NCBI RefSeq assembly: GCF_021028975.2
Contig: NC_059427.1
Span: 67,022,001 to 67,086,000, forward strand
Length of the DNA stretch: 64,000 nt
Origin: Sphaerodactylus townsendi
Taxonomy: Eukaryota
Direction of reading: 5' to 3'
Below, in pieces: positions 1 to 64,000 of the stretch. The notes under the pieces were generated by a model. It worked only from the letters and a program-made list of their open reading frames with translations. It did not search any database and was not told the origin of the DNA. Positions within the stretch are counted from its first letter, which is position 1. Each line of letters opens with the position of its first letter. Both the position numbers and the translations under genes were made by a program.

Positions 1-1782
1 GTATGAAGCATTCAGACTGAATGGTTCTTTCAGGAGACAGCACTTAAACAGACAGGCCAATAATCCACTGGTAGAGAGATTGGTCTCTCTCAGTGACAGG
101 TTGTCTGGTCTCTGGGAGGGCAGTGATTATGAAAGCTTCATATCAGCCAGAGGTACTAGATTGGTCCTTTGATTTTCCAGGGGAAGAGGGTTATGGGCTT
201 TTTAAAAAATTGTCTGCAACTTTCTTCTCTGATCAGATTATTTTCTCCATTATGTCTCACTAAGTCCATATCCTGGTTTCATAAGTTCTCTTTTCTTTTC
301 CATGCTAGTCATCTTGATGCCCTCAATGACAATCATCATCATCATCATCTTTCCCCACCATTTCACCTGGCTTCCATTTTGAAATGGGTTGGTAAGTTAT
401 TGACTATCATGAAAGCTGGTCCATCTGAACCAAATCATGTCAGAAAGGAACCAGAGCCTGAATTTCATATGGAAAATGGGAACCCTTTGAAGACACTTCT
501 CTCTTATAAGCCCATTTGCCTCCTCTCTGGATCATGCAAGGACATAGAAGCAGAAAGAAGGGGGGTCTCCTTTGCTCAGCTTGCCTGACCTAAGCCTCTC
601 ATTAAGAGAATCTTTTCAAACCAGACACTGCAAAAATGTCTCGCTCGCGCCAGTTGCTTGGGGGAGGTGGAAGGGAGCTATTTGGAGAAGCTGTCTCCAT
701 AGCAACACAAATTCCCATCAGAAAATGTGCACAGGTCACCTGTTTCTGTGAAAGTTTCTCTCTTGTTTTCTTTCCCTGCCTCTCCAACAGGTGCCAGGGG
801 AGCAGATGCTGTTTGACACACCAGCCAGGAGATGTGAGAACATCTCACATTCAGGAGAGATGCCTCGGGAAGGCTGACCTCCTGCAGTCTCAGAAGTCAG
901 CAAATGTCTACATTGGCATGTGAATGGGAATGCAACGCTGTGGTCCCAACAGTCTGGATTGGGGGTGGGGGGGATAAGAGCCTGACACCTCTGTGGGCTC
1001 AGGTGTAAACCTGGGTGAAATGACAAGTGCAAAGGGGCTTACAAGTCTCTAGCTGCTGTTCATGTCAAAACTGCCAAGCTTTTTTTAACAAGCAGTTAAA
1101 GGATGAGGGGAGAAGATGAAGAGAAGCTTCAAGCCAAGAGAGAGATTTACTGGCAGGACTGTCTGCATAAGAAAAGCTGTTTGCAGTTGGACAGCTCCTA
1201 CATCATAGTTCCCACCCCCACTTCCCCCAAGCTATCAGGGTGCAAAAGAAAAACGAGGAATAGTTTTTGATTATAAGGTTATATGGCTCTAGTCACTGTA
1301 AAAATTGCCACCTTGCACTCTGACAAGGACTAAGTTGTTTTTTAAAAAATGGAATGGTTTGGCATAAGTTAAAGTCATGATGATAAATTATTCTAAGTGC
1401 TCCATGTTGTATGGGAATGGAAATCCAGCCACAGAATCATTCCATGTGCACAGGCCCAATACAAATCCTAGATTCAAAATAATAAAAGGGAATGAGTAGC
1501 CACAGGGGTCCAACTTACCAAAAAGCAAGGTATTTCTCAAGACTGAAAGATATCTCAAACTCCAAAATGCCAACATAAAATTTTGAGAAGCTACACCATT
1601 GTGAGGTGGCTAGGCAAGTAGCACAGGTAGTGAGAGTTTGGGGCACAAAGGCTAGAGAACCAGGCTTTGACGTAGTGTCCAGTCTAAACTGCTGCCTGCT
1701 TCCACAGCAGTGTGTTGCTGTGACTAATCCAGATGCAAAATCAAACCACAGGCAGCACGTTGCAGTGAGCATCAGAATTACC

Positions 1783-1918
1783 CAGTGGTGGGATTCAGCA
1801 GGTTTGCACCACTCCAGCAGAAACGGTTGTTAAAATGGTGCTTGTAAACAACCAGTTGTTAAATTATTTGAATCCTGCCACTGGAGCCAGTTGTTAAATT
1901 GTTTGAATCCCACCACTG
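1783..1918. mobile_element. hAT-type MITE (CAGTGGTGGGATTCA TIR family) with a duplicated terminus
   Basis: TIR CAGTGGTGGGATTCA...TGAATCCCACCACTG; homologous to 22655-22755 and 40892-40993; the last ~35 bp are present twice. Confidence 0.85.
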
Positions 1919-3640
1919 ATGCTACCTCCTTGTTAAACTGTCAAAAAGTTGGCCCCCGCTGCCCTAGAGGCACTGGAACCTGGAGTCTAAAATGCAGCAG
2001 CCAGCTGTATAAGGCCAAGTCAAATCAGAGGTTTCCTACCACCTGTCAGTCACAGGGATTGTCTCCCTTATTCTGTTTAATGCTTGAAGAGAGGCAAGAG
2101 CATTCTGACTGAAATCTATAGCAAAGCCACCTCCGGTTTCCGGGTCCCAAGAGAGGCTCACACAAAGCAGTCATATTTGGAGAATATTTGTTTGAGATTC
2201 CTGTCTTCTTTGCTTAAAAGAAGAGTGTTTCAGCCTAAGACAAGTCTCTGTTCTTCATTCAATTTTTTAAAAAACACAAGAACCCAGGATTTAAGATTTT
2301 TTTTAAAGCTAAAAAGGCAGATCTCATTAAAAAGCTACCAGGTGTTCCCAGCACAATCTGTAGCTCCCTTTTCAACTAAAATGATTTCATCTCTTGTGTG
2401 ACAGATGCACCCTCTAGGACCTTTCCTGGAGCATCAAAATGTCATCTCTGCACCATAATGCATACATTTAACAAATCTGATGCTGTTTTCTTTCCTCACA
2501 ACCCATATTATCATGAAAGGATACCACAAAGCTTATACATTTACCTACAGTTAAAGAAAAGGCAGGCACTGCTCAAAAAGTTGCAACTACACCCCGCTGA
2601 TCCTTGAACCCAGGAGATTTCCCCGTTATCTGTACCACAGAGTAGATTTTTCAGGAGAACATCAAGGTACCAGTCCTGGACAACTACAGCTGTCTCCCGA
2701 AGATTTCTCCAAATCCTCTGCTGATATCTAAAAGTCATGCCTCACCAGACACCCTGAAAGACCAGGTCCTTCTAGGTACTCATAGAGTAGATATGATCAC
2801 CGTTTTCAATGGCACTTTGAAAGTTCCAACATAGATCCTCAGAAACAGCATAAAGCAGGGTGACACGCTAGTTCATAGCTTTTTATGTGGCTGCAATTAC
2901 TGCCGACAGCAGATGTTTTATAAATAACATTGTATGTGAGTGAACAAAAATGTTTGCAAGGGAGTGCTCCAATGTCCAAGCAATGTAAGTTGGTTCTCTT
3001 GTATTTTCGATCCAGCTGCAGACCCTACAGTACAAAGTGTCATACTGTCAAATTTCATATATTTCATTTCATTTTCATTTCACTTTATATTTATACCCCG
3101 CCCTATCCCCAAAGAACTCAGGGCGGCTAACAACATAATAAAGAGATACATTATGCCAATATAACACTGATAAATTACATGAAACTAAAATAGAACCAGA
3201 TTACAGATGGTGACTTAACATTTCAAACTAAACAATATTTGACAGCCAAATTCTGCTCAAACGACAAAGATAACTTGCTCAACAAAAATAAACATTATTA
3301 AAAAATAAGGGGCTTATTCAGAGAAAGGCGGGGTTTCTGCCTACTACTGACATTCTCCAAGTAAACAGCAAAATTTTAAAAAGATCACCACAAAAACAGG
3401 CTCATTATGACAAACTATGCTCACCATCCTAAGAATATTGAGAGCCAGTTAAAGGCGGGGGGGGGGGGAGGAGTTCTGCTCAAGCCGTTCAGAAACTGTA
3501 GCATTCTGGAGGTAAGATAGCGGGGGGGGGGGGTCCCCATCATTCATGCATTACCACCATTGCATTTTCTAATGGGCCCCCAACTTGTTGGAATTATGTT
3601 ATGCATTAGCAGGAGACAGCTGCAAACTCAAGACACTCAC

Positions 3641-3862
3641 CTTGATGTAAGTATCAAGGCTTGGGTGGACACGGTTCACTGCCAAATGGATGGATAGCGG
3701 AGTAGTGTAGGGAAAGGTTGCCATGACTACGTGGCTTGGAGCTGGGAAGTGGAAAATCTTGAAACCATATTTCTGGAACATGCGGACCACTTGCTCAGAT
3801 GGTTTCTCTTCTCCTTCACTCAGGACAGTACCCACCAGGTAGCGGCACTTCTCTGGGTCCAC
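3641..3862 (-). CDS. TEX264: TEX264 second coding exon (codons 87-160, GyrI-like domain)
   Basis: Translation VDPEKCRYLVGTVLSEGEEKPSEQVVRMFQKYGFKIFHFPAPSHVVMATFPYTTPLSIHLAVNRVHPSLDTYIK matches TEX264. Acceptor ttcttttttcaatag|GTG; donor AAG|GTGAG; 222 nt, phase 0/0, in frame with the upstream exon. Confidence 0.97.
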
Positions 3863-4428
3863 CTATTGAAAAAAGAAGGGCTACAATTAGAGGGCTGCAA
3901 AAGCCCCACGACACAATCTTTAAAATGTTGGAATATTAGTAGCAACTCTGCAATTCAGTGATGTTACAGCAAATTTAAGATTGAGGTGCAGTTTTCAAAC
4001 TGAGGAACTCTGGAGTTCTTAGTTGGTTGTCAGGAGTTGGTTGTCAGGAGTTCCTCAACGAAAGCATCGGTAATAACAACCGCCTTGCCCACCATATCCA
4101 ACATTCATATGCAGTCAAAGAAGAATCCTGCTTATGGCTGCAGCTGCATTCTCAGTTCATTCTCACTCAACTAGAATGAGGCCCAATAAGCTGGTGGGCA
4201 CCGACCATATATCAACTGAGAAGTCTCCCTACAGCATAATCCATTGCAAGGGAGGATCAGGAAGCACAACTGAAAGAGAATTCAGAGCCATGGTACCTTG
4301 CTCCATCAAATGAGCAAAATACTTGCTTCCAACACATTTCTATAACATTTTGTCAGAAACGTATATTCACCCTGGAGTATTTGACGTTTGTCACTGAGAT
4401 TACATCAAAAGTAGGCAGCAGTTACCCC

Positions 4429-4648
4429 CAGAAGCATAGCTGGGCAGGAGTGCAACTGGGACGCACTCCATGTTTTCCGCCCCCCTGCAGCGCCCCCCCC
4501 TCCCGCCTTACGTTTTTCAGCCGGCAGAAAACGAGCCAGGCCTGGCGAGGCAGGGGGGGGCAAGTGGGGAAGGGGGCCGGGGGTGATTTTTATTCAGAGA
4601 AAGGCACGTACCCCATGCAACATGCACACCCTTGTAGTTCTGCCACTG
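4429..4648. mobile_element. Non-autonomous hAT element (CAGnGGCGTAGC-type imperfect TIR)
   Basis: Perfect 8-bp TSD GTTACCCC (4421-4428, 4649-4656); termini CAGAAGCATAGC / GTTCTGCCACTG. Confidence 0.8.
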
Positions 4649-6157
4649 GTTACCCCACATACCTATTGGTTGCATTAAGTGCATAGGCACTAGGAACATA
4701 TTAGAGGCCACTATTTCAAGTTTTACCTGCATTGTTCAGGGTTCTTTTTAATTTTGTTTTCCATAACAAAGAAGGGAAATCAGATGCAAGTATGTGAATC
4801 TCACTCCCTTACATTTACCCTTTCTCCCCGATTTAATTAGATTACACTACTTGTTGAACAACCCTGATCCTTCTCTCTGTATGATAGTGGCAGATTTTCT
4901 TCTGGAAATTACTAAATGCCAGTAGATTTCCTTCGTCCTATCATGTATATCCTGTATTGTATATGCTTTTTAATCTGTTTTTATTATTGTTGTACTGCTT
5001 TATGCCAATAAAGGCTTGCAAAAGAATTCACTTCACATAACAAAGAAGTTATGATTCTATCAAGGTCTAATACATATTCCAGGCCTCTGGCTCTGAATCC
5101 GAAACCTCAAAATACACCCTGTCTAGACAAACGAACCAGATCTAACCTTTAGTGTCAGATTCTGATGTCTGACAAATTTAACATCCACACGTGAACAATG
5201 AGAGAATAAATATCTTTCAATAATGCCTGTACAGTTATTGATACCATTCTGGTGGAAGGCTCCATTGATTCCTATAGCCGAGAATCTGCTTGTTACTCAA
5301 AGAAGTCCAATCATAATACAGACACCAATTAAAATCAGTGCCAACTCTCTATGATGAGAGAAGTGACAAGCGAGCAGGGGCGGCAGCAGCCGATTCAAAG
5401 GCCTTGCATCTGTACCAGCTAGCCAAAGACCATGCTGTGACATTTTTAAAAGATGTCTGCAGACAGGCTTTTTAGAATCATGCTGGTTGAATATTAAAAC
5501 AACCCCTTGAAATTCTCAGGGCTGCCACCCAGTGCCATTTCAGCTGCGTGCTATGAATAAGTTCTTTTTTATCTTCCCCACTGACAGGCACAATAAATTG
5601 ATCACTGGGAGCCTAGAAATATGGATCAGAAACTTCTGAAACTCTCCTCAAAGCCAGGCAAATGGTCAGTCTGTGAACAGAGTTGCTGAGAGGAGGGAAC
5701 AAGGAAACAGAATTCCAGGGATCCAAGTATGTCTGGTTCTCTGAATTCCCTGCTTTAACTGCAGTCTCTTCCATTGTAAAGATATATCTTTCCCCTTATG
5801 TCTCTGCAACAAAAAGGCTAGAGACTTATCTTTTTGTAAAAAAAAAAAAAGGCAGGCCATTCAGAGAACCTGGTACACATATATGTGGTAACATTATGTC
5901 TACAAAATGACCTTCTAGTGCCAATTTTAAAATATATATATAAAGTCTTCTGTGCAGGGAGGAGGAAATAGCCACTGCAGGGACAGTCTCAGAGAAAATG
6001 GCTGCCTTGTGGGTAGGGAAAATCTGAGTTGTCCTACCCACACAGCAGCCATCTGGCAGATTTTGTGTTATCTTTCCACAAACCTTGGCACAAAGCAGGT
6101 TTGAGAAAGACTGGCGAAAGCCAGCAAAGCCTTTGGGAGGTATTAAAATGCACCTGA

Positions 6158-6367
6158 TAGGGTTGAAAGCTCTGGGATGGGAAATTCCTGGAGATTTGGG
6201 GAAGTGGTGTCTGGGAAGGGCACGCTTAGGCGAAAGGACTTCAGCAGAATATAATGTCACAGAGCCCACCTCCCAAAGTAGTCATTTTCTCCAGGGGAAC
6301 CAATCTCTGTAATCAGTTGTAATACTGTAATAGACCTATAGTCACCACCTGGAGACTGGCACCTTTA
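6158..6367. mobile_element. TAGGGTTGCC-TIR MITE family copy (degenerate)
   Basis: Homologous to 9863-10079 (GGAAATTCCTGGAGATTTGGG...CATTTTCTCCAGGGGAAC...). Confidence 0.65.
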
Positions 6368-7202
6368 ATGCACCACAATGCTGTGGGGAAGCAGAAGAAA
6401 ACCTGCAACAACAGCATTGAAGGCAAGAGGCAGGTAATCCATATGGAAGTCATCAGAGTCTGGTTAGTTGACTGCAGTAAAGCTGAGGTAAATGTTTGTC
6501 TATCTCGAGACACTGATAAACCTAACAGCCAAGGCAGCTCTGGAGCAACATTCAGTTTCAAGTTTCCTTCTCATCCTTATCATGGTTAGGAAATTAAAAC
6601 ATGCTTAATAGTAGATCAGAAAACCTTTGCTTAGATTATGAACAGAAAAAAATCTATGAACAGCAAACCTCTGATGTTATTATAGACATTCAAGTTAATA
6701 TTTCCCAAGGAAAAAGTGATTTTTCTCTCTTTCCACTCTTTACATGTATGGTGATCTGTACTCACTGGTATTAGTGGTTATAAATGTGGAATAGCAAATA
6801 CCATTTTGCATTAAACAAGCAATACTGTAGCTTAAATACATGACTATAACCTGGTTTTGTAGGTTTTTGATAGATCTTGTTTCAGTTTTAAAGCATATAT
6901 GAAGTCTGATATTACTAGTTAGAACTAAAACACACACACACACACATAATTAGAAGTTATTTAATTACATTTTAAACACTGATCAGGCAATTGTTTTTTA
7001 TTATTGTAACTGGTAGTACATCTGATACTAGGCCTTCTGTAAATGCAATGTCACTACTGCAGGCATTAAGCTTCATGTTATAGGACATACAACTTAATGT
7101 TTTTCAAAGATATGTCAGTAAGGAAGCACTACATCATCATATGTTAAATAATTAATTTACTGAATAAACTACTGTAAGATGTAATATCCACTTGTTCAGA
7201 AA

Positions 7203-7330
7203 ACTTTGAAAGGGGATTAGACAGATTCATGCAGGTGGACAGATCCATCAGTAGCCATTAGCTGTGATGGCTAAAAAAAAATCTCTGTGTTCAGAGGTAC
7301 TGTACATCTGAATGCCAGTAGTTGTGGACA
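7203..7330 (+). mobile_element. CR1 LINE 3' fragment
   Basis: TTTGAAAGGGGATTAGACAGATTCATG...TCCATCAGTAGCCATTAGC is typical of CR1 ORF2 end/3' UTR; similar fragment at ~53630-53740. Confidence 0.6.
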
Positions 7331-8504
7331 ACCGTGAGCAAGTGGCTGTTGCCTTTATTCCCTGCTGGCAGGATTACCACAAGCATCTGACTGGTCTGCA
7401 TCTCTGAGTATGCTGTTGAATTATTAAAGTGTACCGAAAGAAAGGAAACTGCAGTTTTCCAGGGCTGAGGGGGAAGGCATTTTGTGCATGCCCAGAAGAA
7501 CCTTTCTTTCATTACTCAGTTTGTGCTAAAAAATAAACTCTCGGGCTAAGTCCTAATGAAATTTTGACACAAACTGAGTAAGCAGTTGAACATTGACAGC
7601 TGAGAGAGATTCTCTAAGGGCAGCCATGTTAGTCTGTTGTGGCAAACCAAAAAAGAAATCTCAACTCTCTGGGGACTTCGCTAACATGCTTCCCTCTCCA
7701 TGGAGGATACAATTGACTTCCACATCTCCCCAGTTTTCTTTCCCTATTAAGCACCTTTACATTGCTGTAAACCTGCTCTTTTGTTTGGGCTGAGCAGAAA
7801 TATTTAAAAGTATTTTTTTCAGTTGAATACTTTTTGAGAGAGATTGATGTATCACTTCACTCAATGGGGCTTATTCCCAGGTAATTTGTATCTTATTGGT
7901 ATTTCACTTAAAGTGCTCTTCAGTATTCAAACTAGGTCTCTTGGCTGGGGAGTCTTTCCGATTTTGCTTTCGCATTTCTTCATACCACATCCTACTGCTA
8001 TATGCACATTAATCATGAACAAAATCTATTTTTAATAATCCCGTCACTTTTCCTTTACTATTTCTTCTTAATGAACAATTATTATTCTATTCATGGTATC
8101 ACAAAGCCAAGTGATTTGTTTTGTTATGATATTTTGTTTGAAGCAGGGTCATATAGGGAGGGGGGCAGATGGAATCTTTGTCTGGGCCCCCACAGTGTAT
8201 TTCAGCAGCCTTGTCTATGGAAAATGTTATATCTCAAGACATAAAATTTGCCCACAAAGTGGGTACACAACTCAGAGCAATCAGTGAACCCTTCATCCTT
8301 TCATATCAAAACTGAAAATGGAATTAGAAATATAGAGGTGGCTAAAAATAAAGTTAAAATAGATAGGAACACCCAATGTTTGTAATCCAGTGCACATGGG
8401 CAGAGCTCTGTATGAAGAATGAGTCACATGGTATTTTGCACCATTCAAAAGCAAGCATTGGATCATTACTGACCCATGGTGTGAGGTCATATCATGACAT
8501 TTAC

Positions 8505-8861
8505 TAGGCAGATTATTTTTACAGCATGGTTTGCCACTGCCTTCCCCAGTTGTCTATACTTTACCCCCAGCAAGCTGGGATACTCATTTTACTGGCCTCA
8601 GAAGGATGGAAGGCTCAGACAATCTTGAAACCTGAAACCAACTTCCAGCAGGATCGAACTCAGGTCATGAGCAGAGCTTTAACTAAAGTACCACAGCTTA
8701 CCCAGGGGCAGAGCGAGGGGAACTGCACCTGGGAAACATGCGCACCCTGTGCCCCTGAGGTGATGGTGCCCACCCCTGCCACGCCCTTGCTGCGGAGCGC
8801 GCGCGCCCCTGACGCTGCTGGCACTACACCACTGAGCTTACCACTCTGTCACAGGGCTCCT
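8505..8861 (-). mobile_element. Sauria SINE interrupted by a hAT MITE
   Basis: Diagnostic core ...CCCAGCAAGCTGGGATACTCATTTTACTGGCCTCAGAAGGATGGAAGGCT..., B-box-like GATCGAACTC, BovB-like tail TGGTTTGCCACTGCCTTCCCC. Confidence 0.8.
8703..8834. mobile_element. hAT MITE nested in the Sauria SINE
   Basis: Perfect 8-bp TSD AGCTTACC (8695-8702, 8835-8842); termini CAGGGGCAGAGCG / CACTACACCACTG. Confidence 0.85.
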
Positions 8862-9254
8862 TTGCACCATAAACCCAAGGAAAATCCTCTTTGGGAGACT
8901 AGCAAGTTAATAAGAGTATTATAAAGTCCAAATCAAACTGGTCACCCATGCTACTGTTCTTAGATGCCTCCTATAACCAACAAAAGATAGTCTGCTTCTA
9001 CCCAGGCTTCATAGAGTACAAGCCAGCATACAAATACCCAACAAGACCCACTCAAAAACAGTTGATGTGTGTATTAGATTCTAGACTCCTATTGCATTCT
9101 GATACCATTTCCAATTTTGACTTTGTAAAAAAGAAGGGATAGGAGAAGAAACTGCTCTTAATAACATGTGTCTTTAATTTGAGGCTCTGGAAATCTCCAA
9201 AATGGCATTGGCAATCCTGAAATAGCCACCTAGAATCATAAATCATTCAATTCC

Positions 9255-9450
9255 TACATTTATACCCTGCCAAAGCAGCTTACATCAATCGCTCTTCCTC
9301 CACTTTTTGCTTACAATAATCCTTGGGAGGTAGGTTAGGCCAGGAGTGTGCAACTAGCCCAAGGTCATCCAACAAGTTTCCATGGTTCAGTAGGGATTTG
9401 AACTTTGGTCCCCTAGATCTTAGTCCAACATTCTAACCACTACATAACAC
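9255..9450 (-). mobile_element. Squam3/MIR-like CORE SINE
   Basis: CORE-like AATCCTTGGGAGGTAGG...GCCCAAGGTCATCCA...GGGATTTGAACTT...TAACCACTAC. Confidence 0.75.
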
Positions 9451-9862
9451 TTTACTTCAAACAGTAACACAGAAACAAGTGTCTCTGAATAGCCACCCTT
9501 GAGTGAACGAGTCATATCATTTAGATTACAGTGTTAAACAAATACGCCTTACTCCCCCCCCACATATAAATATGCATAAACTAATGAGCAGAGGGACCCC
9601 TGTCCCTCCCTCCTTCCCTCCCCAACAGGTACATCCATTACTGGACCTCAGCTGTGCTCTCACCTACACTGTAAAGAGACATTTTCTTTCTCCCGCTGGC
9701 AAAAAGCACCCACACGAACACCCACACACTATGCAGTATGAGTTTATTACACTTCTTTGTGGGCAGATCTGAAAGTGGGCAGCATTTCCCTGTGCTCCTT
9801 GGTTCTGTCAACACTTCATGATACAGTGACAACTGGCTGCAATTTGGACACAGCTGTACAAG

Positions 9863-10079
9863 TAGGGTTGCCAACTCCAGGCTGGAAAATTCCAGAACAT
9901 TTGGGAGCAGAGCCTGAGAAAGGTGGGGTTTGGGGAGTGGAGGAACCTCAGCAGAATAATATTACATAGAGTGTACCTTCCAAAGCAGTCATTTTCTTCA
10001 GAGAAACTGATCTCTGTTGCCTGAGATCAGTTGTAATTCTGAAAGATCTCCAGATCTCACCTAGAGGTTGGCAACTCTA
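9863..10079. mobile_element. MITE with TAGGGTTGCCAAC TIR (hAT-like); best-preserved copy of a family with at least 7 copies in the window
   Basis: TIR TAGGGTTGCCAAC...GTTGGCAACTCTA; related copies at ~6158, ~30270, 33451, 35349, 44738 and 59243. Confidence 0.8.
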
Positions 10080-10549
10080 GTGAAAATGTCCCAATGTGGC
10101 GGCCCTTTACACTAGTTCCCCTTTAAAGTATAAAAAAGGAGTTCTGATATATCAGAAAGTTTACTTCAGAATCAGAGTCAAAAGCACTTCATTTCATTGA
10201 TGTCTTAATTCAACGGCACTTGTATACTTTTTAGATTAAGAAATTAATGGTTGGACACACTCCCCCATGTGAATATGTATTGTAGTAGTAGTTAAAATAT
10301 ATGATTATTCGTATAGGTGTAGTAGTAAGGCTACCCTAAATCCAAACTTTTAAATGTATTAAGATTTTTTAAATGTTCTAATTGATATCCTTTATGGTAT
10401 AATTACTCTACTTTTGTAATCATTGTATGACTCTTATTTTTTTCTTTTCCCCATATTTTATCTTCACATTTTTTTATAATTTTGGTATACTGTATAAATG
10501 AGAAAAGAATATCTTTTTTTTAAGTACTTCATTTTCCCCAGTCACCAGG

Positions 10550-10758
10550 TGAACATATGAAAACGCCTTAAACAAAGGCAGCCCCTTGGTCCACCCAGCC
10601 CAGTACTCTGACAGCCAATGGCTCTCCAACAGCTCAGGCACAGACAGGTCTTCTCAACAAGGCAGCCACAGAATCTTTCACTGACGATGCCAAGGTCTGA
10701 ACCTGGGATCTTCAGCATGCAAATCACGCACTGTCTGACTGAGAATTGGCCCCTCCCC
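10550..10758 (-). mobile_element. tRNA-derived SINE with a CR1-like tail (Squam2-like)
   Basis: tRNA-like head on the minus strand (TGAACCTGGGATCTTCAGCATGCAAATCACGCACTG...GGCCCCTCCC on +) followed by CR1-3'-like GGTCCACCCAGCCCAGTA. Confidence 0.6.
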
Positions 10759-10788
10759 TGATAACACAGCAGTATCTGGGCAAACTCA

Positions 10789-10928
10789 GGCCCCTTCCGC
10801 ACACGCAAAATATTACTTTTCAAACCACTTTCACAACTGTTTGCAAGTGGATTTTGCTATTCCGCACAGCTTCAAAGAGCACTGAAAGCAGTTTGAAAGT
10901 GCATTATTCTGCATGTGCGGAATGAGCC
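10789..10928. mobile_element. 140-bp MITE, probably PIF/Harbinger-type
   Basis: 24-bp imperfect TIR GGCCCCTTCCGCACACGCAAAATA / TATTCTGCATGTGCGGAATGAGCC; TSD not clean. Confidence 0.7.
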
Positions 10929-12510
10929 TTTGATGCTTCCAGTTCAATGCCAAACCAGAACTGTGGGAAGCAATATTTGGAAAAAGGCATTATGCTGAAC
11001 TTATTTCTATCTTTCTGCAGAATGGATGGCACCATTTCCCAGTGTACTAAGTTAACAGCACTGTCATCTCGGTATTATGCACTGTGTGGGATCCAATCAG
11101 GAGCGGCCAGACAAACAAAATAGCAGAGTCAAAGGGAGGAGTAGAGCTTCAAATTCAGGTGGGAGAAATAAAACATTTCCTGTTTCTCCACGAAGGCAAG
11201 GAGGAAACATTTTGAAAGTGTTTTCAGAAAAAACAATTGATGAAATAAAATGTTTTCAAAAGATTTTTGAGGGAAAACTGTGCAGAACTCTTTGGAGGAA
11301 CATTTTATTTCCTTCCTTAAAACATTTCATTTTGGCTGTGAAGAAAGGGCCTTTGACTCTCACATGCTGTATCTGACCTAAAGATAATGTGAACTCAGTC
11401 CCTCTGTTGCATGAGCTGCCTTGAACTTGGTCCTCCAGAGTATGAAATATACAGGAATGCAACGTACAGTACAAAATATGGGAGACAAATATAAGAAAGT
11501 GCTTGTTGGTTTAACTAAGTGAAAGGGAGATATTTGATCTAGTCTAGTTAAAGATAACACCTAATTAAGATAAATGCAAGTCTTAAAAGAAACACTGTTG
11601 TATTATTGCTTTTTCATTTTCAAGAACCAATGTTCAGAAGTCAAATAACATTAATCATAAAGGCACTTCTATTTATAGATGAAGAAAGTGGCTCTTTGTT
11701 TAGATCACACAGAATTACATCCAACAAAAAAAAAATCCACCAGATGTTTATGTGTACAGAATCATCAGCTCTGCCAATTTGTCAATTCATGTACGTGAAA
11801 AATGAGAGGTTAAAGTATTCACCCAGGAGTCAAGCTTGAGGGAATCAGCCAAATAAACCATTCATTTGCTCTTGTAATTTTTATACCGCCCCCATGGAAC
11901 TGCTCAGCGGGAACATCTCTCATTTCACTCCCGCCAGGAAAGGCAATCCAATCTAACCCTCCTCAGCCCTGGGATTTGTAGCCAGGCATGTAGGGCTTTG
12001 AGCCAGAGGACATCAAAGCAGAGAAAATGGAAGTCTAATGAGAACAGTAGAATTTGCCGAGCAGTAGCCTAACCTGCCACCACTGCATTCCAAACTCGTT
12101 TTTCTACTATATAAGGGAGTATTTTGCCCAAATACTGCAAGCAGGAGCTTTGTAGAAAGACAACTGATTGTTATTACCAGCTTCTGTCTGGACTCAGAAA
12201 GGAGGTGATCACTCCCATCCATTCCCCTGGGCTCTCCTGATGGAACTGCAATCAAATACCTTGTGATCTCTATAAGGGGATGGAACATTTGCTTATCATA
12301 CTTCATCATCTGAAAGCTTCCCTGAGGGTTGAAAGGTTCAGCACAAAAAGCAATGCCATTCAAAATCATGTCCCTACATAATAGGTCACAGAATGATAAC
12401 GGCAGAGAAACCCTTTTCAGGCTTCCCATTTCCAGTGCAAGGGGACACGGGGGCAGACAGATCTTACCACTATTTCTACCACTCTTCTGAGCACTGTCTA
12501 CTGAGCACAG

Positions 12511-13155
12511 TAGGTCTACTGCAAATTCAAAACAACTTCTCACACTGTAAATACACACATGTAGTTCACAAATAGAACATAACCAACTAAAAGTAAACCA
12601 ATTTATTGAGCTGTTTTAGCTCTATGATAGGGTATTTTTACATCTCGCCTTCACAGTTGTAATGGGATGGATGTGCTTGGTGCAGAAATCTTAGATCCTG
12701 TTTCAGCCTGTTTCTTTGCTTGGAAAGAACCTGGGTGACAGCACTGAAGCCCCACTCTAGTAAATATGATGTTGGGAAGGCAATAAAGTATATCTTGACT
12801 TTGGTCCACAGTGCAGGAGTTTTTAAGAGAACCTTGTAAATGGGACACAGAAAATTGAGTAATAAAGGTGGTTTTGCTGGTTATTACCCTTGACTCCCAC
12901 TCCCACCCCGGGCCACACGGTGAGGAGAATGCTGCTGCTTTTCCTTTAAAACTCACCTGTCATCAGGATGGAAGGACAATACCGTTTCTCACCAACTAGC
13001 CCAGGAATCCCTGGGCCGGCCCCCTACTGCCCAAAAGTGTTCTACCCCAAAGTCCCAAAGTTTTCTGCAAACCCCCCCCCCCACCATCCCAAAATTCCTC
13101 ACAACACCCTTTGATGTTTCCACTACCCCTAGAGGAGCGGTTCCGAAATGCCAAG
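12511..13155 (-). mobile_element. hAT-Charlie deletion derivative, truncated copy of 31400-32179
   Basis: Reverse-complement homology to 31400-32090 over ~600 bp; ORF-track peptides MSFKGKAAAFSSPCGPGWEWESR and MNFKGKAAAALSALCSPGWERESR are homologous. Confidence 0.85.
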
Positions 13156-13697
13156 TCTAATATAATACATTACCTTCCCTGTTTTCCTGCCCATTACCAG
13201 CAAAAGTCAACATTGTTTACAAAATTTATATCCAAACTTTCAAGGCCACCAAGGTGACTTAACTGTTTTTTTTAATAAAAGCAGTGGATAGAATTATGAT
13301 CCTCAGTGAAATTGACAAGGCTGGATTCATGGAGAAAGTGCATCCTAGCTGCCCAAGTGCCTGGATTTGGCCACATTTAGCCTTTTACATGCTGCTGTTT
13401 TTCCTGTGATCCTGCATAAATGGGGGGGGGGGGACTTCCTCGGCCACACAGGCATCATAGGAGCAATTTCCCTTTCTCCAGGTTTGCTTTTGACAGAAAA
13501 ACTTCATGGGGAGGGGGCTCTATCCAATGGGTTAATGGTAGGCTTTCCTCCATTTTGAAGCCTGATCTTGTAGACTAATTTTGTAAGGTTTCCCCCATTC
13601 ATTGTCGAAATTTTTTGAAACACTAGACTAGCAATAGAGTTCTGTTCAGAGCTTTGAATCCACAAAACAACCACAATGGGGCAGAAATAATAATAAT

Positions 13698-15271
13698 TTG
13701 AGTCCCTTGGCCATTTTGCAGCCCGATAACATCCAGTATGGGTAAGTGAAGACTGTGGTCAGCAAAGAATACACCCATAGGGTCAGGAAAATTTTGAAAT
13801 CCAAATTAAATGGCAGGTATATCATCAAAACCATCAAGATGTTGGCCATATCCATCACCAGGTACGTTGCCAGAATCATAAACTGGACACAGGCTGATTT
13901 GGATGCATTGGACAGAAAAACTTGGAAGCTTATGACTATGCACTATGTCTTACATCCACATAGTGATACTGGTAGACAATACCTTCCTTGGAGATCTGGT
14001 GGAAGAGAATTACTGAAAGTAAAGCAAATAGTGGAAGAGGAGAAACATGTGCTGGCTGATTAAGTCAATGAAAGTCAAGAACAGGCATTGGATGGCCCTT
14101 TCTCCACTTACCCTTTTCCGAGGGTTGCTGCGCGCAATCCCCAGCGCGCGGCATCCCTGGCGTGCGCCCGGGCATCCCCACGACCCTGCGCGGGGTCATC
14201 AAAAGGCGCCCTTTGAAAGAGCGCCAGGAATGCCTCGCGCTGAGGGGCGCGACAGCAGCAGCGTCGGGGCGGCTGCGCTGTCGCCGCCCCTCTCAGTGGG
14301 GAGTGCTGAGGGACCTTGCGCTACTCTCCTCGAGTAGCGCGGGGCTTAAGGTAAGTGGGGAAAGGGCCATTGAAGTGAAGAACAGACATTTACTGAAAGT
14401 CAAGAGAATCAAACAGGAGTTCAGATACAAATGTGATTAAAGCGAGGACTGAAAGCTGGCACAATAAAGCACTGCATGGCCAATTTCTGGAGAAGATCAA
14501 AGGCAAGGTAGACAATGAAAAAACGTGGCTGTGATTAATAACTGGAACTCTGAAAAAGAAAACCGAATCACTGATTTTAGCCGCTAAAGAGCAGGTGATT
14601 AGGACAAAAACAATCAAGACCAGAATCGAAAAATCCTCAGACGATGCAAAGTGCAGATTGTACAAGGAAGCTGATGAAAATGTAGGTCATGTACTTAGCT
14701 GCCACAAAAAAATAACTCAGAGTGAGTACAAACAGAGGCACAACTCAGTGGCCAAGATGATCCACTGGCATTTATGCAAGAATTACAACATTAGGACAGC
14801 TAAAAACTAGTGATCTTGTGGGACTTTTGGATCCAAACAGACAAAGTTGGCACATAATACAGTTGGCACATAATACACCGGACATCAGTGATCGAGAACA
14901 AGAAAGTGACCATCATTGACACAGAAATACCAGGTGACAGCAGGGTCACTGGAAAAGAACATGAGAAGTAAATACCACAATTTGAAAATCGAGATTCAGA
15001 GACTATGGCACAAACCACCTGAGGTTGTCCCAATGGTAATCGCCAAAAACACTAGGACAGCACTTGAAACATCTTCAAATTTAAAAAATCAACATCAATC
15101 AGATTCAAAAGGCAGCCCTGTTGGAATCTGTACAAATATTTCACCAATACATTACACCAATACATTACAACGTCCCAGGCCTTTGGGTGAAACTTGAATT
15201 GTAATGAAAGGCAAACAACCAGCTAGAGAACTAGCAGTTGTGATATTAAACAAAATTGAATGAGAATAATA
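13698..15271 (+). mobile_element. R4/Dong-clade non-LTR retrotransposon, 5'-truncated and decayed (RT thumb, CCHC knuckle, REL endonuclease)
   Basis: Peptides EYTHRVRKILKSKLNG...LDALDRKTWKLMTMH...LYLP-like; CRLYKEADENVGHVLSC; YKQRHNSVAKMIHW; ILWDFWIQTD...HNTPD...KYHNLKIEIQRLW. Stops and frameshifts present; flanked by (TAA)n at 13686-13697 and AATAAT at the 3' end. Confidence 0.85.
14094..14368 (+). mobile_element. CpG-rich PIF/Harbinger-type MITE, copy 1 (inserted in the Dong element)
   Basis: TIR GGCCCTTTCTCCACTTACC / GGTAAGTGGGGAAAGGGCC; interrupts the Dong reading frame; TSD degenerate. Confidence 0.85.
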
Positions 15272-16199
15272 TAGCTGCCGCCCCCCAAAAGCTCCATCAG
15301 GCAACCTCAAAAATAGGAGAAGTTTGCCTGACAATGAAGGGGGGAATTCCAGTTGGAAAAGCACTTGTGCCCAAAGTGTCTTGGGATGCACTCTGTTAGT
15401 TTTCTCCAGCACTGACTGTGTTTGTGTTGCCTATTGATATTCCCCCCTCCCCGCCATTACCAATATTGGCCCAGGAAAATTTCAAATGACAGTGATCACT
15501 GCCTGGCTGAAGAAGCACCTAGGCTAGTTGGGAAGCTCCCCCCACCCCCAACCCATGCACCAACCACTTACTGCTAAGACCAACATTCCATCACTATTCT
15601 GCTGCTGCTAAAAAAACCACAAACTGCAGGGGGGAAATGGACATTTGTTCTGGGAAACCCATGAAAATCTCCAAAAATGGAGGTTGCATGGCAATGACGA
15701 AAGCGCACAAAATGGCAGATTGAGGTACTTTAGGGGAAGGGAACCATGAAAAATGGAAGCTGGAAGGTAATGAACAGGGAATGCAGATGTGTATGCATCT
15801 ACACCGAGCGGTGAAAATTCAAATGTTCTATAATTGGAATATCTGCAATAGACCCTGAGTGCAAAAGAGAAAAAGAGAAACACCTCCTTTCACCATGTCA
15901 CAAGTCCCCATTTCACATCCCACACCCCGGCAGCCAAAAGGTAGCTTTTTGCATGTATGAAAAATGAAAATCCTGCAGTACATGAAATAAAAACCATGAG
16001 GGGGAAAGGTTGGTGCCCAAAGCAAAACCACACTGGGAAGCAAAGATTGTGTATTGACTGTCTCTCAACCACGTGGGAAGTAGTACATGCATAAAAGACC
16101 ACAGTGTCTCTCAACACACAAGATTCCAGAAATGATTCTACTAGTGAGGGAGGTAGGATGACTTTATCTAGGAAGAACTCACTAAAGCCAGGGATACTG

Positions 16200-16900
16200 G
16201 CATAAATACGGAAAGTGTGGATTTTAACTATTAACACGCCACACTTCCTCAGTCCAGTCATGATTGGACTCAGACTCAGCAGATAAAGTCATCTGATCTC
16301 CAGATCCTGAATTGATCACCCGTAGCACTTCCATTGTGTCAGGATTATCAGCACACATCCCCCCTCCAAACTGCCTCCAGCCCAGCGTTCAGCCTCCCTG
16401 GGATTAATCAGGAGCACAAGGTAGAGCTGAGTTTCATCTGCATATTGGTGACTGTTGAACCCAAACTCCCCAAAAACTTCACCCAGTGGTTTTATATAGA
16501 TTACTTTATATAGATTTATTTTTTTATTATTAAATTAATATACCGCCCCTCCCCCAAAGGGTTCTGGGTGGTGCCCAGATGGCTGAAGAACAGAGAGACA
16601 AGATGGATCCCTGTGGAACTTCATTAGCCCAAGAGCAAAGCAGAAGTCCCCCTGTCCCCCCTTCTGAAACCTGCTTTCCAGGTAGGACTGAAACCACTAT
16701 AAAACAGTGTCTCCCAGCACCAACTCCAAAAGTCAGTCCAGAAAGATAACCCAGTCAATGGTATCAAAAGTCACTAAAAGGTCCAGGAGAATCAGATTTG
16801 TATACAACCTATCCATCTCCTGCCACAGGTCATCTACCAGGTCAACAAAGACGGTTTCACTCCCATGTACAAACCTGAAACCAGACTGGAAAGATAGTCA
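16200..16900 (-). mobile_element. L2-clade LINE reverse-transcriptase fragment
   Basis: Minus strand reads HQYADETQLY (~16420-16450); VPQGS-like (GTTCCACAGGGATCC) and QSGFR motifs upstream. Confidence 0.75.
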
Positions 16901-17894
16901 TGGAAAATCATATTAAACTATAAATTAGGTTACTTGATATTATGGGGAAGATGAGCGTAACTAGATATGGGACTACCATTTTCACAACAACTTCACATCT
17001 GCTGTCTAATCCCATATTCAATCTAATGGAGATAATTTACGAATGCAGATTAACTAATGCCCTTGCATAAATGATGCTCTTGTGGCTTGCAGATTCAACT
17101 AGGCTTGTGCAGAGGTACTTATAGCATATGCAAACAAACAGAAATGACAAAAAAAGTCCCAGGGTTTTTTAGACTTAAAAATACTTCATCGGCTATTTAT
17201 TTGAATGCAAAGTGGAAAGAAATCCTAGAATGCTTCATGCTTTAATTTCAAAACATGAATTGTAATCATTGAAATTAGTACGGTGCAATTGCTTGTCCAC
17301 TAACAGGAAAACCAATTTTCCGGCCATTCATACATGCAACAGTTATGCAGCTAATGACATTTTAATATAGTTATCCAGAGGAGACCAAATAATCCCCAGA
17401 ATTGCAAATTAACTCAATCTGAAAAGAGATTCTTCCAGTAATGAGGGATCATAGCAGAAGCAATGCCTTCAAAGAATTACCCATTCTTTTCAAATTTCAG
17501 TTCAGTTTTACCCAGGTTCACATGCCAACAGTTTTATTTCAGTTTATTTAATACTGTATACTTAAAGGATTTTTTAAAGTCTTCATTTATGAAGCAGGAC
17601 AGACAATTCTGTTAAACTTCAAATTGTTTGAAGATAGGATCATTTCTTAGATAAAATCATGGGCAATAGGGAATGGCTAAAGCGATTTCAAGGTAATATT
17701 ACCCACTACCTCAACCTCCCTGGGGTGAGAGGTTCAGGGGAAATGTGATGGGGCCTAGTTTCCATCGAATGAAAGAGAATTAGAGATTTACAGTGTCTGT
17801 TTTATTTAATAGTAAACAAAGAGAGTATATTGGAAGAAAGAGATGATTCTTACAGCAGGGAGCTAATACACTAAACCTGCAGAACCTGCCTCAG

Positions 17895-17898
<4 letters not shown>

Positions 17899-17934
<36 letters not shown>
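17899..17934. repeat. (AG)18 microsatellite
   Basis: Direct reading. Confidence 0.95.
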
Positions 17935-17937
<3 letters not shown>

Positions 17938-19829
17938 CACTTGTCAATGTTTGTCACCTTCTGCCAACCCACAGCTCCTTGTCTGCTCAGATGTCTGGCT
18001 GATCCTTCTCTCCATTCAAACTGCAAAACGGGCACTAAACTGTTTCTCTTCCCCTCCTCTGAAGGGTTTCCTCCTCCAAAACACTGAGGGGCATTGCACG
18101 CCAAAGGCTGGAGTGTGATTCCCAGCTTTCAAAATAACTGTAGTCATTAAGGATTATTAATATTATATTATAGCTAAGGAGACTCTTGGCTGGGGTGGAT
18201 TGGGAGGTTACTTTGGCAGTTGATAATTTCTTTTCCACATATTACAGCAAGTAGAAAATGATTTTAAGATGATTTTTTTAGCCTGGTTTACATGGATTCT
18301 AATGTGGCACTACTCAAAACCAATAGGTTAAATAAGTAGTACCATTTAAGTACTAAAATACTGCATCATACTGTTCTTGCTGCACTGTTTTTAGTTGTAG
18401 TCTTTGCTGAAACACATTGAGAAGGCAGACCATAAATGAAGTAAATAAATAAAATAAAATTTATTTTGTTAAACTCCATGACTGCTCATCAGTTGGCCAT
18501 TTAGTGATCTTACAATCTTACAGCAATGTTTTTATTCTCCGCTTTGCCAGCAGAACAAACAACCCAGGGGAACTTCACCAAATGGTGGGCAGCACAGAAG
18601 ATTCAAGCATCAAAAAATGGCCAGCAAGAGAAAATGAAGTGATAGCTTGCTGATTCGGCTAGAGAAAAAAGACATTTCATTCTCTCTGCTCAGCTAGCAG
18701 GAAACGTCTTGACCCCTTCTTGGGGAATAAAGATCACTAGTTTAATGTTTTCCTTAAAAAAAACAAGTTGAATTGAAATAAAACATCCTTAAGATGTTTT
18801 GGAGAAACAACTGTGTGGAGTTTCTCCCCAAACCGCTTCTTTTAATGTCCTCAAGACATTTTATTTGTGTTGTGCAAAAAGCACCTACCTTTCCCTAAAC
18901 TGGGCAGCAGATCACTTGAAATAATCCTTCTGTGATACCCACAGTCTCAAAGTGCTTACTTGCAGAAGGGAATTTAGATATTCCATGAATAAAGTTTTTA
19001 AGCTTTTAGAATAAAGTTTTTTTAAAAAAAGAGCATCCCATAAATGAAGACTCTCATATCACACAAGCAGTACAAAGGACAGAATTGCTCACCACTACCC
19101 TCTAGCCAGCTCTCACATAAAGGGACTGAATATTTGTGAGATGGGAGCTGTTCTCTGAGCTGTCTTTGACTATATAACCTGACAATCTATTCTTCTCAAA
19201 TCTTCCCATTTTTTCAAGAAGGCAAGATGTGCTTTTTTTAGTGACTGTGGGGAGCAGGGAGGTGATGGACTTCTTTAGATTCCGGAAAAGTAGCCACAAA
19301 TATGTCTCTAGAGCACTTAAAAGGAGTTCAAGCACAGCGTTCATGTGATTATCCAACTTTATCACTACAATAATCCCAAAATAAATTAAGGGAAGAGATA
19401 TTGATTGGCCCAAGGTTATCCAGTGAACTTCATGGCTCCTCAGTAATGTGGCCCAGGTCTTCTCAATCCAAGTCCAGGACTTTAGACATTACACCACATG
19501 GCTGTAAATTGCACTATATTAGTAATTTAAGAAAAGCTCTACCCAGAATTGTTATAAAGTGAATATCCGTAATTGTCAGAATGGCATATAAGGACTCTGC
19601 TCAAGCCTGGGTTGGTCTTTCCTGGACACCATCAATCATTTCTTGTATTATTTGTAATCTCTGACCATCCCTAGAACTTCAGCAATCTATATAAGGTTTT
19701 CAAAAAGAGCAAGACTTTGTAGAGCAAGACTTGAGTTAGAACATCTGCCACCTGATTGCCAAATGCAGTATAACAATGATCTAGGAATGTTTATTATTTG
19801 AAGTTTCACATGATTGCTCAAAGACCAAG

Positions 19830-20530
19830 CAGTTAGCCTGTCTTGGATGGGACTGCATTCCTCCTGAAGCAGCAGCTCAAGGATGCTTCTGGATCCTAGC
19901 CTAAAGCTGAAAGCACAGACTTCCTCTGTAACATGCAGCACCTTTTATCAGCTTTGGCTGCTTGTCAATTATAGCTCCTCCTCAGAAAGCATGAACTGGC
20001 CTCAGTGATCCACCCTAAGTTAGATTCCTGGGGCTGCTCTTTGAAAAATGTTTGAAAAATTCGGTTGGTCATCCAAAACACGGCAGTTGTGTTAGTTCTG
20101 GGCAATGGAAACAGTGATCCTATCACTCACATACTGAAAGATCCTCATTGGCTGCCCAGCTGTTTCTGGACACAATTCTGATGCTGCTTCTTACCTTTAA
20201 AGCCATACTCAGTTTGAAGACTTCCTCTCTGGGCACCATATTAAGTGATGACATGGCCAGCAATTAAAGACAGATCATTTTCGGTGGTGGATTGTCTGAT
20301 ACCTGCTTTACTGTCTCTTGACTGAAGCATTTAACTGAGGGATTCCGTTTTAAACTGTTTTGAGAGTCTATTTCTAATCTGATTACTGTTTAATGGATAC
20401 TATGTTACATTGCTTAATGGTATTTTAATACAAATAGTTTAATGAGTGCTTTATAATAGCTTTTTTATTTTATGAGCTTCCTCAAACAGGTCTCTGGAGA
20501 GACAGTACATACGTTTTCTAAACAAATAAA
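19830..20530 (+). mobile_element. L2 LINE 3' fragment
   Basis: Degenerate KLQLVQNAA...HITPIL..LHWLP...FKVLLLTFKA-type coding end followed by an AT-rich 3' UTR and an AAACAAATAAA tail. Confidence 0.6.
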
Positions 20531-20696
20531 GTACATTCTCTGAGCTCAATCTTCCCTCCAGATTCTTTAAGCTACAAGAGGGAAAGCTCTATTGCAACCA
20601 AGTACTAGGGAGAGGGGAAAACTCAGCTTCATTGAGGACAGATATTCCCAGAGGCTAATTCCTTCCCCCATCCCTCACCTGGATAGCCCCAGGCTA

Positions 20697-21335
20697 GCCT
20701 GATCTCCTCAGATCTCAAAGGCTAAGTAGGATCAGCCCTGGCTAATATTTGGATGGGGGACTTCCAAGGAATACCAGAGTTGTGACATAGAGACAGGCAA
20801 TGGCAAACTACCTCTGAACACCTCTTGCCTTGAAAACCACACCAAAGTTGGGGAGCGGGGGGTGTTGTGCACCAGTAATCAAAAGTACAAGCAATGCACA
20901 AGCAATGGCTAGAAGTCAGTACAATTGCTAAATCAATAATGTGAACAAAGTTTACAACTGGGACTGTGAAACACCTAACACCCCAATCTCCACAAGTATA
21001 GGTCAAAGCATACAATAATTCATATTTTCAAATCAACATAAGCTTCTCTAAGCTAATTAGAAATTCTACAATGAGCTACCAGTATCTTGTAATTATCTGG
21101 TTTCAATTAATCTTCAAGGTTCATGGACATGTACTATTTTCAATGTACATAGGGTTTGTCCCATAGAAAGATGTTCTTACAGTTCAGTTTGGTCAGTGTA
21201 ATTCTCTGTAATGCTATCTCTTGCTGCAAAATGTCCTTCAAGATTGGAGCACTATCTGTTTCAGTCTTACTGATGGTTAGCCATTGCTTGTGCATTGCTC
21301 ATAGTTTAGGTGTGACTTGATGGCAGAAAAAAAAT
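20697..21335 (+). mobile_element. 5S-rRNA-derived SINE (5S-Sauria-like) split by an internal insertion
   Basis: 20697-20784 aligns to 5S rRNA (GATCTC..GATCTC.AA.GCTAAG.AGG.TC..CCTGG.TA.TA.TTGGATGGG.GAC...GGAATACC); BovB/Sauria-like GGCAATGGCAAACTACCTCTG follows; tail GTGACTTGATGGCA+A-run resumes at ~21311. Confidence 0.75.
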
Positions 21336-22654
21336 CCTCCCCGACCTTCAGACTACAAGGTATTCCTTCTCACAACCTAAGAGATGCTGTGGAGGAGGCG
21401 GAATCAATCTCAGAGGCCATGACTCACTCAAGCCCAGCTATCTTGACCCTATGTTTCAGGCGGCAGGAAAGCAAAGAATAATCCATGTGCTTCCATTCAG
21501 CCCGACTCAGAGCTCCAGCCAGCCCACACAAATACTATTTACTGATGGTAGCATAAGAATAAGGTCCCACACAACTCTTAGACCCCATCACTGGCTGATA
21601 GGAAAGGGTTAAGCAATTACCCAACTTATGGAAGAAAGAGAAGACCCTCTCTCACCCTCTCCCGGTATAAAAATCTAATTAATAAATAAAAATAAATAAA
21701 TAAAAAACACACTCACTTTTAAACATACCAATTTTTCTCTTCCCTTACATAGAAAATAATTTGAGTGATGTAAAAAATAGGGGTTTGGTAGATGCATCCC
21801 CTGAAGTCACATAAATAGCAAAGGAAGGCCATAGACCCTGATCGATAAGAACCATGAGGAATGGAATAAGGGTTAAGGGCCACAGCTCCAACTTCCCATC
21901 CCCTAGAAAAGCTTACTAGCAAATATCTTTGCATGTCCCCTCTAACTAAAGTCCCCTCATTAGTGTGGGTAATGGGGACTTTGTCCCCAGTGAATAAGGC
22001 ATCAAGAGCAAAACTAGACTGAGAGCCCCGTCCAAAGGGGGGGGGGAATCCACTCATGGGAGTGGCACACCACCACGCTGGCAGATTCACCCTCCCCAGG
22101 GCACTTACCCCAGTGGAGGGGTGATTCTGCTGGCGTGCAGCAACAGAGGGCCCACCTGAACTGGAACGCAAGCTGGACGCCACACCAGCATTCCACAATC
22201 CTTGCTGTGGCTGCTGCCATAGCAGGGGAGGGCTGGGGGCGTTGTCACAGCTCCCTCCTGGACTTTGCCAACGTTACACCAGTGGCCATACTTCAGATTT
22301 AAGCCACCCTTTTTGGCCGCATAAGTCTACTGAAGTCCATAGTGGCTTCTCAGTGGCAGGGAGGCTTTTTTACTTTCTGAAACTCCCCCACGCTGCCAGG
22401 AAGCCTCTTTGGTGGCAGCAGCCAGATACAGCCACAGCTAGGTGCCCAGTTCTTGGATAGAGCTGCCCAAATGCTAAACTTTAGGGCCAAGGGTCTGAGT
22501 GGGCCTGAACTCACCTGTCCAATCAGATCCGTGGCTGGTGACATCAATTAATACATAACTCTGTTACCAGTCATGTGATGAAGATATCAGAGTTGTGTGG
22601 GATGTTGCTCACATTGTACATAGCACATTGTACAATATTTTATTATCATAGAAC

Positions 22655-22755
22655 CAGTGGTGGGATTCAAATAATTTAACAACCGATTGTTTACAAGCAC
22701 CATTTTAACAACCGGTTCTTCCGAAGTGGTGCGAACCTGCTGACTCCCACCACTG
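22655..22755. mobile_element. 101-bp hAT MITE (CAGTGGTGGGATTCA family)
   Basis: TIRs plus perfect 8-bp TSD CATAGAAC. Confidence 0.92.
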
Positions 22756-24804
22756 CATAGAACCAGTCAAAAATGCATGGGTACCTGAAGGAAGTTTGCA
22801 AAACAACCAAGGATGGCGCAAAACTAGTGCTTTTAACAGACTCCAGCAAAAAGCAGTTTTGTGTATGTAGCTGTTATTACCAGCATTTAGAGAATTCCTC
22901 AGGGTTGCTCTGATCAACCCTAGGGAAAATGAAACAGGAGGCCCCAGACAAATGATTCCCTTAGACACTCAGGGGGAAACTGTTTCGAGAAGCTCATCTA
23001 TTTGAATTAATGGGAGTAAAAACTGTTTGAGACTACCAAGCAAAAACCTGACCATTTATCAGACATCACAAACAGCATGCAGCCCTTACAGTCAACTGTT
23101 TCTTACACCTGCTTCCATTGCACTGTGGCAGCCATTCCATCTTCTGTCCTTAGTCACAGCACTCCTTCTTGAGTGTGCAAAGCTTTCATAGAGATCTGTT
23201 GCAGCTGCAGAGTCTCAAACAATCCAATGCACACTTACTCCAATTTAAGCCCACTGATTTCCATATGGAGCACAGGGCTGTATGCCAAATGCCACTCCCA
23301 ACTACTTCAACAGGTGTCAGATGACAATGCAAGGTAAGAGACAGGTGTCAGAGACAATGCAAGGTAAGATGAGAGTTGCCAGGAGGCCTGGAGGAAAATG
23401 GCCTGGCCTTCCCATAGATGCTTTTGGTGCTAAAATGGGCAGCTGAAGATTGTAATTTTGAGACTTTGTTGATGGGACAGAATATTTTTCTCCAGACCTG
23501 CTGGGAATTCTAGATATTACTTTAAGTAAAAGAAAAGGAAGCCTTAGGGGACTACTGTGACATTTCTGTATCCAACCTGCTATATAACACCAGTTCTCAT
23601 CAAAGAAATTCATTTTAGGCAGAACACGGCTCCTCCCTACAGGGCTCTCAAGATAGTGAAGACTATCACCCAGTAACTGCCATTCTGCAACCTCCAACAG
23701 AACTATATGTAGGGAAAAGGACAGTTAATAATATTTTAGGAAGGCTGGTCATTTTTAAAAAATATTATAAGTTGTTCTGGGAACCCAGAAGTACAAACTG
23801 AAATAAACAGTGTTAACACCCAGATGAATGCCTAACCCAAATTATTTAAGCAGAACCTGATTAGCACAGAATCTGACAATCTTGCACTTGTTAATATACT
23901 CATCCTCAGATTCCAAGACAGGGTAGTCAAGGTAGTAAGGTTAGCAAGGGTTTGCCCTGAGGCACCAACATGAAGATTGTCTGCCTCTGGCATCAAAAGA
24001 AACAGGGAGGCAGAACAAAGTAGATCTGCCGTGCTAACCAATGGAAGTGCTAGCCAAAACACTGAGTCCGGAGCCCAATTGACGCCAGAAGCACAGACCA
24101 ACAATGGTGCCCCGGCCCTTCCATTTGCAAGATTCATAATTCAGTTTACTTGCAGGCCAGTCTGACCAGATTTCACAGTTTATGTTCACAATTATAGCCG
24201 GTTTCTTTATTTCATTTATTTAGCACTTCGTAGCAAAAAGCAGCTGGTTTGTTTATAACTAAGGCTGGACAGTAGAAAATTGCAATTTTTCAATATTTAT
24301 CTTTTAAATTGCCATAAGGGAACAATGCAAATAAAAATGTTAACACTTATTTCAAATGTTTCATGTTAGAACATTTTTCCGGGCCTTGCCAAAAGAAAAA
24401 TCGTGCTAGAATGTACTGTTTTTGCTGACAAGGCCCAGATAGGCAAGCACACAAATATACAAATATCAACCACTGTTACATACATAAACATACATATTTA
24501 AGGCTGCACATAACATAGGCTGTGTTTCTATCTGTAAGATATACATGTATGTGACAGAGGCTTTTACTGTGGGACCCCAGTTCACCTGAAGTTGAACTAA
24601 CTTTTTTTATGGTGGTGGTGCCCCATTTTCACACACTCTTCTTTTAGCCACGGTACATTTTCTGTGGTGCCCCCTTTCCCAGCCTTGGTGCCCTAAGCAC
24701 GTGCTTATTGTGCTTAATGGCTAACCTTGGGCTGACTGAGATCAAAAGGCTTTAGTGGTACTATGTTTATACTCTTGCAACATACAGACATTCCATTTAA
24801 ATTA

Positions 24805-26050
24805 TTACTTTAAAAAACTATACCCCACCTTTCTGCCCTCCTAAGGGACACCAAGGAAGCTAACAAATTAAACATAAATAATAAAATCACATCTTAAAAC
24901 TATTAAAACCAACAAAAACATTAAAACCAAAGTTATAATACACATACAAAAAACATAAAAACAGCGATTAAAATACTGGACAGGGATGAAGGATCACTGA
25001 GGAAATCTTCACCAGCTAGCAGAAGATGGCAACACGAGGGGACCGATGAATCCACCTGGGAGAGAGAGTTCCAAAACTTTGGGTGCCATGACAAGACCTT
25101 CTCCCAGCTTACCATGTGCCCACCTCAGAAATCATGGACACCCAAAGTAGGGCCTCAGAAGATGACCACAGTGGTCAGGTAAATTGATAAGGTAATATAG
25201 ACAGTCCTTCAAATACATTAACCCTAAACCATGTCCAAGTCAACACTAGCACTTTGAATTGTGTCTGGGAACAGATTGGGAGCCAATATATACAGGGCAA
25301 ATCCGGAGTGATACTGTTCCTAGTCAACACTGGGCCAGCAGCATTCTGCACCAATTGAAGTTTTCAAGGGTAGCCCCACATGGAGTGCATTGCAGTAATC
25401 TAATTACGATGCCATCAGGGTATGTACTATAATGGTCTTTTCTGTTCAGGAAAGGCCACTGCTGACTAACTGGTCAAAGCTGGTAAAAGGCACTCCTGGC
25501 CAAAACATACACCTGCTTATCTAGCAACAGACCTGGGTCAAAAAGCATCCCCAGACTGCAGTCCTGTTTCTTCAAGGGGAGTGCAACCCCATCCAGAATG
25601 AGTGACATCCTAAATCCTGGGTCAGTTCTTCTGCTCACTAGTTGCACTTCCATCTTGATGAGATTAAGTTGCAATTTATTAGCCTGCATCCACTCCAAAA
25701 CTGCCTCCAAGCCACTGTTCAGGGTCAACCTGAAGTGTGAGACAGAGCTGAGCTGAGGTGTAGTTTGGTAACCAAGTCTTTGGATGACTTGTGACAAGAT
25801 AGAACCTTATGGAACCCGACAGTCCAAAGGAGCAGCCTCTCAGCACTTCCTTTGAAACCTACCCGCTAGGTAGGACCAGAACCACCACAAAATGGTGCCT
25901 CCAACTCCTAGCCTAGAAAGCCTGTCTGGAAGTTGCTGAAAGGTCCAGACAGAATCATCAGATTTGCACTCCCTCTGTCCATCTCCCTGTACAGGTCATC
26001 TACCAAGGATCTGTTCTGAGATTCTTGGAGAATGAACAATATAAAACATA
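24805..26050 (-). mobile_element. L2 LINE 3' portion (decayed)
   Basis: ORF-track peptide LEAVLEWMQANKLQLNLIKMEVQLV...VLARSAFYQL, typical of L2 ORF2; 3' tail near 24805. Confidence 0.8.
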
Positions 26051-26080
26051 ATAGGAATATGAGATCAGGACAGCCAAAGG

Positions 26081-26472
26081 CAGTGGTGGGATCCAAAAAT
26101 GTAAGTAACAGGTTCCCATGGTGGTGGGATTCAAACTGTGGCATAGCGCCAATGGGGATGGGCGGGGCATGACGGGGGCGTGGCCGGGCATTCTGCGGGC
26201 AGGGCATTCCTGGGCGGGGCTGTGGCAAGGACGCAGCCGCTGTGCCGGTCCTTGGGCGGGAAACGAATGCACGCAGGCGCAGGCTGCCACGCACGCTGGT
26301 GCACCTCCTGCTAGACCGCTTCAAGTTCTGCGCGCTACTGCTGAGAGGAGGGGCGTAACTAAGGCAAAAATCACGTGGCAAAATCACCAATTAGTAACCC
26401 CCTCTCGGCACACACAAACAATTAGTAACCTACTCTTGGGAACCTGTGAGAACCTGCTGGATCCCCCCTCTG
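26081..26472. mobile_element. 392-bp GC-rich hAT MITE
   Basis: TIR CAGTGGTGGGATCCA / TGGATCCCCCCTCTG; perfect TSD GCCAAAGG. Confidence 0.9.
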
Positions 26473-29400
26473 GCCAAAGGCTGTGAGCCCAGTACAGGTT
26501 TGTGCACATGGTTAATTACAATTAAACTGTATATCTGGATGCATCTTATGTGGCTTTCCAGTAATTCAACAAAACACAATCTTCCTAGCTTCTATGTTTT
26601 CCAGGCCGGATGCACCTGAAAGACATTGAGCTAGAGTTCAATATGTACAAGCACAAACAATATTATTGAAAGAACCAACCAATTAGATTATACATGCTAG
26701 TTACTAGAACCATCTTTAAATCTCTTCTTCTCTTGTTTAAAAACATTCCAAGGTAGGATTCTGAATAGACCAGTTTGGATTGCTCTCAAAGGCATTTCAG
26801 CTCACGTTAACAAAAACTCAACTTGCCTTCCTTATACAGCATTTTTTCAGTGCTTCACATAACTTCTCCCCCTAATCCTTTAACAGTCCTGCAAAGTAGA
26901 TCAGTATTATACTGCAAACAGAAAACTGCTGAGGTTGAAAGATAGTAGCTCAGCTTAGATGACACAGAGATATAATGGCGGAGGTGAGATTTAAATCAGG
27001 GACTTTCTATCAGGTATTATTTAGCCATTCAGTGTGTGCTAGCTTCCTGTAACATATATTGTGCAGAGTTTTTTGTTTTTCTCTCTCTTCACGCCCACAT
27101 AGATATGCACTTTGATGCTGCAGCATTAAAAAAAAAAAGTTTGGTTTCCCCCTCCCTGCCAGAAACAGATGTAAATGGAGAAGAGTCTCTTGGTGGAAGC
27201 AACCTTATTAACTTCTCAAAACCAAGTTTCAGCAGCTCACTTCTGCCACCATGAGGCCAAAAGGAGAAATGCATGGGTCTTTTTTAATTTAAAAAAGTCC
27301 CCACATGTTTATTTACTTAAAATATTTATATCCCACCATTCTGAAAAAACGGAGACCAAGCCAGTTCGCAATATGTATAAAACCACAAAATCATGGACAA
27401 AAGCAAGATTTTTTTAAAAAAAGCAGTCAAGCTTCAATCAACCAAAAACTGAGAAAATCACTCACCAAATCTCTACCCTCAGAACTCATTTAGACGAAGG
27501 GTTTTTGAAAGAATGCTGCCTTATACCACTTTCTGAAACTCAAGGAGGATGCTGCCCTCTTTCTAATATTCAAAAGGTCAGTAGTGTGGAGAATATAGTT
27601 ATCACTACACATGGGTTCTATACGAACTAGATTCATAAAGACCTTACTCTTGCCTGAGTTTTGCCAAGGCCACCCAGTGCTTTATGACAACACAGAGATA
27701 TGGACCTGTAGCTACTTCCTGAACTCTTCCAAGTTTATTTTCAGGAGATAAGTAGTAGTAACTATTTTATGGGTGTGGACAAAGATATATTTTCTACTGT
27801 GGCTGTGAAGAAGAAATTTTGCTGCTATTGTCTAGAAGGAGGGGGAAAAAACTCTGTTCAGGCTGATTTACAAATGCAAGAGAACACAGTAAACAGCTGA
27901 CATGGTAGAATGGACTACAACCAGGCCAGGCTACAGTTGGAATAACATATGCTAGAATATTTCCTTTCTTTAAAATTCATTTTAAATAGAAAAGCGGTAC
28001 AGCAAACTAAGAGAGGCAGCAGTGCTGGTTTCTGTTTGCATGGAGATTTTTTGATATGAAGCATTCATTACTGGAATCCACCCACTACAGTCTTCTGGGA
28101 TGTGGTCCACTCTACCTCCTCAAGATTCCACCATCTCATTTTCCTGCATGTGTGTCTTAATTTAGTAAGAATGAAGGAGAAAGATGCAGACACATAATCA
28201 TCTTTGCACCAGTGCAGAGAGTATCTCAAAAGGTAATTTGCTAGGCTGCGGAGATATACTATTTCTAGAAATTGTGAAACTGGCAGAAAGAAAATTCCCC
28301 TCCCTTGTGGGAGAGGCAGAAATTTTTTTTGGGGGGGGGGGGGACTGAACTATATGCAATATATTCCTTTCTTATCAAACCTGAACATATTTTACATAAT
28401 TTATAACACTACATAAAATTGTACTATTTTGCATATTTATGAAATATGACAGTATACATGTTTGTGACCCAGCTAGAGAAAGAGTTGCAAAATGCTATAA
28501 CCTATGCTACCTTAGTTATATCTTACATATATCTTACCTTTTGCTATCTGGGAGTTAGAAAAATATAAAAGTTTAAAGTAAAATCACAAAATTTTATACT
28601 AGAGGAAAAGAAAATGTTTTTATTTGGAAATAAATCCTCACATGTTCATAAAAGTGTGAGAAACATATTTGGATATCATGTTAAACTTTCTAAGATTGAA
28701 AACACTGAACTATTCAATAGTGTATTATTATTTTGTAAATTATTTTACATCAGTTCATGCTATGCATTCTGCTTGAGTAAAACCTTATCTTAACAACAGC
28801 AGGGAATGCAAAATTGTACTTTTATTTTGGCATCCCCCCCGCCCTTGAATTTTTTCCTGTCTGTACGTATGTAGGTACCTGCCTGTAGGTATGATTCGTT
28901 AAGAAGATGTGACTTCTGTAGATGATAGAAACTCTAACCATAGAAACTGCTAGGAAAACAAGGAAGGTCAATTCTCCAGGGCTCCACTATCATGCAGAAA
29001 ATCTACTACAGCTGCTCCAGAGCAAAGAGAATCAATGAGACAGGCATGTTCCAGTTCACACTCAGTTATGAAAGCATGCTAGGGATGACCTTGGGCCAGC
29101 CACCCTACGGACACCACCCACCGCACAAGAAGATAAAACATGGGAAAAAAGAAAACCCTGTACTTCTTCGAGAAAAATCTAGTGGAAACAACAAAACAAC
29201 AAAAATCTAGTGGAACAACAAAAATAAATGGATACCCTAAAGGTACAGAGTAGACTGGGAGACAGAAAAGGACCATGCTCCCTCCCTCCGCTACACCCTG
29301 ATGGAGGGCCAAAGAATTGGCTTGACAGAAAGTGCTTCCGTGTTCCTCCTCACTGGCCCCACTGTGTCCAGAGCAGCAGGGCAAAGCCAGATTCTTCCAG

Positions 29401-31071
29401 GCTGCTCCTCACTCTCTGTTTTGCCAGGTCCAGCAGGTTCCTTTCTTCTCCTTGTTGCCAGCAGTACCACAAGGTGGATAGGAGGGGAGGCTGTGGGACA
29501 AGTGGAGCTCCAGGACAGAGACCCACCAGGATTTTTTCCCCATCGAAATAAACGGCCAATTCACCTCTGTATTTCGGAGAAGTTACCTGTGTTTCAGACT
29601 ACACGTGATTATTCTTCAGGAACAGCTGTGTTTCTGGTTATTATAAGATAAGGCACACCATTACATACTTAAAAAAAATTTTTTTGCAGTATAAACGTCA
29701 ATATGTTCAAGAGAAGGGGTCAGTGACTGCCATTCAAGTTTGGTGCACTGGTCTGAATGGTGGATCATAAGGGATGCTCTGATCCAGAAGGGTTATCTTT
29801 AGGTTGATCTGTACCACCACCTAGCAGAATATTGTCAGATTGCTGCACAGTTTGGCTGCAATTATCCTTCCCATACCCATTGCATGGGCTGCCCTCAGTC
29901 TTGCCCTTCTGCTTGACAACTAGCTAAAATTAAGTTCAAACCTTAGCTTGGATTCAACACAAAAACACTACTGAAGGCTTTTGCTCCATTTCAATCTGGA
30001 ATAATTACTGTAGTCTCATTCATCTGCTATTTTCTCTCCATACTCTCACCATGGAGACTTCATCAGATCGTCAGGAGAGTCAAGCCACATTGTTTCTACA
30101 TCAATGATTCAGGCTGAAGCGTGCCAAGGAAGGAACCCAGCTGGAGGACAGCAGGGGAGGAAGAAGTCTCCCAAGGAGTGTCCCTCTAAGGCAAGGAAAT
30201 CTAACCAGGTTCCAGAATAGTCGGGTGATGCCTGTATTTTCTCTTTATTTGAGAATACTTAAGTCTTGAGGATTGCCAAGCCTAGAAATTTGTGGGTGGA
30301 GCTGGAGAAGGGACAGGCATCAGCAGGGTATAATGCCATAGAGTCTACTCTCCTCAGGAGCTATTTTCCCCAGGGAAACTGATCTCAATAGTCTGAAGAT
30401 CAATTGCATTTTAATTAAAACATTTATATCCCACCTTTCCTCACAGTTCAAGGCAGCTTACAATATTAGTTAAAACATTTTCAGTTACCGGTACAACCAA
30501 AAATAAAATAGCAAACCCCAACTTTCTCTTCCTTCCCCTTTAAAAGATCTCTTTCATTTAAATCCCCTCAAAGGTCCTGGGAAACAGGAAGACCACACAC
30601 ATCTTCAAAGAGATTTGAAGATCTTCAAAGAGGCACCCCATTGGCCTCACCAAGGAGACCATTCCACAATCCCAAGCCATGATGGGGAAAGGCCTTGGCC
30701 CTGATTAATGCCAGATGGGCTACCCTAAGTGTAAGATAGCCAACAGATTGTGGCTTGATGGTCCCAGTTGGCGCACATGAACACATAAGAGGAACCAGTC
30801 CTTCAAATATGTGGGGCCCAGATTGTGAAGGGCTTTAAAGGTCATAAACAACACCTTGAATTTATTTCATAAACAGACTGGCATGTAATATAACTTTAAA
30901 CATGGGCAACATATATTCCCAGGAGCTAGCCCCTGGCAGTAGTGGGGCTGCAGCATTCATGACCAGTTGGATACTAGGTTGTCTTCAAGACCAGTCCCAA
31001 ATAGAGCTTGTTGCAGCAATCCAACCATGTGGTTACAGAAGCAAGGATCAGTGTGACCAGATATGTCAGGT

Positions 31072-31219
31072 CTCTGGTTCGCAACCTGGGGTACATGTAC
31101 GTGGAAGTGTTTGGGGGTATGTGAAAAAAATATGTGATGGGTTTGCGAATATGAGGGTACAATTTTAGGGAAATGAGTTGCCAAGGGGTACATGAGTGAT
31201 AAAAGGTTGGGAACCACTG
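31072..31219. mobile_element. Small hAT-Charlie MITE within L2
   Basis: Termini (C)TCTGGTTCGCAACCT / AGGTTGGGAACCACTG; degenerate TSD TGTCAGGT/TGCTAGGT. Confidence 0.65.
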
Positions 31220-31399
31220 TGCTAGGTAATGAGAGAGATGATAAATCAGATGCACCTGATAGAAGGCACTCCTGGCCACCATACCAACCTGCTTTTCAGA
31301 CAACACAGAAGAGTCCACGAGTACCCCCAAGCTTGTAACTTGCTCTCAAAAAAGCCAGGGTCACTCCATCTAAGGCAAGTTTATTCAGTCCCTCTAGAA

Positions 31400-32179
31400 T
31401 AGGGATTCCTAAAGTGGGCAGCACCCCTCCCCCAGGGGGCCAGTGGAAACATCAAAGGGGGTGGTGAAGAATTTTGGGGTGGTAGGAGGGTGCAGAAAAC
31501 TTTGGGGCAGTAGGGAGCCAGCACAGGGATTCCTGGGCCAGCTAGTGATAAAAGGTCTTGTCCTTCCATCCTGTTGACTGGTGAATTTTAAAGGAAAAGC
31601 AGCAGCAGCACTCTCCGCACTGTGTAGCCCGGGGTGGGAGAGGGAGTCAAGGCTAATAGCCAGCAAAAGCACCTTTATTACTCAATTTTCTGTGTCCCAT
31701 TTACATGGTTCCCTTAAAAACACCCTGAACTGCGGAGCAAAATCAAGATGTACTTTACTGCCTTCCCAACGTTATATTTACTGGAGTGGGGCTTTATAGT
31801 GCAGTCACTTAGCTTCTTTCTAAGCAGAGAAACAGCCTGAAAATTACTGGACTTCGAGATGTAAGACTTCTTCTTAGTGCTGTGCAGGCTGATGTTGAGA
31901 AGCTGATATACCTGCACCAAGCACATCCATGCCATTAAAACTGTGAAGACATAATGGGTGAGATGCAAACATACCCTTTTAGAGAGCTAAAACTGCTCAA
32001 TAAATTGGTTTACTAGATCATGTTTTATTTGTGAAATACATGTGTGTGTTTACAGTGTGAAAAGTTGTTTTGAATTTGCGGTAGACCTAATACCAAGAAA
32101 GAAGTGTGTGTTTACCTGTGTGCAGGGGAGGGGGCACTAGGGATGTGGCCTGACAGCCAAAAAAGTTTGGGCAACACTG
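31400..32179 (+). mobile_element. hAT-Charlie deletion derivative retaining the transposase C-terminus
   Basis: TIR TAGGGATTCCTAAA / TTTGGGCAACACTG; TSD CTCTAGAA/CTCTACAA (nTCTAGAn type); 31750-31938 reads, with frameshifts, FPTLYLLEWGF..AVT*LLSKQRNSLKIT..DVRLLLSAVQADVEKLIYLHQAHPCH*. Confidence 0.88.
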
Positions 32180-33450
32180 CTCTACAATATCAGCTTTCCC
32201 AACAAGCATCACTTCTGCCTTATCTGGATTCAGTTTGTTCTGCCTGAGCCACATGACCACAGACTGAAAGAACTGGTTTAGAACCAAGATGGACACACCT
32301 GGAGGGTTGGATAATGAAATCTAGAGCTGGATGTCATCTACATGTTCATTATACCCAACCCCAAACCTCCAGACAATCTCATTCAGCAGCCTCATAAAAT
32401 TGTGTCAAAGGCTGCTGAGAAGTCCAACGGTATCAACAGAGAAGACTAACCCCTATTCAACTTCAAATGGAACTCATCCACCAGCACAACAAAAGCCCTC
32501 TTGGTTCTAAACTCAGCCTGAAATCAGATGGAAATGGGTCAAAGGCCGAGGAGTCATCCAAGAAACTGAAGAGCTGCTCAGCCACCACATAGTGCATCAC
32601 GTTCCCTATAAAATGTAAACTGGAGACTGTAATAGGCTAATAACTACCTCTTTCAAAGTCCTAGGGACAGCTCCATTAATCAAGGAGGAATTGACCATTT
32701 CTCCCAATACTTTTTCCTAGCAAGATTTTAAAAGCCAGAAAGGACATGGATTAAGAAGAGCACAAGAGGTGGCCCTCACACTCCCAAGGGCTCTCTCTGC
32801 AAGTGGTCTCCACCCCCCACCACTCCTACCTGGACACCAGTTATTATTCTGCTGGATGCAGAAATATATGGAGGAGCTGCAGAAAAACTAAATTTCCAAC
32901 CGGCCTTTCCTATATGGGTTCATAGTTCTTACAAGAAAACAGCTGCACTGAAGACAACATGAAATAAACTAATCCATTCATTGTGTACACTTTACTCTAG
33001 AAATAACAATTGGGGGGATCACTGGCAGAAAAGGGTAACAGACCATTTATTTTTGTTGAGCATTGTATTTAGCAGAGAATTTTATGCTTTAACACGTATA
33101 ACAATAACCCTAGATCGATTTTTACACAGCAGCACAGTCATTTCTCCACCAGGTGGACAGCCAGATCTATAGGGAGGAAGGCATGGATTGCAAATAATTT
33201 TCAGTCTATCTCCTGATCAGAAATATTATCTATTAGCTGATTAGGGCAGCTTCTCGTGCATAGTGCTTGCCCTGTATCTTCCCTCACAATGTGATTAATA
33301 ACAGAAATATTCCCTTTTGCGCACGTGCTTCTCCACAAGATTGATAGGTTCAAGGGCAGTCCTGGAGATTCAGGAGCCTGTTCGTTAAGGCAGGAAGTCC
33401 TGTCCTTCCTTACAAGTTTAGTCTTAAACATGATTATCATTGTCTGCTAG

Positions 33451-33662
33451 TAGGGTTGCCCACTCTGGGTTGGGAAATTCCTGGAAGATGGGGGGGGATC
33501 CTTGGAGAGCAAAGTTTGGGGAGGGTCCTCTGTGGGATCTAATGCCATACAGCCCACTCTTCTGAGGCTGCCATTTTCTTCATAGGAATTGACCTCCACA
33601 GTCTACAGGTCAGTTGTAATTCTGGGAGAACTCCGGGATTCAACTGAAGTTTGGCAACCCCA
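33451..33662. mobile_element. TAGGGTTGCC-TIR MITE copy
   Basis: TAGGGTTGCCCACTC...GTTTGGCAACCC; homologous to 9863-10079. Confidence 0.75.
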
Positions 33663-35348
33663 TGTACTGGACATGCAGGAGGCAATATTCACTACCCATG
33701 GGTTGGCTGGGTTTGAAACAAAAGGAAACCCAGAAAATATCCTGGGCTGTACGATACTAAAACTTTCGCTCTAATCTCAACTCACCAACAGTATCACACC
33801 ACCAAGGATGGCACAATAAAAGGATTAATTTCTATCCCTCACTGGTGAGATACACCATTAACAACCCGAAGTTCCTCAAAGGACACAAACAGTGCCAACA
33901 ACTTTTTACAGCCTGTCTTGAGATGCATTGCCTGGAACCACCGAACAGGAAATGTGGGAGAGTTGCTAACTGGGCTCTGAAGGCAAACCTAAAAGCCAGT
34001 GTACAAGGAATGTATGAACACCTTATGAAGGAGCACTGGTTGGGTCCTCCCTGAATTTGATTTGATATACAAGGAAGCAAGCCACACAAATAAGAGGGGG
34101 GTTTTGGTTACCAGCTTAAACTAAACATGGTGGTTCAGCGGTCCTGTATCTTCAGGCCGTTGCTGATTTCAGTCAAAGAAGATAGGACAAAAGAGAGGGA
34201 GCAAGGAGAATTAAAAATCAAGCCAATTCTGTATGGAAAAGTATGGAAAAGAACCTTTTATAAAGTGTTCTGCCTCAGTCTATATTAGTGGAACTGATGT
34301 CCTGATTGAACCATTTGACAGTGAATGGAAATAATTTCCCTGTTCTCCACAAGGTATAGTGGGGAGAACATATTGGTATATGACAGTAGTTTTTTGTCAG
34401 TCTACGAAATTTGTCCTAAAATTGTAAATTGGCTGAAGTATTTTTAGTCCATAAAAGTTAATCAACTTTATCCACTACCAAAGCACTGAAGATTACTTTT
34501 AGTTTAGGAACAAAATCCACTATATTGTTAGAAAAGTAATCTGTATTTTTCTTTTCATTATCTATTACAGTGGCACACAAAGGAATAAACAACAGTGCCA
34601 GTAACTCCTACTGTCTAAAATTTGCCATTACCAATTAAAACTAGCACTCGTTCTTAAATCAACAAAAGGCTGAATACTCTCTGCCACTTTCCTGAACCAA
34701 GCATTGAGAAATACCCTCAAGGATTCTCCCTTCTTGCGGGTAAGCAAGCTCCTGTCAGCTCAAAATTGAGTTGGCTCAGCATTAAAAAACCTTTCTTGGG
34801 GAGTTTGGGAGTGCCCTTTCCCTCTAATGCTAGCAGATGCATGCTGGTACTTTATTATCTATTGTTTTCCTCTCAAAATTTCATCTAATCATAGCTCAGA
34901 CAAAGCTGCAAAAAAGCCCCCAAAGGCTCATTTCAAAGCCTCAGGGAACTGTGTGGTTTCTGAACTATTAGCACACAGCTGTGGAAGCAAAAGAGCTGTG
35001 CAGTCTCTGAGCTTGCTTCGTCAAACTCTAGAGACGCTTCCTGGCGTAAATGAGCTGAAGTGTTTGAACAGCAGTGTGAGGCTTACTTAAAGCCCATCTC
35101 TCTCTTTGTCCAACTTGTATGATATGCATTATGTCAGTGCTTTCAGGCAATAACATCTGGCCCATGTGGAAGTATCTGAGGCAGGGTTAGATGAGACATT
35201 GGATGCAAATAGGCATGCAATTGGAGTGAACTTATCCTGCACTGCAGCACACCAGCCGAAACAAGTTCGAAATTTCCCACCTATGTCAAATGAGAGCCAA
35301 CATAACAGATACACAAATCATGATTGACACATGACCTACAATATGCAC

Positions 35349-35597
35349 TGTAGGGTTGGTAGGTTCCCCCTCCCTCCCAGCCACTGGCGGGAGATGAGGG
35401 GGTAGGATTGCCAGATCAAGATCGGGAAACTCCTGGTGATCTGGGATGGAGCATAGGGAGAACAAGGACCTCAATGGATTACAATGCCATAGAATCCACC
35501 CTCCAAAGAATCCATTTTTCTTCAGGGGAACTGATCCCTGTAGTCTGGAGTTAAGCTGCAGTTCCAGGGGATCCCCATGTTCCACCTGGCATCCTTA
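35349..35597. mobile_element. TAGGGTTGCC-TIR MITE family copy (variant with extended end)
   Basis: Shares GGGAAACTCCTGG...AATGCCATAGAATCCACCCTCCAAAG...CCATTTTTCTTCAGGGGAACTGATC with the family. Confidence 0.7.
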
Positions 35598-35988
35598 ACG
35601 TACTTTGAATGCTATTCACAAACTTATACCTGGGCCCCCGACCTTTTTGAGGCTATGGGCACCTTTGGAATTCCACAGGAGGCAGAGCTAACTGGAAGAA
35701 AAAGCCAGGAACTGAGATTATGCATAACTCTCATATTAACTCTTCAACATTTAAGGCGAAAACTATGTTTAACAAGATACCTTTTAATTGGCACAGCCAA
35801 TCAGAAGTCCTGCTGAGCACAAATCTGCTCATTCTCTAAAATAAAGTTGAGCAGATGTCAGGTAAGGGGTTGGCAGGTGCCATGGCACCCACAGGCATCA
35901 TGCTGGGGACCCCTGAGTTTTATCATTGCTGCAGTATGAAAACAGTACCTTCAATGACAATTAGTCCACAGAACCTATTGTGATAGAT

Positions 35989-36508
35989 CAGTGGTGGCGA
36001 ACCTATGGCACGGGTGCCAGAGGTGGCACTCAGAGCCCTCTCTGTGGGCGCGTGCAGAATCCCCCCCCCCCCCACTCACACACACATCTAGGCTGGCTTG
36101 GACCGCTGGGCTCTATTAGCATTAAACCTAAGATCTAGTTTTAGGGAAGCAGTGTAGGTAACCTTGCTAAGCACTGTTAAACCTCACTGATTTTCATGCG
36201 AAGAACTAAAGTGCAATCCTTTACCTGGGAGTAAGCTCGGTTGGGGCTTGCTTCTGAGTAAACCCTCCTAGGGTTGTGGTTCACTGTTGGAAGAGTTGCA
36301 CGGTTGCTTCAAGTGCCAAAACCAATCAAGAGGCTACCATTTCCGCAAGCTTACTCCCTCGGTAATGCTGCATACCTGAGCCAACCATTTTTTTCTAAAC
36401 TACAACCTCAGTATTCAGGTTAAATTGCCATGTTGGCACTTTGTGATAAATAAGTGGGTTTTGGGTTGCAATTTGGGCACTCGGTCTCGAAAAGGTTCGC
36501 TATCACTG
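35989..36508. mobile_element. 520-bp non-autonomous hAT (CAGTGATGGCGAACCT-type TIR)
   Basis: TIR CAGTGGTGGCGAACCT / AGGTTCGCTATCACTG; perfect TSD TGATAGAT. Confidence 0.9.
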
Positions 36509-37359
36509 TGATAGATCATCTCAGCAGCTTGAAACAACCAGTTCCAGGCATTTCAGAAAAGCTTGTCTACAAAAAATTAGTTTCCCTTTTGGAAGTGAAA
36601 ACTACCATATTTTCAGTGGCAATCCAGTGCTTCCCACCAAAAGATCACATATCATGAGCTGGAAACCATATTTTTATTGTCTTCTGACAGAATGTTTCTG
36701 ACTTTCCACCAGCATCTGGAATATAGGTGCAGAGATGTAGCTAGGGAAAATGGAGCCTGGTGCAAAATCTGAGCCCCCCCCCCCCCCTCCACGTATGGAC
36801 GGCCTCCCCTCGACCAAAGGCCGGCCTCCCCCACTACGACCAAAGAACAATTTTTTGCACCATGTCATCTCAAAGTCACAATCACATTATAGAACATGCC
36901 CCAACTCACAAATCTGAACACATGCCCCAACTCACAAATCTGGACTCCCTGGTTGAAACAACATTGAAAGTGATGCTGTTTGAGGGGGTGGGGGAATCCA
37001 CCCTGAAACAGCATCAATTTTAATGTTGTTTAAAGAGCCCAGATTCTTCTTTTAAATCCACCTTAAAGGGAGAATCTGGGCTCTCTAGTTTAAACAACAT
37101 TGAAAATGATGCTGTTTCAAGGTAGATTCCCCCCCCCCAAAAAAAAACAGCATCACTTTCAATATTGTTTAGACAAGGGAGCCCAGATTCTCCTTTTAAA
37201 TCCACCTTAAAGGGAAAATCCCCAAGACCCTGGACTAAACAACATTGAAAAATGATACTGTTTCAGGAATGAATCCCCCCCCAAAAAAACAGCATCACTT
37301 TCAATGTTGGTTGTTGTGTGTTTTCCAGGCTGCGTGACCGTGGTCTGGTAGATCTTGTT

Positions 37360-37400
37360 CCTAATGTTTCACCTGCATCTGTGGCTGGCATCTTCAGAGG
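37360..37400 (-). ncRNA. Minimal hammerhead ribozyme motif, inverted copy (sense to TEX264 pre-mRNA)
   Basis: Reverse complement CCT-CTGAAGA-TGCCAGCCACAGATGCAGGT-GAAA-C-ATT-AGG. Confidence 0.72.
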
Positions 37401-37472
37401 TGTATCACAAAGAGAAGTCTGTTATACACTGTGTCCAGACTTCTCTTATTACAGACTTCTCTCTGTGATACA

Positions 37473-37513
37473 CCTCTGAAGATGCCAGCCACAGATGCAG
37501 GTGAAACATCAGG
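37473..37513 (+). ncRNA. Minimal type-I hammerhead ribozyme motif (Penelope-associated)
   Basis: CCT-CTGAAGA-T-GCC..GGT-GAAA-C-ATC-AGG: CUGANGA and GAAA core boxes, stem I CCT/AGG, stem II GCC/GGT. Confidence 0.75.
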
Positions 37514-40500
37514 AACACGATCTACCAGACCACGGCCACATGGCCAGAAAACCCACATCAACCAATTGAATCCATCTGTGAAAGCCTTCGACAATACTTT
37601 CAATGTTTTTTTTAATCTAGGGAACCCAGATTCTCCCTTTAAATCCACTCAGAAGTGACCAGAATCTGGGGACAATTTGAGGGTGCCAGTTAGGGGAGCA
37701 ATGTTTAAGTTAGAAGTACCAAAATTTCAGGCTACTTTCAGGATACTATCCTGATGATACCACCCAGGTTGAGTGAAGTTTAGTTTAGGGGGTCCAAAGT
37801 TATGGACCCTCAAATGGAAGCCCCATCTACTACTAGCTCCCATTGGAAACAATGGGGGGTGGGGGCACCCCTTTGGGGGGTCCATAACTTTGAACCCCCT
37901 ACTCACACCAAACCTGGACTGAATATCATCAGGAGTGTCACTGATGATAACCTGAAATTTTGAATTGCCCATGAATCTAAAGAGATTGCGCCCCCCTGCC
38001 AGCCGACAAAGTAAAAACAGTAAAATATTTTTTAAAATACATTTTTGAGTTTTGGCGCCCCCTGTAGGCGTGTGCCCAGTGCAATGCCCACCCCTCCTGT
38101 CCCCTGGTGGCTATACCACTGTATAGGTGCAAAGTAGAGCAACTGTAGCCTCTGCTGCTGTTGAATCTAAACAACGAGGAAAATGTCAGTTTGGACAATC
38201 AAACTCCATACTTTGACATTTAACAATAATATTTGACTGCCCTTATTGGACCATAGTAAAGAGGGAGAATGCTTTTCTAATCTGATCCCTAGCAGACAGT
38301 TTAGCTATTGACCCCTTTTTTAGAATCCAGAAGCACATGTGTGCAAAAGATTCACCAAACTGTTGCTCATTTCTTCATAATGCACACTTTTTGTTGAGTC
38401 GTAGTAGGATGAGATAGTTCAAAGGGAAAATGTACTTCCAGGCTGCTTTTCTAGAATGAAATGTGGATGTCCTGGCTTGTTATGCTATCTTACCCATGCC
38501 TATGGACTGTTGGATTGTATCTCACGGAGCAGCAAATGTTTGTGTAAACCAGCTTTAAATATTAAATAACTGTTGAGGCAGGACACAATCTGAATAAGTA
38601 GGTTCCTCTCTAGAATTTTTGACAGCCTATGTGTTCCCCCTTCAACAGAATATAATAGGCAAAAACAAATAAAATCCCACTTACCGCAGAACAGCCTAAG
38701 AACATATTCGGCTGCACTTTGTAGTACATAATTGACAGTTTTGCCTTTTTGTGTGGGCTGTACAAATCTTACTCTACCCTTGATGTTTATATACCCTTTC
38801 CCTAGATACCTAGCCTACCTAAGGACAGGAAGGTCAGAACAATACACTGTACATTACACAAGCAGAAATGTAAGTACCAGTTGCAAATACAGTCTGTAAA
38901 GTACATTTCAGATTACAAAGGCTTCATAAATGATAAATATAGCAGCAGAATTAAGTGCATGCCTCGGAACGACAAGAAATCACTTGGGCTCCATTTATCA
39001 GCAGACAACAATACAAGTCCTAATACTGTTTAATCAGTTGCATACCAGCCTACAAGCCGAATACAAAAGTGGAGCGGTTCCTATCCATCCCTGAACATGG
39101 AAGTTGGAGCTGCACACTGGCAATACAAGCTCACTGAAGTCAACAGGACAGCCTTGAAGGGCTATTCTCCCCATATGGGCCCACATGGACCCTACAGTCT
39201 TCTCGCCACGGCTTGCTTTTGGCTCCCTCTCTAAGTGAGATGAAGAGAGTCTCAGCATAGGCAAGAATGTTTTTTTGTGGCAGCTCCATCCCTTTGTGGA
39301 ACAGGCTGCCAGATGTCGTGAGGGCTGTTCCTTCACTTCCGTGTTTTCAGAATAAATGCAAGGGGTGGGGAGGGGGGGAGCAGTTGCTTTTCAAAAGTCT
39401 TTAGTCTGAATGCTGGTTTTATACTGTTTTTCTAGGAGAAAATGATGTTTTTTGTTATTTATTATATATTCAATGTCAGGTTTGGAGACCATCTAATAAG
39501 CTAATAGGAACAGAACTATAAAATATATTCAACTGATAAAATGTCTGTAACAAGAGCCAGCCCTAAAACCACACTGTGAAAAGAGAGTGAAAAAGGCAAG
39601 AAGACTCTGCCACATTTTCATTATATTGTGCCTCAGAAACCTGAAAACTTTGAGAAGTGAATCACAAGGACAGTGACACAGCTGGAAACAGCAAAGTGAT
39701 ACTGCCACTCAATAACTTTCCCTCGCACAATCTGATCTCCTGTCTTCTGCTGTCTGAAAATCAACCTTGTGGGGGAGAAGCCATAATTGTGCCCAGGCAA
39801 CCATCTGAGGGACAAACTACAGTGCACCCTAAAATTGCTAAGTTACCCTTTACATAAGTAATGGGGGGAAAGTCCACCTCAGACATATGTTTTTTGGCAG
39901 AATGCTCAGATTTGCCTGGGAACAACATGGGTATTAGTAACGTATCCCCAAAGTACCAATTCCAGTTTGCTTTTTTCCTGAGGCACAACCCTTCTCCCAC
40001 CCCTGAAATCTACTAAGCACTAAAGCATTTAAAATGAAACATTAATAGGATGGAAAATAATTGGTTTTTATTGAAGAACATTTACCTCACTACAGACACA
40101 CACATGCTAGGGAAAGAGACATGGCATGCCAATGACAGCCATACTAGCAATTAATAGTGACAGATGTTTTAATTTACAGTTTAACACAGCCTACAGATTT
40201 TCTGATCATCATGGGTTTAAAGTTTGGTTATTGTGAAATACTAAATTTCTGCTGCCATAAACAAGGATTTGTTTGGCAATGCCTGGAATTCAAAAATTGG
40301 CTCAGGATGGTGATAACACCCCACACTCAACTGAAGTATGTTTTTCATACATCCACGGGTAAATTCATGCATAACCATGGTTGTAGGAGAACTCTGGAGA
40401 AACACAGGAGCCCATAGCAATGTAAGGGCAGTGAGATGTTTGTGAGAGACAGAGCACCAGCAGAAAGAGAGAGAAAGCAACTGGTAAGCTGCTATCACTA

Positions 40501-40891
40501 ATGATGCTTTTGTTTCACCAGCATCAGGAGACTGCATAAATCTCCAAAGGCTCTGGTACCGAGGAGCCATGGGACGTTCCCCCAGATGATAATGGTGACT
40601 TCTGGGTCCTAGCACTTAACTCATAACAAACATTTGTGGCATGAATTCTACAGTAAATTTTGAGTTGTGATTTCAGAACTTGCTATTTGAAACTACACAT
40701 CACATGTCATTCTGTGATATTTTGTCCAGACTTTTTCTTCCCAAGTACGGAATGTAATTTTGGGGGCTACAATTTAAAAAGAGAATCCAGTGAGTAGGGA
40801 AAGGATCTATTTAACTTACTTTTCAAGTTGTTTTCCTGCCAAAAATCATCCCTCCAACATCCTTTATTTATTTAACTTATTTACACACACA

Positions 40892-40993
40892 CAGTGGTGG
40901 GATTCAAATGATTTAACCACTGGTTGTTTTACAAGCACCATTTGAACAACTGGTTCTGCCGAAGTGGTGCGAACCTGCTGAATCTCACCACTG
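40892..40993. mobile_element. hAT MITE (CAGTGGTGGGATTCA family)
   Basis: TIRs; TSD CACACACA/CACACACC. Confidence 0.88.
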
Positions 40994-43900
40994 CACACAC
41001 CCTTTTTCACTGAGACTCAAGGCAGGCTACGGGGGAGGGGGGACAGAGAGAGAGAGAGATGTAATCATGCAACAACCACATGCCAACAAAAAGCTTGTGT
41101 GAAAATTTAGATGCTGCAGTCTCTCCTCATCTTCCCCTTTGAAACTCAACCTCTCATGGCAGCATTCTGTTTTGTTTTGTTTTGTTTTTTACCGGAGAAA
41201 AATAAACATGAAATCCATGGCATATAATTCTGACCTCAGAAACCAGCATCAGGAATAACACTGTAGCCTTACCCTACCTTAAAATGCAAGCCCACCTGAG
41301 CTTCCCTACATCCTTTGATTTCAGTTTCTCAACAGCTGCTACACACAGAAGCAGGAAGAAGCTGCTGATAAGTTAGTCAGCACTGCTGCTGAAAGCCTCT
41401 TGGAAATGTCTGCAGCCTGTTGTCAACTCATTAGCTTCCTTTGCTTCACCTGTCTTGACTTTTTCCTGAATCCTGCCTGGCCTGTTTACTGGTTCCCTAC
41501 TTTCTGATCCAGTTATGCTCCCCATATCTCACCTTGCCCCAACCAGTTTGAACAGAGACACTCTTCTTTCCAGAAAGATTTCAGAATAACACCATCAGTG
41601 CTTCTGAAGTATTTCTATCACAGCCCCTTGGCATCAGATTACTTAGAACCTTGGCCATGGTAGTGTAGTAAAACTTCCAGATTCAAAAGCAATATACCTC
41701 AGAAGATCAATTGTGGGGGAGAGGCAAATAAAAGAGGAGGGCTGCCTGCCTGCCCATCCAATACTTGGACTGCCTGCAGGCATCGGACTGGCTACTGGTT
41801 CAGCAAGGCTCTTCTTGAAAGATTCTACCATCTGACTGGTTTCCCTTCTCTCTTAATTAATAGTTTTGGCAAGTGGTCTTTCCTATCTGCCTATGGATTC
41901 CTGGGAGTTCCAGCACAGCCTGACTATACAATTGTGCTCTCTTCTTTTCAGTTCCCTTTTTCTGAAGCTGAAAAGTCCAGGAAGCTAAAAGGGAACATAT
42001 TAATGTTAAGGGATATGTGTTCCCTCTTAGCCTTCCTAGTGTCTTCTGCTCATAGCCAGCCCACATATCTCAATTTCTTATTTAACACTCTAGCGAGAGA
42101 TTCCCCCCCCCCCACCTTCCAGAGGGAAGCCTGAAGTCACCCATCCAGCTTGTCTTTTTCCTCTTCATTCCAAAATCTTGCATTCTTCATTAAATCAAAC
42201 ACCTCTTCAGACACAATAGTCATGTGATCACTTCCATACCAAAAATGTTTATGTATTCCTACATACCTGTCATGAGGTATGAGGCGGGTAGAACTGTGTT
42301 CACGGGAGATGCACGTAACTTTCTATACAGCTTTAACATTCACACAGAAAAGCCTTATTAGTATGATATGACACTACTATGATAATGCAGGAATTTTCCC
42401 CCAAAAGCCTCCATGGACATTTAGACCAACGTGACTACCTGTAATTGATGTTCCTGTCTGTTTAACAACAAGCCTAGCAGCAGGATACCTTCCCCTAGCA
42501 AATCAAAGAGGATTTGGAGATTCGTGTATCCTAATCTAATCTCTATGAACCTAAAGAAAATGAAATGAAAATGTATTCTGTTAGGAAGGCCTTCCTATCT
42601 TATTAAAATTTCGGTCCCGTTGTTTTGAGGTCTGATCAGCGTTTTGTGAATGATACAACATTAATTAGGAATGTCTAGCATGCTTGCCCAAGAGGCGTGC
42701 TGCCAGAACACGGCATAATGAAGAAGAAACATGCCAATGGGGCAACCACTGCTCTGTCCCTATTCAGATTTCTTCTACAGCAGGCCAGCAAAAGAAGCTA
42801 GATGGTGGCTCTGCCAGCAGTTTCCAGTGGTCTTTCCAGCTTCTGTTTAGAAGTCTGGAAAAAAGCTGATGTGTTATGTGCGCAGAGGGGTGGAGGGCGG
42901 AAAGAGACGGGATGCCTCTCAGTATCCCAGCCAAGTCAGTCAGCTTGTCATCAGACTGAGGAAAAGCCAAATGGGAATTAAATCTATTTCACTACAAGCC
43001 TGCCAGCAGTGTTAGAAATCTCCCTGAAAAGCTATCAGAAAGGAAGGGAAGAAAGCATATCAAAATCACTGCAGTCCAACTCTTCACACAAAAACTATTT
43101 AGATACACTAACACGAGAGGCGAAAGAGAACCACACCTCTTAAACCAGCACCATCAATGTAAACAATGCCCCCCAAATGCTTCCCAGTTGCTCAGTCAAC
43201 ACAGGGCTGGGGCATATCACTGATTAAGGATAAGCAGGTATGGACAATTTTGGCATGGAAGCTACTAGGAGCCCTACATAAGCAACTGATATTTTAAAAA
43301 AAACAGAACTGAAATTCAGTGTGGCATTTTGACGGTACCAATAGGTTTTGTAAAGTCACCCTTGTCAGCTCAGCAAATGCACTGGGTAACACACCATGTA
43401 TCTGGTAATGCTTTCAGGGCATCCTTTGAAGGGCAATCCATTCAAAAAGGCTCAGAAAAGGTTAAATGTGAAAATGCCTCTTCTTATGCTTGTGGAGTGA
43501 TGGATAGTGGCATTAGTTAGCTGCATGGCAAAAATGCTTTATTTACTTGTTTGGTGAAGATAAGTTCATGAAGTATTGACTTCTCCTTTAGCTATTATTT
43601 ACCACTGCACTATTTTGAGAGTTTTGCTTTTAGGACAGCCCTACCTTGACTGAAATTTTCTGCAGATGATGGCTGCGTTTTAAGAAGGGCACATCTGATG
43701 GGTCTTTTCACTTGTGCTATGGTATTATGGGCAGTGAAAGACGCTCCTCACTGTATCCTTTCTACAGGAAAGTACCAAACATTTTTGCTACCCATTACTG
43801 AAATATTATAAATACTGGTGAAATCAGCAGAAAACAATTTTCTCTTGGCAAGTGCAAACTGATTTGCATCTTTGTTCTGGCAACAACAAAACCATTTCGA

Positions 43901-44737
43901 CACATGTAATAGACTGGAAGCTTTGCTACTGAAAATGAGATGGGCTACTGTTTAAATCATTGTTCTGTGACTTTTCAGTTGTCATCCTGGACGATTATCT
44001 CTTTGTTAAAATGTACGGCCAAAATAAATAAACTAAACCAGCTATTTTGACTGCCTCCTTTGAGGTGCGTATAAGACATTTATATTTAAGGCTTGGATGT
44101 TACGTTAAAGGAAGAGAGAGGGAGACAAAGCAAACACTCTCCCACAACAGAATTTTCTTGCCCCAGCCCCTGAGCACCCTGAAGAGCCACTCCTGGGGGT
44201 CAGAAGACCCTCAAGGAATGCTGAGATATGGAACAGTGACTGCAGCAAGAGGACTGAAACTGTGGAAATCACACACACCCCTCCCCATCCATGAACGAAA
44301 ATGCCTTCATGCAAGAAGGGATTTGGATCTAAGCCACCGAATTTACTCACCTCAGTCACTTTTTCTTTTTGCTAATATATGAGGAGGCAACAATCTAAAC
44401 CCATGTGACTAATCATACTGTTTATGTTTGTTCGCTGTAAACTCCCCCTGATGAATTACCACACAGAAAATCCTTTGGGAAATATTAAAAGGCTATTTTT
44501 GCAAGACAGTTTTGTTTTGAGGATCTACAGGTAGTTGAATGGAAAATCTTCTTTTCCCACCTCAGGTCAGTTACTGCACACGAAATGCCACAGCCATGCT
44601 ACTGCCACAACCATGAGCACACCAGAAGAAAATGCTAGATACCCATTTCCCGACTCTTCTGTAAGGCTTCCAATATATAAGATGCCTTTTAAGTGGCCTT
44701 CTGTAGTTAGGCTTTACCTTGCCTGACACTTAACAGA

Positions 44738-45117
44738 TAAGGCTGCTAACGTCCAGACCAGGGGTAGGGAACCTGCGGCTCTCCAGATGTTCAGGAACTA
44801 CAATTCCCATCAGCCCCTACCAGCATGGCCAATTGGCCATGCTGACAGAGGCTGATGGGAATTGTAGTTCCTGAACATCTGGAGAGCCGCAGGTTCCCTA
44901 CCCCTGGTCCAGACAGAACCAGGAGTTTTCACGAAATTACAATTGGTCTCCAGACTACAGAAATCAGTAACCTTGGGAGAAATGACTGCTTTGAATGGTG
45001 AACTCTTTGGCACTGTACCCTGCTGATGTCCTCCTCCTCCTCCTCCCCAAACCCCACTCTCCACAGGCTCCACCCCCAAATCCCCAGGAATTTCCCAATA
45101 TGAAGCTGACAAACCTA
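44738..45117. mobile_element. TAGGGTTGCC-TIR MITE copy (reverse), interrupted by the palindromic MITE
   Basis: Reverse homology to 9863-10079; split at the duplicated GTCCAGAC. Confidence 0.7.
44759..44906. mobile_element. 148-bp palindromic hAT-Charlie MITE
   Basis: 57-bp perfect arms, 5-bp imperfect segments and a 24-bp perfect central palindrome; perfect TSD GTCCAGAC. Confidence 0.95.
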
Positions 45118-45937
45118 CATGCAGGTCAGTTTGTTGTAGCAACACACACAAAATCACAAACTGACCCACCAATTCACTGCCCTATCTCCCAATTTCCTGT
45201 CTACAAACTCTGTAATATTACTACTCATTTTTGGCCAGGTCTATCCATAGAGAAGGGTGTAGAAAGAAATCACACGTGCAGTTGCAAGATAGCTACATAC
45301 ATGTCACATCTTGTCCCCAGCATCTTCCTGTGCCCCTCTCTTCCTTGTGCATCCACAGAAATAACTTCTGCGGGAATACATGCTCACGTGCTATTCCATT
45401 CACCAGGCTATTGCTATGCCCTTGGCTACTGCTCACTTTACCGTTTTCCCTTCTCTTGTCTGCTATCTTTCTGTCAGTTAAAGAAACAATGATGCAAAAG
45501 AAGTGGGTGCAGTTATAGCAAGACAATGGAGTGGGGAGAATTTAGGAGGACAAGAAAGGAGATAGACCGTAGTGTACTTTCCTACCTTGACACAATTGCC
45601 TTACCCAAGCAGGTAAAGGAGAAAACTGCAGAGTTACCTTCTGCACTGTTGCCGCAAATCTCCCCTCCATTTTGCTACTAACCCAGAGTCCAACAGTCTC
45701 ATTTTATTAGTGCTGCCAGATGCTGCTATTTAACATACCTATCCAGATTAACCAAGATAGTTGGATAAGAAGTATAATAGAACTATTATGACACTGGGCA
45801 TTCTTAGGCTCCAAGACTCAGCCCACGTTTCCAGTTGCTTGGAAAGCTTACCTAAGTCTTCAAGGAATCCCCACCCCCCTCCTTGGGGCATTTCATCCTG
45901 CCAACTATTGCTAGCAATCCAGACCTTCCTTCCTTTT

Positions 45938-45946
45938 ATTATTATT

Positions 45947-46014
<68 letters not shown>

Positions 46015-46020
46015 CATCAT
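45938..46020. repeat. (ATT)3(ATC)~24 microsatellite, probably a LINE/SINE tail
   Basis: Direct reading; adjoins GATTTGATAAACGGCCCTACCCCCGAAGGGCTCAGG, a reversed L2-type 3' end. Confidence 0.9.
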
Positions 46021-47983
46021 TAATTCGATTTGATAAACGGCCCTACCCCCGAAGGGCTCAGGCCTGTCTGACTCTACCTTCCCAGGGTTCAGCTTTTCCA
46101 TGCTTCTCTTCCTTCTTGCTGCTGTCTTGGAATGTTTCCTGGGACCTTACCCTCTCCTGCAGCCTATAGGATTTGGTAGTTGCCGCACCTCTAGAACTGT
46201 TAAGCAATAAACCCAGAACAAATCAACTAAGCTTGATGCTTCCAAGTCCACAATAATTGAGTTGCAAGGCTCCCAACATCAATGCTTCATCAGAAGCAGT
46301 GTGCTGTTCTGGTTGAACCAAGCTACTTGAGACCTTCAAGGTAAGTATCAGCACTCTCAATTGTGCTGCGAAATAGGTCATTCTCCGCTGGGTGATCGGT
46401 ATCGACTGGACAATAGCCTGGTTACTGCATTTAGAACCAATTAAAGATTCTGCAGGGTTTTCAAAGGCAGGCCCATATCAAGTTCCTGACAATAATCTAA
46501 CCTGGAGGAAATCAGAGCGTGGATCACTGAGGTCGGATCATACTTTTCAAAGAACAGACACCAGTTGATACAAGATGCCATGGCCATGGCCATGGAAATA
46601 AACTGTGCCTCTAGCTACAAAGTTGAGGCCATGAGCAGTTGGTTTGTCCTGAACTCGCTCTCTGAGCCCATGGCTAAGCTGATATTCAGAAATCCAAATC
46701 CATTGCTATCCAGGGATCCAAATCTACTTCCAAGATCCAAATCTATTTCCAAGATCCAAATCCACTGCTATCCAAGACAGCAGAGCAGTTCAGGTGAGTT
46801 TTGTCTAAGATTTCTGAAAACCATACAACTCTCCCTAGGAATAAAGGGTTTAAAAGCCACTACTTCCTAGATGAGATCAGAAATGGACAGGCTCACCCTT
46901 GAAGGACTTGCAAAATTATCTGCTCTTATTGAAGTAAAACTGATTGTGCTGCTTCACCTTCTCTAACAACAACAACAGTGGCAGCCCTCCAAGGCCTAGA
47001 AACAAGGGCTTTAATGCACCGATCTGGGTGTTGTTTTTCCAGCACTTTCTCCCAACATCAACTGTTAATGCGTGTGTTCATGTTTTAGAAATGAGAAGCC
47101 TATAACAAACTGTAACACAGATGGCTAATGATGGGTTTCAACTTGGTGATCTTGGGCTGTGGGATGTCACTCTCTTTCTCTCTCCCTCCTCCTCCCCGCC
47201 CTCTTGAATCAGACCAGACAGCATGTAAAGTCAGTTTTTCCTGGCAACCTCTACAAGCAGCATGCACACATATTCAAACAGAGAGCAGAAGCCATCTCTG
47301 CAAGGATGTAGGTAAGGGGGGGTTCTCGGGTTCAAACCCCCCCATTACATGTCCGAAGCTCTGCCCCTCCGTTTGTGGGTTTTTTTTACATTTTTAGTGT
47401 TTTTTCGGTTTTTGGCCTGCAGGGGGTGCATTGTTTAGGCTAGCAGCACCAAACTTTCAGGGATTGTTTAGGAGACTCTCCTAATGGTGCCACCCAGGTT
47501 TGGGGAGGTTTGGTTTAGGGGATCCAAAGTTATGCACTCCCAAAGGGGGTGCCCCCATCCTCCATTGTTTCCAATGGGAGCTAATAGAATATGGGGGCTA
47601 CACTTTTGAGGGGCCATAACTTTGGATACCCTGAACCAAACTTTACCAAACCCGGGAGGTATCATCAGGAGAGTCTCTTACTGATACTACCCAGGTTTTG
47701 TGAAGTTTGGTCAAGGGGGTTCAAAGCTATGGACTCCCAAAGGGGGTGCCCCATCCTCCATTGTTTCCAATGGGAGCTAATAGGAGATGGGAAAACTTTG
47801 AGGGTCCATAACTTTGGACCCCCTGAACCAACTTTCTCCAACCATGGGTGGTATCATCAGGAGAGTATCCTAAAGATAGCCTGAAAGTTTGGTGCTGCTA
47901 GCTTAACAATTGCACCCCTGACAGCAGGCACCCCCCCCCAAATTTCCACAGATTCTCCTTTTAAATCCACCCCCTTTGGCATG

Positions 47984-48229
47984 GGGCGTTTCCCCACTCT
48001 CCCCATCCCCCCATGTCGCACGCTGCTCTCAACGCGCGGCATCCCTGGCGTGCGCCCGGGCGTCCCCACAATCCTGCGCTCTGCGTGGGGTCATCAAAAG
48101 GCGCCCTTTGCAAGAGCGCCAAGGATACTGCACGCTGAGGGGGCGCGACAGCAGCATCGGAGCGGCTGTGCTGTCGCCGCCCCTCTCGTGGGGAGTGCTG
48201 GGGGGCTTAAGGTAAGTGGGGAAAAGCCC
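47984..48229 (+). mobile_element. Harbinger-type MITE copy 2
   Basis: TIR GGGCGTTTCCCCACT / AGTGGGGAAAAGCCC; TSD ATG. Confidence 0.9.
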
Positions 48230-48263
48230 ATGAATTTAAAGGGAGAATCTAAGGTCCCCAGTT

Positions 48264-48570
48264 GAAGAAGGAGGAGGAGGAGGAGGAGGAGGAGTTTGGA
48301 TTTATATCTCCCCTTTCTCTCCTGTAGGAGACTCAAAGGGGCTTACAATCTCCTTGCCCTACCCCCTCACAACAAACACCCTGTGAGGTGGGTGGGGCTG
48401 AGAGAGCTCCGAAAAGCTGTGACTAGCCCAAGGTCACCCAGCTGGCGTGTGTGGGAGTGCACAGGCTAATCTGAATTCCCCAGATAACCCTCCACAGCTC
48501 AAGTGGCAGAGTGGGGAATCAATCCCGGTTCCTCCAGATTAGAATGCACCTGCTCTTAACCACTATGCCA
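48264..48570 (-). mobile_element. Squam3-like SINE, well preserved, with a (CCT/CTT)n tail
   Basis: tRNA head (GTGGCATAGTGGTTAAGAG...GGTTCC/GATTCCCC), CORE domain, L2-like 3' end and GGA-repeat tail on +. Confidence 0.85.
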
Positions 48571-51049
48571 CATTGAAAGTGTTGCTGTTTCAGGGTGGGG
48601 GATAATCCACCCCCAAACAGCATCACTTTCAATGTTGTTTTAACTGGGGACCCCAGATTCTCCCTTTAAGGTGGATTTAAAAGGAGAATTTGAGCTCTCT
48701 AGTTTAAACACCATTGAAAGTGATGCAGTTTGGGGGTGGATTCCAGCATCACAGTGGCCGCCCATGGGGGGCCGCAAAACTCAGATTTTGCACCGGGCTC
48801 CATTTTCCCTCTACGCCTCTGCCCAGAGGGGAGGGCAGAAGGAATTGCCAGCTGCCGGCTGGGAGCCCAGCTGGTGGGGGGCGGAGGAGGGCAGGGCAGG
48901 GGAGTCTGCCATCCCCGGCCTCGGAGAGCTGCTTTTATAAGTGCTAAGGCTGAGGGCAGGGGTTGGGAAGGTGTGGCCATGCCCTAAGGGCGGGTGGGGG
49001 TGTTGCCCCACCCCAACCCCCCCCATAAAAAATCTATACCTACATCCCTTCATCTCTGACTTGCTAGTTCCTTCCTATGCCACTTGCAAATCATGTTATT
49101 ACTATCATGTAGTAAAATCAAATGTTTCATTCCAAAATTGCCCTTAGAATTACAGTCTTTATTTTAATTTGCTTTATTTTAATTTCCTTTCATGTCTGTC
49201 CCTACCCTTCCCCCCCCCCCCCCCCCCCCCCGCGCCTCCCAATCAGCTTGTCAATTACTGCTGGCTAACTCCTAATGCAAATAGAAGAGAAGTTGACAGG
49301 AGGCTTCTGGCACACAATTTCCACTGGATGTAAATGGATGTAGAAACAGAACCCCATTGAGTAACTGAGTCTGGTTTGGCTTTCCACCTCAGTTGGCTGC
49401 ATAAGTTGTAATACTGGACTTTCGTTGTAGCATTCCAAGGTGGCTACATAACATCTAAGATCTAAGGGAAATGGCCACAGACGAACTTTTAAAAGAAGCT
49501 CTCTGTCCAGCAGTTTCAGAGGGCTGGATGACAGCATTCTTTATTTCTACTGACTGACAGTGAGAACAAAAGATGTATTAATACATTATTATCTCCTTAT
49601 GGCTTGGCTTCTCTTACTACAATAGGCAGGAACACTTATTTCAGAAGATAGAATTAAAAATAAACAGCCAAAGATACCACTGCTACTATCCTCTAATCAT
49701 AAGTATCCTTTAAAGTAAACCTTTTCTCTGTTTCCCCACACATTGGAATATAAATATGTAAGCCAGACAGTGTATTTTTAGATTTATTGATATAAATATC
49801 AACTTACATACTGAAAGAGAAGGTTACCGTACTTTCTGCTTTTGTCCAAATGGTTTACAATCTGATTTGTTAGTTTTACTGAAGACTATATCCAGAAAAA
49901 TAAAACTATCATCTCTGAAATTTCACTAGGTCTGTTATAGAACAAAACAAACAAGTCACTCCACCAGGAAAATATATTAAATGTATTGCCTAATCAAGGC
50001 CATTGATGATGAAATATCTGGTTCTGTATGTGCCTTGGTTCTGCGTGTGCCCTGGAACAAGCAACTCCTGCAACACTAGCCAACTGGTTGCAACAACTAC
50101 AATCTCAGTGGCCTCATTAAAACAGACATCCACATTTCCATGAAATGAGGAATAGTGATGCACAACTCATAGCATTTCTGTAAGTACGCAACGAAGAAAG
50201 ACTGCAGAAGCATTTCTGAAGATCAGCTTGATCCAATAGGTGGTGTCTAGTTATGGATTTGCACCTAGAAGGTTGAGTCCCAGTTCAGTAGGTGGCTTTG
50301 AGTCACTAGCCAACTTGTAAAATGGATTTAAATGCAACTTCCTCTGAGGATTTTGTTGAGAGGGAATACAATAAGTAAATGCCATAATCCAGCCAGAGCA
50401 AGAGGGTGGGTGTAAATGGGCTATAATTTTAAATTAAACTGGAAATCTGTTGTCCCAGAGGAAATCCATCTTTGTGCTTTTTGATCTCCTGAGAATCGCC
50501 CCAGCAATGCAGTTTTGCTGACCTTTGCAGTAGAATGTAAAAGAGGAAGACCTTTGTCTGCAGCTTAAAGGATTTGGCATGGCCCTGTCCATAGGGACAA
50601 ACTCCCAGCTGCCTACAAATCTACAGAAATAGAAACAGCTTGGCCAGCTGCTCTTTGTAGCACAGGGCCAAAAAAACATTTTGTCAATACATGTGTCTGA
50701 GAAACCATTAGGAGGACACCTAATGAATTGAAGTCCAGAGAGCACGCTAGGAACATACTGGTTTAACTGCCATGACTCCCCACTTCCCAACAGACCAAGT
50801 CCTAGAATTTGCAGTTTGTTGGGAATTATCCTTTAAATCTTCTCACAGCACTACAGTACTCCTAAAGAGACCATTGTTCAATCTGTTTGAATTTTTAGTG
50901 CTGACAACCCCTTAAGAAAGCCTAACACATGCCCCAAAAACGTAAGAGAATAACTATAAAGCCCTATGACTTCACATGGAAGAGGCGCATATGCAATGAA
51001 AGGCAAAAATATGCTACCAACATAAGAAACACCAAAGGATTCTTAGTCC

Positions 51050-51731
51050 TTAACAAATAATTGCCAATAAACCCTTATTCCTACATTATGAGGTATTTAT
51101 GATCTGGATATCCAGTCACTTAGGAGAGCTTTTACACTCGCCAGATGTGATACCCTTCCATTGTAGCGTTAGATGGTAGATAGAAGAAAATACCATATAT
51201 TGGTAGGCTTTGTGCATAAGAGATGGCGGATATAGAGACCCTGTCACACATTTTCCTACGATGTTCCCTGCATAAGGAGATGAAGGTAAAAATGTTTAGC
51301 TCTCTCCCATTAGCAATTTATCTGAAACAGAAAAGCTGTATGAAAAGGTTTTTAGAAGATGATACTCCTAACATCACAAGAGTGGTGGCGAAATTCAGTA
51401 CTTACATTGTTAAAAGTTATAGATATAAACAGGGTAATTTAAACACAAATTGGTGGTAGGCTGTTTGGATTGTCAAGTTTATATTTTGGTTTTAAACATC
51501 ACCAGTGCTATCAGTTTTGAGATTTGATTTTATCTTATGGTTTTAACATTTTGTATCTGTAAAATTCTTGCAGTTTTAAATAATATTCCCAATTTTTTTA
51601 TTTGGAAATTGGAAACTGTATTTAATAATTTGGAAACTGTATTTGGAAATTTGGAAACTGTATTTGGAAATTTGGAAACTGCATTTAATAATTTCTGGTC
51701 TTCGACCATAATAAAACTGATTGATTGATTC
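51050..51731 (+). mobile_element. RTE-X-like LINE 3' fragment
   Basis: Reads RRAFTLARCDTLP..GR*KKIPY..RLC...IETLSHIFLRC (C-terminal zinc-knuckle region); ends GGTCTTCGACCATAATAAAAC(TGAT)n. Confidence 0.7.
51602..51694. repeat. 21-bp tandem repeat (TTGGAAACTGTATTT[AATAAT/GGAAAT]) x ~4
   Basis: Direct reading. Confidence 0.9.
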
Positions 51732-51988
51732 TGAGGTATTCACTGAAACAAGCAGAGCTGTTTTCAGTGGAATTCATCTATTATCGGAGATGTACAAGCA
51801 GAAAAATAGCTTTTCCTGTGTGGTTGTTGTGGGTTTTCTAGGCTGTGTGGCCATGATCTGGTAGTTTTGCCTGCATCTATAAGAGGAATATCATGGTAAG
51901 ATATGCACAGTAAGTTATGCACCAAGACACATGTAAATGTACCTCACCCACTTTCACTTTGAGGCGAACAAAACATATACCCCACCAC

Positions 51989-52360
51989 CAGTCACGTAGC
52001 TACCATGGGACGAGGGCGTTCCAAACCCTGGGTGCATGCCATTGGGGCAGGGGGGGGGCAAAAAATTGCCCCACACACCCCTCCTCTCCTTCTTCCACCT
52101 TGCCAGGCCCAGCAGAGGCCACTCCTGGGTGCCCCTGCCCGGCCCTGCCCCACCAGCCAGGCCCCTGGGGGGCCGCGGCCCTTACCCTGTCCCCCAACTT
52201 GTCTTAATTCAGCCGGAGGCCCAACCAGACTGCTTTTTCAACTGGCTGCTCTTTGCAGCCAGCTAAACTAAGTGGGGGGGTGATGGGGGGCGCGGCTCTA
52301 CGATGGGCAGGGCTTCATGAGGACAGGGCCTGGACACCATTTCCCCCTCCTATGCCACTT
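51989..52360. mobile_element. 372-bp GC-rich non-autonomous hAT
   Basis: Perfect TSD CCCACCAC; termini CAGTCACGTAGC / CCTATGCCACTT. Confidence 0.8.
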
Positions 52361-52411
52361 CCCACCACTCCACACTGTGGCACAGAGAGAAACACATCTC
52401 ACCATGACATA

Positions 52412-52452
52412 CCTCTGAAGATGCCAGCCATAGATGTGGGTGAAACATATGG
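52412..52452 (+). ncRNA. Degenerate hammerhead motif (third copy)
   Basis: CCT-CTGAAGA-TGCCAGCCATAGATGTGGGT-GAAA-CATATGG. Confidence 0.55.
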
Positions 52453-52860
52453 AGCAAAAACCCAACCCAGGCCACATCAGACCACCAGATCAAGGCCACA
52501 CAAGCCAGAAAACCCACAACAGCCATGAAAGCCTTCAACAATAATTTTTTTCCTGTCCTTTCCCCCAACTGCAAAAAGTAAAACATTTCTGAGGTTAAAG
52601 GTCTCTCACCAGCCAACATTCAGATGCGAGCCTTGTTCAATTGTTATGGATACCTAAATGCCCTCAGATTCAGCCCTCCTCTCATACTGGGCTGCCAATG
52701 GGGTGGGGGAGGGAGGACGATACAAAATTCCTGGGGCCCTAGTCAGGTTGAGGGCCCAATGAAGCTCGAATCATCATTTCAAGATTTTTTTACGCTTAGT
52801 GCAGTTCATTACTACAGCCACTAAGGGTGTAGGCAAAGAGGAGCAGATCAAGCAGACATA

Positions 52861-53142
52861 GGGCGTTTCCCCACTCACCCTGATCCCCCCCTATGCCGCG
52901 CACTGCTCTCAGTGCGCTGCATCCCTGGTGCGAGCCCGGGCGTCCCCACGACCCCACGCTCTGTGCGGGATCATCAAAAGGCGCTGTTTTCTCCAGCGCC
53001 AGGGATGCCGTGCGCTGAGGGGGCGCGACAGCTGCAGCTTCGGGGCGGCTGCGCTGTCGCCGCCCCTCTCGTGGGGAGTGCCCAGGACCCCGCGCTACTC
53101 TCCTCAAGTAGTGCGGGGCTTAATGTAAGTGGGGAAAGGCCC
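52861..53142 (+). mobile_element. Harbinger-type MITE copy 3
   Basis: TIR GGGCGTTTCCCCACT / AGTGGGGAAAGGCCC; TSD ATA. Confidence 0.9.
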
Positions 53143-54280
53143 ATAAGCTGTTCCCAGTTGGAACCCTTTTTTTAGCAGTGATTTCTAAAGGGAGTTCTCC
53201 ATATGACTGCAAACTTCTTTAACTACAAGACTGAGGAAAACATTTTCCAATCATGCATTGGCCTGAAACTTGTCAACCAACCTTATATGCCTTCATTTCT
53301 CTCTCCCCCGGTCATCTAATTCTTTCTAGCCTCATTCATTCTCATCTCTGCCCTGGCTGGGGAGTTAAAACTGCTTAGTAGTAGAACAGAAAACCTGTGC
53401 CGAGTTAATATTTCCCAATAATCTATCAAAGTAGCAAAAGAATGATTCCTCCCCATACACACTTTACATGCATTGTGATCTATATTAATCTGCACTTGCA
53501 GTTTTAAATGTGGAACTGTCTTAGGTGAACGCCTTAGTTGCATGCTGCATAATTAATTAATATATATAGCATGCTGCATAATTAATTCATTGAATAAGAT
53601 ACTATCAGGTGACATCTGCTGGTTTAGAAGACTTAAAAATGGAATTAGACAGATTCATGGAGTCCGTGAGTGGTCATTAACTAAACCAAATACAACCTCC
53701 ATGTTCAAGGACAGTAAATACTTGAATGCCAGTTTAGGGGGCAAATTCGGATAAAAATTATTATTCTACTCACAGTAACATAAAGCCAAGTAATATTTGT
53801 TGTGACATTTGTTTTGGATCAGGGTGAAGGAAGGGCCTGTTGGGGCTCTTGGCTGCCCTGCTCTCAGGTCCTGCAGCACGAGCCACCTCTATTTGAGTAC
53901 TCGTATCCAATTGTTTGAAGGCTATGTCGTTTTAGCTGAAATAGAATGTTGCTGTTTTTGTCCCTCGAAGTTATATGGGTTTTACAAATTGTTTCATTGT
54001 TGATGTTTTTTCTTTGTTACCAGCCTTGGGGATTATTTGTTTAGTGGCCAAGCGTTTGGATTCTGGAATTACGCTAAGTACACAGTAAGGCACCAATGAA
54101 TATCGATGCATTTGGAAGACAGACTATAGCCAAGCAAGGGATTACAGCACAGGGACTGGAAAATTGTGGGAGAAGCAAATGTCATAGGCAGAAGAAATTG
54201 ATGCTGTCCTGATGAGCAACTGTCACTTAAATATCTGCACATTCTTTCCTGGCAACTTTTAAGTAAACATTGGTCTAAGA

Positions 54281-54485
54281 CAGGGGTAGGGAACCTGCGG
54301 CTCTCCAGATGTTCAGGAACTACAATTCCCATCAGCCCCTACCAGCATGGCCAATTGGCCATGCTGACAGAGGCTGATGGGAATTGCTCATTCCCTAATT
54401 TATCGGAAACCTGGAGACTAAAATAATGGCCATGCTGACAAACTGATAGATTATGGTCCCTGAACATCTGGAAAACATGATTCTG
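54281..54485. mobile_element. Chimeric copy of the palindromic MITE
   Basis: 54281-54386 is identical to 44759-44864, followed by a diverged right half. Confidence 0.85.
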
Positions 54486-57400
54486 ATCTAGAATGTCTTG
54501 ACATTTTGCTTCCTGATTCCTTAACTTGCACAGAAGACCTATATTATTTCTGTTAAGATAGAGAAATGCCGGATAGAAATACTCTCCTTTCACTGTGGGC
54601 AGAAGAATAAGCTCTTTGTATTTGTAACACAAATAAAATGGTTAGCAAAGAAGGTCATTTCATCAGGTGCCTTGGCTCTCTGGCTCCTTTCTATATTTGG
54701 GTTCATTTGTCCAAACATGTTTCACCTTCTACTCTTATGCAAGAAAAGTACAATCTCTATAGCTGAAATAATATTGCAAATTATGGGATTCTAATCCCAA
54801 GGACACACAAGAAAAAGGGGGAGGGAGTTTTGAAAGAATGATGGGGGAAACCTGAAATGTCTTGATGAATACATCAAAATCTATAAGGGAAGAAACAGAC
54901 TATTCAGACACAGCCATTTGCTGTGGAATCCCCCCCCCACACACACACACACACACAGAGGTCTTTTTAAAAGAGAGCTGAGTTTCATTTAGATAGGCAA
55001 TTGCTGAATGAACTAGATAATAGCTGATGATTTTATGTTCGTTATTGTATCGTGTATGATATTATGGTGTAGACATGTGTATGTGTATCAGAGGCTAGCT
55101 TTTCTTTTTCCTGCAAAAAGAAATGAACTAGAAAATAATAAGCATAATTAATTTTAAAACCCAATGCCCTACCCTATGGCACTATGGCTACATCCACACA
55201 GGGACAATTCTCTGTTGTGCATTCATTGCATCTGCAAATCCGGAGGCATTCACAGTTTCAATAAAGGATCCACACAGGAGTATTCTCCAGTCTTTCCTCT
55301 ATATCCTTTTGTGCCCAACGTTCCACCTACTCCGCAAAGCGATTGTGCAGAAGCAGCAGAAAGTGACTCGTGTCACATATACATACACCTGCTCTGCTGA
55401 CAGTGCTGATGGGGGAGGGGTGACAATCAAACTGCCAGCAGGCTAGCCAATTGCATACATTATTTTGTTTTAATTTACAGAGATCCAGGCCTAGCTAAAT
55501 CATGCCTGCATTAAAACGATATTCATAAATCAAAAATATTTGTTAGAAGTGTAAAAAGGTGTGCCTGTGCCCAGTGGAACATTTGGACTTTTTTTCCAGA
55601 AACAGCAACTGTTGACAGTGCATCACAAACTGCTGGGGGGAAGTCAGTTATTAAAAACAGGAAGGGGGGGGGAGGCAAAGCCCGGACTGACATGTGAAAC
55701 TGGTTGTGCGATACTCTAGGTTATGGCCAATGGCAGAAGTCCTTGTCACAACCTCAAATGAAGAGAAAAACAGAATGCAAACAACTTCTTCTGGGGAAAA
55801 GGATGGGCATCTAAACAAAGACATTCAATCTCCTTATTTTACTCAAAATGCCTGTGGCACATTCGACAGCTCCACCTGTCAATGGCCAGAAGCCAGGGAG
55901 GAGGTCTAGCCCAAGAAGAGAAAAATGCAACAGCACCCAAAAACACACTCCTAGGAATATGCCCATTAGCAATCACGCTGAAGCCATTGATTCAAATGGT
56001 CATATTATGTACATTCTAACATAAAACCCAAAATAGCATTAGCTATTAATTGCAGAATAAAAACAGTAAAACAGACCACCATAAAACATGGGCAAATAAT
56101 ATAAACTTGCCATAATCCAGGAAAAAGCTATGCTGAAGAACTTTCTCTTTGGGTTGGGTTTTTATGTGTGAAGAGGGGTTGAGAGAACACCCAAACACTA
56201 TAGATTAAAATAATGTAAAAATGGTCAACATAATTCTATTTGAAAGAGTTGTTGATGATATATATCGGTTATATATGTATATATAAATAAAAATATGTGT
56301 ATAATATATAGGGGGGTATCATTTTATATTTTTGCCCCTCTTCAAAAAAATGTAGATCCAGCCCTGGAAGGCAGATTGATACAACATTAGAAGCTGGAAC
56401 TGTGTTCAACGAAACACTTGGGGGAGGGCAAAAGAATCACAACAGATCACAACTCACCTCCCTGGCTATGTAATCTAGGCTGACACTGGATCAAGAACCC
56501 AGGTGTAGAAGTATTGATACAACTATTCAAGTAGCACAAGTTAAGAAAGGAACTAAACAAGAAACTAGTCCATCTTCCCTTGTCTTGTCTCCCTCTTATA
56601 GATGTGTCTCTACGGATGTCTCTCCCCCTACACATGGGTAAAGATGGAGTCCATCCAGTCCCTAGAAATCCTCCTTTCTCCAGCATGTCCCTAAGCATCT
56701 CCCATTTCTACTTTCTCCTGAGAGAAGCTGTGTGTTTTTTAAACAGTTGTGCAAGAGTTAGAAATTCAGCAACTACATTTTTTCCTACTATGGTTGGAGA
56801 AGTAAATGATATACATTAGAAAATTTAAAAATACATCATAAATTTGTACAAGATTAAGCATTTGCAACATAGAAATAAACAAGAAATCATAAGGATAATG
56901 TTAAATCACTAAGAAATCACTCAGTTGCTCAACTCACCTTTTTCAAATATGAACTTATTCACATGCATATATGTTGACATACAATGCATAATTATAGTTT
57001 CTACCGTTTCTGTAGCAAGCACGTTGACTTTAAGGTAATGAAGGCAACTCTCCTCCTGTGCTTTGTACCTGTCTACTTTATTGAGAATTACTCTGCCTGA
57101 AAACAGGGGTTATCAAAGCAATCCAGATTCTGTGTCACAAACACTTAAACTCTGATGTCATAATAAATCAATGGAAGCCATACAGTTTATAAAAATGTAT
57201 TCAACATGTATGCATGAATTATTCTGAGTGCATATGTAGCGTGCCCCCTTCCCTTCTCTTTCTCTACTCCATATCTTTATCTCTTTTTTCTCTTTTTGTT
57301 TATTTCTCTATCTTTATTTTGCAGGGTGCCACCAGGAATAAAATTCCAAACACTCTTTTATTTCCCCTTTTATTTTATTCTTTTCTTGGAAGAGTGTATG

Positions 57401-58175
57401 AGAGGTAAGGCAAACGGATGGCATTTGTGGTACTAAGGAAAATCAGGTAGGAATTCCAATATTTCTCTGAACCAAAATAAGATTTTATTTATAACTGGTA
57501 CCGCAGGTAACTTCAAGGTTACAAACAAATTATTTACAAAAATTAAAATAAAATCTAACTGAGGCACTAAATACTTTTAATAACTTCTAATCAGCATCAA
57601 GTCATTCTGGCCCTTTTCACATCTTCTCTATCCCTTATACTGTTCTCTCGGACTGGAATTTAACCCTTTCACTCTTACAAAGAAACTATGTCACCCTTTG
57701 TCACACCCATAAAGCTTCTGTTTTTCTCTGACCTCCAATTCCTGCTCAGAAAGAGTTCTAACACTCTAACTCTGACAGTTTCTATATTCTCCACAGATTA
57801 ATCCATCTCAAAACTAACTTCCATTTCTCCCTCTCTCCTTGTAAAAACCACATCCAAGATTCCTCTCACACAGATCTCTCCCTCTGACTCTACGCTCTCT
57901 TCCCCCCCCCCCCCACAACCCAGGCACTCCTCACAAAAACCAATCACGACTCACCTGCATTTTTCTGGCCACTCCCTCTCTCTCTCCTATTTAGCACTCA
58001 GTTTAAAGACACATAAACCTGTTTCTTGGGTCTCTGCTTATTTAAAGAGAAGAACTTACCCTAGCTGCTTGGTTGCTGTGAGTTCTCAGGGAAATAACAT
58101 CAGTGCTAACAAGACTCCACATATGACAGCATTCACTCCTGACAGACTAAAAAGGGGGTTCTCCTTGTGACTTAC

Positions 58176-58433
58176 CGTGTGAGGATTATCATAGTAGACA
58201 GCAATGGAGCACATCTTTGGAGAGATGCTGCAGCTCTCCGTAAACAGCCTCCCACAGTCACCATAAGGCCCCACCTGGAATTTGTATGCCACAGTGATGT
58301 TGCCAATGGGGGGCAAACCAGCACTAACCACCACTTCTGAGAAGATCCCTGAATAAACAGCAAAGCCGAAGAGCGTCAGCAGCAGAAGTATAACCAGTGC
58401 CACAAACAGTCCAATGAACAGCCAGTCCGACAT
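58176..58433 (-). CDS. TEX264: TEX264 first coding exon (codons 1-86: N-terminal transmembrane anchor and start of GyrI-like domain); the exon including 31 nt of 5' UTR spans 58464-58176
   Basis: Translation MSDWLFIGLFVALVILLLLTLFGFAVYSGIFSEVVVSAGLPPIGNITVAYKFQVGPYGDCGRLFTESCSISPKMCSIAVYYDNPHT closely matches the vertebrate TEX264 N-terminus. ATG in GCCATG context; acceptor ttctctcttgtctctag| before 58464; donor ACG|GTAAG after 58176; 258 nt, phase 0. Confidence 0.97.
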
Positions 58434-58446
58434 GGCTCCTGATGCC

Positions 58447-58461
58447 TCAAACTCTGGTCAT
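58447..58461 (-). promoter_or_regulatory. Upstream ORF (ATG ACC AGA GTT TGA; M-T-R-V-stop) in the TEX264 5' UTR
   Basis: Read directly from the exonic 5' UTR TTG-ATG-ACC-AGA-GTT-TGA-GGCATCAGGAGCC-ATG; it ends 13 nt before the main ATG. Confidence 0.6.
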
Positions 58462-58947
58462 CAACTAGAGACAAGAGAGAAAGGCCAATATTAGATTATG
58501 TAACAGCTTTATCCTATATCTGCTCCTTTCCCACAAGAACACTTTTTCACTTTAGCTTTGATGAACAGTGGGGACCCACAAGGATTTGGGGGAGGCATTT
58601 CATTTTCCTTTCCCCCACTATTTCCTCTTTCCCTTTCCTGAAAGCCCCCATAGCCTCTCCCCTTTTTCTGATTCCTTCTCCACTACTCATCCAACAACTC
58701 TCCCCTGCCCAGCAGCCAGCAGCTAGGAAAACTATGGCCCACTTGAGTGGTGATGGCCACTTGGCCAGGCCCACTTGCATGGCATGGAGCCCTCAAGGAC
58801 TTGTAGGGATCACATCACTTTCCCCTGTATTAACCTCTTATGATATTTCCTCTATCCTTTCCCCGGTCAACCCCTGTATTCTCTCTTTTCTACCTGCCTC
58901 AATCTCTCCTTCTCAACCATTAACCAATTTGCCTCCCTTCATCAGCT

Positions 58948-59152
58948 TTATTTATTGTGTATTTACTTCATTTATACCCCCACCTTTATCCACAGTGGGA
59001 TAGCAGCTTACATTATTTTCCTCTCTTCCTTCTTACCTTCACAACAGTTTAGGCTGAAAATACGTGACTGGTCCAAAATCACCCAGTGAGCCTCCACAGC
59101 AAGATGGGGGTCCCCCAGACATTACTATGAAGTTCTAACTATACACCACACT
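58948..59152 (-). mobile_element. Squam3/MIR-like SINE (degenerate)
   Basis: TTTATACCCCCACCTTT...GCAGCTTACA...GTGACTGGTCCAAAATCACCCAGTGAGC...ACACCACACTG. Confidence 0.7.
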
Positions 59153-59242
59153 GATTGTCATGGGGTGCCTGGTGCTGAAATCCGTAGCAAGCAGCTAGAT
59201 CTATTTGAGTCTTCCAGTTGGTTGACATCAGGTCACCAAGGC

Positions 59243-59448
59243 CTAGGTTTGTCTCCAGAGGGGACATGGAGCTCTCCCAGTATTACAACTGAACTCCAGA
59301 CAAAGAAATCTGTGTCTCTGGAGAAAATGGCTGCTTTGCAATATGGACTCTTTGGCATTATATCCAGGTGAGGCTTCCCCTCTCTCCAAATCATGCCTTC
59401 CTCAGACACTACAACAAAAGCTCCATGAATTGGAGTGGGCAACACTAG
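59243..59448. mobile_element. TAGGGTTGCC-TIR MITE copy (reverse)
   Basis: Reverse homology to 9863-10079, ending GGCAACACTA. Confidence 0.7.
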
Positions 59449-59602
59449 CCGGGCCTGGCCCCAATCCATCTTCCCTCAAAGCTAAAATAGGCCTGGAAAG
59501 GGCCTTGACCCCTCTCCCTTCCTTCTACTCACAGATCCAAGCCTGGAATCTGTGGTTGCCTAGTAATGGCCACTGTGACAATCCATTGCTTAAAACAACA
59601 GA

Positions 59603-59902
59603 GGGCCTTTCCCCACTTCCCTTAAGCCCCGCGCTACTCGAGGAGAGTAGCGCGGGGTCCCTCAGCACTCCCCACACCAGGAGAGAGTGACTGACAGCAA
59701 GCGCGGGCAGCCCAGAAGCTGCTGCTGTCAGCGCCCTCAGCGCGCAGCATCCCAGGCGGCTCTTCTCAGCGGCTGCTGCAGTGGTGGCAGCAGAGCGCGG
59801 AAGGTAGATGAAGACGGCGGTAGCGCACCTGGGATGCCTGGCTTGGCTGGCAGGAGCAGGCGCCGCGGCATAGAGGGGAAGGACGAAAGTGGGGAAAGGC
59901 CC
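59603..59902 (-). mobile_element. Harbinger-type MITE copy 4 (opposite orientation, variant internal half)
   Basis: Perfect TIR GGGCCTTTCCCCACTT / AAGTGGGGAAAGGCCC; TSD AGA. Confidence 0.9.
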
Positions 59903-60410
59903 AGATTCTTCTTTAATCAGTTTCAGGGTTTTTAAACACACACACACACACAAAATGTATGTTTGTGTGTTTTAAGATTTCACATTTTTCTGCAAACCTG
60001 GGGCCATTTTCAAGTTTGTAGAAAGATTTGTCTTGCCTATTCACAACTCCAGTCACTGGATTTAAGTATCCTCAATTTTGGCTGACTACACATTAGTATA
60101 TAGATTCTAATTTGGAACAGAATTCAAACCTACTCTGAAAAAAGAGTGCCACCTCAACTACTGTTTGTTCAGCTTGTCAAGGAATAAGAACCACATCCTA
60201 GTGTACACTGTACAAAGATTAGGTTTGTCACTCTCTACCAAAACAACTGTGGAAAATAAAGTTAGTGCCCTTGAAAAAATAATACTGTTGATTTCACTGT
60301 AGTGTTTAAAGTAGTGACTGGCCTGGTAATGGGAGTGTGGGGACATTGATCAGCCACCACATTCTGCTGCTGTCATGGGAGGGGCAAATGTATCATGTCT
60401 ATACCAGCAA

Positions 60411-60695
60411 GATGTAGTGGATAAGAGTGGTGGACTATAATCTGGAGAACTGTGTTTGATTCCCCACTCATCCGTATGAGTGGCAGACTCTTATCTAGTG
60501 AACTCGATTTGTTTCCCCACTAGTACACATGAAGCCTGATGTGTGACCTTGGACTAGTCACAGTTCTTTGGAACTCTCTCAGCCTCACCAGGTGTCTATT
60601 ATGGGGAGAGGAAGGGGGAAAAGCTTGTAAGCCACCTTGAGTCTCCTTATAGTTTAAAAGAGTGGGTATGAATCCAAACTCTTCCCCTCTTCTTC
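60411..60695 (+). mobile_element. Squam3-like SINE
   Basis: A-box TGTAGTGGATAAG, B-box-like GTTTGATTCCC, CORE GTGTGACCTTGGACTAGTCAC, (CTT) tail. Confidence 0.8.
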
Positions 60696-61114
60696 ACACA
60701 TGAATGCAGCCAGTGAAGAGAGGCTGACACACCTTTCCCTGTTCCCACCAACTACATATTTTGACTCTAGGTTTAAGCGCAACACTTGATCCTGTAGAAC
60801 ACACTTTATAGCTGGGCACGCACAGAGGTCGGCGAAGGCGGGTGGCTAGCGGCTTCATTGTATCTCACAAGAACCTTTGATCCAGGATTACCTTCCCTGA
60901 AACAAAAGAAATTAAGGTCTTATTGGCATTCTATTTTCCTGAGACTGAGTTCAGTGGAATGACACCTGAGCCAGACAATCAGCACTGACCCCTCAATGTG
61001 AACAAAACCCTCTACGCTGTACTGACTTTGGAGACCAACCGCTCGTTTTGGTTTATAAGACTTCCCACATTTCATTGTTGTGGATGGAGGCAGAGAGGTG
61101 GTCCATTTGCAGAA

Positions 61115-61135
61115 CAGCAGCAGCAGCAGCAGCAA
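61115..61135. repeat. (CAG)6CAA microsatellite
   Basis: Direct reading. Confidence 0.85.
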
Positions 61136-61535
61136 TGGCCCATAACCCTTCCCCGCCAGATATCACTTCTCTCCTATAAACACAGATGAATCCCAAGTCT
61201 TCTTTAGACATTTTGTTCCCCAGCCAGGCTCTGAAATCAGGAGTAAGCAGAGGTGAATGAAAATGCACTATTATATTCACAAAGGTCTCTTTCTGTAAGC
61301 ACTCTTCTGTTTTCAAGATTTTCACCAACAACCAGAACAAAATTATGATACCGGCTACTCACTCCGACAGTATAGTGGATGTCCCCACACCCAGAGAAGA
61401 ACTGGCCCAGATAAAAGGTTGAAGTGGGTTCCTGCAAACTGACAGATCTACAAAAGAAGCAAGACTATCCTGTGTTTTTAAGATACCTATCTCACAAGAA
61501 AAACAAACCAAACCAAGTGCTGCATATATAAACCA

Positions 61536-61552
61536 CCCTAGCAGAGGGCAGC
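61536..61552 (+). promoter_or_regulatory. Candidate CTCF-binding motif
   Basis: CCCTAGCAGAGGGCAGC is close to the CCASYAGRKGGCRS consensus and lies in apparently non-repeat sequence. Confidence 0.4.
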
Positions 61553-64000
61553 ATTATGAATATGTAAAACCTCTGAGCTACTCACGGCTGGCATTAGCCA
61601 GTTGCTGCTTGCTTTTCTTCAGTGCCTGATAGGGAAAGGAGCTGGGCCTGGAAGACATGTGTTTTAAGGTGCACATGCATTTCTTTGCAGCCCTTTGCAA
61701 CTTACATAGACACCTTAAATGGCTTAAAGGACTGCAATAGTATTGGAGAACATACATTGTCGGGCATATCTCCTGTCAAAGACGATCCACCACAACAGTT
61801 CTGCTCAAGCAGAGAACTTCCTAGCTCCGACAGAGGGGTTTCAGCAACTGCCACCAGACCAGATCCCATGAAACCAGGCACACAATCCAAATCAGGAGAT
61901 ATATGTACAGACACAGATTTCCAAGAAGTATAATTTCCTGGATCAGAACTCAGAGACAAAAGAAATGCACATCAGAAACACATAGCTGAGTGCAAACATC
62001 TCTCTACTTGCATTGCTTTTGAAGCATCTAAGTGTGTGTTGAAAGTCATGCAAAGTAGATAGACGTCATCTGCCCTTGCATACACAACTAATTTATGCCC
62101 CAGATTGCTGATCTAATGTAATGTATGCAGAGAAAGTTCTTTCTACACAGATCTCTATAGCTGAAGGTAGGATGCAAAAACAGGAAATGTGAGAACAAAA
62201 GAAGGAAATGTTTTCTCTTTTATCCTGACCCTCCTCTTCATCCTATGCTATTGTTGGTGCTTATCCAGAAAAAAAGGTGAAATTTTATATTATATATATA
62301 GAAAAAACATAAGGGCTGGGTTGGGTATCACCTCTACAACTCAGCTATTTTAACACTGTCCACTTCCTTAAAAAGCATAACTAAAATGCCACAAAACAGA
62401 AAAACCAAAGCGCTACAGTGGACAGGATATCAACTAGATGTTAAAGACAATTTTGTGACTGTCTTAGGAATTTTTGATAATGTAATATTGTGATGGCCTA
62501 TGACTCTACAATAAAGTTGGTGTTGATGATAATGATGATTAGGAATTAGTTTTGTATTCCTCTTCTAATGGGCAAGATGACAATCCACTTTATTCTGGAA
62601 TTTCAGCAGAATTAACAGATCTTAACCCTTCTTTTATTTCTGAAGCTTTTACCCAAGGTGGGCAGACCAAAAAAAGAGGGGGCTGGGGAACTGGGAATAT
62701 ACCTACAGACACAACACATTACAGACAAACAAGAAAGAATCTTACTCTAATGAAATGATACAGTTAAGTCCATTGTTATGTGTATTGTAGAAGAAGAAGG
62801 CAATGCAGGTAAATAATAGAATCAGACCACTTGCTGTTCACAGGCTCTTTGAAGCTGTAGTCTGCTACCAAATCATATTTGTTCAGAGAGAGAGCTATTT
62901 AGCTGCTTCGAACTGATCCTGTTTATTTCAGCCGTATTCTACTTCCTGGTTCATGTGTACCAGCTTGATGAGATCACAGTGCTCGTGCACAGCTCATAAA
63001 GCCAGCCTGCACTTTTACAACCATTCCTTAAAGAAGCAGGGATGCTTTTACCAAAATCTTTGACAAAGGTTTGCTTTAGAAGCCATTCTACCTTTGGTGT
63101 GATGAGGGGGGGGATTGAGAGAGACTGAAAGAATCTCAAAGAAGGTTTGGTTCCTTTCAGAAATTCTCGACTAATTCTGTCTGCATGAAGTATAATCCTC
63201 TGTCTGTGACAGCTGTAGGGCTAATTGTCATGACACAAATAGATGATCACAACTTTAAGGAAAGACTAAACAACCAAACTGGAATGAGCCCACTGGCCTA
63301 ATTTATAGTGCGACTAAAACATCATTGCTGGTTATAAAGCTAGTTGTCAGCTGTTTGTTCACCCAGTTTTCCTAGCCAGCACAAGCATGGATTTTTTTTC
63401 ATTCAAAAATGAACTATAATAGCCAGTGAAGTTTTTTGTAGACTTCAAAAGCCTTTAGTACTGGAGCACAGCAAAGTAAGATTGGTGTTCTTCTTATCAT
63501 ATTTTATAAGCTTCATTCTCCATGCATCTTCCCAGGTTCTAGCTGTCACAAGTGTATCAGAAATTCTGTAATATTTTATTTGTCTCCCAAGATTTAAATC
63601 TCTTGTAGCTAAGCAAGGGAATCCAAACTAACCATAAAAGTAATGTTTTGAACTGAAAAAATTGCAAAGAATGTTCCAAACTGAATGTATGAAACCCAAA
63701 AGTGAACTGTTTAAAAGAAGAATTGCGAGGATAAAACACAGAAAGGGAGAATGGTGTGTACCACCCTGAGTGCCTTGGAGAAAATGCAGGATAAAAATGT
63801 GTTAAATAATTGAATAAATAAGACCATTAACTTTGATTAATGGTCCAAATCGTTAGGCGTAGTTATATTGGGAGATCAAGGCACCAATGCTATGCACGCT
63901 TTGAGTAAATATTCATATGATAAAAAATTATAGACTGGAAATTTCTTTCAATCATTAGGATTGCCATCTTTGTCCCAACAGAGTTTTGTGCCTGTAACAG

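What the first reader, a model, noticed from the sequence alone, without database searches (positions are those of the whole stretch)
37309..37595. Compact palindromic Penelope-derived element with twin back-to-back hammerhead ribozyme motifs and a 12-bp TSD
Seen: a 287-bp non-coding insertion made of two inverted ~115-bp arms, each carrying CCT-CTGAAGA-stem II-GAAAC-NTH-AGG (37360-37400 on -, 37473-37513 on +), flanked by a duplicated ACTTTCAATGTT. Known: Penelope-like elements carry minimal type-I hammerheads in their pseudo-LTRs, proposed to work as dimers, and often insert with an inverted 5' pLTR. Inference: the same inverted architecture with the same left boundary recurs at 51820-52543, so this may be a self-contained non-autonomous ribozyme-bearing unit (retrozyme/SINE-like) rather than random truncation. 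One motif is sense to TEX264 pre-mRNA and could cut the intron co-transcriptionally, although the long hairpin should mask it.
Basis: partly seen in the sequence, partly recalled or inferred. Interest (0 to 1): 0.8.

Follow-up and report, generated by a model that had tools for sequence, protein, structure and literature searches.

The report
Ordinary fold-back Penelope retrotransposon fragment
The 287-bp palindrome is real, but it is a routine dead-on-arrival fragment of a Penelope-like retrotransposon whose shape follows from how these elements are already known to insert, and its two hammerhead motifs are decayed and locked in a long hairpin.

Summary
Observation confirmed. Window 37309-37595 is an insertion with two inverted arms and an exact 12-bp target-site duplication. 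An uninterrupted copy of the host repeat 142 bp upstream serves as an empty site. Each arm carries a CUGAAGA...GAAAC hammerhead-like box.

Interpretation only partly supported. The unit is the pLTR/ORF junction of a Poseidon-type Penelope-like element (PLE). The ORF start codon lies at the base of stem II, the predicted cut is 26 nt after it, and the N-terminal peptide resembles Anolis Poseidon_Ac. The sense copy ends at about +114 and the inverted copy at about +83. These are the two internal reverse-transcription start sites, and the ~34-nt "tail" between them, that Frangieh et al. 2024 mapped for an enzyme that extends both target strands. The shared left boundary is therefore enzymology, not evidence of a dedicated unit.

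Inner junctions differ between the two window copies and among family copies in public reads. The motifs lack two of four PLE min-hammerhead signatures, get no Rfam hit, sit in the 3' arm of either transcript, and cost about 83 kcal/mol to free. RNA reads show no ends at the predicted cut sites. It is not a retrozyme.

Other readers of this scan noted the same architecture elsewhere in this genome. Interest is low.

The parts
37297..37308 (.). Left copy of the 12-bp target-site duplication ACTTTCAATGTT
   Evidence: Exact repeat of 37596-37607. The host repeat unit at 37155-37166 has the 12-mer only once (D4).
37309..37428 (-). Inverted 5'-truncated PLE copy. Read as sense it runs from about -37 to about +83 relative to the PLE start codon (ATG at 37391-37389 on the minus strand). 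It has no tail.
   Evidence: Alignment to the sense arm. It translates as MPATDAGETLG.... Its outer end equals the first RT start site, i.e. the tail boundary at nt ~85 in PAc.
37360..37400 (-). Hammerhead-like motif of the inverted arm (CCU-CUGAAGA-U-stem II-GAAA-CA-U-U/AGG). The predicted cut lies between 37363 and 37362.
   Evidence: Pattern match. No Rfam hit.
37426..37595 (+). Sense 5'-truncated PLE copy, about -56 to +114 relative to the ATG at 37482-37484. It covers the end of the pLTR and the first 38 codons of the PLE ORF.
   Evidence: Alignment to copy 2 starts at 37426. It translates as MPATDAGETSG..., against MPAIDVGETSG... in Poseidon_Ac. Its last 18 nt match the PAc nt 99-116 18-mer with 2 mismatches.
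37473..37513 (+). Hammerhead-like motif of the sense arm. The predicted cut is after 37510, which is 26 nt after the ATG, as in PAc.
   Evidence: PAc geometry from PMC11167929. The isolated 53-mer folds no better than shuffles.
37564..37595 (+). 32-nt 'tail': sequence present at the sense 3' end but absent from the inverted arm.
   Evidence: Alignment. It matches the published 30-40-bp PLE tail and the ~34-nt PAc tail at nt 85-119.
37596..37607 (.). Right copy of the 12-bp target-site duplication
37145..37205 (.). Neighbouring uninterrupted unit of the host tandem repeat, serving as a paralogous empty site
   Evidence: D1, D3, D4. Family copies of the host repeat that lack the insert appear as joints 37308->37620 and 37308->37627.
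51820..52547 (+). Second fold-back PLE insertion. It has an inverted arm from 51820, a GC-rich interior, a sense copy from about 52372, one hammerhead box at 52412-52452, and a shorter tail.
51811..51819 (.). Left 9-bp TSD (TTTTCCTGT) of the second insertion. The right copy is at 52548-52556.
   Evidence: flank print

Best explanation
This is a dead-on-arrival, heavily 5'-truncated insertion of a Poseidon-type Penelope-like retrotransposon, made in one integration event.

Inferred mechanism: the element's GIY-YIG endonuclease nicked both strands of an AT-rich target 12 bp apart. Reverse transcription was primed on both target strands from the two adjacent internal start sites near the beginning of the PLE ORF. 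One strand started at about +114, giving the sense copy with the 32-nt tail. The other started at about +83, giving the inverted copy without a tail. Both cDNAs stopped shortly upstream of the ORF start, at about -56 and -37, and were joined head-to-head.

The hammerhead motif straddles the ORF start, so both short copies carry it by default. This produces 'twin' motifs on opposite strands.

Shown here: the anatomy, the TSD, the homology, the coincidence of the boundaries with published start sites, and the energetics. Inferred: the order of events at integration. The unit has no function of its own. Any transcript through it folds into a hairpin of about 120 bp.
For: TSD and empty-site paralogue.

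Homology to Poseidon_Ac: the PAc nt 99-116 18-mer hits only the two element 3' ends, with 2 mismatches each (2 hits against 0.06 expected). The N-terminal peptide matches 9 of 11 residues. The ATG sits at the base of stem II and the cut site is 26 nt downstream, exactly as described for PAc.

Boundaries: the sense 3' end lies at +114 by this copy's own count from its ATG. This aligns by eye to PAc nt 116 and falls within the published RT start zone of 111-118. The inverted arm ends at the equivalent of about +83-85. The tail is 32 nt against the published ~34 nt at nt 85-119.

Published enzymology: PAc cleaves and extends both strands and prefers AT-rich targets. An inverted 5'-truncated copy plus a one-sided 30-40-bp tail is the textbook PLE architecture (PMC8557442; PMC3846280; PMC8969392). 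Opposed min-hammerheads 100-700 bp apart were already reported (PMC4209133).

Heterogeneous inner junctions: unit 1 against copy 2. Among the 15 joints shown of 947 found in family copies, the left side lies at 37390-37400 and the right at 37473-37482, with varied filler letters.

No long ORF in the window: the largest is 181 aa (ORFs were not searched for RT or EN domains).
Against: The comparison with Poseidon_Ac was made by eye and with one short pattern, because the consensus has no reference usable in the alignment tools. Overall identity in the middle of the arm is low, so this is a different subfamily.

The read pile-up is family-level at 80% likeness, not locus-specific. It is biased toward short-spacer fold-backs because contigs are only about 100-260 nt. 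It therefore shows heterogeneity but not the full junction distribution.

A self-priming (snap-back) origin of the inversion, proposed by Arkhipova et al. 2013, is not excluded.

Several notes from this scan report fold-backs of similar size (about 250-290 bp) elsewhere in the genome. This could mean a preferred truncation zone.
Confidence: 0.85

Rival explanations
1. A dedicated non-autonomous fold-back element (retrozyme-like or SINE-like) that is transcribed, processed by its own hammerheads and re-mobilised in trans by PLE enzymes.
For: Fixed outer boundaries in both window copies. Many short fold-backs in the family. Several same-genome notes report units of about 250-290 bp. PLE pLTRs can mobilise foreign sequence in trans. 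Vertebrate non-LTR retrozymes are reported to derive from PLE pLTRs (preprint 10.64898/2026.07.22.740005).
Against: The motifs are on opposite strands, so no transcript carries two sense ribozymes, whereas retrozymes are tandem direct repeats. The unit ends at +114, but in vitro the template needs sequence up to +172. Inner junctions and lengths differ: 287 against 728 bp, with heterogeneous joints. The ribozyme lacks two signature features and is buried in the hairpin.
Confidence: 0.07
2. An exapted intronic RNA element. Either the sense hammerhead cuts the TEX264 pre-mRNA, or the long hairpin acts as a regulated dsRNA, miRNA-like or editing substrate.
For: The hairpin is very stable: MFE -193.6 kcal/mol, z = -23.7. 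There are sub-threshold hits to miRNA precursor models. The family is transcribed in a related organism. A TEX264-like exon lies at 58182-58400 on the minus strand.
Against: The miRNA hits reach 47 bits or less against gathering scores of 53-93, which is what any long hairpin would give. No RNA ends pile up at the predicted cut sites, and 1592 reads run through the site uncut. Enforcing the hammerhead fold costs +82 to +85 kcal/mol, and the motif is always in the downstream arm. The arms have drifted 13% apart, with 7 transitions among 17 mismatches and no compensatory pattern examined. PAc itself needs its protein to cleave.
Confidence: 0.04
3. Not a retroelement insertion at all: either a MITE-type DNA transposon with terminal inverted repeats, or a fold-back assembly artefact.
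For: Palindromic shape with flanking direct repeats. No listed public contig spans the whole locus.
Against: The arms are unequal by exactly the PLE tail and show homology to the PLE ORF start. A 12-bp TSD of variable length between copies (12 and 9 bp) fits PLEs. The arms differ by 13%, whereas an assembly fold-back would be near-identical.
Confidence: 0.02

Closest known systems
Poseidon_Ac / PAc, the Penelope-like element of Anolis carolinensis (Arkhipova 2006; Frangieh et al. 2024, PMC11167929)
   Same: The hammerhead straddles the ORF start. The cut site is 26 nt after the ATG. The N-terminal peptide is MPA.D.GETSG. The 3' end falls in the +111-118 RT start zone, with the second boundary about 32-34 nt upstream (the tail). 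The target is AT-rich and both strands are used for priming.
   Different: It is a different, older subfamily. The middle of the arm (+33 to +70) is poorly alignable, the reading frame is shifted before the ...ESLRQ... block, and the ribozyme departs from the PAc consensus at positions 11.1 and 16.2. There is no RT or EN coding sequence here.
Minimal type-I hammerheads of metazoan PLEs (Cervera and de la Pena 2014, PMC4209133)
   Same: [quoted passage not shown] Occurrence as opposed pairs 100-700 bp apart was already reported.
   Different: G10.1 faces U rather than C. Positions 15.2/16.2 are C/A, so they are not palindromic and the dimer helix III cannot form. Helix II has an A-A mismatch.
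Metazoan non-LTR retrozymes (Cervera and de la Pena 2020, PMC7229834; Li et al. 2026 preprint)
   Same: Short, non-coding, hammerhead-bearing, related to PLE pLTRs, with TSDs longer than 4 bp.
   Different: Retrozymes are tandem direct repeats with canonical type-I ribozymes (loop-loop contacts) in the same sense, and they yield circRNAs. Here there is a single head-to-head inverted pair with minimal motifs.
L1 5' inversions by twin priming (own knowledge: Ostertag and Kazazian 2001)
   Same: An inverted 5' segment joined to a 5'-truncated sense copy within one TSD-flanked insertion, explained by priming from both target strands.
   Different: In L1 the second primer anneals at random internal sites. 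In PLEs the outer end of the inverted copy is fixed, because RT starts at defined internal sites.

Membership tests
Penelope-like element insertion (Penelope/Poseidon clade) | Sequence homology to a PLE pLTR/ORF junction | tested here: met
   The PAc 18-mer (nt 99-116) matches both element ends with 2 mismatches, 2 hits against 0.06 expected. The peptide MPATDAGETSG compares with MPAIDVGETSG. The full alignment to the consensus was done by eye only.
Penelope-like element insertion (Penelope/Poseidon clade) | 3' end at an internal RT start site, and a 30-40-bp tail present at one end only | tested here: met
   The sense copy ends at +114. The inverted copy ends 32 nt short of that. The published tail is about 34 nt, at nt 85-119, or 30-40 bp, or 31 bp.
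Penelope-like element insertion (Penelope/Poseidon clade) | 5' truncation with an adjacent inverted 5'-truncated copy (head-to-head) | tested here: met
   Described as typical.
Penelope-like element insertion (Penelope/Poseidon clade) | Variable-length TSD at an AT-rich target | tested here: met
   12 bp (75% A+T, followed by a T run) and 9 bp in the two copies. Variable TSD length and AT preference are given.
Penelope-like element insertion (Penelope/Poseidon clade) | RT plus GIY-YIG EN open reading frame | tested here: not met
   Only the first 38 codons are present. No ORF in the window exceeds 181 aa. This is expected for a truncated copy, so it is a fragment and not an autonomous element.
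Hammerhead ribozyme, PLE min-HHR class | Catalytic boxes CUGANGA and GAAA, with H17 before helix I | tested here: met
   H17 is C in the + arm and U in the - arm.
Hammerhead ribozyme, PLE min-HHR class | [quoted passage not shown] | tested here: met
   A U follows CUGAAGA in all three motifs.
Hammerhead ribozyme, PLE min-HHR class | Conserved G10.1-C11.1 pair | tested here: not met
   All three motifs read ...GGU-GAAA, so G10.1 faces U. PAc has C there.
Hammerhead ribozyme, PLE min-HHR class | Palindromic positions 15.2-16.2, allowing a dimeric helix III | tested here: not met
   The motifs read GAAA-CA-U (C/A), whereas PAc has CG. The duplex of two such segments scores only -0.4 kcal/mol.
Hammerhead ribozyme, PLE min-HHR class | Recognition by curated covariance models (Rfam Hammerhead families) | tested here: not met
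   No hit at gathering score nor at E<=10 on 401-nt and 64-nt stretches. Caveat: the min-HHR class lacks helix III and may not be modelled in Rfam, so this is weak evidence.
Hammerhead ribozyme, PLE min-HHR class | Self-cleavage | not testable with these tools
   Indirect only. There are no RNA ends at the predicted sites in family-level RNA-seq. The published PAc ribozyme needs its protein, and no in vivo ends were seen.
Non-LTR retrozyme | Tandem direct repeats carrying same-sense type-I hammerheads that release circRNA | tested here: not met
   The two motifs are on opposite strands in a single head-to-head pair.
SINE-like non-autonomous retroelement | Defined 5' end and uniform internal structure shared by copies, with a retained RT recognition region | tested here: not met
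   The inner junction and length differ between the two window copies and among family joints. The unit stops at +114, whereas the in vitro template needs sequence up to +172. The last point is an inference across subfamilies.

The most novel reading that the evidence does not exclude
Short fold-back PLE copies (about 220-290 bp) may be a preferentially produced class in this lineage. This could reflect a defined 5' end or RT stop just upstream of the hammerhead. If so, they seed thousands of near-perfect ~100-bp hairpins in introns that feed dsRNA pathways (endo-siRNA or piRNA production, or ADAR editing) and so affect host transcripts.
Probability: 0.1. Interest if true: 0.45.

Novelty: already known. 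Interest (0 to 1): 0.12.

Why it matters
It matters little as a discovery. It is a clean natural example of a published mechanism. In a subfamily other than the one studied in vitro, both outer ends of the insertion fall on the two internal reverse-transcription start sites, and the tail has the published length. This supports the idea that dual-strand priming produces the inverted PLE structures. Practically, it explains the many 'palindromic twin-hammerhead' notes this scan has raised in the same genome. They should be read as ordinary PLE insertions unless a census shows a uniform, separately evolving fold-back family.

Tried and rejected
1. Rfam scans gave no hammerhead hit on the whole window at gathering score, on 401 nt at E<=10 or on 64 nt at E<=10. 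The only hits were sub-threshold miRNA-precursor models, rejected as generic long-hairpin matches.

2. Read laying was run at 80% likeness in the hope of seeing an orthologous empty site in relatives and locus-specific RNA ends. The result was a family-level pile-up with no piece spanning the locus, so it gave no dating and no locus-specific expression. The single begin/end pile at 37316 is judged to be an alignment boundary near the element edge, not an RNA end. 88% of RNA reads were only partly aligned.

3. The apparent concentration of joints at 37400->37473 is not taken as a hot spot. It coincides with where this copy's subfamily-specific sequence begins, and up to 40 unaligned letters may lie between the two sides.

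4. I looked for an A>G excess in RNA as a sign of editing. The share is 49/224 in RNA against 25/137 in DNA contigs of the same organism. That is not a meaningful difference at family level.

5. Pfam on the putative TEX264 exon returned nothing. The atlas gives TEX264 clusters only as leads, at 0.82 and 0.77. Gene identity rests partly on my own recollection of the TEX264 N-terminus, and the intronic position of the element was not proven.

6. A full alignment to the Poseidon_Ac consensus was not run, because that sequence has no reference usable by the tools and I did not type it in.

7. The search of earlier findings by place returned nothing nearby, and the word TEX264 was not found.
Full report
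**1. The observation**

The sequence at 37309-37595 is as described.
- The repeat finder gives inverted arms at 37322-37426 and 37447-37551, 105 nt and 90% complementary.
- BLAST of the unit against the window aligns 262 nt to its own reverse complement at 85%.
- The exact 12-mer ACTTTCAATGTT flanks the unit at 37297-37308 and 37596-37607.

The flanks belong to a ~142-bp tandem host repeat. The neighbouring unit (37145-37205) has the 12-mer once, preceded and followed by the same sequences that flank the insertion (D1, D3, D4). It is therefore a paralogous empty site, and the duplication is a genuine target-site duplication.

The pattern CTGANGA-N10-30-GAAAC occurs 5 times in the window against 0.85 expected. 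Three of the five are in the two elements.

**2. What it is**

The published Poseidon_Ac consensus from Anolis (File S1 of PMC11167929) begins with the ORF start codon. In a tandem copy it is preceded by ...CCTCTGAGG, so the hammerhead straddles the start codon.

The same geometry is seen here:
- On the + arm the ATG is at 37482-37484, at the A9-U-G10.1 junction.
- The predicted cut is after 37510, which is 26 nt after the ATG. Frangieh et al. state exactly this for PAc.
- From that ATG the arm translates as MPATDAGETSG..., against MPAIDVGETSG... in PAc.
- The inverted arm gives MPATDAGETLG....
- The PAc 18-mer at nt 99-116 matches only two places in the window, with 2 mismatches each. Both are element 3' ends: 37578-37595 and 52525-52542.

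The middle of the arm aligns poorly to PAc and the frame shifts. This is a different and older subfamily. No ORF above 181 aa is in the window, so no full-length autonomous element is evident nearby.

**3. Why it has this shape**

Aligning the inverted arm (as sense) to the sense arm shows they are collinear from the hammerhead outward, until the inverted arm stops at 37309, which corresponds to 37563 on the sense arm. The sense arm continues for 32 more nucleotides, 37564-37595.

The literature describes this architecture directly:
- PLE insertions are heavily 5'-truncated, often with an inverted 5'-truncated copy adjacent, and with a 30-40-bp 'tail' at one end only (Craig et al. 2021; Arkhipova et al. 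2013, 31-bp tail and 8-10-bp TSDs; Goubert et al. 2022).
- Frangieh et al. 2024 showed in vitro that the Anolis enzyme cleaves and extends both target strands, prefers AT-rich DNA, and starts reverse transcription at two adjacent internal sites. The tail is the sequence between those sites, about nt 85-119.

Here the sense copy ends at +114, which aligns by eye to PAc nt 116. The inverted copy ends at about +83. The 'same left boundary' in the second copy (51822-51838, 0 mismatches to the 17-mer) sits 2 nt further out, still within the first start zone.

The fixed outer ends are therefore an enzymatic signature, not evidence of a dedicated element.

**4. Inner junctions**

In unit 1 the sense copy reaches about -56, since its alignment to copy 2 begins at 37426. 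The inverted copy reaches about -37. The apparent 20-nt loop is the extra 5' part of the sense copy.

Copy 2 (51820-52547, TSD TTTTCCTGT) differs in several ways:
- It is 728 bp long.
- Its left-arm hammerhead has been lost.
- It has a GC-rich interior of about 440 nt.
- It has a 19-nt insert after GAAACAT.
- Its tail is 14 nt shorter.

I laid contigs of three related organisms and one RNA-seq run on 36900-38000 at 80% likeness. This gave a family-level pile-up:
- The element, and especially its hammerhead bins, is extremely abundant.
- 947 joints were found. Among the 15 shown, the left side lies at 37390-37400 and the right side at 37473-37482, with different filler letters (AT, T, GAT, ATCA, ATCTGA and others).
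- Other copies run on into longer pLTR sequence, seen as loose ends at 37400 and 37473.

This shows heterogeneous junctions. However, it is biased toward short spacers because contigs are short, and toward 37400/37473 because the subfamilies diverge there. I do not claim a hot spot.

**5. The ribozyme motifs**

I compared the motifs with the four emergent signatures of PLE min-hammerheads.
- Present: the catalytic boxes and the extra nucleotide after A9.
- Absent: G10.1 faces U rather than C, and positions 15.2/16.2 are C/A rather than palindromic, so the dimer helix III cannot form (-0.4 kcal/mol).
- In addition, helix II has an A-A mismatch and helix I is 3 bp.

All three motifs in the window share these two departures, while several other CpGs in the arms survive. 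I infer that the departures were probably inherited from the source RNA rather than acquired independently. That would fit the published result that ribozyme mutants still insert.

Rfam finds no hammerhead at any threshold. This is weak evidence, since the class lacks helix III. The isolated 53-mers fold no better than shuffles.

**6. Could it cut the host transcript?**

The arrangement is head-to-head, so the sense motif lies in the 3' half of either transcript. It starts at position 165 of 287 on the + transcript and at 196 on the - transcript. Its perfect complement is therefore always synthesised first.
- The whole unit folds at -193.6 kcal/mol, z = -23.7.
- Enforcing the hammerhead pairs costs +82.5 or +84.5 kcal/mol.
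- No transcript carries two sense motifs, so the dimer model does not apply.
- In the RNA run, no ends pile up at 37510/37511 or 37363/37362, and 1592 reads run through the site into PAc-like sequence. This echoes the published absence of such ends in Anolis.

A TEX264-like exon lies at 58182-58400 on the minus strand (atlas leads; own recollection of the protein). The element would then be about 21 kb downstream in the direction of transcription. I did not prove that it is intronic.

**7. Comparison and verdict**

The unit is a fragment of a Poseidon-type PLE, with the membership features met apart from the coding sequence.
- It is not a retrozyme. Those are tandem direct repeats with same-sense canonical type-I ribozymes that yield circRNAs.
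- It is not SINE-like. Its internal structure is not uniform, and it lacks the +115 to +172 region that the template needs in vitro.
- Opposed min-hammerheads 100-700 bp apart were reported in 2014.

Other readers of this scan have flagged the same architecture many times in this genome. These are unchecked AI notes, consistent with the abundance seen.

The finding is real but ordinary.

Noticed in passing
window 36940-37308 and 37596-37680: The PLE inserted into another repeat: ~142-bp tandem units built of mutually inverted segments with C-run/A-run junctions. It is present at very high copy number in three related organisms and is transcribed at a low level.
   Followed up: partly
window 37751-37898: A second very high-copy repeat with an internal inverted repeat (GGGTCCAAAGTTATGGACCC / GGGTCCATAACTTTGAACCC). 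It shows about 450-590 RNA reads per bin in each orientation in run X21. Its family was not identified.
   Followed up: no
window 51930-52371: The interior of the second PLE insertion is GC-rich with long G/C runs and is unlike a PLE ORF or pLTR. It could be captured host sequence or a nested insertion. PLEs are known to carry foreign sequence between pLTRs.
   Followed up: no
window 58182-58400 (minus strand): A coding exon ending at a GT donor. Its translation (...VSAGLPPIGNITVAYKFQVGPYG...SIAVYYDNPH) resembles the TEX264 N-terminus. Atlas leads scored 0.82 and 0.77, and Pfam returned nothing.
   Followed up: partly
window 51601-51705: A 21-bp tandem repeat, four to five units of the TTTGGAAACTGTAT type, immediately upstream of the second PLE insertion.
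   Followed up: no
window 37514 onward (family-level reads, run X21): 1592 RNA reads continue past 37514 with letters close to the Anolis Poseidon_Ac consensus, at 0.89 agreement. A Poseidon_Ac-like subfamily is therefore transcribed in the related organism C.
   Followed up: partly
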